Positions 1-24,000 of a DNA stretch of 24,000 bases are shown here, piece after piece. Numbering within the stretch: the first letter of the stretch is position 1; the number at the start of each line of letters is the position of its first letter. The stretch spans positions 645 through 24,644 of the forward strand of contig JANQMM010000059.1 in assembly GCA_028280145.1 (NCBI GenBank). Direction: 5' to 3'. The position numbers and the translations under genes are program-made. Origin of the DNA: Minisyncoccota bacterium. Lineage in GTDB: Bacteria > Patescibacteriota > Minisyncoccia > Phycocordibacterales > JACZSL01. The notes beneath the pieces were generated by a model. That model did not search any database and was not told where the DNA came from. It worked only from the letters and a program-made list of their open reading frames with translations.

Positions 1-359
1 CTTTCACCTGCTGTCCGAAATACTTTGTCCGCCTCAACCACATCAACAAATTCAGGGTCATCAACTGAAGGAATACAGTCTCTTCCAAAACAACCTTGTC
101 GGATCTCATCAATCGGAATACTGTGCATCACATCATCAGTAACAAAAATATCCCGTTTCGATCGCAGATTTGTCTGCGAAAGTGTCTCGTTATCATTTGA
201 GTGCTCTATTTCGACCACCTCTCCTTGCGTTTCATTCTCTACAAACGGAAGAGTCTCGCCTTCGGGCAGATCAAATGTGTTCATCCGATTCAAGAAGAAA
301 ATAACTACCGCAATAGCGATCAAAAGAATGATGATGAGTGGTGTTGGTCTCTTATTCAT
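1..359 (-). CDS. DUF3179-like membrane-anchored or secreted protein, N-terminal part (gene runs off the left edge)
   Basis: Absent from the ORF track because it has no stop in the window. The reverse-strand ATG is at 359..357, directly after the ArsR-family stop (360..362). My hand translation is MNKRPTPLIIILLIAIAVVIFFLN... (TM/signal anchor) ...IPIDEIRQGCFGRDCIPSVDDPEFVDV, open to position 1. The G-x-x-D-x-IP-x-x-D-P-x-F stretch resembles the DUF3179 signature. The + ORF 25..429 is its antisense shadow. Confidence 0.5.
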   Translation of the reverse strand, partial: MNKRPTPLIIILLIAIAVVIFFLNRMNTFDLPEGETLPFVENETQGEVVEIEHSNDNETLSQTNLRSKRDIFVTDDVMHSIPIDEIRQGCFGRDCIPSVDDPEFVDVVEADKVFRTAGE

Positions 360-683
360 TTATGTTCGTCTAAAAATACTAATAACTTTTTCAAGATTTC
401 GTGTCTCGTTATTATCCGAGATCGCATAACAGATCATCTGCCCCTCACGAAAGGACGTGACGATGTTTCGCGCCTCCAACTTTGTAAGCTGGTGGCTTGC
501 CGCAGAATGCGAAATGCCAACATGTTCTGCGATCTCATTTACACAAAGCCCCATGCGGTTTTCAAACAAAAGACAGAGTATCTTGAGCCTCGTCGGGTCA
601 GACAGCAATTTGCATGCGCTTGAGACCTGCGCTATTTTGTTGATCCCTGTGAGTTTTTTAATCTCCTGTATCCGTTCAGCCAT
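360..683 (-). CDS. ArsR/SmtB-family winged-helix transcriptional repressor
   Basis: The 107 aa protein has LLSDPTRLKILCLL...LCVNEIAEHVGISHSAASHQLTKL, the typical ArsR HTH and recognition helix. It abuts the downstream gene, so the two look like an operon. Confidence 0.85.
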   Translation of the reverse strand: MAERIQEIKKLTGINKIAQVSSACKLLSDPTRLKILCLLFENRMGLCVNEIAEHVGISHSAASHQLTKLEARNIVTSFREGQMICYAISDNNETRNLEKVISIFRRT

Positions 684-686
684 GGA

Positions 687-708
687 TATATGAATATATG
701 TTCATATA
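687..708. promoter_or_regulatory. Candidate ArsR-type operator: TATATGAA-N6-TTCATATA inverted repeat
   Basis: An 8 bp perfect inverted repeat (687-694 / 701-708) starts 4 nt upstream of the ArsR-family start codon. The TGAA..TTCA core resembles SmtB/CzrA-type operators. Confidence 0.45.
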
Positions 709-814
709 CTAAAATAATCGTTTACAGAATGCAACTACCCTGAAACTGTTCCACTCTGAAGTCTTCAAATTATTTCAATGGGTTGCATGTTGAATGACAG
801 ACCTCAAAAAAGGA

Positions 815-1321
815 TTAAACAATGTCCGCCACATGCGGAGCAACTATCTCTTTGTAATCAGTTGCATACATGCCAATTGAAACTCTTTTGTCACCCGCAT
901 TGAAAATGATTTTTTCGTTTCGTACGACACTTTCGTCGGCATATACATCCAGTCCAAAGAGATTTCCAAATGGAGGCACGCCACCGGGCACTACGCCCGA
1001 AGTCAGTTCCGCAACTTCCTGAGGAGAAGCAAAGCGAACATCTTTTGCGCCAAGAACAGTTTTTGCTTTTTTTGTATCAAAACGCCTGTTCCCCGGCACC
1101 ACGATCATGACAAACTGTTTTCCCTTCTCGTTTTTTACCCGGACAACGAGCGCCTTTGCTCCTTGAGCAAGCGTGTATCCTTTGCGGACAGCAGCGGCCT
1201 CCTCACTTGTACGAACCGCTTCGTGTTCGAAACGTTCAAACCACACGCCGCGCTCGTTAAGTATGTCTTCAATTTTCTTTACCACCGGATGAAACTGCAT
1301 AAAAATAAGATACGAAATCAT
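815..1321 (-). CDS. YbaK/EbsC-type aminoacyl-tRNA editing (deacylase) domain protein
   Basis: The 168 aa sequence and size (..AKALVVRVKN..FVMIVVPGNRRFDTKKAK..GGVPPFG..) match the YbaK/ProRS-associated domain. The start could instead be the second ATG at 1300. Confidence 0.7.
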   Translation of the reverse strand: MISYLIFMQFHPVVKKIEDILNERGVWFERFEHEAVRTSEEAAAVRKGYTLAQGAKALVVRVKNEKGKQFVMIVVPGNRRFDTKKAKTVLGAKDVRFASPQEVAELTSGVVPGGVPPFGNLFGLDVYADESVVRNEKIIFNAGDKRVSIGMYATDYKEIVAPHVADIV

Positions 1322-1514
1322 TCAGGCAAAGTAAAACGCTGGCCGTAACCAGTCGTTCTACTCTATGATTCCGGTTGTAACACCGTTCCTTTCCTTCCTC
1401 AGCTTTGGTGTTACTCGAAGCCGTAGGTTGGTTCGGAAACCGATCTCATACCTTAATGATACTCTTAAGTGTCCGTGGCTTCAACATACAAAAATATATG
1501 TATATGTGTATAAC

Positions 1515-2153
1515 TTACGTTTGTGTGCGCACAAATTGCAGAATCTCTTCAGGGCTGTCGGCAATGTAGTCCGGCTCAAGCGTTGAAAGGATATCGCGAC
1601 TGTTAAAACCCCATGTTACGGCAATAACACGAACTCCAGCTTTTTTGGCCGCTATAATATCGCGTGTTTCGTCCCCGACATAATAGATATTGTCGCGATG
1701 GAGCCCGTACGTGCGACCAATGCGACGAAGCGCGCGATGTTTTCCAAAGACAAAAATATTCGCTTTTTTGAAATGAAAATATTTTCCTTCGTATTTTTCG
1801 AAAAAGAGACGTACATTTTTTGCAGAGTTTGATGTTGCCACTCCGAGGATATACCCTTCCTGCTTTAGTGTAAGCAATGCTTCACTCATTCCTCTTACAA
1901 ACGACATATCGGCAATTTCTCGTGACAACATTCGTTGTATGCTGGCAATGAGTTTGGGACCTTTCCAAAGAGGAATGCCAAGTGTTCTTAGAAAATGTAT
2001 CGATCTTGTACTGCGAAGTTTCCTTACATCAAGTTCGTCAAGTTTTTCGTACTTGAATGATACTGAACATTTATTTAGCGCATCAATTACAAACGCTCGC
2101 GTATCGACAAGTGTTCCGTCAAGATCAAAAACGATCATCTTCTTGTTCATCAC
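1515..2153 (-). CDS. HAD-superfamily phosphatase (phosphoglycolate phosphatase-like)
   Basis: It has motif I MIVFDLDGTLVDT, motif II GVATSN and motif IV YVGDETRDI. Confidence 0.8.
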   Translation of the reverse strand: MMNKKMIVFDLDGTLVDTRAFVIDALNKCSVSFKYEKLDELDVRKLRSTRSIHFLRTLGIPLWKGPKLIASIQRMLSREIADMSFVRGMSEALLTLKQEGYILGVATSNSAKNVRLFFEKYEGKYFHFKKANIFVFGKHRALRRIGRTYGLHRDNIYYVGDETRDIIAAKKAGVRVIAVTWGFNSRDILSTLEPDYIADSPEEILQFVRTQT

Positions 2154-2179
2154 TGTAGTATAACAAGAAAGAATTGAGC

Positions 2180-3256
2180 TTAGCGTATTATTTCCGAAAC
2201 GGTAAGTGGCGCTTCACCAGTCTGCTCTACATGAAAACGAATACGGCCGATTATTTGGTTCCGGTCTGTGACCACATCAACACGCCACTCTCCGGGAAAG
2301 ACCTGGCTCTTTTGCGTATACCCTCTGAAGCCCCCGTCACGACCTCCAAGGATCGGGTACGAAAATCGATCTGTCTCAACCCATTCATCGCGAGTATCAT
2401 CTCGGTATTGCCAACTGTGAAACACTTCCACGTTAAGATCAGTCGGTGCAAAAACCGAACTGTATGCATATACCGCCTGTGACTGCGAAATATCAATCCG
2501 TGGCCTGAATTTTTTGCCAAATTCATACCACTTCACAATTTCAGACTCAGCAACATACACATCACCCTGACGCTCCACAAAGTGATGAATGCTTGAATCT
2601 TTAAGTGCAAGCGGGATAGGAGGAATAATATTAGTGAAGTAAAACACATTGAATACTATGTATATGGACAAAATGCTGAAGCGAAGAGCGTGTTTGCTTT
2701 TTTCGACAGATTCCGGAATAAAAAGAGCAAGAAACCGCACAAAAAAACGAATGATAAATAAACTCACCAAGCCGCTGAGCACGAAGACCCACACCCCCAT
2801 TTGATTCACAATAATAGGAAGATAAAAAATAGCAAAAGAAAAGAGTGTGATGAAGAAAATACTGATCTGATATTCAAGTCGAGCATATTTTTCTTTGAAC
2901 AATTCGTTGCCGATAAGGAAGAGAATGATCAGTAACACGAACCACCAACTTGTAACAAGTGAAGCGCTTTTGCTGTAGAAAACAAAATATCCGCTAAAAA
3001 GACCTCCGAAAGCAAACTGGATAAGAAGCGTCGAGAGCGCCATAAATCCTTTCGTCGTTTTGCCTTTCACCAGCCTTCGGTTGAATAGTTGATAGACAGT
3101 GATACCAAGGGCGGCAAGGATGAGATAGCTTGCAAGAATGATGTTATCGAGCCAGAGATCAATTCTCGTAAGTGTCAGATTGTCTATGGTAAACCCGGTA
3201 AGAAAAGCGACAAGGGAGAGACGACGCTCGTATTTTTTATAGAAACGAACAAGCAT
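2180..3256 (-). CDS. Polytopic membrane protein with C-terminal DUF2914-like domain
   Basis: About 8 hydrophobic helices are followed by a soluble C-terminus (..FHSWQYRDD..W..GGRDGGFRGYTQKSQVFPGEWRVDVVTDRNQIIGRIRFHV) that resembles DUF2914. Confidence 0.5.
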   Translation of the reverse strand: MLVRFYKKYERRLSLVAFLTGFTIDNLTLTRIDLWLDNIILASYLILAALGITVYQLFNRRLVKGKTTKGFMALSTLLIQFAFGGLFSGYFVFYSKSASLVTSWWFVLLIILFLIGNELFKEKYARLEYQISIFFITLFSFAIFYLPIIVNQMGVWVFVLSGLVSLFIIRFFVRFLALFIPESVEKSKHALRFSILSIYIVFNVFYFTNIIPPIPLALKDSSIHHFVERQGDVYVAESEIVKWYEFGKKFRPRIDISQSQAVYAYSSVFAPTDLNVEVFHSWQYRDDTRDEWVETDRFSYPILGGRDGGFRGYTQKSQVFPGEWRVDVVTDRNQIIGRIRFHVEQTGEAPLTVSEIIR

Positions 3257-3274
3257 AGTAGCAATTAGAGCAAA

Positions 3275-4726
3275 CTAGAATGAGCTTGTGCCCAGATCCT
3301 CCATAAATCTATACAGGAGGCTTTTGGCATAGGATTCCTCTTTGTACTCCTGGTAGTCGACGGAGTATATCCTTCCCACTTCATTGTTCCAAACCTTTTC
3401 AAAGTACGCTTTCGCTTCACTTAGTGCCGAAAATGGAGCTTCGGACTCAAGATAAACATTCGTCTCCAGATTGTATCCGCCAATATTTCTGCGTGTCAGA
3501 TTTGCCGAGCCAAGCATGAGTGCGTATGCGTTGTGATATGTAAAGAGCACCATCTTTGTGTGACACTGCTCACCGTGTGTGTGGCACCAACGAATATCTA
3601 TAAGACCACTGTGGTCTTTCAATTCAAAAGCAACCTGGCGATTTGGAATACCATTCTTTGCCCGTCCAAATGCATCTTTGTTCGGATCAAGAAGAATGCG
3701 GATATTGGCACCTCGATCAGAAGCGCTCTTGAGGGCGTGTATCACTTTTCTGTCAGAGAGATAAAACATCGCAATATCAACTGATTCATTTTCCTCGAGC
3801 CGATTAATCGCCGTAAGAAGCCTGTCTCTGATCTTCTCTTCAGTGAGAAGTTGCGCTTGCACGCTTCCCGTATTGTCTGTGATCTGTAACAGAAGTTCTT
3901 CGCTTGGCTCGCTGATCGTTTGTCCTGAAAAGCTCGAAACAGCTACTTCAGTTGCAACGACATCCTTCCATATGAAGTTGTCAATGATAAGTGCTGTATT
4001 TGTGTGTGCACTTGAGCCATCATGCGGGTTTGCAGATGTAACAAGTGTGGAGAGTTTGAGTCCTTGCGGTGTTATGCGATCCGCAACAAATACCTTGCGA
4101 TGATTTGCTTTGAAATTAAGCAGTGCCGCATATGAACGCAATCCTATATCAGAGAGGCGTCCGTCAAACGGATTTGGAAGCCATCCCTCTTTGGTACTGT
4201 TGCCGAACCACGAGAAGTATGCGCGCCAAAAGCCACTTACAAGCGGGTTGCTGTCCTTAAGTTGACTGAGATCAGTAACCACCACCTCAATCCCCGCTTC
4301 ACGAAGCTCATTTAAGTATGGTGACTCATAGCCACCATAGATGGTATTGATCGGGTCCGTAATGAAAATGATGTCGACATCCGGATCGGTCTCTTTTTTT
4401 GCAACAAGCTTATCGGTGAGTTCGCGAGAAAGTTGGCGATACGAACCGGGAGCTGAGCCGAGAAAATCATTAAAGAGAAACATATCAAGCAGAATGTAGT
4501 GTTCGGCTTTGTCTATCATGTTAAATAGTTCGTCAAATATCTCCTGCTCGGAGAAGCGGACGCCTTCCTGATTGACATACGTTACATCTTGCAAAAACGT
4601 AATACCTGTTGCCGGAACAAGATATACCTCACTTGCAATGGACGTTCCTTCGGGATTTGATTTGAATACACCAAAGAGCGCAAACCCAATGGCTACGACG
4701 ATGAGTAGTTTAATGAGATTGGTCAT
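3275..4726 (-). CDS. Phospholipase D / cardiolipin-synthase-like protein with N-terminal TM helix
   Basis: It has two HKD motifs, NHRKVFVAD and CHTKMVLF...GSANLTRRN, plus an N-terminal hydrophobic anchor. Confidence 0.8.
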   Translation of the reverse strand: MTNLIKLLIVVAIGFALFGVFKSNPEGTSIASEVYLVPATGITFLQDVTYVNQEGVRFSEQEIFDELFNMIDKAEHYILLDMFLFNDFLGSAPGSYRQLSRELTDKLVAKKETDPDVDIIFITDPINTIYGGYESPYLNELREAGIEVVVTDLSQLKDSNPLVSGFWRAYFSWFGNSTKEGWLPNPFDGRLSDIGLRSYAALLNFKANHRKVFVADRITPQGLKLSTLVTSANPHDGSSAHTNTALIIDNFIWKDVVATEVAVSSFSGQTISEPSEELLLQITDNTGSVQAQLLTEEKIRDRLLTAINRLEENESVDIAMFYLSDRKVIHALKSASDRGANIRILLDPNKDAFGRAKNGIPNRQVAFELKDHSGLIDIRWCHTHGEQCHTKMVLFTYHNAYALMLGSANLTRRNIGGYNLETNVYLESEAPFSALSEAKAYFEKVWNNEVGRIYSVDYQEYKEESYAKSLLYRFMEDLGTSSF

Positions 4727-4761
4727 ACAAAAAATATACCATTATTGTTTTTTACAAACCA

Positions 4762-4792
4762 TAAAAAACAGTTCGCGCCTTGCGGCGCGAAC
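4762..4792 (-). terminator. Rho-independent terminator of the 4801..5778 gene
   Basis: The 9 bp GC-rich stem gttcgcgcc/ggcgcgaac (4771-4779 / 4784-4792) has loop ttgc and is followed on the minus strand by tgttttttat. Confidence 0.75.
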
Positions 4793-4800
4793 ACAGCTTC

Positions 4801-5778
4801 TTATTTTTTTATGTTTGCCAGATCGAGATAGTGGTCCGATTTCCAAAATCCCGGAAATGACTGTTGTGGGGAACGTTTTCCCTTTCTGTTTCGTGGCGCG
4901 TCAAGATCCCACTTCCCCTTGGCCTGTCGCATTTGCGTATTCGGACTACCCTCACATGCGGCTACCAGAGGACAGAGCATTTCAATTCCAGCCAATTGCG
5001 AGCATCGCTTACACAACTGACTGCCTATGAACCACAATGCATGTGCCGCATCAAACAAAGAGATGTCCTGCTCTTCGCAGATATCAGCAATGGGTTTGCG
5101 TAAGAACTCGGCGACACGTTGTGCGTCGACTATTCCCGAACCTGTCACCGCTCCGTGGGCGATCATGATCCTCGAAAGATGCAGATCAACCGGGATTGCG
5201 CCGTGCGGAAGAGAGGGTATCGCTCCGATCTCCTCAAACAAGATAGCCATAAGGCTGTAGATCTTGTGGGCAATGCCCGGTAGTCGTTCTATTCCTCCGT
5301 TTTGCTTTTTCAGTGCCTCTTTCTGCCTGAGGAAACTATCAACGGAAGGATGGCTAAAGAAATTGAGCGGGTCTCCCTCAAAGTGAGAAGAGAACAACGT
5401 CCCCGCCGTTCCGTACCAACGCTTGCTACCGTCTGTGGGATGAATGAACCCAACAAGCTGAAGTGCTCTTTCTATCCTGGCCCTTTCGATGGTAAGCACC
5501 GTTTCTGAGTAGAACTCCGGGTGCAGGTTGTACAGTTCAACCGACTGACGAAACCACACATCACTGCGCGAGCGATATGTAAGTAATGTCGTGAAGAACA
5601 AGAACAGATGGTATTCGCGCGAGTCAAGCGCAAGTCCTTCCGGGCGATGCATGTGCTGAGGGGCAGATGCGTCGTCAACATGAACACGACTGAACAGGTG
5701 TGTTCGATCCTGATAAGCCTGAAGTGCACGTGTGATGAGCGCAACAGCCTTTTCTTTATGAAATGTTACGTTGCGCAT
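4801..5778 (-). CDS. HhH-GPD (endonuclease III-like) fold protein with C-terminal four-Cys cluster; putative DNA glycosylase-like
   Basis: ERLPGIAHKIYSLMAILF resembles the HhH LPGIG-K motif, and AIPVDLHLSRIMIAHG resembles the PVD-H-x-R loop. CKRCSQLAGIEMLCPLVAAC is a C-x2-C-x9-C-x5-C pattern ending in a CPLxxxC as in Fe-S cluster loops. The family assignment comes from motif recognition only. Confidence 0.45.
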   Translation of the reverse strand: MRNVTFHKEKAVALITRALQAYQDRTHLFSRVHVDDASAPQHMHRPEGLALDSREYHLFLFFTTLLTYRSRSDVWFRQSVELYNLHPEFYSETVLTIERARIERALQLVGFIHPTDGSKRWYGTAGTLFSSHFEGDPLNFFSHPSVDSFLRQKEALKKQNGGIERLPGIAHKIYSLMAILFEEIGAIPSLPHGAIPVDLHLSRIMIAHGAVTGSGIVDAQRVAEFLRKPIADICEEQDISLFDAAHALWFIGSQLCKRCSQLAGIEMLCPLVAACEGSPNTQMRQAKGKWDLDAPRNRKGKRSPQQSFPGFWKSDHYLDLANIKK

Positions 5779-5842
5779 ATGTGCTCCTGTCTACAATGTG
5801 ATCAATCTGCGCCCATACTAGAGGAAAGCTCCTCTTTGGTCA

Positions 5843-5875
5843 AATAAAACGAAAACGGCGCATCCTTGCGCCGTT
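5843..5875 (-). terminator. Rho-independent terminator of the 5874..6899 gene
   Basis: The stem aacggcgca/tgcgccgtt (5854-5862 / 5867-5875) has loop tcct and overlaps the stop codon. On the minus strand it is followed by ttcgttttattt. Confidence 0.75.
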
Positions 5876-6899
5876 AATGGGGGAAGTCTCCATCTGTCGG
5901 TTTGTCAGACAGCTCAAATGAGAGATGCTGAGGCTTGTGCTTGGTCACCACTTCTTTTCTATAGCGTTTGGACCAAATGACCTTTTGCCTCCATTCATTT
6001 GAAACACACCAAGTATGGACACCACGAAACCACGGAACGTCAGTGCTCATCATCAAGGCTCCCCAACAAGACACCATGTCCCGATCGATCTGAAGGTCTT
6101 TCATGATACGTTCAAACAAGAATCGTCCTTCTGACCTCTCCAATGCCCTGCAAAGAAGATAGTAGTGGTGAGGGTGAAAATTCCTTCGCTCGAGAAACTC
6201 GTACAAATCTATGATTTTTGGGTACGAGCACATAAGTTCAAACTCTTTTTCGCTCGGATATTGTCTTCTGTAACGTGAAGTGATCAGACTTATTTTTCTG
6301 GCCGCTCTCTTCAAGTCTTTCTCAAGAGGTACTTGCCTGTTTTCGAGTTCAGACCTCAATACTGTGGCAAGAAACGCCTTATCCTGAAATGAGACTGAGT
6401 ACCGGGTTCCCATCTGGCGAGTCCGTTCAGGATTTCGATCACCTCTGAAAAGCCCCCGAGTCCTGTATCCTGTTTTCACGAACCGCCAATTCTTGGTTCT
6501 TTTGCGCATATCTTCCACTAATACACGTTCAATCTCGGGAAACACCTTTCCAAGTTGGCTTATGGAAAGGGAGGCGTGTTTTGCTCGTTGCCAAATCATA
6601 CGAGCCGGAGAGCCGTTCTTTATGCCGTGCGTTCTGCGATAGGGATACGATCGATGTATTCCTATCTCGAGAAGAATCGTTTCTTCCAAAAAAACATCAC
6701 CAACCTGTGCCGGCCCCACAACGGCCAGTACGTTAATCTGTGGGTGTGGATTTTCCTCGAAGTTAACCGGGTTTCCTTCCTCGTCGATCGTAATGACGTA
6801 ACGTGCGTACGTACGTTCACGTTCTACTTGATCCCTCGCTGCTGCCACATCCCGTGGCGACAGCACACGCTCTTTCGAGTCTGTGATTGCTGTTACCAT
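5874..6899 (-). CDS. Hypothetical protein (341 aa, basic, no domain recognised)
   Basis: This long ORF has its own promoter-like TGgTATAAT, a GAAGG ribosome-binding site 9 nt upstream of the ATG, and its own terminator. I cannot assign any family. Confidence 0.6.
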   Translation of the reverse strand: MVTAITDSKERVLSPRDVAAARDQVERERTYARYVITIDEEGNPVNFEENPHPQINVLAVVGPAQVGDVFLEETILLEIGIHRSYPYRRTHGIKNGSPARMIWQRAKHASLSISQLGKVFPEIERVLVEDMRKRTKNWRFVKTGYRTRGLFRGDRNPERTRQMGTRYSVSFQDKAFLATVLRSELENRQVPLEKDLKRAARKISLITSRYRRQYPSEKEFELMCSYPKIIDLYEFLERRNFHPHHYYLLCRALERSEGRFLFERIMKDLQIDRDMVSCWGALMMSTDVPWFRGVHTWCVSNEWRQKVIWSKRYRKEVVTKHKPQHLSFELSDKPTDGDFPH

Positions 6900-6934
6900 C
6901 GGAATATACCTTCTATAACTATGAGTCTGTTCAA

Positions 6935-6943
6935 ATTATACCA
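6935..6943 (-). promoter_or_regulatory. Extended -10 promoter (TGgTATAAT on the minus strand) for the 5874..6899 gene
   Basis: The plus strand reads attatacca at 6935-6943, which is the reverse complement of tggtataat. It lies about 36 nt upstream of the ATG at 6899. Confidence 0.5.
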
Positions 6944-6984
6944 AATGCTACAAGTTGCATTATCTTTGTTTTATTGTCTAAATT

Positions 6985-6993
6985 TGGTATAAA
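6985..6993 (+). promoter_or_regulatory. Extended -10 promoter (TGgTATAAA) for tRNA-His
   Basis: tggtataaa at 6985-6993 lies 14 nt upstream of the tRNA 5' end. Confidence 0.4.
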
Positions 6994-7006
6994 AAGGGAC
7001 ATTCAT

Positions 7007-7079
7007 GGCGACTATGGTGTAACGGTCAACACTGCGGTTTGTGGTACCGCCGATTCGGGTTCGATTCCCGATAGTCGCC
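7007..7079 (+). tRNA. tRNA-His (anticodon GUG), with encoded G-1 pairing to C73
   Basis: Hand fold: G-1, acceptor gcgacta/tagtcgc, D stem gtgt/acac, anticodon stem gcggt/accgc with loop ttGTGgt, T arm tcggg-ttcgatt-cccga. CCA is not encoded. Confidence 0.9.
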
Positions 7080-7134
7080 CAAAGTAGTTAATTTAAAAGA
7101 CAATCGCCTTGTGAGCTGTTGCTATTTGGTGTGG

Positions 7135-7150
7135 CTATCGGGAATCGAAC
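7135..7150. repeat. Inverted 16 nt copy of the tRNA-His T-loop / T-stem / acceptor 3' segment
   Basis: ctatcgggaatcgaac is the exact reverse complement of 7059-7074 inside tRNA-His. Confidence 0.85.
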
Positions 7151-7251
7151 GGAACCTCGCCGCCATCGGTTCAAGGCGAGGTCCGTGGCTCAAAGGGAGC
7201 TTTCGAGTATATTACGAATACTTGGAGTAATTCGAGAAAGCGGAATGAGAG

Positions 7252-7271
7252 GATTCCCGATAGTCGCCCAA
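7252..7271 (+). repeat. Direct 20 nt copy of the tRNA-His 3' end (att-like scar)
   Basis: gattcccgatagtcgcccaa at 7252-7271 is identical to 7063-7082 (the 3' end of tRNA-His plus 3 nt). Confidence 0.85.
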
Positions 7272-7283
7272 GACAGCCGAAAC

Positions 7284-7316
7284 AAAAATACTGGACCTCT
7301 GTCCAGTATTTTTGTT
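7284..7316. terminator. Bidirectional rho-independent terminator
   Basis: The 13 bp perfect stem aaaaatactggac/gtccagtattttt has loop ctct, with an A-tract before it and a T-tract after. Confidence 0.8.
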
Positions 7317-7385
7317 GATGTCCAGAACTGAAATCACCTCAGATCACTAATTTAATTCAGCGCAAAGGCGAAAGGTTTCGGATAT

Positions 7386-8144
7386 TTAAGACACAATATC
7401 CCAAAGTAGCTTAAACATGTTTCGCATATCATTTGCAAGCAATGGATCCTTGATTTCTACCAGATGAAACGGCCTGTTCTTAGTATTTATGTGTACCACA
7501 TACTCTCCCGCAACCCACGTTGTAGATTCAAAAGACTCTGACTTGGCAAAATATTTCATTTCTCTTCGTTTACACTTCCCCTCAAGCCTCCTTTCGCCGC
7601 CAGACTTGTTGCTAAGCAACTTAACGAAGAACATTTCATTATTCTCTTTCCAGTCCCACTTGATCATGTCTCCGAAACAATCAACAAATGAAGTATCCTG
7701 AAAACCCCAACACGTTGAATCAATCAGATCCATGCTGTCGTGCCAAACACCTAGTCGAGACTTAAGGAATCTTTCAAGCTCTTTCTCTTGAACAAAACGA
7801 ACCTGAGGAATATGTGATGCGTGCGAGTTTTTCTTTCGAGAAACCTCTGCCGCCAACGCTGTGTACGCATTTACTTTTCTTCTATTCTTCGCTTCTTCAT
7901 CTTTTGCGTATTGTTCGATCTCTCTTGGTGTTGCAAGAGAGTATTGAGCCGGCCGCTTCGTATCATCCTCTGAGGCCAATCCCTGCTCTGAAAGGCTTCC
8001 GCATATGTTATAGACTGTGGTTCGTTTTAACCCCGTCTTTTTTGCAATATCACTTGCTGACAAGTTGTCATACTCGAAAAGAACACGAAGAACTTGGCCT
8101 TCATTTGAACTAAGGTTCAACTTTTTGACTATGTTTTTATTCAT
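7386..8144 (-). CDS. TrmB-like winged-helix transcriptional regulator (paralog A)
   Basis: The N-terminus (..LSSNEGQVLRVLFEYDNLSASDIAKKTGLKRTTVYNICGSLSEQGL) is a TrmB/MarR-type wHTH. It has the same length and architecture as the 14851..15600 product. Confidence 0.7.
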   Translation of the reverse strand: MNKNIVKKLNLSSNEGQVLRVLFEYDNLSASDIAKKTGLKRTTVYNICGSLSEQGLASEDDTKRPAQYSLATPREIEQYAKDEEAKNRRKVNAYTALAAEVSRKKNSHASHIPQVRFVQEKELERFLKSRLGVWHDSMDLIDSTCWGFQDTSFVDCFGDMIKWDWKENNEMFFVKLLSNKSGGERRLEGKCKRREMKYFAKSESFESTTWVAGEYVVHINTKNRPFHLVEIKDPLLANDMRNMFKLLWDIVS

Positions 8145-8150
8145 ATCCGC

Positions 8151-8201
8151 ATTCTATCTTGTTGTCGAAGTTTGTCAACATTTGTCCGACATTTATTGAC
8201 A
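8151..8201. promoter_or_regulatory. Divergent promoter/operator region: minus-strand TTGACA-16-TAGAAT, plus three 10-bp-phased TTGTC repeats and one inverted TTGACA
   Basis: On the minus strand the -35 is at 8173-8178 and the -10 at 8151-8156, 6 nt before the ATG at 8144. TTGTC occurs at 8162, 8172 and 8182, exactly 10 bp apart, and TTGACA at 8196-8201 could serve as the -35 for the + gene. Confidence 0.5.
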
Positions 8202-8226
8202 TAATCCCATTTCTACCCTACCCTCA

Positions 8227-8871
8227 TTGCAGACCACAACACGGGAGATGATCATGGATACAATACGAGCACTCAGCAAAGATGACCTCGACGAACTCTA
8301 TGACAGGTTTTCAAAAGGACGTCCCATGAGAGTAGACAGTCCGGCAGGAATTGGCGGCTTTTCGCTACTTGCCGGCTTGATGAACTCACTCGGTAAACTT
8401 CAATGCGTCGAGAAGGTGCCTGCTTGGGTCAGGGACGACATGACAGAGGCCGAAAAGCAATTGCAAAGATCGGCCAGCCTTCTTCCCTATGTAAGCGTGC
8501 GCATGATGGGAAGCGGCATAATTTACGAAGCGGTGGATCACGGTACGCCTTGTGCAATACGGGAGAATGATGGAAATCTAAGACTATCCATTCTTTTGGG
8601 AAAGTATCCCGAAGCGTGGATGGTTTCATGCTGGGATGCAGAGAGCAAAAAAAGACAACCTCTCCCCAATATCGGAAATCCTGTAAAAATGCCGATCGAC
8701 TATGACCCTGTTCGTGCAAAAGACAAAATGGCAAGAGCGTACCAAATTGCAAGAGCAGAATGCTCTAGACGCAATGGTCCCTCTATCGATAATCGATTGA
8801 TCATTATTGCTTTTGCTGTTGGGCCGGTCGTGTGGATCATTAACAGCATATTCAAATGGTTCACACAATAG
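8227..8871 (+). CDS. Hypothetical protein with C-terminal TM tail anchor
   Basis: The ORF track starts at a TTG. The ATG at 8254 (MDTIRAL..) sits 6 nt after GGGAG (8243-8247) and is the more likely start. The C-terminus LIIIAFAVGPVVWIINSIFKWF is hydrophobic. No domain was recognised. Confidence 0.5.
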   Translation: MQTTTREMIMDTIRALSKDDLDELYDRFSKGRPMRVDSPAGIGGFSLLAGLMNSLGKLQCVEKVPAWVRDDMTEAEKQLQRSASLLPYVSVRMMGSGIIYEAVDHGTPCAIRENDGNLRLSILLGKYPEAWMVSCWDAESKKRQPLPNIGNPVKMPIDYDPVRAKDKMARAYQIARAECSRRNGPSIDNRLIIIAFAVGPVVWIINSIFKWFTQ

Positions 8872-8900
8872 CTCGAACACACTCAATCGCTCTCAATATA

Positions 8901-8930
8901 AAAGCGGAACGGACCTTCCGCTTTCTTTTT
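8901..8930. terminator. Bidirectional terminator between convergent genes
   Basis: The stem aaagcggaa/ttccgcttt has loop cggacc and is followed by cttttt. Confidence 0.7.
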
Positions 8931-8952
8931 GTGCCCAGGACTTCATTCGTGA

Positions 8953-9858
8953 CTATTTCTTCTTTGCGAGATACTGTACAAACAAACTTTTCTCAGCGGT
9001 GCCTTTGCCGAAATCATAATATATATCTTGGATTTCAAAGTGTTCTGACAACACTTCTTTCATATCATCTTGATAAATTGGGTACAGATCAAGTTTTGAC
9101 CAAATCTTTTCCTCTTTGTCGTAATAATGCAAAACGACAGCAGTATCACTGATGTAAGCGGGAAAGACGATGATTCCATCTTGAAAACCGTGATAATAGA
9201 TCGCGTAGTCAAACGTGAAGTTTTTAAATATATCTTGTTTTGGTAAATTCATCAGAGATTTGATGTAATCGTAGTTCCTCGAGTCAATGAAAAGGTAACC
9301 ATCTTTGTCTATCATGTGGGCAAACTTACTTATCACACTCTTTTGTGCCTTCTTTGTGTATTCTCGTGTACCACCACCGATATATGTTAAAGAGTTTCCT
9401 GTGAGAAAAGCAAAGTCAAAATTGTGGGTATATGGTGGGGTTGCTTTCGGCAAATCCAACCAATTTGCTTTGTGAATCTGAATATCTTGCCCTTCCTTTG
9501 AAAATAACTCTTGAGACATTGTGATGAACGAATCATCAACCTCATTTGCTTCAACATGCTCCAGAGGATAGCCCTCTTCTTTGAGAATCTTCTGGATGTG
9601 ACTTAACTCCAAACCACTACCAACGCCCAAGTCCAAGACCTTCTTCAAACCATGTGTTTGAATAATTTGAGCGAAGAATTTAATCTCCTCAAGTTTTGTT
9701 CCACCCTTAAATTTAGGGTAAATACCCGTCTCCCATTCAACAAAGGTAAAATCCCCAAACTCCTCAATTGGATTACTGATATATGGCAGTGTGTTTACAA
9801 AATCCATGTTATTACACCAAGAACTCCAAAACATTTCGGCAATCTCATCAAAAGCCAA
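8953..9858 (-). CDS. Class I SAM-dependent methyltransferase, glycine/sarcosine N-methyltransferase-like
   Basis: It has SAM motif I VLDLGVGSGLE, and LFIDSRNYDYI resembles the RNYD motif of GNMT-type small-molecule methyltransferases. The start is either TTG at 9858 or ATG at 9834. Confidence 0.6.
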   Translation of the reverse strand: MAFDEIAEMFWSSWCNNMDFVNTLPYISNPIEEFGDFTFVEWETGIYPKFKGGTKLEEIKFFAQIIQTHGLKKVLDLGVGSGLELSHIQKILKEEGYPLEHVEANEVDDSFITMSQELFSKEGQDIQIHKANWLDLPKATPPYTHNFDFAFLTGNSLTYIGGGTREYTKKAQKSVISKFAHMIDKDGYLFIDSRNYDYIKSLMNLPKQDIFKNFTFDYAIYYHGFQDGIIVFPAYISDTAVVLHYYDKEEKIWSKLDLYPIYQDDMKEVLSEHFEIQDIYYDFGKGTAEKSLFVQYLAKKK

Positions 9859-9870
9859 AACTTTTTCTTC

Positions 9871-9946
9871 TGGTGGGCGATGAGGGACTTGAACCCCCGG
9901 CCTTTTCGGTGTAAACGAACTGCTCTACCAACTGAGCTAATCGCCC
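9871..9946 (-). tRNA. tRNA-Val (anticodon UAC), CCA encoded
   Basis: The minus strand reads gggcgat-ta-gctcagttggtagagc-a-gttcg-ttTACac-cgaaa-aggcc-ggggg-ttcaagt-ccctc-atcgccc-a-cca. Confidence 0.9.
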
Positions 9947-10029
9947 CGCGCGTTCACATTAATTGTAAATCAAAGTATATAGAAAAAATACAATCTCGCA
10001 ATACTGAATCAATTTTGGTTTTGATTGGT

Positions 10030-10035
10030 TATAAT
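10030..10035 (+). promoter_or_regulatory. -10 box TATAAT 6 nt upstream of the acyP ATG (leaderless-type promoter)
   Basis: The sequence is tataat-acccaa-ATG, with the ATG at 10042. Confidence 0.45.
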
Positions 10036-10041
10036 ACCCAA

Positions 10042-10317
10042 ATGCAAAAAATATTTCATATTATTGTAACTGGTCGGGTACAAATGGTAATGTATCGGGA
10101 TTTTGCTCAACGGAAAGCCAGAGTCCATGATCTTGTTGGTACCGTTCAGAATTTACAGAACGGATCAGTTGAATTATTTGTACAGGGGGATGAAAAAGAA
10201 TTGGATGCATTTATCAAAAAATTACATAAAGGCCCTGTTCTTGCACGGGTCGAAGATGTTAAGGTAGAGGAATTATCAGAACCGCAACCTTTTGAAGGAT
10301 TTAAAATTATTTTCTAA
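10042..10317 (+). CDS. acyP: Acylphosphatase
   Basis: The 91 aa protein has VTGRVQMVMYRDFAQRKA...GTVQNLQNGSVELFVQG, the classic acylphosphatase pattern. The track ORF (9652..) is artificially extended across tRNA-Val. Confidence 0.85.
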   Translation: MQKIFHIIVTGRVQMVMYRDFAQRKARVHDLVGTVQNLQNGSVELFVQGDEKELDAFIKKLHKGPVLARVEDVKVEELSEPQPFEGFKIIF

Positions 10318-10322
10318 CTAAT

Positions 10323-11000
10323 ATGAGCACAATTAATTGTATTGGTTTTATTATGGACGGGAATCGTAGGTGGGCCCGCGAACAAGGACTTCCTTCAATG
10401 AAGGGACATCAAAAGGGTTTTGAGACCTTTAAACGTGTTGTTGAGTGGGGTGCGGAGGCGAAAATTCCAAATATGATCTTCTATGCATTTTCAACTGAGA
10501 ATTGGAAGAGATCAAAAGATGAAGTCTCTTATCTATTTACTATTCTCGAACAATCGTTTGGATCCATGCTTGAACTTGCACATAAACATAAGGTGCGCGT
10601 TTTATTTCTCGGTCAAATTGAGCGATTGCCGAAACCTATCCAGGAAAGAATACACAACGCAGAAAAAGAAACACACCAGTACAGCGAAAGGACGGTTGGT
10701 CTTGCGCTCTCGTATGGAGGGAGAGCAGATATCGTGCAGGCGGCAAATACACTTATCAAGGAAGGAGTAAAGGAAATAACCGAAGAGGCGCTTGCTTCAA
10801 AACTGTGGACGGCTGACATGCCAGATCCTGACTTGTTGGTGCGAACGGGTGAAGTAATGCGTCTTTCAAATTTTCTGACATGGCAGTCGGTATATAGTGA
10901 ACTGTATTTCAGCGGTACGCTCTGGCCCGACTTTGACAAAGAAGAGTTTACCTATATTCTTGAATCATTCGATGAAGAAAATAGGAGAAAAGGAACATAA
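10323..11000 (+). CDS. uppS: Undecaprenyl-diphosphate synthase (cis-prenyltransferase)
   Basis: It has IMDGNRRWA, YAFSTENWKRS and RTGEVMRLSNFLTWQ motifs. Confidence 0.9.
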   Translation: MSTINCIGFIMDGNRRWAREQGLPSMKGHQKGFETFKRVVEWGAEAKIPNMIFYAFSTENWKRSKDEVSYLFTILEQSFGSMLELAHKHKVRVLFLGQIERLPKPIQERIHNAEKETHQYSERTVGLALSYGGRADIVQAANTLIKEGVKEITEEALASKLWTADMPDPDLLVRTGEVMRLSNFLTWQSVYSELYFSGTLWPDFDKEEFTYILESFDEENRRKGT

Positions 11001-11715
11001 TACACCGACGATCAACGTCATTTATGAAGATGAACATGTTCTTGTGGTGAACAAACCTCACGGACTTCTAACCCATTCCGATGGACACAGCGATGAAGAG
11101 AGTGTGTCCTCGTGGTTTGCGACAAAGTATCCTGAATCTCGAGATGTTGGCGAATCGGTGGTTCGCGATGACGGGACGGTAATAGAAAAACCGGGTGTTG
11201 TGCACCGGCTCGATCGTGACACAACAGGTGTGCTTCTTTTGGCTAAAGATCAGGAAACGTTTAAGTTCATAAAAGAGCAATTCCAGGCACGCAAAGTGGA
11301 AAAAGTATACCGTGCGTTTGTGTATGGGGAGGTCAAGGAAGATGCAGGGGTCATTGATCGCGCGATCGGAAGAAGCGCCAAAGACTTTCGCCTGCGAAGC
11401 GCTCAACGCGGCGCTCGAGGCAAGTTACGGGAAGCGATCACGCATTACAATGTCCTTGGTCGAAGTGGGGACTATAGCTATGTGGAATTAAAGCCGAAAA
11501 CAGGACGAATGCATCAATTACGTGTACATCTTAAAGCAATCAACCACCCCATTATTTGCGACACGTTATACGCACCAAAGCGCAAACCGGCTCTTGGTTT
11601 TTCACACCTTGCGCTTCATGCAAGTCGGCTTGAAGTGGAAGTCGAACACGGAAAGCATTTGTCGTTTGAGGCTCCACTTCCGCCTGATTTTGTTGAAGCG
11701 GAAAAAGCACTTTGA
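10972..11715 (+). CDS. RluA-family pseudouridine synthase (no S4 domain)
   Basis: It has the HRLDRDTTGVLLLAK catalytic-Asp motif. The likely start is ATG 10972 (MKKIGEK..), which overlaps the uppS 3' end by 29 nt. The track start at 10897 is probably too long. Confidence 0.8.
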   Translation: MKKIGEKEHNTPTINVIYEDEHVLVVNKPHGLLTHSDGHSDEESVSSWFATKYPESRDVGESVVRDDGTVIEKPGVVHRLDRDTTGVLLLAKDQETFKFIKEQFQARKVEKVYRAFVYGEVKEDAGVIDRAIGRSAKDFRLRSAQRGARGKLREAITHYNVLGRSGDYSYVELKPKTGRMHQLRVHLKAINHPIICDTLYAPKRKPALGFSHLALHASRLEVEVEHGKHLSFEAPLPPDFVEAEKAL

Positions 11716-11778
11716 TCCGCCATATAATATTGCACCCCCAAAAAACTTGTGGTAGAGTAGCACGTACTTAATTGCATT

Positions 11779-12432
11779 ATGGAAGGAGTAACCATCTCAC
11801 CGGTAAACATACAAAAGCGACAGGAGATAGGCATTCGTGCCGGCGATACTGTTCGCGTATCACAGAAGATTCAAGAAAAAGGCAAGACAAGAATTCAGGT
11901 ATTTGAGGGTCTTGTACTGTGTCGAAAGCACGGCAATGAGCCGGGCGCGACATTTACTGTGCGAAAAGTCTCAAGTGGAGTGGGTGTTGAAAAGACATTC
12001 CCCCTTTATTCTCCTCTGATAGACAAAATTGAGATCGTACGAAGGAGCAAGGTGCGTCGCGCGAAGCTTTACTTTATCCGTGAAAAGGTTGCCCGGGAGA
12101 TCCGAAGGCAGATGCGAAACATGCGCATGGTGGATATTTCTACGGGAAGCGATATTGAAGAGAAAGAAACTGCCGAAAAAGAAAAAATAGCAGCAGAAGA
12201 GGCGGCAAAAGCGGCCGAAAGCGCTAAAGCTGCTGAAGAAGCTTCAGAAAAAGACACCGATACTTCTGCGCAGGATGATAGCGACAACAGCGACGATAGC
12301 AAGAAAGCACCTGAGGCAGAGGAAGATGCAGAGGCTGAAGAAGCACCGGAAAAGGCGCCAGAAGCGACTTCCGAAAAAGAAGAAAAAAAGGATTCTCCGA
12401 GTGAAGAGAAATCAGAAACAGAAGATAAGTAA
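11779..12432 (+). CDS. rplS: Ribosomal protein L19 with about 100 aa acidic low-complexity C-terminal extension
   Basis: The L19 core is ..[48 protein letters not shown].. It is followed by an E/K/A/S/D-rich tail from about residue 115 to 217. Confidence 0.9.
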
Positions 12433-12464
12433 AAATAACCTGATACAGCAGGTTATTTTTCTTT
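12432..12464 (+). terminator. Rho-independent terminator after rplS
   Basis: The 11 bp stem aaaataacctg/caggttatttt has loop atacag, and a T-run follows. Confidence 0.75.
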
Positions 12465-12506
12465 ACGTCTTTGTGTGGATACTATATACTCAAATTTATC
12501 CTAATT

Positions 12507-12593
12507 GCCCAGGTGGCGGAATTGGTAGACGCGCTACCTTGAGGGGGTAGTGTCCTTATGGGCGTGCTGGTTCAACTCCAGTCCTGGGCACCA
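12507..12593 (+). tRNA. tRNA-Leu (anticodon GAG), type II, CCA encoded
   Basis: Fold: acceptor gcccagg/cctgggc, anticodon stem ctacc/ggtag with loop ttGAGgg, long variable arm, T arm gctgg-ttcaact-ccagt. Confidence 0.9.
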
Positions 12594-12618
12594 AGACGGA
12601 ACCTAACGGTTCCGTCTT
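12593..12618 (+). terminator. Perfect 11 bp hairpin immediately after tRNA-Leu (probable terminator or processing signal)
   Basis: The stem is aagacggaacc-taac-ggttccgtctt. The downstream sequence ggtgcgtttattt is only partly T-rich. Confidence 0.5.
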
Positions 12619-12629
12619 GGTGCGTTTAT

Positions 12630-12693
12630 TTAACGAATGAGGGACTTGCGACGAAATGAGTTTAGAACTGGCGCCAAGTCCCTCATCGCCCAC
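12630..12693 (+). repeat. Left 64 bp direct repeat (att-like); its last 19 nt equal the 3' end of tRNA-Val
   Basis: ttaacgaatgagggacttgcgacgaaatgagtttagaactggcgccaagtccctcatcgcccac is identical base for base to 15837-15900. It has an internal 12 bp hairpin (12637-12648 / 12675-12686). Confidence 0.9.
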
Positions 12694-12694
12694 A

Positions 12695-12735
12695 AAACCA
12701 AAAACTTCCAGCTTTTTGCTGGGAGTTTTTGGTTT
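12695..12735. repeat. 18 bp-stem hairpin abutting the left repeat
   Basis: aaaccaaaaacttccagc-ttttt-gctgggagtttttggttt pairs with one mismatch. Confidence 0.7.
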
Positions 12736-12740
12736 CAGTG

Positions 12741-12884
12741 AATGAAAGAAGTGGGACTTGAAAGGCGCAGACGCGCCCGCGGGGCGGGAGAAAGCGTCGA
12801 GCCGGGGTCGCGAGCACTTAGTATTTTGCAAAGTATTGAAGCAAAATACTTAGTGACTTGTGACCAAGTCCGAGATCGCTCACC
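12741..12884. repeat. Degenerate third copy of the repeat motif with an expanded GC-rich spacer
   Basis: The left arm gaatga-aagaagt-gggacttg (12741-12760) is the repeat's left arm with a 7 nt insertion. The right arm ccaagtccgagatcgctcac (12864-12883) matches 16/20 to ccaagtccctcatcgcccac. Confidence 0.6.
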
Positions 12885-12899
12885 AGAAATGTTTTCTTG

Positions 12900-13301
12900 C
12901 CCTGAACTGGCAAGGTCTTGGAGTAGCTCCTGCGGTAGTTTTAACTTAATATGAAGCCGATTAGAGATTTGTTGTCCTGCTTTTTTGATACCCGCAATGA
13001 CATCTTCTTTGCGTCGGGGACGAGAATAAACAACTATTTCTTCAATTAGTTTATGGAGTATCTCTCTTGTCTCCTTTCTATTTTCAAAAGCTTTCTTTAA
13101 GGCAGGTCTATATTCCTTTGAAAACAATTTGAGACTTTCATAGTATCCCTTTGTTAGCGTATGTTCTGCAATTTGTCACCTAATATCACTCAACTTTTCT
13201 TGAAAACGCTTTTGGTCTTCAATAACTTCATTCATTTTTTTCTTTAACTCTTTCAAATCAATAATTCTATGTTCGTATTGTACGTTTTCTGACCATACCT
13301 C
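12900..13301 (-). pseudogene. C-terminal fragment of a recombinase (large-serine-recombinase-like coiled-coil tail), N-terminally truncated with an in-frame stop
   Basis: Hand translation on the minus strand: EVWSENVQYEHRIIDLKELKKKMNEVIEDQKRFQEKLSDIR*QIAEHTLTKGYYESLKLFSKEYRPALKKAFENRKETREILHKLIEEIVVYSRP. There is a stop at 13176-13178, and no catalytic domain lies upstream (stop at 13302-13304). The tail resembles the ..EKRELLTCFKNTIVL.. end of the intact recombinase at 21067..22344. The boundaries are approximate. Confidence 0.4.
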
Positions 13302-13378
13302 CTAAGAGGGTTAGGTCGTTAAAAGTGGTATTCGGTTGTAAATTGATGATAGCAATTGAAGAATATGGTGTCTATCAA

Positions 13379-14710
13379 TCAATATTTTGCAGGTGCTAAA
13401 AAGAAACCGAGGTAGTGTTGTAGTTCTTCCATGTTTAGTTTTTCTCCATTTCGCAACTTTGATTCAGCGTCTACAGAAATTGGAATTTTGAAATAATCTT
13501 CAAGTTTCTCTACCTCAAATAACTTTTGGCTATTGTATCCACCTGCAACTCCAACATGCGTAACTCCTTTTTTTACTACTCTCATAACATCGCTTTGAGT
13601 GCGTTCTATATGAGCTTGTCTCCCTGTTCCAAAACTTTCATCTAAAAGGAGATAGGTATTGTTCAACTGCAAGTATTCAACTAGCTTTTCATTTTCTAAT
13701 AATGCATACTGGCTTCTTTTCAGTTGAAAAATTGTATACTCTCCTTGAAGAGAATCAATTACATCCAAGTCAGGTTTCTTCGAGATAGACTTTTCTTCAA
13801 AGCGTAATTGTAAAGAATATCGAAAGCTAAGCAGAGATAGAAAAGACTTTAACTCCCTATAAAACATCCTTCGCTCAAGGTAGTCTAAATGAAGAACAAT
13901 TGATACACGCTCTGTATGCTCAAAATGTTTCGCGAATCGATTTAATTCTTCAGCCAAACCAGTATCTTGCAGGTCTCCATTTTGTGGATATATAGGAACC
14001 CCAAGAAATATCTTTCGACTAACAGAACTTGCATCAAAAGTACGAACAATTTTAGATACCTCATCACCTCTTGTTAAATCTTTCCGAAAAAGAGTGGCAC
14101 CTACGTATGGGTTAAAAGTAGGGGCATAATGAAGAAATTTATGTCGTTTAGTTTGCGCGTATTCTCTATTTTCGAACGTTGTCCCAACGTCTAATGGAGT
14201 ACTGACAACAGGATAACCTTCTCGCTCCAATATGAGCTTCTTGTGGTAGTTGTTGGACAAAAGTGTAATCTTACTTTTTTTGCCATGCAGTAATTCATCT
14301 AGTACTTGAATCACAGAAGAATACTCACGAGCATCAGGGCTACCACTAATACGAATATTTGCATCATGTGTATCTAAACCCTTATACATTAGGTTATATG
14401 CTTGTATTTTTTTGAAGAGTCCAATATTCCGACCTTCTTGCCTATGATATATGAGTATCCCGTTCCCGTGCTTAGCAATTGCCTTTAGGGCTTCATCTTT
14501 TTGCTGGCCGCAATCACAAGAGAGTGAGCTAAAAGTATCCCCTGTTATACATTCAGAATGAATCCGTAAGAGTATCTCTCTTAAAGGGTCTAAAGATGGT
14601 GTAGAAAGTGCAACTGATTCTTGTCCTCGTTTCCCATCCCAAACCCACACATTAAACATGCCGTACTTTGTAGCCATAGATGTATATACAGCTTCTTTTT
14701 TTGTTTTCAT
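13379..14710 (-). CDS. GTP cyclohydrolase II (RibA-like) fused to a C-terminal PRAI/TrpF-like TIM-barrel domain
   Basis: The N-terminus has RIHSECITGDTFSSLSCDCGQQ (Cys54/65/67) and QEGRNIGLFKKIQAYNLMYKGLDTHDAN, which are RibA signatures. The C-terminus ..HVGVAGGYN...IPISVDAESKLRNGEKLNMEEL resembles the TrpF end LAGGL...GVDVSSGVE..G.KD. Confidence 0.7.
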   Translation of the reverse strand: MKTKKEAVYTSMATKYGMFNVWVWDGKRGQESVALSTPSLDPLREILLRIHSECITGDTFSSLSCDCGQQKDEALKAIAKHGNGILIYHRQEGRNIGLFKKIQAYNLMYKGLDTHDANIRISGSPDAREYSSVIQVLDELLHGKKSKITLLSNNYHKKLILEREGYPVVSTPLDVGTTFENREYAQTKRHKFLHYAPTFNPYVGATLFRKDLTRGDEVSKIVRTFDASSVSRKIFLGVPIYPQNGDLQDTGLAEELNRFAKHFEHTERVSIVLHLDYLERRMFYRELKSFLSLLSFRYSLQLRFEEKSISKKPDLDVIDSLQGEYTIFQLKRSQYALLENEKLVEYLQLNNTYLLLDESFGTGRQAHIERTQSDVMRVVKKGVTHVGVAGGYNSQKLFEVEKLEDYFKIPISVDAESKLRNGEKLNMEELQHYLGFFLAPAKY

Positions 14711-14716
14711 GCCAAT

Positions 14717-14722
14717 ATTTTA
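14717..14722 (-). promoter_or_regulatory. -10 box TAAAAT 6 nt upstream of the GTP cyclohydrolase II fusion ATG (leaderless type)
   Basis: The minus strand reads taaaat-attggc-ATG, with the ATG at 14710. Confidence 0.45.
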
Positions 14723-14812
14723 GTGGAAATAGTAAGTACTGCTCATTTTTCCGTCATTTAGTTAAAAAGTTGGCTTAGATACTGCTTAAATGATGATATA
14801 TATGTACAAAAG

Positions 14813-14852
14813 TGTCAGATATATTGACATATTGTTAAATATTTAGTAGTAT
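14813..14852 (+). promoter_or_regulatory. Promoter TTGACA-17-TAGTAT overlapped by palindrome TGTCA-N7-TGACA (candidate TrmB-like operator)
   Basis: The -35 is at 14824-14829 and the -10 at 14847-14852. The palindrome halves are at 14813-14817 and 14825-14829. Confidence 0.5.
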
Positions 14853-15600
14853 GAAGCTACACATGGAAACAATCTCTACTAAATCCCTACAGGAAGCAGG
14901 TCTTTCAGAAATTGAGTCAAAAATATACTTATCTTTGTTGAAATCACAAAAAATGACAGTTTCGGAGATTGCACGCGCTACAGATACAAAGCGTCCCACC
15001 TGCTACCAATATTTAGACCTGCTGTTATCTAAGGATTTCATCATTCGTGTCCCTATTGGGAAAAGAATGTATTACAGTGCCGTGAGTCCAAAAAAGGTTT
15101 TATCCGCGGCACGAAAGCGCTACGAGGCCTTCGAGGCCGTTTCTGATGAAATGATGAAACAATACGAAGAGTCTACTCATAAACCACAGGTTGCTTTTTA
15201 CGAAGGGAAACGTGAATTAAAAAATATCTACGATGACTTATTCAAGACTGTTGGGGATATATATTCAATCTTTCCACCAACCGCCTTTTTCGAAAACTTT
15301 ACAGAACAAGAGTATGACGAATTTGATTCTTCAATCAGTCAATATGCGATTAAAAGTAAGGATTTAATTGTAGAAGATAAACATTTTAAGCGTGTTAGTC
15401 AGATACGCAAAAAGAATGGGGTAGAAAATAAAGTAACAAAGAAATTACCAGAATCGTTCAAAACTAATGTGGATGTTCTGGTTTATAACAACAAGGTTGC
15501 CCTTATTAGCTTACGTGATTTATCTGCCTTAGTGATTGAAAATAAGGATATAGCAGACTTGTTTAAGAGTATCCATACATCAATGTGGAAATCACATTAA
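14851..15600 (+). CDS. TrmB-like winged-helix transcriptional regulator (paralog B)
   Basis: LQEAGLSEIESKIYLSLLKSQKMTVSEIARATDTKRPTCYQYLDLLLSKDFI is a TrmB-type wHTH. The -10 box overlaps the ATG at 14851, so the real start is probably ATG 14863 (METIST..). Confidence 0.7.
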   Translation: MKLHMETISTKSLQEAGLSEIESKIYLSLLKSQKMTVSEIARATDTKRPTCYQYLDLLLSKDFIIRVPIGKRMYYSAVSPKKVLSAARKRYEAFEAVSDEMMKQYEESTHKPQVAFYEGKRELKNIYDDLFKTVGDIYSIFPPTAFFENFTEQEYDEFDSSISQYAIKSKDLIVEDKHFKRVSQIRKKNGVENKVTKKLPESFKTNVDVLVYNNKVALISLRDLSALVIENKDIADLFKSIHTSMWKSH

Positions 15601-15711
15601 GATGAAACTCCTATTCGTCTGATTTCCTTGTCCAAATCAAGGCAGATTAACACTAAATTATGCTTTTCTGGAAAGTATAGTTCTGGGTAGATAAACATCT
15701 CTCACCAGACC

Positions 15712-15744
15712 AATAAAGCTCAGGTGAATTACCTGAGCTTTATT
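15712..15744. other. Perfect 14 bp hairpin inside a 236 bp non-coding stretch at the right end of the island
   Basis: The stem is aataaagctcaggt-gaatt-acctgagctttatt. No T-run follows on either strand, so it is not a canonical terminator. Confidence 0.6.
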
Positions 15745-15836
15745 GCGTCTCGATAGAGCGCGATGAGAGGCTTGAAGAGAGCGAGTATATCGCGCGGAGC
15801 TTGCGAGCACGATTCGAGCGACGGGGCAGCGAGTTC

Positions 15837-15900
15837 TTAACGAATGAGGGACTTGCGACGAAATGAGTTTAGAACTGGCGCCAAGTCCCTCATCGCCCAC
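15837..15900 (+). repeat. Right 64 bp direct repeat (att-like)
   Basis: It is identical to 12630-12693. The flanking bases differ on both sides (t vs c upstream, aaaacc vs cgcacc downstream). Confidence 0.9.
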
Positions 15901-15913
15901 CGCACCTCTCTTC

Positions 15914-15922
15914 TGCTATACT
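15914..15922 (+). promoter_or_regulatory. Extended -10 (TGcTATACT) 6 nt upstream of the Nudix ATG
   Basis: The sequence is tgctatact-tcatat-ATG, with the ATG at 15929. It starts 14 nt after the right direct repeat. Confidence 0.45.
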
Positions 15923-15928
15923 TCATAT

Positions 15929-16405
15929 ATGCGAAAGGTAACATTGTGTTTTCTTGTAGACAAAGATAACGTCTGTCTTGCCATGAAGAAAAGAGGTTTC
16001 GGCAAGGGCAAATGGAATGGTGCCGGCGGAAAAGTTGATGAGAATGAAACAATAGAAACAGCCGCGATACGTGAACTCGAAGAAGAGATAGGTGTAAAAG
16101 TGGCACCTTCAGATCTAAATGAAGTTGGTGACCTTGCATTTGCATTTGAAAACAAACCGGAATGGAGCCAACACATGTACATTTTCCTTATAGAAAAGTG
16201 GCAGGGAGAGCCAACAGAAACAGAAGAAATGCGACCTAAATGGTTTTCGAAAGACAATTTGCCATTCGATAAAATGTGGGTTGACGACCCGCTCTGGCTC
16301 CCAAGAGTTTTGGATGGAGAAAAAATTTCCGGCGCATTCACGTTTTCGAGCGATGGATCAAAAATACGAAAACATATAGTCAATAAACAAACAAAAACGC
16401 CTTAG
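15929..16405 (+). CDS. Nudix hydrolase (MutT/8-oxo-dGTPase-like)
   Basis: It has the Nudix box GGKVDENETIETAAIRELEEEIGV (G-x5-E-x7-REuxEExGu). The track start at 15863 lies inside the repeat; ATG 15929 (MRKVTLCF..) is preferred. Confidence 0.8.
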   Translation: MRKVTLCFLVDKDNVCLAMKKRGFGKGKWNGAGGKVDENETIETAAIRELEEEIGVKVAPSDLNEVGDLAFAFENKPEWSQHMYIFLIEKWQGEPTETEEMRPKWFSKDNLPFDKMWVDDPLWLPRVLDGEKISGAFTFSSDGSKIRKHIVNKQTKTP

Positions 16406-16418
16406 TGGCGTTTTTGTT
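16393..16418. terminator. Bidirectional rho-independent terminator
   Basis: The stem aaaaacgcc-ttagt-ggcgttttt overlaps the Nudix stop codon. Confidence 0.75.
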
Positions 16419-16425
16419 ATTGCTG

Positions 16426-16497
16426 TACCCCCGAGAGGAATCGAACCCCTATCAAGAGCTTAGAAGTCTCCAGTTTTATCCATTAAACTACGGGGGC
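16426..16497 (-). tRNA. tRNA-Arg (anticodon UCU)
   Basis: The minus strand reads gcccccg-ta-gttt-aatggata-aaac-t-ggaga-ctTCTaa-gctct-tgat-agggg-ttcgatt-cctct-cgggggt-a. It has a G1-U72 wobble and an A31-G39 mismatch. CCA is not encoded. Confidence 0.8.
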
Positions 16498-16546
16498 TAT
16501 ATACAAAATTATATGCCAATCTACCACCTGAAAGAAAATAGAGGCT

Positions 16547-16613
16547 GGAGACTTCTTCGTCTCCCGGTTCGATAACCTCCCAGGTTATCTCACTCCATTA
16601 AACTACGGGGGCT
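16547..16613 (-). pseudogene. tRNA-like fragment sharing the first 19 nt of tRNA-Arg; does not fold as a cloverleaf
   Basis: tccattaaactacgggggct at 16594-16613 is identical to 16479-16498. It is followed on the minus strand by two hairpins (gataacc-tggga-ggttatc and ggagac-gaagaa-gtctcc). There is no T-loop and no 3' acceptor strand. Confidence 0.3.
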
Positions 16614-16655
16614 TAGGGTATGAGGATAATAACAGTGGCAAAGCGTACCGGTCAA

Positions 16656-16961
16656 CTATAACCGAGGTGCGTCCGGCACTTCACCTTGATATTGCAAATA
16701 GCGTTCTTCTTTTTCGTTGTAATGATCAAGTGTTTTTTGCAAGAGCTCCTGATCAAGAACATCCGGATTTGCGATCGGATCAACAACGACTTCCTCAGTT
16801 TCGTTTATCTTGAAGAAAATAAGACCACTCACCACCACGGCAACAACCACAAAAAACATAAAAACGATGAGTGCCAACGCCCAGTCGTGATGAACATGAC
16901 CATCTTTCTTAAGAATGATCTTTTTTCTCTTTTTGCCTTTCTTGAAAAACTTACTGAGCAT
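16656..16961 (-). CDS. Small single-pass membrane protein, last gene of the pil cluster
   Basis: It has a basic N-terminus, one TM helix (LALIVFMFFVVVAVVVSGLIFF) and a 3 nt gap from the upstream gene. Confidence 0.5.
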   Translation of the reverse strand: MLSKFFKKGKKRKKIILKKDGHVHHDWALALIVFMFFVVVAVVVSGLIFFKINETEEVVVDPIANPDVLDQELLQKTLDHYNEKEERYLQYQGEVPDAPRL

Positions 16962-16964
16962 ATA

Positions 16965-17501
16965 CTATTTCTCTAATTGAAGTGTCTTAAAGAACACATT
17001 CCCCCGCCAAGTTTCTTCTCCTTCTTCATTTTCGCTTAATTCATTAAATGTTAATCGTTCAACGACCATTTTGACCGGTATGCTTTCAAGGAGTATGAGG
17101 AAGTGGTGGACTTCTGCCCAAGACCCGACAAAATCGACATTCAATTCAAGCTCCTTCACATCTTCCGTATCAGTATTATTCTCATTAATGGAGCGCACGT
17201 TGATCTCTACGCCCGCATTATCACCAAGCGATTCTATTGTCTCAAGAAATTCAATGATCCTATCACTATCCACAAAAAAACTTGAGATACGTTCACGACC
17301 TTCTTCGGTGTCACGAACCATGGCGATCAGGTTGTGCATTTGATTGTTTTGCTTTTTGAGTTGCTCTATCTGAACTGCGATCTCTACAGTGTTTGTTTCT
17401 TTGTTGTTGATATAGAAATAAAAAGAAGCATACACCGCAATGGCGATAACCAAATAGAGTGTATAGACCATAAGGAATGTTCGCGTCTTTGATGAATGCA
17501 T
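16965..17501 (-). CDS. pilO: PilO-like type IV pilus assembly protein
   Basis: It has an N-terminal TM helix, then a coiled coil, then an alpha/beta domain. Its position after pilM-pilN supports the call, which rests on architecture and synteny. Confidence 0.5.
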   Translation of the reverse strand: MHSSKTRTFLMVYTLYLVIAIAVYASFYFYINNKETNTVEIAVQIEQLKKQNNQMHNLIAMVRDTEEGRERISSFFVDSDRIIEFLETIESLGDNAGVEINVRSINENNTDTEDVKELELNVDFVGSWAEVHHFLILLESIPVKMVVERLTFNELSENEEGEETWRGNVFFKTLQLEK

Positions 17502-17503
17502 GG

Positions 17504-18043
17504 TTAAAACGCCCCTTTTATCTGAATGCTAAACTGAATATCTTCTTCTTTGGCCAAACTTGAAACAGGTAGTTCAATCTCTTCAAAAAGTGTATCGGTC
17601 TCAAGAGCGCGTTTAAAGTCAAGTAGCGCATCGCGCGTTGCCGCAACTCCTCCCACAGAAAGCAATGAGTTTCCTTGATTCCCACGGGAATAAGAAATGT
17701 TCGTGATACTCACTTCGTCTTGTTTGTGTGAGGACATGGTGTCGATCAGTGCAAAAACCGGCTCTTTGTCTTCTGTTCTGGTCAGATTTATAAGACGTTC
17801 TTTTGTCTCACGAAGTTGTGTGTTGATCGCTTCACGCTCAACGCTCTCCGATGAACTCTCTAGAATTGCAAGCTCCTGCTCGGCCACCCGTTCTTGTGTT
17901 GAGGCAAAAAAGTATGAGGGGAGCAAAAGCACAACACCGATAAAGATCGCAATGGAAATGAGAAGAATGTAAGCGGAGGCAAGTCGAAATTTATATTCTC
18001 GCTCAACTGAAGTTCGGTGTTCTGGTGGCAATAAATTGATCAT
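17504..18043 (-). CDS. pilN: PilN-like type IV pilus assembly protein
   Basis: MINLLPPEHR followed by a TM helix is the PilN N-terminal signature. ATG 18043 is preferred over the track start at 18127, which would overlap pilM. Confidence 0.7.
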   Translation of the reverse strand: MINLLPPEHRTSVEREYKFRLASAYILLISIAIFIGVVLLLPSYFFASTQERVAEQELAILESSSESVEREAINTQLRETKERLINLTRTEDKEPVFALIDTMSSHKQDEVSITNISYSRGNQGNSLLSVGGVAATRDALLDFKRALETDTLFEEIELPVSSLAKEEDIQFSIQIKGAF

Positions 18044-18044
18044 G

Positions 18045-19151
18045 TTACTCGGTTCCTTTAAGCGCAAGTCCGATTGTTGTTGCAAATGCAAGTGAGTGTG
18101 GTTGTTCGATGTCCGGAATAACGTCATTTAGAGAAAAGGTATTTGCCCACACATTTGCAACATCAACAACTACGTTCATATTTGATGCAATGTACTCAGA
18201 AAGCCCGGCGAGATTGGCACTTCCCCCACAGAGTATGATCTTGTCGATCTTCTGGTGTTGTCGTTCATTTTCCCCTTGGTGTGTATTCCAATAGGTGTAG
18301 TGTCGGCTGATCTCGTCGCGAAGAATTGAAACAGTCGTTACAAGCGTTTCAAGGAGTTCTGTGTTCTCTTTGTAACGCGCAAAGCCTTTTTCATTCTTGA
18401 TCTCATCAGCTTCTTCTTTTGTCACTCCGAAATGTTTCTGCACTGCACGTGTGAGTATGTTCCCTCCAACGGCAACAGTGGAAGTAAATCGTAGTACCTC
18501 CTCGCTAACAATGGCTATTCCGGTGCGCATTTTTCCAAAATCAACGATCATGTAGGTACCGCTGTGATTGTTGGGGATGACGGCACGGGCAAGTGATTGA
18601 GCCTCGATCTCAAAGGAAAGCGGTTGGAGTCCTGCGGCACGAAACGCTTCTACGTAATGGGCAACAATCTCGTATGGAAAGGCTGTTATGTTAAGTGTGA
18701 TCTCAGAAGCATTTGAGTCGTGCACTTGTTCGTAGTCAAATACCAGATCACGTGAAGAAATGGGTACGTTTTCTTCCAACTTAAACTCTAAGAGGGTCTG
18801 GAGTTGCTCTGTGCTGATGGGTTCGTTTGGAATCGTTGTTTGGAACAGATAGGCTTGCTCTTCGGGAAGAGAACCATTTACATACGTAATACCGTGTTCT
18901 TTTCGAAGTTGAGAGAGAACTTCTGCGAGCTTTTCGGGGTTCTCAATTTTTCCGGCGCTGATGATGCCTGAATCAATCGGGTATGAGCCACGATTCTTTA
19001 TCATCTTTCCATGTTTCCCTTCCTGCAAAGACAAAAAACGTACTGAATTATCAGTAATATCCACCCCGGTTGCAGGCATGGTCAAAAACTGTGGAGGTGG
19101 AAACATTTTCAACAGTCCCTCACCAAAAAAACGTCCCGTTTTAACTCTCAT
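18045..19151 (-). CDS. pilM: PilM, actin-like ATPase of type IV pilus assembly
   Basis: ..TGVDITDNSVRFLSL.., ..YMIVDFGKMRTGIAI.. and ..ILCGGSANLAGL.. are typical of the PilM/FtsA-like fold. The alternative start ATG 19106 is preceded by GGTGAGGG. Confidence 0.8.
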   Translation of the reverse strand: MRVKTGRFFGEGLLKMFPPPQFLTMPATGVDITDNSVRFLSLQEGKHGKMIKNRGSYPIDSGIISAGKIENPEKLAEVLSQLRKEHGITYVNGSLPEEQAYLFQTTIPNEPISTEQLQTLLEFKLEENVPISSRDLVFDYEQVHDSNASEITLNITAFPYEIVAHYVEAFRAAGLQPLSFEIEAQSLARAVIPNNHSGTYMIVDFGKMRTGIAIVSEEVLRFTSTVAVGGNILTRAVQKHFGVTKEEADEIKNEKGFARYKENTELLETLVTTVSILRDEISRHYTYWNTHQGENERQHQKIDKIILCGGSANLAGLSEYIASNMNVVVDVANVWANTFSLNDVIPDIEQPHSLAFATTIGLALKGTE

Positions 19152-19263
19152 GTTGTTACCACTATTATACCTTAGCGGTTCGAAATGCGGAGCGTTCTCT
19201 GTAGAGAATCAAGAAAAAACAGAGAGGGCAAACACACGAGTGGATGTGTTATGAGTCGAGGTG

Positions 19264-19593
19264 TTAGGTGACCAATGTTCCTGCTGGGATCGCGTCATTC
19301 GGTTCAAGAAGAGAAAAATGTCCGTCATCATCACTGACTGCAAAGAGCATTCCCTTGCTTTCAAGTCCGAAGATCGTTCTGGGCTCCAAGTTTGTTACAA
19401 AGGTACATTTTCGCCCTGCAAGTTCTTGAATATCATCAAAAAAAGGTGCGATTCCGGAAATGATCTGTCGTGGCTCTTTTTCTCCAAGATCAACTGCAAG
19501 CTTAAGTAGCTTATCAGCTTCCTCTACCCGCTCAACGGAGATGATCTTTCCAATTTTTATCTCCACTTTTTTAAAATCTTCGTAGGTGATCAT
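19264..19593 (-). CDS. tRNA-binding domain protein (CsaA/Trbp111/EMAP-like OB fold)
   Basis: The 109 aa protein has ..FKKVEIKIGKIISVERVEEADKLLKLAVDLGE..RQIISGIA.., matching the MetRS C-terminal-like tRNA-binding domain. Confidence 0.8.
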   Translation of the reverse strand: MITYEDFKKVEIKIGKIISVERVEEADKLLKLAVDLGEKEPRQIISGIAPFFDDIQELAGRKCTFVTNLEPRTIFGLESKGMLFAVSDDDGHFSLLEPNDAIPAGTLVT

Positions 19594-19643
19594 ATAGTAA
19601 TGTTTTAATAATTGATATTTGGTGCCTGATAATTTATTCTTTG

Positions 19644-20030
19644 TTATTTCTTGTTCTTCAACTTGTCCAGATAACTTTGCAAAATGATCGTTGCCGCACT
19701 CGCATCACTCTTTGGCAACTCCTCCTGACCACGCATTGCCGCCTGAGAGGTATATAATTCGCTTTCATAATGGACTGGAATGCCGTGCTCTTCAAGTTTT
19801 TCTTTAAATGTTGCGATTCTTTTCATTATTGGATTGTCAGCTCCGTAAAAATCCTTTGACTCGCCGAGCACTACCGAACCTATCCGTTCATTATGGATTA
19901 TCCGCAAAATGTCCTCAACAAGATAGTTTGTATTAATGAGCGTGTCCTTTGGAAAGGCCATGATCCCCTCTTCATCTGAGATAGCAACACCGACATTTTT
20001 GCTTCCGTAATCAATTCCCAAAAATTTCAT
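19644..20030 (-). CDS. ruvX: YqgF/RuvX putative pre-16S rRNA nuclease / Holliday junction resolvase-like
   Basis: It starts MKFLGIDYGSKNVGVAISD... The track start at 20084 would abut tRNA-Ser, so ATG 20030 is preferred. Confidence 0.8.
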   Translation of the reverse strand: MKFLGIDYGSKNVGVAISDEEGIMAFPKDTLINTNYLVEDILRIIHNERIGSVVLGESKDFYGADNPIMKRIATFKEKLEEHGIPVHYESELYTSQAAMRGQEELPKSDASAATIILQSYLDKLKNKK

Positions 20031-20084
20031 ACGGTAAGCATAGCATAATTTACTTTTGGAGATCATTTTGCTAGCATTCATCAC

Positions 20085-20174
20085 GGTGGGTTGGCTGAGT
20101 GGTCGAAGGCGGCGGTCTTGAAAACCGTTGAGGGTTTACGCTCTCCGTGGGTTCGAATCCCACACCCACCGCCA
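20085..20174 (+). tRNA. tRNA-Ser (anticodon UGA), type II, CCA encoded
   Basis: Fold: acceptor ggtgggt/acccacc, anticodon loop ctTGAaa, long variable arm, T arm gtggg-ttcgaat-cccac, discriminator g, then cca. Confidence 0.9.
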
Positions 20175-20176
20175 GT

Positions 20177-20224
20177 TAGAGCTAGCTCTACGTACGTCAA
20201 ATCAGACGTACGTAGGACGCTCTA
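20177..20224. repeat. 48 bp nested palindrome directly after tRNA-Ser
   Basis: The outer arms are tagagc/gctcta (20177-20182 / 20219-20224). The inner arms are a perfect 11 bp repeat, ctacgtacgtc/gacgtacgtag (20188-20198 / 20205-20215), with spacer aaatca. Confidence 0.8.
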
Positions 20225-20234
20225 GATACATAGG

Positions 20235-20240
20235 TATAAT
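20235..20240 (+). promoter_or_regulatory. -10 box TATAAT 6 nt upstream of ATG 20247 (leaderless type)
   Basis: The sequence is tataat-gagact-ATG. Confidence 0.45.
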
Positions 20241-20246
20241 GAGACT

Positions 20247-20702
20247 ATGTCAGATCGCAAAAAACCAAAAACAATATCAGAGGATTTTGTAAAGAATGCG
20301 ATCATTAAATATTTGTCTCGAAATGAATGGGGCACCAACTTACAATTTGGTGGTCTTCGTGAACGTGGTGTAGATATAAAAGTACGACACAACCGTTACT
20401 CCCGATACTTCTTGATTGAATGCAAGGGACAAGGTATTGGCCGTGGTTCCAATGAAGTTGCCTTTGTCTATTCTCTCGGACAAATTATTTCTCGCATGAA
20501 CACCAGTGGTAAAACACGGTATTACTACGGTTTAGGACTTCCAGAAAAAGCGGCAAAGATTGCACTACGACGACTACCATGGCAAGTTGCGAAGAAGCTG
20601 TTACTTTATGTCTTCTCAGTGACCAGTAGTGGAACGGTTACCCAATACTCATGGCAAGATTTGAGAAAGAAACAAGAAGCCTCTAAGAAAAAGAAGAAAT
20701 AG
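20247..20702 (+). CDS. Small PD-(D/E)xK nuclease-fold-like protein
   Basis: ..RGVDIKVRHNRYSRYFLIECKGQG.. gives D43...E58-x-K60 in the D-(x)n-E-x-K arrangement of restriction-endonuclease-like folds. It has a lysine-rich tail. The call is motif-level only. Confidence 0.4.
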   Translation: MSDRKKPKTISEDFVKNAIIKYLSRNEWGTNLQFGGLRERGVDIKVRHNRYSRYFLIECKGQGIGRGSNEVAFVYSLGQIISRMNTSGKTRYYYGLGLPEKAAKIALRRLPWQVAKKLLLYVFSVTSSGTVTQYSWQDLRKKQEASKKKKK

Positions 20703-20769
20703 GTACTCTTTACGGTTACCAACAGTACCTGTCTCTAACTATAGCTATATCTCTGTCATTCATTACCTC

Positions 20770-21075
20770 ATGGATGACATTGAGAAAGTTATACAACAAG
20801 CAAGGAACATTCAGTTTTCTGAAAAGCATGAGCATCTTTATGCGAACAGACTCTCTGATCTACCTGCATCAAAAGACGCGATGAAACAGTCACTCAAGGG
20901 GCGTATACGACTACTTTGCGGCGCATACATATCACTTGCAAGCTATGTACATGATGAAGATTTTAAATTACTGATTACAGGAAGTCAGAGACAGAAGAGA
21001 AAAGTATACAAGCGAGTACTAAAAGAGGTTGAGCGAAACAGAGAGGAGATAAAAGTGTTTGATCCTTTAGATTAA
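20770..21075 (+). CDS. Hypothetical 101 aa basic protein
   Basis: It is an ORF only, and it overlaps the convergent recombinase 3' end by 9 nt. No domain was recognised. Confidence 0.35.
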   Translation: MDDIEKVIQQARNIQFSEKHEHLYANRLSDLPASKDAMKQSLKGRIRLLCGAYISLASYVHDEDFKLLITGSQRQKRKVYKRVLKEVERNREEIKVFDPLD

Positions 21076-22344
21076 GGAAATCTTTTTATTCTTTAGCACA
21101 ATAGTATTTTTGAAACATGTGAGCAGTTCTCGTTTTTCTTCAATCTCTCCTTCTTTCAGAATGAATTGTGCGTAATTTCGTATATCAATATCTTCGACAC
21201 TGACTTTGTAATCTGTACCACTTACTGCCCGTTGAAACTTTTTGAATCGTTTTACTTCTGCCTTTATTTTATCCTGCATTGGCATGTCTTTAAGATTTAT
21301 TTCAGCAAAATGTTCTTGTAGCTGTTCCACAAGGCTCACCTCATTGAGGTAACCACACTTACAATTTTTATCCCGCGCCTTTGTACAGCCGTAGTACACA
21401 TGCCGATTAAAACCACCGTTTTTAAGTCTTTTGAACTTCTCATCTGCACTAATACCAGATCCACATAGTCCACATTTCATGAGCCGAGTGAATGCAAACT
21501 CCTTACCTTCGTTTCGAATGGAATTACTCTTTACCTGCGCTTGGACTGCATCAAATAACTCCTTTGTAATAATTGGAACATGTTTACCGTCATACCAATT
21601 ACCACTATTTTTAGGATACTCAAATCGTCCGTAGTAAAAGTGATTACTTAATATCACGTAAATATTTCCAAGACTTAGATGCTTCTTTCCTGTTGCTGTT
21701 CTGTAATTCAAATCAAACTTAAGCCAATGATAGAGTTTTCGTCCTGACCACTTTTCGTAAGCAACTTTCTCAAACATTTGTTTAATAACTGGTGCGCGTT
21801 CAGGGTCTACACGAACCTGACACTTTCTATCGGCTCTTTTTTCATTCAAATACCCTGTTGGAGCAACACCGGGTTTCAGTCCCATTTCACATCGTGTACG
21901 TAACCCTCGTTTTACGTTGATACTTTTGTTATCGTTCTCTAACTTTGCCTGACTACAGAGAATCATGAGAAGAAACTTTTCACTTGGTGAGTTTGTAAAC
22001 GTTTGTCCATATGTTCTAATCTCAATTAGGTGTTTTTCATCCATGAGATCAACAATTGATCCGAGGTCACCAGCGTTTCGACTTAAACGATCAGGTGCCC
22101 ACGTAAGAATGCCATTGAACTTATCGTTACGTATATCTTCGAGTAGTTCTTGAAACACGGGTCGTTGGCCTGAATCTTTTGCAGAGTGTGCTTCTCGTCG
22201 TATGTCTACGACATCGAGATTTTCTTTCTCCGCGATCGCAAGCATTTCTTTTACTTGCGACTCAATTGAGAGCTGTTGTTGTTCGTCTGATTCAGTTGAT
22301 TTGCGAGAATACAGACAGTACTTCAATTTGATATCGATATCCAT
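21067..22344 (-). CDS. Large serine recombinase (resolvase domain + recombinase domain + zinc ribbon)
   Basis: It has the N-terminal catalytic motif CLYSRKSTESDEQQQLSIESQ (Ser16), ..WAPDRLSRN.., and the zinc ribbon CGLCGSGIS...YYGCTKARDKNCKCG. Confidence 0.85.
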   Translation of the reverse strand: MDIDIKLKYCLYSRKSTESDEQQQLSIESQVKEMLAIAEKENLDVVDIRREAHSAKDSGQRPVFQELLEDIRNDKFNGILTWAPDRLSRNAGDLGSIVDLMDEKHLIEIRTYGQTFTNSPSEKFLLMILCSQAKLENDNKSINVKRGLRTRCEMGLKPGVAPTGYLNEKRADRKCQVRVDPERAPVIKQMFEKVAYEKWSGRKLYHWLKFDLNYRTATGKKHLSLGNIYVILSNHFYYGRFEYPKNSGNWYDGKHVPIITKELFDAVQAQVKSNSIRNEGKEFAFTRLMKCGLCGSGISADEKFKRLKNGGFNRHVYYGCTKARDKNCKCGYLNEVSLVEQLQEHFAEINLKDMPMQDKIKAEVKRFKKFQRAVSGTDYKVSVEDIDIRNYAQFILKEGEIEEKRELLTCFKNTIVLKNKKISLI

Positions 22345-22421
22345 ATGTAATTAATGCCAGAGCACTTAGAGCTTGCTAAGCCTATGCAGAACAATGGATT
22401 CGTCGCCTACTCGCACAAGTC

Positions 22422-22450
22422 TTAGCAAAGGTAGTGGTTTGCGATACAAT
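22422..22450 (+). promoter_or_regulatory. Sigma70-like promoter TTAGCA-17-TACAAT for the candidate small RNA
   Basis: The -35 is at 22422-22427 and the -10 at 22445-22450, with a spacer of exactly 17 nt. It points the opposite way to both flanking genes. Confidence 0.4.
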
Positions 22451-22456
22451 GGTCAG

Positions 22457-22607
22457 GTGGCTTGAAATGTTGCCACAAAGAATAATTAGATACAGCCTAA
22501 CCCTTATGGTTGCATAAGGTATGGCGAAAAACCCGGTTGAGATTCTGCCTTTGTCATACAAAGGTATATGCCTCTGTCGGGTTATCCGGTCGAGGTCTTT
22601 TTTATTT
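22457..22607 (+). ncRNA. Candidate about 150 nt structured small RNA between the recombinase and the RT, convergent with the RT
   Basis: The predicted start is about 7 nt after the -10. There are three hairpins: gtggc/gccac at 22457-22476, ccttatg/cataagg at 22502-22519 and cctttgt/acaaagg at 22548-22564. A plus-strand intrinsic terminator closes it. No convincing ORF is present. Confidence 0.3.
22571..22607 (+). terminator. Plus-strand rho-independent terminator overlapping the RT stop codon
   Basis: The stem cctctgtcgg-gttat-ccggtcgagg is followed by tcttttttattt. On the minus strand no T-run follows the hairpin. Confidence 0.6.
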
Positions 22608-23651
22608 ATCATTCATCCAAAACCACAACTTATTCTGTAAATCTTCAGATAGCCTATGAGTGTTTGCATGAGACAGTAACCCGAGGTAAGAGTGCAATGT
22701 TTGGTGAACTGTCTCCTCACATATCTCACTTGTTCGATACTCTTCTGCTCGGTTATGCAACTTTCGCGTCAACCGTCGCTTGGTTTTTGTTCTCAGCAGT
22801 GTGTGGTGTGGCCTGATGATATACCCAAGAAAATCAATACCACGATTCAGTTTTCGAACTTCAACTTTATGTGGGTGTAGTTCAAGATGTAGTTTTTCTT
22901 TTAGGAACAATTCTATCTCTTGTAGTAAATCATCAAAGATATCTTTCCTGTCAGTAAGAATGACAAAATCATCAGTGTATCTCACATAATATTTGACTTT
23001 TAACTCATGCTTTATGAATTGATCAAACTCATTCATGTGCACGTTAGCAAATAGCTGAGAGGTGAGATTTCCAATAGGAAGACCTCGTTTATCAAACAGC
23101 TCACCAGAGGCAGTAAAACTACTGATTATCTCCTGAAGCAACCAAGTCACGTCATTGTCCCGAACTTTATTACTAAGTAAATGTAAAAGAACAGAATGGT
23201 CAACGCTATCAAAAAACTTCTTTATGTCACACTTTAACGCAAAACATGGCCTCGTATAGTTTTGACTAACTTTTCTTGTCATGTCTGCAAGAACCGCGAC
23301 ACCCTTATGGTTTCCTTTACCGATTCGACAGGAAAAGGAAGTGGGTATAAACGTCGGTTCAAACAAATCATTTAAAACTCTAAAAACAGCATGATGAACA
23401 ACTCTGTCCCGCACAGTCGCCTTGTGTATATGACGAACTTTTGGATCCCGGATGTAGAAACCGAAATAAGGTCCATGTCGATATTTTTTACTCTTCAAGC
23501 CATGATGTAGCTGAAAAATGTTCTGCTCAAGGTAGAATTCAAACTTTGCTACATCTGGTTTGTTGCGCTTTCCTTTCTTAAATTTTTCCCAAGACAAAAA
23601 GAGATTCTCAGGAGAAATAACTTTATTAAATAAATCTTTATAAACAATCAT
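22602..23651 (-). CDS. Reverse transcriptase of the diversity-generating retroelement (DGR) type
   Basis: GLPIGNLTSQLFANV (IGNLTSQ = nt 23055-23075) is the (I/L/V)GxxxSQ signature of DGR RTs. It also has YTDD at 22968-22979 and the N-terminus ..ENLFLSWEKFKKGKRNK..DPKVRHIHKATVRDRVVHHAV. Confidence 0.85.
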   Translation of the reverse strand: MIVYKDLFNKVISPENLFLSWEKFKKGKRNKPDVAKFEFYLEQNIFQLHHGLKSKKYRHGPYFGFYIRDPKVRHIHKATVRDRVVHHAVFRVLNDLFEPTFIPTSFSCRIGKGNHKGVAVLADMTRKVSQNYTRPCFALKCDIKKFFDSVDHSVLLHLLSNKVRDNDVTWLLQEIISSFTASGELFDKRGLPIGNLTSQLFANVHMNEFDQFIKHELKVKYYVRYTDDFVILTDRKDIFDDLLQEIELFLKEKLHLELHPHKVEVRKLNRGIDFLGYIIRPHHTLLRTKTKRRLTRKLHNRAEEYRTSEICEETVHQTLHSYLGLLSHANTHRLSEDLQNKLWFWMNDK

Positions 23652-24000
23652 GAATGAATTCGATATACCACTATTTAAAAAGTCATATGACTTATATAAA
23701 ATTCTCCACGAGTACTACCATATAATCCCGAAAAAAGATCGCTTTACTACGTTTGAACGGTCTGAGAATGTGCTACTTGAAGTTATCTCTGGTCTTTTCA
23801 AAGCCAGTACACAACCAAAGAAAGAAAAGTTAGAAACGCTTGAACAAATTAGTGTTGATCTTAATCTGTTTCGTGTGTTTATACGATTAATGAAGGATAC
23901 GAAGGCACTTGATAATAAAAAGTACACAGTCCTTCAGAGTGAGGTTGATGAGATTGGACGCATGCTTGGTGGTTGGATACGTTCACTTAAAAACGATTAA
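23650..24000 (+). CDS. avd: Avd-like four-helix-bundle accessory protein (DGR accessory variability determinant family)
   Basis: The 116 aa protein is predicted to be helical and ends ..VDEIGRMLGGWIRSLKN (GGW at 23968-23976), as in Avd / 23S-IVS-type four-helix-bundle proteins. Its stop codon is the last triplet of the window. Confidence 0.7.
   Translation: MNEFDIPLFKKSYDLYKILHEYYHIIPKKDRFTTFERSENVLLEVISGLFKASTQPKKEKLETLEQISVDLNLFRVFIRLMKDTKALDNKKYTVLQSEVDEIGRMLGGWIRSLKND

Follow-up and report, generated by a model that had tools for sequence, protein, structure and literature searches.

The protein described here joins a GTP cyclohydrolase II (RibA) to a barrel resembling phosphoribosylanthranilate isomerase (PRAI/TrpF) within one polypeptide, and represents a previously undescribed enzyme from a small symbiotic CPR bacterium. 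Its gene lies in the window, i.e. the whole stretch of 24,000 nucleotides analysed here, which belongs to a genome of 824 kb that is 93% complete; the relevant features are collected in Table 1. A search of the literature retrieved no description of a RibA-PRAI fusion, nor of pterin synthesis in Patescibacteria. From its sequence, the enzyme is tentatively predicted—with a chance that we consider to be nearly even—to turn GTP into the ribosylamine product of the RibA step, 2,5-diamino-6-ribosylamino-4(3H)-pyrimidinone 5'-phosphate (DARP), and to carry the latter by an Amadori-type isomerisation towards dihydroneopterin phosphate, serving a specialised metabolite and not folate.

Table 1 Positions of the fusion gene, its domains and the surrounding features in the window
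Feature	Position	Strand	Basis
tRNA-Leu(GAG), next to the left repeat, outside the island	12507..12593	+	ARAGORN, Rfam
Left 64-nt direct repeat of the island	12630..12693	+	sequence repeat
Degraded remnant, similar to the C-terminal portion of large serine recombinases (tentative)	12735..13301	-	stop-to-stop frames
Fusion gene, 443 aa + stop, GTP cyclohydrolase II + PRAI-like barrel	13379..14710	-	intact ORF
PRAI-like (βα)8 barrel, residues 197-443	13382..14122	-	AF2, hhalign, Pfam PRAI matches of relatives
RibA domain, residues 1-196, C-terminal RibA tail included	14123..14710	-	PF00925, NF001591, 2bz0, Foldseek
Divergent promoter region with the palindrome TGTCAGATATATTGACA at 14813-14829	14711..14850	.	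motif and hexamer scan
TrmB-family winged-helix regulator, 249 aa	14851..15600	+	PF01978
Right 64-nt direct repeat, 100% identical to the left one	15837..15900	+	sequence repeat

The N-terminal GTP cyclohydrolase II domain

The match to GTP cyclohydrolase II spans residues 9-196 of the fusion protein, which scores 136.8 bits with Pfam PF00925 (6.6e-40; cut-off 23.3) and 174.5 bits with NCBIfam NF001591 (cut-off 148). The RibA from E. coli (2bz0) is matched at 2.7e-33, and the Foldseek comparison of the domain with 4rl4 and 2bz0 yields a TMt of 0.8, the identity to 2bz0 in this alignment being 40%. The equivalog cut-off of TIGR00505 (205.85) is not reached, the score being 161.3 bits, and the domain has therefore to be considered a divergent RibA.

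The zinc motif CX2GX7CXC consists of Cys54, Gly57, Cys65 and Cys67; these residues, as well as Tyr105 and Arg128, are found at the residue numbers of E. coli RibA and are invariant among the 30 homologues. Together with the PF00925 and NF001591 matches, this invariance confirms the RibA hallmarks, Cys54/Cys65/Cys67 among them, recognised in the first-pass annotation. A role of Tyr105 was reportedly described by Ren et al. 2005. For GTP cyclohydrolase II, the functions of the zinc motif and of Arg128, the latter in the release of pyrophosphate, have been described (PMC10366380). By the residues checked, the N-terminal domain is a complete RibA-type GTP cyclohydrolase II with predicted activity. 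The known partner of RibA in the bifunctional RibBA is an N-terminal DHBP synthase (RibB), whereas the present protein carries a C-terminal PRAI-like barrel instead.

The C-terminal PRAI-like barrel

Residues 197-443 are confidently modelled by AF2 as a (βα)8 barrel with a pLDDT of 87. Searches with Pfam and profiles gave no family match for these residues themselves, and the window protein stays under every Pfam threshold in the comparison with TrpF, without a match to PRAI (PF00697) even at E 10. The relationship to TrpF is seen at the family level: with hhalign, the close barrel family gave 91.2% against 12 TrpF sequences (E 1e-6) and the wide barrel family 97.7% (E 1e-12, 182 columns), the controls reaching 0.8-2.7% for triosephosphate isomerase (TPI) and 0.3-1.6% for HisA/F; the TrpF, TPI and HisA/F sequences were drawn via ordinary RibA loci from the genome-contig scan. 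The Pfam PRAI family is matched by 9 of 18 relatives and, at E<0.01, by 29 of the 65 wide-family representatives, relatives reaching E-values of 2.8e-5 to 2.8e-10; the PRAI score of P0038 is 22.6 bits, the gathering score being 22.7. The top sequence-profile match in the PDB is a PRAI (4aaj), though at an E-value of only 0.16. As judged from the profiles, the barrel is distantly homologous to PRAI/TrpF.

It should be noted that the top 50 Foldseek matches, obtained with both the full-length and the barrel-only models, consist of TPIs along with other barrels, PRAI not being represented. The TPIs are ranked first (E about 1e-6, TM 0.5-0.58), with an rmsd above 5 Å and an identity of 9-14%. TPI has a barrel of similar size and is an aldose-ketose isomerase whose substrate is a phosphorylated sugar. 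Its low hhalign values and a TM of only this size speak for generic fold similarity, and identity as a TPI was rejected.

With regard to details of the alignment, the fusion barrel and TrpF (PF00697) have in common the (βα)8 fold, the β4 Gln, the β6 acid Asp, the GxG loop, the β7 AGG and the β8 D-x-S. The segment VGVAGGY aligns with β7 of TrpF (LAGGL), in agreement with the earlier remark that the VGVAGGYN end resembles the phosphate-binding end of PRAI, and ISVDAES aligns with β8 (GVDVSS). The counterpart of the general-acid Asp in the TrpF LLD motif at the end of β6 is D357; this residue, along with H274, Q301, S359 and D414—all of them polar and located at strand ends—is invariant in 65/65 wide-family representatives, and the phosphate-binding glycines are nearly invariant in the wide family. 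The differences concern the length, the fusion barrel being about 50 residues longer and having a new invariant His on β3, and, above all, the general base: the Cys of TrpF (motif KICG, end of β1) is aligned to T206, and in the 65 representatives the position is occupied by Thr (n = 33) or Ser (n = 14) and never by Cys (n = 0). Because the catalytic Cys of TrpF is always Thr or Ser here, the barrel should be regarded as a separate PRAI-like family, and the predicted Amadori chemistry would consequently require another base. The original assignment as a PRAI/TrpF-like barrel thus stands with respect to the TIM fold and to the hhalign values, but not in the sense of a bona fide PRAI; similarly, the catalytic residues are retained as far as the acid Asp and the phosphate-binding motifs are concerned, with the Cys lost.

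Distribution and domain architectures

About 30 full-length homologues were gathered, exhibiting 37-54% identity over the C-terminal domain and all possessing the GTP_cyclohydro2 Pfam domain; in databases, the fusion proteins are labelled simply as 'GTP cyclohydrolase II'. Among about 800 Patescibacteria genomes that were sampled, 3 carry the fusion, and 86 fusion representatives were counted among 1.84 billion proteins. We regard the fusion as a rare accessory module that probably moves horizontally. A scan of contigs, the peptide patterns of which came from the RibA domain, delivered 80 ordinary RibA loci without any member of the fusion family.

Among the wide-family representatives, 16 of the 65 have the barrel fused to RibA. 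Further architectures are RibA + barrel + methyltransferase and MerR + RibA + barrel, the three-domain form with the methyltransferase being found in genomes of Chlamydiia and Parachlamydiales, i.e. environmental chlamydiae. The methyltransferase of the relatives, either fused or adjoining, is of the MTS type, and no homologue of it was found in the window's own genome; genes of MFS, ABC or EamA transporters are present near the fusion in several of the relatives' loci. Standalone barrels of the wide family occur in two genomes without any RibA, which shows that a link to DARP is not obligatory for the barrel.

The genomic island and the TrmB-type regulator

The fusion gene is situated within a low-GC island of 3.2 kb, bounded by perfect 64-nt repeats that have only these two copies in the whole genome and whose final 19 nt are identical to the 3' terminus of a tRNA-Val. 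The GC content of the island is 0.35-0.37, compared with 0.47 upstream and 0.40-0.42 downstream. The recombinase-like remnant is broken by a stop at 13173-13175, and its assignment has to be taken as tentative because the DUF4368 match is weak (E 0.016). In the relatives, the neighbours of the Nudix gene flanking the island site are not syntenic. The description as island cargo is borne out by the repeats, the low GC, the adjoining tRNA gene and the putative recombinase remnant.

The regulator matches PF01978 at 1.6e-15 (57.2 bits; cut-off 25.6), its true start may be Met5 at 14863, and it is 79% identical to the copy from the genome G691. A divergent TrmB neighbour of 245-263 aa accompanies the fusion at 8/8 two-domain loci, i.e. 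the window and seven others, it being understood that two of the eight (L001 and L002) carry the same protein; the divergently transcribed TrmB-like partner noticed at the outset is thus both real and conserved. In all four loci checked, the TrmB/fusion spacer contains the pattern TGTC-N9-GACA, for which 0.3 occurrences are expected per 24 kb. The palindrome halves overlap -35-like boxes on both strands; the promoter-like hexamers are not enriched over shuffles. The TrmB-type protein is the putative dedicated regulator of the fusion gene.

Metabolic context

The searches of the window's own genome yielded no FolE, FolB, HPPK (FolK), FolP or PTPS/QueD, no RibH or RibD (RibD_C) and no pterin consumer, and neither PRAI/TrpF nor trp genes were detected inside or outside the window; with the completeness given above, these absences are no proof. 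The previous statement that the window contains no riboflavin or tryptophan genes can accordingly be extended to the remainder of the 824-kb genome. The lack of detected RibD and RibH sets the fusion apart from RibA/RibBA. Concerning the five other fusion-bearing genomes, FolP was not found in four of them (G691, G806, G807 and G808), and PTPS was not found in the two of these four that were tested for it; in G435, FolP is matched in part at the end of a contig. A candidate FolC beside the fusion in L001 was rejected, the Mur-ligase gene there being MurD. Taken together, no downstream cofactor pathway was found in 5/6 fusion-bearing genomes. Because those genes are missing, the module would not feed the synthesis of folate, queuosine or riboflavin.

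The proposed two-step reaction

The RibA domain would open the imidazole ring of GTP, deformylate it and release pyrophosphate, a step supported by the sequence. The barrel might then hold the 5'-phosphate of DARP via the conserved glycine and serine motifs of β7 and β8, with Asp357 from β6 acting as the acid that would open the ribosylamine ring, and with His274 or another invariant polar residue as the possible base in the Amadori-type isomerisation of aldose to ketose. Cyclisation of the ribulosylamino product onto its 5-amino group could then yield 7,8-dihydroneopterin 3'-phosphate, the final product being most likely a pterin-like or pyrimidine specialised metabolite. In the relatives, it would probably be methylated by the fused or adjacent MTS-type methyltransferase and, because transporter genes are close by, possibly exported.

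The chemical logic of the first-pass annotation—that the RibA product is an N-ribosylamine 5'-phosphate and hence belongs to the substrate class of PRAI—is sound and has a precedent in Chlamydia, the TrpF of which converts the RibA product to dihydroneopterin monophosphate, H2NMP (PMC4161248). Both systems pair a GTP cyclohydrolase II with a PRAI-type barrel, in both FolE is absent, and the chemistry expected for the fusion, from DARP through the Amadori step to 7,8-dihydroneopterin monophosphate, is the same. They differ in that only the present family, whose barrel is divergent and without the catalytic Cys, combines both activities in a single chain. Moreover, the searches of the window's own genome did not reveal the downstream enzymes FolB, FolK and FolP, and the partners of the fusion are instead the TrmB regulator, methyltransferases in relatives and, sometimes, nearby transporters. 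With FolE, the fusion protein shares the predicted net reaction, i.e. ring opening, deformylation, Amadori rearrangement and closure to dihydroneopterin phosphate; the fold is, however, unrelated, the steps are split over two domains, and a monophosphate would be formed and not a triphosphate. Of the first hypothesis proposed earlier, a salvage or novel pyrimidine/pterin-like pathway, the novel metabolite fits best; salvage is left unsupported, because no downstream cofactor pathway was found in 5/6 carriers.

Alternative explanations

The barrel could act on the RibA product without any Amadori step, e.g. by ring opening of the ribosylamine followed by imine hydrolysis, yielding a pentose phosphate and 2,5,6-triaminopyrimidinone, so that the module would salvage pentose phosphate from GTP under a sugar-type TrmB. 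CPR genomes channel nucleotides into pentose metabolism, and this would suit such a role, as would the loss of the TrpF catalytic Cys with retention of the ring-opening acid Asp, the description of TrmB-family regulators in Pfam as sugar-specific, and the genome without a pathway using pterin, folate or flavin. The recurrent methyltransferase and the nearby transporters, however, point to the heterocycle as the wanted product, and the module is much too rare for core salvage, so that we consider this explanation unlikely.

The second hypothesis raised earlier, a conflict or defence role, would mean depletion of GTP or a toxic antimetabolite directed against phages or the host cell. It would be in keeping with the island location, the rarity and patchy distribution, the host-dependent carriers (CPR and environmental chlamydiae) and the transporter genes near several loci; the fusion protein, however, has no match to any PADLOC defence family, there is no sensor, nuclease or abortive-infection partner, and the sole constant partner is an ordinary transcription factor. 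The defence role is thus left unsupported and appears improbable.

A fused replacement of GTP cyclohydrolase I, bypassing FolE/FolQ and feeding ordinary folate or queuosine synthesis in the manner of RibA and TrpF in Chlamydia, is suggested by that precedent (PMC4161248), the own genome without FolE, the three-domain version in Chlamydiia and Parachlamydiales and the partial FolP match in G435. Against it stand FolB, HPPK, FolP and PTPS/QueD not found in the own genome, FolP not found in the four other carriers listed above, and the FolC-like neighbour that proved to be MurD, all of which makes it very improbable. Finally, a barrel that is non-catalytic or regulatory, or whose substrate has nothing to do with the RibA product, as the standalone barrels in genomes without RibA and the missing canonical base might indicate, is hardly to be expected, given that five strand-end polar residues are invariant in 65/65 representatives, that the phosphate-binding glycines are nearly invariant, as an active site predicts, and that RibA and the barrel recur side by side in several independent architectures.

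Biological significance

A broader proposal is one that we regard as possible, albeit doubtful: host-dependent CPR bacteria and environmental chlamydiae would have in common an unrecognised, self-contained pathway from GTP to a small pterin-like compound or aminopyrimidine, with the fusion at its core. In some lineages, the product would be methylated once or twice and exported. Its target would be the host or partner cell, where it might serve in signalling, in redox reactions or as an antimetabolite, and it would not be the precursor of a cofactor. In that case, the barrel would constitute a new enzyme family of the Amadori type (or one that processes ribosylamines in another way), with a His/Asp catalytic pair replacing the Cys/Asp one of TrpF.

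To our knowledge, the pterin route made of RibA plus an isomerase has so far been shown only with the promiscuous TrpF from Chlamydia. Should dihydroneopterin phosphate prove to be its product, the fused enzyme would provide natural 'Rosetta stone' evidence that this route is recurrent and not a peculiarity of Chlamydia, and the PRAI barrel would gain a new catalytic variant. It should also be pointed out that the label 'GTP cyclohydrolase II' in CPR and chlamydial genomes wrongly suggests the riboflavin pathway. If a single enzyme, regulated and mobile, led from GTP to a specialised metabolite, this would be a rare hint of secondary metabolism or host-directed chemistry in genomes smaller than 1 Mb.

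Domain architecture of the fusion protein

The first-pass annotation described the 443-aa fusion protein, encoded by an intact open reading frame, as an N-terminal GTP cyclohydrolase II with the zinc ligands Cys54, Cys65 and Cys67 joined to a TrpF/PRAI-like barrel, and its N-terminal half is borne out. The cyclohydrolase domain is complete over residues 9–196 (Pfam PF00925, 6.6e-40), scores 174.5 bits with the NCBIfam RibA subfamily model NF001591 (cut-off 148) and matches E. coli RibA (2bz0, 2.7e-33; residues 11–194 on 10–192); the stricter TIGR00505 equivalog cut-off is missed (161 vs 206 bits). The zinc motif CX2GX7CXC (C54, G57, C65, C67), Tyr105 and Arg128 occupy the same residue numbers as in E. 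coli and do not vary among 30 homologues, the roles of the motif and of Arg128 having been summarised previously (PMC10366380). The sequence supports a catalytically complete RibA domain.

Residues 197–443 match no Pfam or NCBIfam model. AlphaFold2 nevertheless predicts a confident two-domain structure for the full protein on a 30-sequence alignment (pLDDT 87, pTM 0.85) and a similarly scored C-terminal domain alone (pLDDT 87, pTM 0.88), with the eight β-α units of a TIM barrel spanning residues 202–437. Foldseek against the PDB assigned the first half of the model to RibA, whereas for the barrel the triosephosphate isomerases (TPI) came on top (E ~1e-6, TM 0.5–0.58, rmsd 5–6 Å, 9–14% identity), with PRAI absent from the top 50, the similarity being generic only.

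Sequence profiles are more specific than the structure search for the identity of the barrel. The best match of the barrel profile among PDB sequences was Pyrococcus PRAI (4aaj), yet only at E 0.16; the Pfam PRAI model is matched by 9 of 18 close relatives (best 2.8e-5) and by 29 of the 65 wide-family representatives (best 2.8e-10). With hhalign, the close and the wide family gave 91.2% (E 1e-6) and 97.7% (E 1e-12; 182 columns, nearly the entire barrel), respectively, versus TrpF, the values being 0.8–2.7% versus TPI and 0.3–1.6% versus HisA/HisF (alignments of 12 TrpF, 12 TPI and 16 HisA/HisF sequences from 12 unrelated genomes).

The motifs of the barrel family align with those of TrpF at strand β4 (YSLQFR with VQLHG), β6 (LLLDES with LLD, containing the general-acid Asp), the loop after β6 (GTG with GGTG), β7 (VAGGY with LAGGL) and β8 (SVDAES..G.L..E with GVDVSSGVE..G.KD..K), β7 bearing out the earlier comparison of the VGVAGGY ending with the phosphate-binding end of PRAI. 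At β1, however, GVT (T206) occupies the place of the TrpF ICG with its general-base Cys, this position being Thr in 33, Ser in 14 and Cys in none of the 65 representatives. None of the 65 varies at H274, Q301, D357, S359 or D414, and the alignment supports invariant polar residues at the ends of strands together with an intact phosphate-binding motif. The barrels thus form a family of their own, uncharacterised and homologous to PRAI, which retains the acid for ring opening and the grip on the phosphate and has a different candidate base: the assignment stands for the TIM barrel and its profile relationship to TrpF, but not for a direct Pfam match, a specific structural neighbour or the catalytic Cys.

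Occurrence and domain combinations

When 5.8 billion protein clusters were searched with a word index, 31 relatives were retrieved in addition to the protein of the window itself; most are ~440 aa long, all are listed with a GTP_cyclohydro2 domain and one is named from Candidatus Uhrbacteria. A profile search run exhaustively over 1.84 billion representatives yielded only 86 proteins at E<1e-3. Public records name the fusion proteins 'GTP cyclohydrolase II' or 'hypothetical protein'. The architectures are RibA + barrel; the same followed by an MTS-type SAM methyltransferase (~660 aa; among them P0041 and P0056, from Chlamydiia and Parachlamydiales genomes); barrel + methyltransferase, some of these perhaps being fragments of genes; MerR-HTH + RibA + barrel; and standalone barrels (220–290 aa), found also in two genomes, G185 and G021, from which RibA is absent. 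In P0047 (489 aa, from a 2.7-kb metagenome contig) a MerR-type helix-turn-helix precedes RibA + barrel, so that regulator and enzyme share one polypeptide.

Among 401 Patescibacteria spanning the phylum, only the window's own genome has the fusion, and among 401 genomes of the same order it occurs in two more, G691 (two-domain form, 49% identity) and G435 (three-domain form). The fusion is thus rare in both samples.

Island and gene neighbourhood

Features of the window and of related loci
Feature	Locus	Position	Strand	Remark
Second TrmB-family gene	window	7386-8144	-	252 aa; PF01978 4.2e-11; 22% identity to island regulator
tRNA-Val gene	window	9871-9946	-	
Ribosomal protein L19 gene	window	11779-12432	+	217 aa in total; C-terminal tail ~100 aa, acidic, low complexity
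Left 64-nt direct repeat	window	12630-12693		
Recombinase-like remnant	window	12735-13301	-	two adjacent frames, one stop between
Fusion gene	window	13379-14710	-	
Fusion 5' side	window	14711-14728	-	TAAAAT, 6 nt (ATTGGC), then fusion ATG
Palindrome TGTC-N9-GACA	window	14813-14829		
TrmB-type regulator gene	window	14851-15600	+	
Right 64-nt direct repeat	window	15837-15900		
tRNA-Arg(TCT) gene	window	16425-16497	-	
Perfect 20-nt direct repeat, first copy	window	16479-16498		overlaps 5' end of tRNA-Arg(TCT)
Perfect 20-nt direct repeat, second copy	window	16594-16613		
Standalone barrel	L098	1456-2286	-	Patescibacteria genome without RibA; GVTG ... LLDPSGGTGK ... AGGL ... SIDAESKLR
Standalone barrel	L099	1426-2199	-	as L098
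Three-domain fusion and transport genes	L143 (G435)	4222-10004		661-aa fusion
Chlamydial trio	L148	9001-12971		Chlamydiia / Parachlamydiales; methyltransferase 241-247 aa, MFS 419 aa
Chlamydial trio	L150	9001-13680		as L148

Two perfect 64-nt direct repeats, of which the own genome holds no further copy, enclose the fusion gene, its regulator and a decayed recombinase-like remnant. Both repeats end in 19 nt (CAAGTCCCTCATCGCCCAC) that exactly match the 3' terminus of the tRNA-Val gene, 2.7 kb distant, which suggests an element once targeting such a terminus; the repeat also holds an internal inverted copy (GAGGGACTTG ... CAAGTCCCTC), and a tRNA-Leu lies 37 nt left of the island. GC is 0.35–0.37 within the island, 0.47 upstream and 0.40–0.42 downstream. 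The remnant, with a weak DUF4368 match (E 0.016), resembles a large serine recombinase in its coiled-coil and C-terminal portion and is probably what is left of the island's integrase. The relatives compared for an empty site have no synteny there. Repeats, tRNA 3'-end match and deviating GC support an old site-specific insertion, in line with the earlier view of the gene as island cargo. The 20-nt repeat farther downstream may be left over from a further tRNA-targeted event, either an insertion or an excision.

The divergent TrmB-like partner noted in the first pass recurs, at 245–263 aa, beside the fusion gene at every two-domain locus examined (the window, L001/L002, L003, the P0005 contig, L138, L145, L146 and L147); the outer flanks vary (ATP synthase + MurD, rpsL-rpsG, CCA-adding enzyme and others). 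The regulators of the window and G691 are 79% identical, although the two enzymes share only 55%. The palindrome occurs in the intervening spacer of all four loci checked (0.3 expected per 24 kb); its halves in the window coincide with -35-like hexamers on both strands, fitting a candidate operator at divergent promoters. The arrangement at the fusion start would allow leaderless transcription. The window and L138 also share another conserved motif of the spacer, GACGGAAAAAT(G/A)AGCA. Several TrmB paralogues also accompany accessory genes in relatives, for example three in L147 and one by an amino-acid permease in L003.

Directly after the fusion, L003 has an EamA transporter gene, and an MTS methyltransferase gene begins 7 nt past it in L146. 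In G435, where the TrmB neighbour is absent, the same-strand genes after the fusion encode a membrane protein, an ABC ATPase and two ABC-2 permeases. Both chlamydial loci keep one trio, in which the three-domain fusion is accompanied by a second SAM methyltransferase and by an MFS transporter; it resembles a compact biosynthetic cluster that would make a methylated compound derived from GTP.

Proposed function

The RibA product, 2,5-diamino-6-ribosylamino-4(3H)-pyrimidinone 5'-phosphate (DARP), is an N-ribosylamine 5'-phosphate, and PRAI, HisA and PriA barrels catalyse the Amadori rearrangement of such compounds. The fused barrel would isomerise DARP in an Amadori-type reaction, in which Asp357 would serve as the acid and the base would be His274 or one of the other invariant residues; cyclisation would then give a dihydropterin phosphate, in relatives methylated and perhaps exported. 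We hold this reading tentatively, with slightly more doubt than confidence: the barrel lacks the Cys base of TrpF, its Foldseek matches are generic, some barrels occur independently of RibA and the product has no known consumer.

Whole-genome profile searches of the own genome (824 kb, 93% complete) found no FolE, FolB, HPPK, FolP or PTPS/QueD, and no lumazine synthase, RibD reductase or canonical PRAI, which extends genome-wide the earlier remark that other riboflavin and tryptophan genes are missing; the same searches recovered these families in 10–14 of 14 control genomes. FolP was not found in the carriers G691, G806, G807 and G808, nor PTPS in G691 or G435, the latter being the sole carrier with a FolP match (partial, at a contig end). 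As folate, queuosine and riboflavin genes were not found, the product would not feed those syntheses in most carriers.

The barrel might instead act on DARP in a different way, for instance by releasing pentose phosphate, which would suit the loss of the TrpF Cys with the acid Asp kept; we consider this unlikely, though worth keeping in mind. A conflict or antimetabolite role is improbable, a PADLOC search of the fusion protein having given no match, and the defence role raised earlier found no backing. Slightly less probable still is an ordinary replacement of FolE, which the own genome lacks together with the other folate genes sought. A non-catalytic or unrelated barrel, set beside the invariant polar residues, is the least probable.

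The Amadori-type reading has a precedent in Chlamydia, whose TrpF converts purified RibA product to dihydroneopterin monophosphate, whereas the TrpF of E. coli fails to complement folE (PMC4161248). The literature searched describes this two-enzyme bypass but neither a fusion of RibA with PRAI nor the synthesis of pterins in Patescibacteria. Both systems combine RibA with a PRAI-type barrel; the fusion protein differs in being one polypeptide, in its catalytically altered barrel and in its physiological setting. What is already known is thus the Chlamydia pair of enzymes, and what is new is a fused, catalytically altered version of it.

What the first reader, a model, noticed from the sequence alone, without database searches (positions are those of the whole stretch)
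22602..24000. DGR core (RT + Avd) in an unusual head-to-head layout with interlocked start codons; template and target are not in the window
- **RT class:** the RT has IGNLTSQ (23055-23075) and YTDD (22968-22979). The (I/L/V)GxxxSQ motif is the accepted discriminator of DGR RTs from group II intron (QGxxxSP) and retron RTs.
- **Avd:** the neighbouring 116 aa helical protein ends in EIGRMLGGW, as Avd proteins do.
- **Layout:** canonical DGRs are co-directional (target-avd-TR-RT). Here the two genes diverge and their ATGs share the tetranucleotide CATG (23649-23652). There is no intergenic space, so each promoter must lie inside the other gene. A TATAAA at 23639-23644 sits 5 nt before the avd ATG.
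- **Missing parts:** I found no TR/VR-like repeat pair and no lectin-fold or FGE-fold target anywhere in the 24 kb. The remaining parts, if they exist, lie right of 24000.
Basis: partly seen in the sequence, partly recalled or inferred. Interest (0 to 1): 0.75.

Follow-up and report, generated by a model that had tools for sequence, protein, structure and literature searches.

The report
Ordinary CPR-type DGR, cut by window
This is a genuine diversity-generating retroelement (a reverse transcriptase and helper protein that rewrite part of a target gene), but its back-to-back gene layout is the normal one for ultra-small CPR bacteria, and its template and target lie just past the window's end.

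Summary
A 349-aa RT (22602-23651, minus strand) with IGNLTSQ and YTDD abuts a 116-aa Avd (23650-24000, plus strand). Their ATGs share CATG at 23649-23652, and the window holds no TR/VR pair.

A Logan contig identical to the last 692 nt of the window continues 714 nt further. It carries a 132-nt TR starting 39 nt past the window and a VR 406 nt beyond the TR. Twelve of their 14 mismatches fall at TR adenines (P about 7e-7).

The layout is not unusual for this lineage. Avd is divergent and abutting in 71 of 71 related Patescibacteria loci, and the start-to-start gap is -2 to +5 nt in 23 of 27. This is the published architecture B3, TR-(avd)-RT, which covers 90% of CPR DGRs (Wu et al. 2018).

So this is a new member of a known kind.

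One by-product goes beyond the finding. A roughly 260-nt RNA with strong covariation support sits directly 5' of the TR in 46 of 80 loci. It is weakly similar to Rfam RT-16. A bidirectional-terminator hairpin follows the TR. Together these suggest a free-standing TR RNA organised differently from the Bordetella phage one.

The parts
22602..23651 (-). DGR reverse transcriptase gene, 349 aa, starting at the ATG at 23651-23649. IGNLTSQ lies at 23055-23075 and the catalytic YTDD at 22968-22979.
   Evidence: Searches give the translation and motif coordinates. Pfam RVT_1, 3e-23; the best solved relative is Bordetella phage bRT 8ub7_A (E 4.6e-46, residues 5-335 aligned to 6-316), against 1e-19 to 1e-22 for group II intron RTs. 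PHROG 1423, 1.4e-116; a family of mostly 349-aa RTs in Patescibacteria.
23650..24000 (+). avd accessory gene, 116 aa, four-helix bundle, divergent from the RT gene.
   Evidence: NCBIfam DivGenRetAVD 83.1 bits (cut-off 80). Pfam bAvd 65.5 bits (cut-off 40). PHROG 3206, 'Avd protein of DGR'. AF2 model with pLDDT 92.2 and four helices; Foldseek matches bAvd 4dwl_D (TM 0.84/0.90, rmsd 1.6 A) and the Avd chains of 8ub7.
23649..23652 (.). CATG shared by the two divergent start codons, a 2-nt overlap.
   Evidence: The same overlap occurs in L006 and L061. The start-to-start gap is -2 to +5 nt in 23 of 27 relatives with clean starts.
23639..23644 (+). TATAAA, antisense of RT codons 3-5, lying 5 nt before the avd ATG. 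Candidate -10 element for avd (inferred).
   Evidence: a TATAAA or TTTATAAA box lies about 5-21 nt (mostly 8-12) upstream of the avd ATG in most of 25 relatives. Coding constraint on the RT N-terminus (M-K-I-Y-K) cannot be separated from promoter constraint. The consensus promoter scan shows no enrichment.
23662..23670 (-). TGGTATATC on the RT strand, antisense of avd codons 5-7 (D-I-P). Candidate extended -10-like element for the RT gene (inferred).
   Evidence: 'ttGGTATATC' is conserved about 10-25 nt upstream of the RT ATG in most relatives. Its function is untested.
22520..22601 (-). Nested stem-loop ending in a U-run, just after the RT stop codon. Probable RT terminator.
   Evidence: fold of -29.7 kcal/mol with ...CCGGGUUUUU; the CAACCGGGTTTT block is conserved in L006.
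21067..22344 (-). Large serine recombinase or integrase directly downstream of the RT gene. A neighbour, possibly the mobility gene of the cassette.
   Evidence: Resolvase, Recombinase and Zn_ribbon_recom domains. PHROG 95, integrase, 2.8e-63; the same RT-recombinase adjacency in L006 (59.5% identity), L060 and L076. Beyond the recombinase no tested flanking gene is shared with L006, but both loci lie near a tRNA-Ser gene.
23999..24000 (-). Window edge. These two bases begin a hairpin, and the rest of the element lies beyond the window. It was read from contig L003, where window-equivalent coordinate = L003 position + 23308. All of the following are on the minus strand.
- Hairpin with a 15-bp stem and GCAA loop, 23999-24032 (L003 691-724). 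It has the shape of a bidirectional terminator and may bind Avd.
- Template repeat (TR), 24039-24170 (L003 731-862).
- Conserved structured RNA of about 260 nt directly 5' of the TR, 24171-24431 (L003 863-1123).
- Terminator-like hairpin after the target gene, 24471-24501 (L003 1163-1193).
- Target-gene stop codon, 24572-24574.
- Variable repeat (VR), 24577-24708 (L003 1269-1400). The target gene runs off the contig.
   Evidence: - **Join to the window.** L003 is 100% identical to window 23309-24000.
- **TR/VR.** They align over 132 nt with 14 mismatches, 12 at TR adenines (29 A in 132 nt; P 7e-7).
- **Target.** The VR peptide is ...DDPVADDRFVRAPFFRFHDGEVKFGTAWYDDANQFYGSASAFVPQS*. Its C-terminus is homologous to a family of more than 2800 roughly 288-aa Patescibacteria proteins.
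- **Hairpins.**
- **Structured RNA.**
  - nhmmer finds it in 46 of 80 loci, always abutting the TR.
  - It has 53 pairs, 45 with compensatory changes.
  - 95.9% of cells are paired, against 72.9% when shuffled and about 48% when slid.
  - It gives a weak full-length match to Rfam RT-16, 24.7 bits against a gathering score of 50.

Best explanation
**What it is.** The window holds the RT and avd genes of a complete chromosomal diversity-generating retroelement of the Patescibacteria (CPR) clade. Its layout is the published architecture B3. Read on the RT strand, the order is: target gene ending in the VR, about 400 nt, TR, hairpin, avd on the opposite strand, RT, and here also a serine recombinase.

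**How it most likely works.**
1. A TR RNA is made from the minus strand. It consists of a roughly 260-nt structured leader, the 132-nt TR and a terminator-shaped hairpin.
2. The RT, held by an Avd pentamer, copies the TR into cDNA and misincorporates opposite template adenines.
3. The cDNA replaces the VR, rewriting about a dozen codons at the C-terminus of a roughly 290-aa protein of unknown fold.

**Shown here.** The identity of the RT and Avd. The TR/VR pair and its adenine bias. Conservation of the layout across the family. The covariation-supported RNA 5' of the TR. The hairpin 3' of the TR.

**Inferred.** The extent of the transcripts and the position of the promoters. The roles of the RNA domain and the hairpin. 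Present-day activity. That the divergent, abutting starts are served by -10-like elements embedded in the opposite gene's first codons.
For: **RT.**
- The best solved relative is Bordetella phage bRT (E 4.6e-46, full length), 24 or more orders of magnitude better than group II intron RTs or defence RTs.
- The IGNLTSQ motif aligns with bRT IGSLTSQ.
- PHROG 1423 matches at 1.4e-116.

**Avd.** It passes the NCBIfam equivalog and Pfam bAvd cut-offs, and its predicted fold matches bAvd.

**TR/VR.** L003 is identical to the window over 692 nt. It carries a 132-nt repeat pair in which 12 of 14 mismatches are at TR adenines (P 7e-7).

**Layout.**
- Avd is divergent and abutting in 71 of 71 relatives.
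- About 60 of 80 relatives have an adenine-biased TR/VR pair, and in most of them the order is the same.
- Wu et al. 2018 define B3 as TR-(avd)-RT and report it as 90% of the CPR set.
- Roux et al. 2021 describe a Patescibacteria-restricted DGR clade.

**RNA.** (structured domain; hairpin).

**Genomic context.** The surrounding genes are chromosomal CPR-type housekeeping genes.
Against: - The TR, VR and RNA domain were read from a separate short Logan contig, not from the window's own contig. The join rests on 692 nt of perfect identity.
- Only the last 46 codons of the target gene are seen. Its fold and function are unknown: relatives have no Pfam domain, and an AF2 model of a relative has no Foldseek match.
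- Two of the 14 mismatches are not at adenines.
- Only one VR variant was seen, so ongoing activity is not shown.
- The consensus sigma-70 scan found no more promoter-like sites than shuffled sequence gives.
- Conservation of the TATAAA and TGGTATATC motifs cannot be separated from coding constraint.
Confidence: 0.9

Rival explanations
1. An orphan or decayed RT-Avd pair with no template or target, as the window alone would suggest.
For: No TR/VR pair anywhere in the 24 kb. The window ends at the avd stop codon.
Against: L003 is identical over 692 nt and continues into a TR/VR pair with 12 of 14 mismatches at adenines. About 60 of 80 relatives have an adenine-biased TR/VR pair, in most of them in the same order. 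Both genes are intact, and the RT catalytic YTDD motif is present.
Confidence: 0.03
2. The RT belongs to another RT class (group II intron, retron, or defence-associated DRT/UG/Abi), and the Avd-like gene is a stray four-helix-bundle (23S rRNA IVS-type) protein.
For: NCBIfam gives sub-threshold hits to group_II_RT_mat (153.6 bits, cut-off 300), Drt3a, Drt2 and retron St85. Public annotations of homologues read 'group II intron RT' or 'retron-type RT'.
Against: - None of those models reaches its cut-off.
- bRT is by far the best solved relative.
- The protein has no maturase or endonuclease domain.
- Avd passes the DGR-specific equivalog but fails the generic four-helix-bundle and 23S_rRNA_IVP cut-offs.
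- An adenine-biased TR/VR pair is present.
Confidence: 0.02
3. The start-codon interlock is an annotation artefact. The RT really starts at the TTG 54 nt downstream, as in the 331-aa Logan gene call, which leaves a 52-nt intergenic region for ordinary promoters.
For: Gene callers on three Logan contigs chose the 331-aa form. About ten of the listed homologues are 330-332 aa.
Against: - Residues 5-18 align with the N-terminus of bRT.
- Most homologues are 348-350 aa.
- In 25 or more relatives tblastn aligns from residue 1 onto an ATG 0-5 nt from the avd ATG.
- The conserved 'ISPENL' segment lies upstream of the TTG.
Confidence: 0.06
4. The head-to-head overlap marks a new DGR design with a special bidirectional regulatory module.
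For: The starts are extremely tight, -2 to +5 nt. Conserved AT-rich motifs sit on both strands inside the first codons. No paper in hand discusses how these two genes are transcribed.
Against: The arrangement is already catalogued as architecture B3 and dominates CPR DGRs. It is therefore not a feature of this locus. The motifs may simply reflect conserved N-terminal residues in an AT-rich genome. There is no promoter enrichment.
Confidence: 0.15

Closest known systems
CPR/Patescibacteria DGRs of architecture B3, TR-(avd)-RT (Wu et al. 2018, PMC5758913; Paul et al. 2017; DGR clade 2 of Roux et al. 2021, PMC8144416)
   Same: The gene order and orientations are the same. The host lineage is the same: the nearest RTs, at 58-74% identity, are in Paceibacterota, Taylorbacteria, Nomurabacteria and Staskawiczbacteria MAGs. 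The RT and Avd are the same size. The VR lies at the extreme C-terminus of a small target protein with no recognisable domain.
   Different: Nothing essential differs. The RT is at most 74% identical to any RT in the collections searched. A large serine recombinase follows the RT, which is seen in only a few relatives (L006, L060, L076).
Bordetella phage BPP-1 DGR (mtd-avd-TR-brt; bRT-Avd RNP, PDB 8ub7; Handa et al. 2018 PMC6182149 and 2024 bioRxiv 10.1101/2023.10.23.563531)
   Same: The RT is homologous over its full length (E 4.6e-46), including the IG(N/S)LTSQ motif. Avd has the same fold (TM about 0.85). The TR-to-VR differences are adenine-specific. A stem-loop sits directly 3' of the TR.
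   Different: [quoted passage not shown]
- A conserved, roughly 260-nt structured RNA lies 5' of the TR instead.
- The post-TR hairpin has the shape of a terminator.
- The element is chromosomal in a CPR bacterium rather than carried by a phage.
- The target is not a recognisable C-type-lectin tail fibre.
Rfam RF03019, RT-16 RNA motif (Weinberg et al. 2017, PMC5737381: RT-1 to RT-19 motifs found near RT genes; RT-10 lies in the BPP-1 spacer)
   Same: The match covers the full model (positions 1-158) and ends exactly at the TR start. Shared features are CUaCacG, AUAAAAUaCAg, GGUGa and a long-range helix enclosing two hairpins.
   Different: The score is 24.7 bits against a gathering score of 50. 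No match reaching about 26 bits appeared in 12 related loci. The element here has an extra 5' hairpin that is not in the RT-16 model.

Membership tests
Diversity-generating retroelement (DGR) | The RT belongs to the DGR clade and has the (I/L/V)GxxxSQ motif. | tested here: met
   IGNLTSQ lies at residues 193-199. The best solved relative is bRT, E 4.6e-46 over the full length, against 1e-19 to 1e-22 for group II intron RTs. No formal phylogeny was built.
Diversity-generating retroelement (DGR) | A TR/VR repeat pair near the RT whose mismatches fall almost only at adenines of one copy. | tested here: met
   The pair is not in the window. It is in the identical extension L003: 132 nt, 12 of 14 mismatches at TR adenines, P 7e-7.
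Diversity-generating retroelement (DGR) | The VR lies inside a protein-coding target gene, usually at its 3' end. | tested here: met
   The VR frame is open for all 46 visible codons and ends 2 codons after the repeat. The C-terminus is homologous to a family of more than 2800 members. The rest of the gene is not seen.
Diversity-generating retroelement (DGR) | An accessory protein Avd, as in class B architectures. | tested here: met
   NCBIfam DivGenRetAVD 83.1 bits (cut-off 80) and Pfam bAvd 65.5 bits (cut-off 40). The predicted fold matches 4dwl and 8ub7 Avd.
Diversity-generating retroelement (DGR) | Ongoing mutagenic retrohoming, seen as VR heterogeneity in a population. | not testable with these tools
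   Only one VR sequence was recovered. Three independent assemblies break inside the TR or VR, which is only suggestive.
DGR architecture B3, TR-(avd)-RT (Wu et al. 2018) | The TR lies upstream of the RT on the same strand, with avd between them on the opposite strand. | tested here: met
   Window plus L003. The arrangement is identical in 71 of 71 relatives for avd, and in most of about 60 relatives for the TR. The definition is quoted.
C-type-lectin or Ig-fold DGR target | The VR is displayed on a CLec or Ig fold. | tested here: inconclusive
Group II intron RT/maturase | Reaches the TIGR04416 cut-off; has a maturase (X) domain and flanking intron RNA. | tested here: not met
   153.6 bits against a cut-off of 300. 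The protein is 349 aa and has no X domain. Rfam finds no intron RNA in the window.
Defence RTs (DRT/UG/Abi) and retrons | Reaches the family-specific NCBIfam cut-offs. | tested here: not met
   Drt3a 85.8 bits (cut-off 200), Drt2 70.5 (390), retron St85 68.6 (235), AbiA 24.6 (250).
Rfam RT-16 RNA (RF03019) | Reaches the gathering score of 50 bits. | tested here: not met
   24.7 bits, E 0.15 on 501 nt. The shared motifs, shared topology and position at the TR start suggest a relationship, not membership.

The most novel reading that the evidence does not exclude
In CPR DGRs of this layout the TR RNA would be a free-standing non-coding transcript that ends at its own terminator. Its protein-binding, stop-duplex and possibly priming elements would have moved from the 3' spacer, where they lie in Bordetella phage, to a roughly 260-nt structured domain 5' of the TR. 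That domain is RT-16-like. Its 12-bp long-range helix ends 2-3 nt before the TR and resembles the 'cPRT stop' duplex. This would be a permuted DGR RNA, and it would give the orphan Rfam motif RT-16 a function. The two protein genes would be driven by -10-like elements written into each other's first codons.
Probability: 0.3. Interest if true: 0.6.

Novelty: new member of a known kind. Interest (0 to 1): 0.3.

Why it matters
For the finding itself, little changes. It adds one more Patescibacteria DGR, and it shows that a layout which looks odd against the Bordetella phage textbook element is the lineage's norm. It also shows that window edges and assembly breaks at TR/VR repeats can hide half of an element.

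The side result may matter more. A large RNA domain with strong covariation support is attached to the TR in dozens of CPR DGRs. It offers a concrete handle on how these elements prime and stop cDNA synthesis without a 3' spacer. It also offers a better signature than RT homology alone for finding their templates.

Tried and rejected
- **Adenine-tolerant scan of the window.** I scanned all four strand combinations for a TR/VR pair and found only edge effects of an unrelated 64-nt repeat. A scan with the real TR for extra targets gave background only.
- **Exact look-up of the RT protein.** It is not on record, because the gene was called 18 codons short. Look-ups of Avd and the recombinase returned only short Logan contigs that break in the TR or VR.
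- **Search for the window's own contig.**
  - It is not among the GTDB representative genomes; the best hit is 74% identical.
  - It is not in the JGI metagenomes by exact match to the TR-VR spacer.
- **Search for the element's own target protein.**
  - It is not among the 120 best relatives of the L017 target.
  - A search with the 46-aa VR peptide gave two unrelated fragments.
  - The target's body therefore remains unseen.
- **Rfam at gathering thresholds.** Nothing was found in the DGR region of the window or of six loci.
- **Consensus fold of leader, TR and hairpin together.** It gave no pairs between the TR and its flanks, so no priming duplex could be proposed. By eye, the conserved ACGG loops do not consistently pair with the TR 3' ends.
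- **Papers.** Paul et al. 2017 and a 2026 preprint on ncRNA mining were not available to read.
Full report
**1. What is in the window**

- The minus-strand ORF 22602-23651 encodes a 349-aa reverse transcriptase. IGNLTSQ lies at 23055-23075 and YTDD at 22968-22979.
- The plus-strand ORF 23650-24000 encodes a 116-aa helical protein ending EIGRMLGGWIRSLKND.
- The two ATGs share CATG at 23649-23652. TATAAA at 23639-23644 ends 5 nt before the avd ATG.
- The window stops exactly at the avd stop codon.

**2. Identity of the two proteins**

The RT:
- It matches Pfam RVT_1 (3e-23).
- Among solved structures it is by far closest to the Bordetella phage DGR enzyme bRT (8ub7_A, E 4.6e-46). The alignment runs from residue 5 to 335 and pairs IGNLTSQ with bRT IGSLTSQ.
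- Group II intron RTs score 1e-19 to 1e-22, and defence RTs about 1e-6.
- The NCBIfam models for group II, Drt2-5, retron St85 and AbiA are all far below their cut-offs.
- PHROG 1423 (reverse transcriptase) matches at 1.4e-116.

Avd:
- It passes the curated cut-offs of NCBIfam DivGenRetAVD (83.1 vs 80 bits) and Pfam bAvd (65.5 vs 40 bits).
- It fails the generic four-helix-bundle and 23S_rRNA_IVP models.
- A single-sequence AF2 model (pLDDT 92.2, four helices) superposes on bAvd 4dwl and on the Avd chains of 8ub7, with TM about 0.8-0.9.

The RT start:
- Logan gene calls start the RT at a TTG 18 codons downstream. That is wrong.
- The first 18 residues align with the N-terminus of bRT.
- Most homologues are 348-350 aa.
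- More than 25 relatives have an ATG at the aligned position.

**3. The missing template and target**

Nothing in the window:
- My adenine-tolerant scan of all strand combinations found no TR/VR pair in the 24 kb.

The extension:
- The exact Avd protein is encoded on three short Logan contigs.
- One of them, L003, is 100% identical to window 23309-24000 and continues for 714 nt.
- All the features below lie on the minus strand, the RT strand. Coordinates are window-equivalent (L003 position + 23308).

| Feature | Window-equivalent position | Note |
|---|---|---|
| Hairpin, 15 bp, GCAA loop | 23999-24032 | |
| TR, 132 nt | 24039-24170 | |
| Spacer, 406 nt | 24171-24576 | between TR and VR |
| VR | 24577-24708 | |
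| Target-gene stop codon | 24572-24574 | contig ends inside the target gene |

The adenine bias:
- TR and VR differ at 14 positions. Twelve are adenines in the TR, which has 29 A in 132 nt (binomial P 7e-7).
- The TR is rich in AAY codons. The changes give N to R, H, D, F and A, K to E and Q, D to G, and Y to F.
- The part of the TR covered by two other samples is identical, although one of them differs at 14 sites elsewhere.
The refutation criterion it set, no adenine-biased pair within 10 kb, is not met.

**4. Is the layout unusual?**

No, not for this lineage.

- A scan of one genome per species found at least 562 loci encoding relatives. The 80 best are nearly all labelled as Patescibacteria/CPR-type MAGs. 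A few TPA bins carry other automatic labels, such as Gammaproteobacteria, Flavobacteriales or archaeon. The best hit is 74% identical.
- In all 71 loci where Avd is detectable it is divergent from the RT gene and abuts it. Most of the nine without a hit have the RT at a contig end.
- Among 27 loci with clean starts, the start-to-start gap is -2 to +5 nt in 23. L006 and L061 have the same CATG overlap.
- About 60 of the 80 loci have an adenine-biased TR/VR pair. Most show the same order: VR, 350-470 nt, TR, hairpin, avd on the opposite strand, RT.
- Wu et al. 2018 named this arrangement architecture B3, TR-(avd)-RT. [quoted passage not shown]
- Roux et al. 2021 describe a Patescibacteria-restricted DGR clade whose targets lack recognisable domains.

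**5. Target**

- The visible C-terminus is ...DDPVADDRFVRAPFFRFHDGEVKFGTAWYDDANQFYGSASAFVPQS*.
- It matches the variable C-termini of a family of more than 2800 Patescibacteria proteins of about 288 aa.
- These have no Pfam domain.
- An AF2 model of one member (pLDDT 76.6) has no significant Foldseek match in the PDB or BFVD.
- Whether the VR sits on a C-type-lectin variant remains open.

**6. How it probably works, and what differs from the Bordetella phage element**

In Bordetella phage, the RNA needed for cDNA synthesis is 20 nt of avd, the TR and a 140-nt spacer 3' of the TR. The spacer carries four elements:
- an Avd-binding stem-loop;
- the priming adenosine;
- one strand of a 'stop' duplex, which pairs with the 20 nt upstream of the TR;
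- an RT-binding stem-loop.

Here the 3' side of the TR has room for only one hairpin before antisense avd begins.
- That hairpin has an A-run before it and a U-run after it. This is the shape of a bidirectional terminator for the convergent avd mRNA and TR RNA.
- Hairpins of this kind are conserved in position among relatives but not in sequence or loop.

The 'spacer' between VR and TR is not empty.
- Its last roughly 260 nt are conserved at the nucleotide level: 84% with L006 and 75% with L015. No ORF is conserved.
- A sequence profile finds the element in 46 of 80 loci. It always abuts the TR start on the TR strand, even where the VR lies elsewhere or is inverted.
- RNAalifold on 28 sequences predicts 53 pairs, 45 of them with compensatory changes.
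- With controls, 95.9% of cells are paired, against 72.9% when shuffled and about 48% when partners are slid. The covariation score is 0.72, against 0.27 and 0.09-0.18.

The structure, from 5' to 3':
- two hairpins with A(C/A)GG-containing loops;
- an invariant CU(U/G)CUUG segment;
- a 12-bp long-range helix whose 3' strand ends 2-3 nt before the TR, enclosing two further hairpins;
- the invariant segments AAUAAAAUACAGG and GGUGA.

Relation to known RNA families:
- Rfam has no family that reaches threshold here.
- The only suggestive match is a full-length hit at 24.7 bits to RT-16 (gathering score 50). It ends exactly at the TR start and shares these motifs and the same topology.
- RT-16 is one of the RT-1 to RT-19 motifs that Weinberg et al. 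2017 found near RT genes. They placed RT-10 in the Bordetella spacer.

My reading, which is inference:
- The TR RNA is a separate transcript consisting of a structured leader, the TR and a terminator.
- The leader supplies functions that the 3' spacer supplies in Bordetella phage.
- The long-range helix next to the TR plays the part of the stop duplex.
- I could not identify a priming duplex.

**7. Transcription of the two protein genes**

- With -2 to +5 nt between the starts, any promoter and any ribosome-binding sequence must lie inside the opposite gene, or the mRNAs must have almost no leader.
- TATAAA (antisense of RT codons 3-5, I/V-Y-K) recurs about 5-21 nt, mostly 8-12 nt, upstream of the avd ATG.
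- TGGTATATC (antisense of avd codons 5-7, D-I-P) recurs about 10-25 nt upstream of the RT ATG.
- This fits embedded -10 elements, but it cannot be separated from coding constraint in AT-rich genomes. The consensus promoter scan shows no excess over shuffled sequence.

**8. Context**

- The window is chromosomal CPR-type DNA. It carries ribosomal protein L19, RuvX, PilM/N/O, GTP cyclohydrolase II, TrmB regulators and five tRNA genes.
- A large serine recombinase (21067-22344) follows the RT gene.
- The closest relative, L006, has the same RT-recombinase pair and also lies near a tRNA-Ser gene. No other tested flanking gene is shared.
- This hints that the DGR and the recombinase travel together.

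**9. Verdict**

- The locus is a real and apparently complete DGR, and a new member of a well-described kind: the CPR clade, architecture B3.
- The 'unusual layout' is the lineage's standard.
- Interest in the finding as stated is low to moderate.
- The TR-attached structured RNA and its possible link to RT-16 are the part worth following up.

Noticed in passing
L003 863-1123, minus strand (window-equivalent 24171-24431); L006 529-788; L009 9224-9475; and 43 other loci: A conserved RNA of about 260 nt with strong covariation support lies directly 5' of the TR. It has 53 pairs, 45 with compensatory changes, and 95.9% of cells are paired. It gives a weak full-length match to Rfam RT-16. No Rfam family reaches threshold.
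   Followed up: yes
L003 691-724 (window-equivalent 23999-24032) and the equivalent position in most relatives: A hairpin sits between the TR 3' end and the avd stop codon, with an A-run before it and a U-run after it. This is the shape of a bidirectional terminator. Its position is conserved, but its sequence and loop are not. In Bordetella phage the stem-loop at this position binds Avd.
   Followed up: partly
window 23639-23644 (+) and 23662-23670 (-); the same positions in about 25 relatives: Conserved TATAAA and TGGTATATC motifs are written antisense into the first codons of the RT and avd genes respectively. Each lies a short distance upstream of the other gene's ATG. They may be embedded -10 elements, but this cannot be separated from coding constraint.
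   Followed up: partly
window 21067-22344 (-); L006 2627-3898; L060 11436-12431; L076 2653-3594: A large serine recombinase lies directly downstream of the RT gene in this locus and in a few relatives. The window and L006 share only this gene beyond the DGR, and both lie near a tRNA-Ser gene (anticodon tga here, gct in L006). The DGR and recombinase may form a mobile cassette.
   Followed up: partly
window 22345-22601: The 257-nt gap between the RT stop and the recombinase start keeps conserved blocks with L006: CAACCGGGTTTT, AAGGGTTAGGC, CGAGTAGGCGACGAATC and TCTGCATAG. Its first part folds into a nested terminator-like structure. The role of the rest is unknown.
   Followed up: partly
window 12630-12693 and 15837-15900; inverted partial copy at 9850-9891: A perfect 64-nt direct repeat flanks a 3.2-kb segment that carries GTP cyclohydrolase II and a TrmB regulator. 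Each copy contains the last 19 nt of tRNA-Val (CAAGTCCCTCATCGCCCAC) in the orientation opposite to the real tRNA-Val gene at 9871-9946. This looks like att-site or rearrangement scars.
   Followed up: no
L001, L002 and L004 gene calls; protein P0001: Automatic gene calls shorten this RT to 331 aa by choosing a TTG start that avoids the overlap with avd. An exact look-up of the true 349-aa protein therefore fails.
   Followed up: yes
L011 1238-1374, 1603-1739 and 1782-2114; L035 4462-4582 and 5456-5576; L048 929-1264: Some relatives have extras. L011 has a second adenine-biased TR/VR pair with a second, weak Avd-like hit. L035 has one TR matching two VRs. L048 has a second Avd-like ORF.
   Followed up: no
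L028, L034, L037, L039, L054, L061: In these relatives the VR lies downstream of the RT gene on the opposite strand, while the TR keeps its usual place. In five of the six (L054 only partially; not L037) the structured leader does too. This shows that leader plus TR is the fixed unit and the target position is free.
   Followed up: partly
L017 12259-12371 (-): A LOOT RNA (RF03000, 68.8 bits) lies about 1.2 kb downstream of the RT gene in a Parcubacteria MAG.
   Followed up: no
L010 5378-6640 (+) and 6696-7958 (-): Two copies of the same serine recombinase family (58% and 56% identical to the window's) lie tail to tail, 4 kb from the DGR.
   Followed up: no
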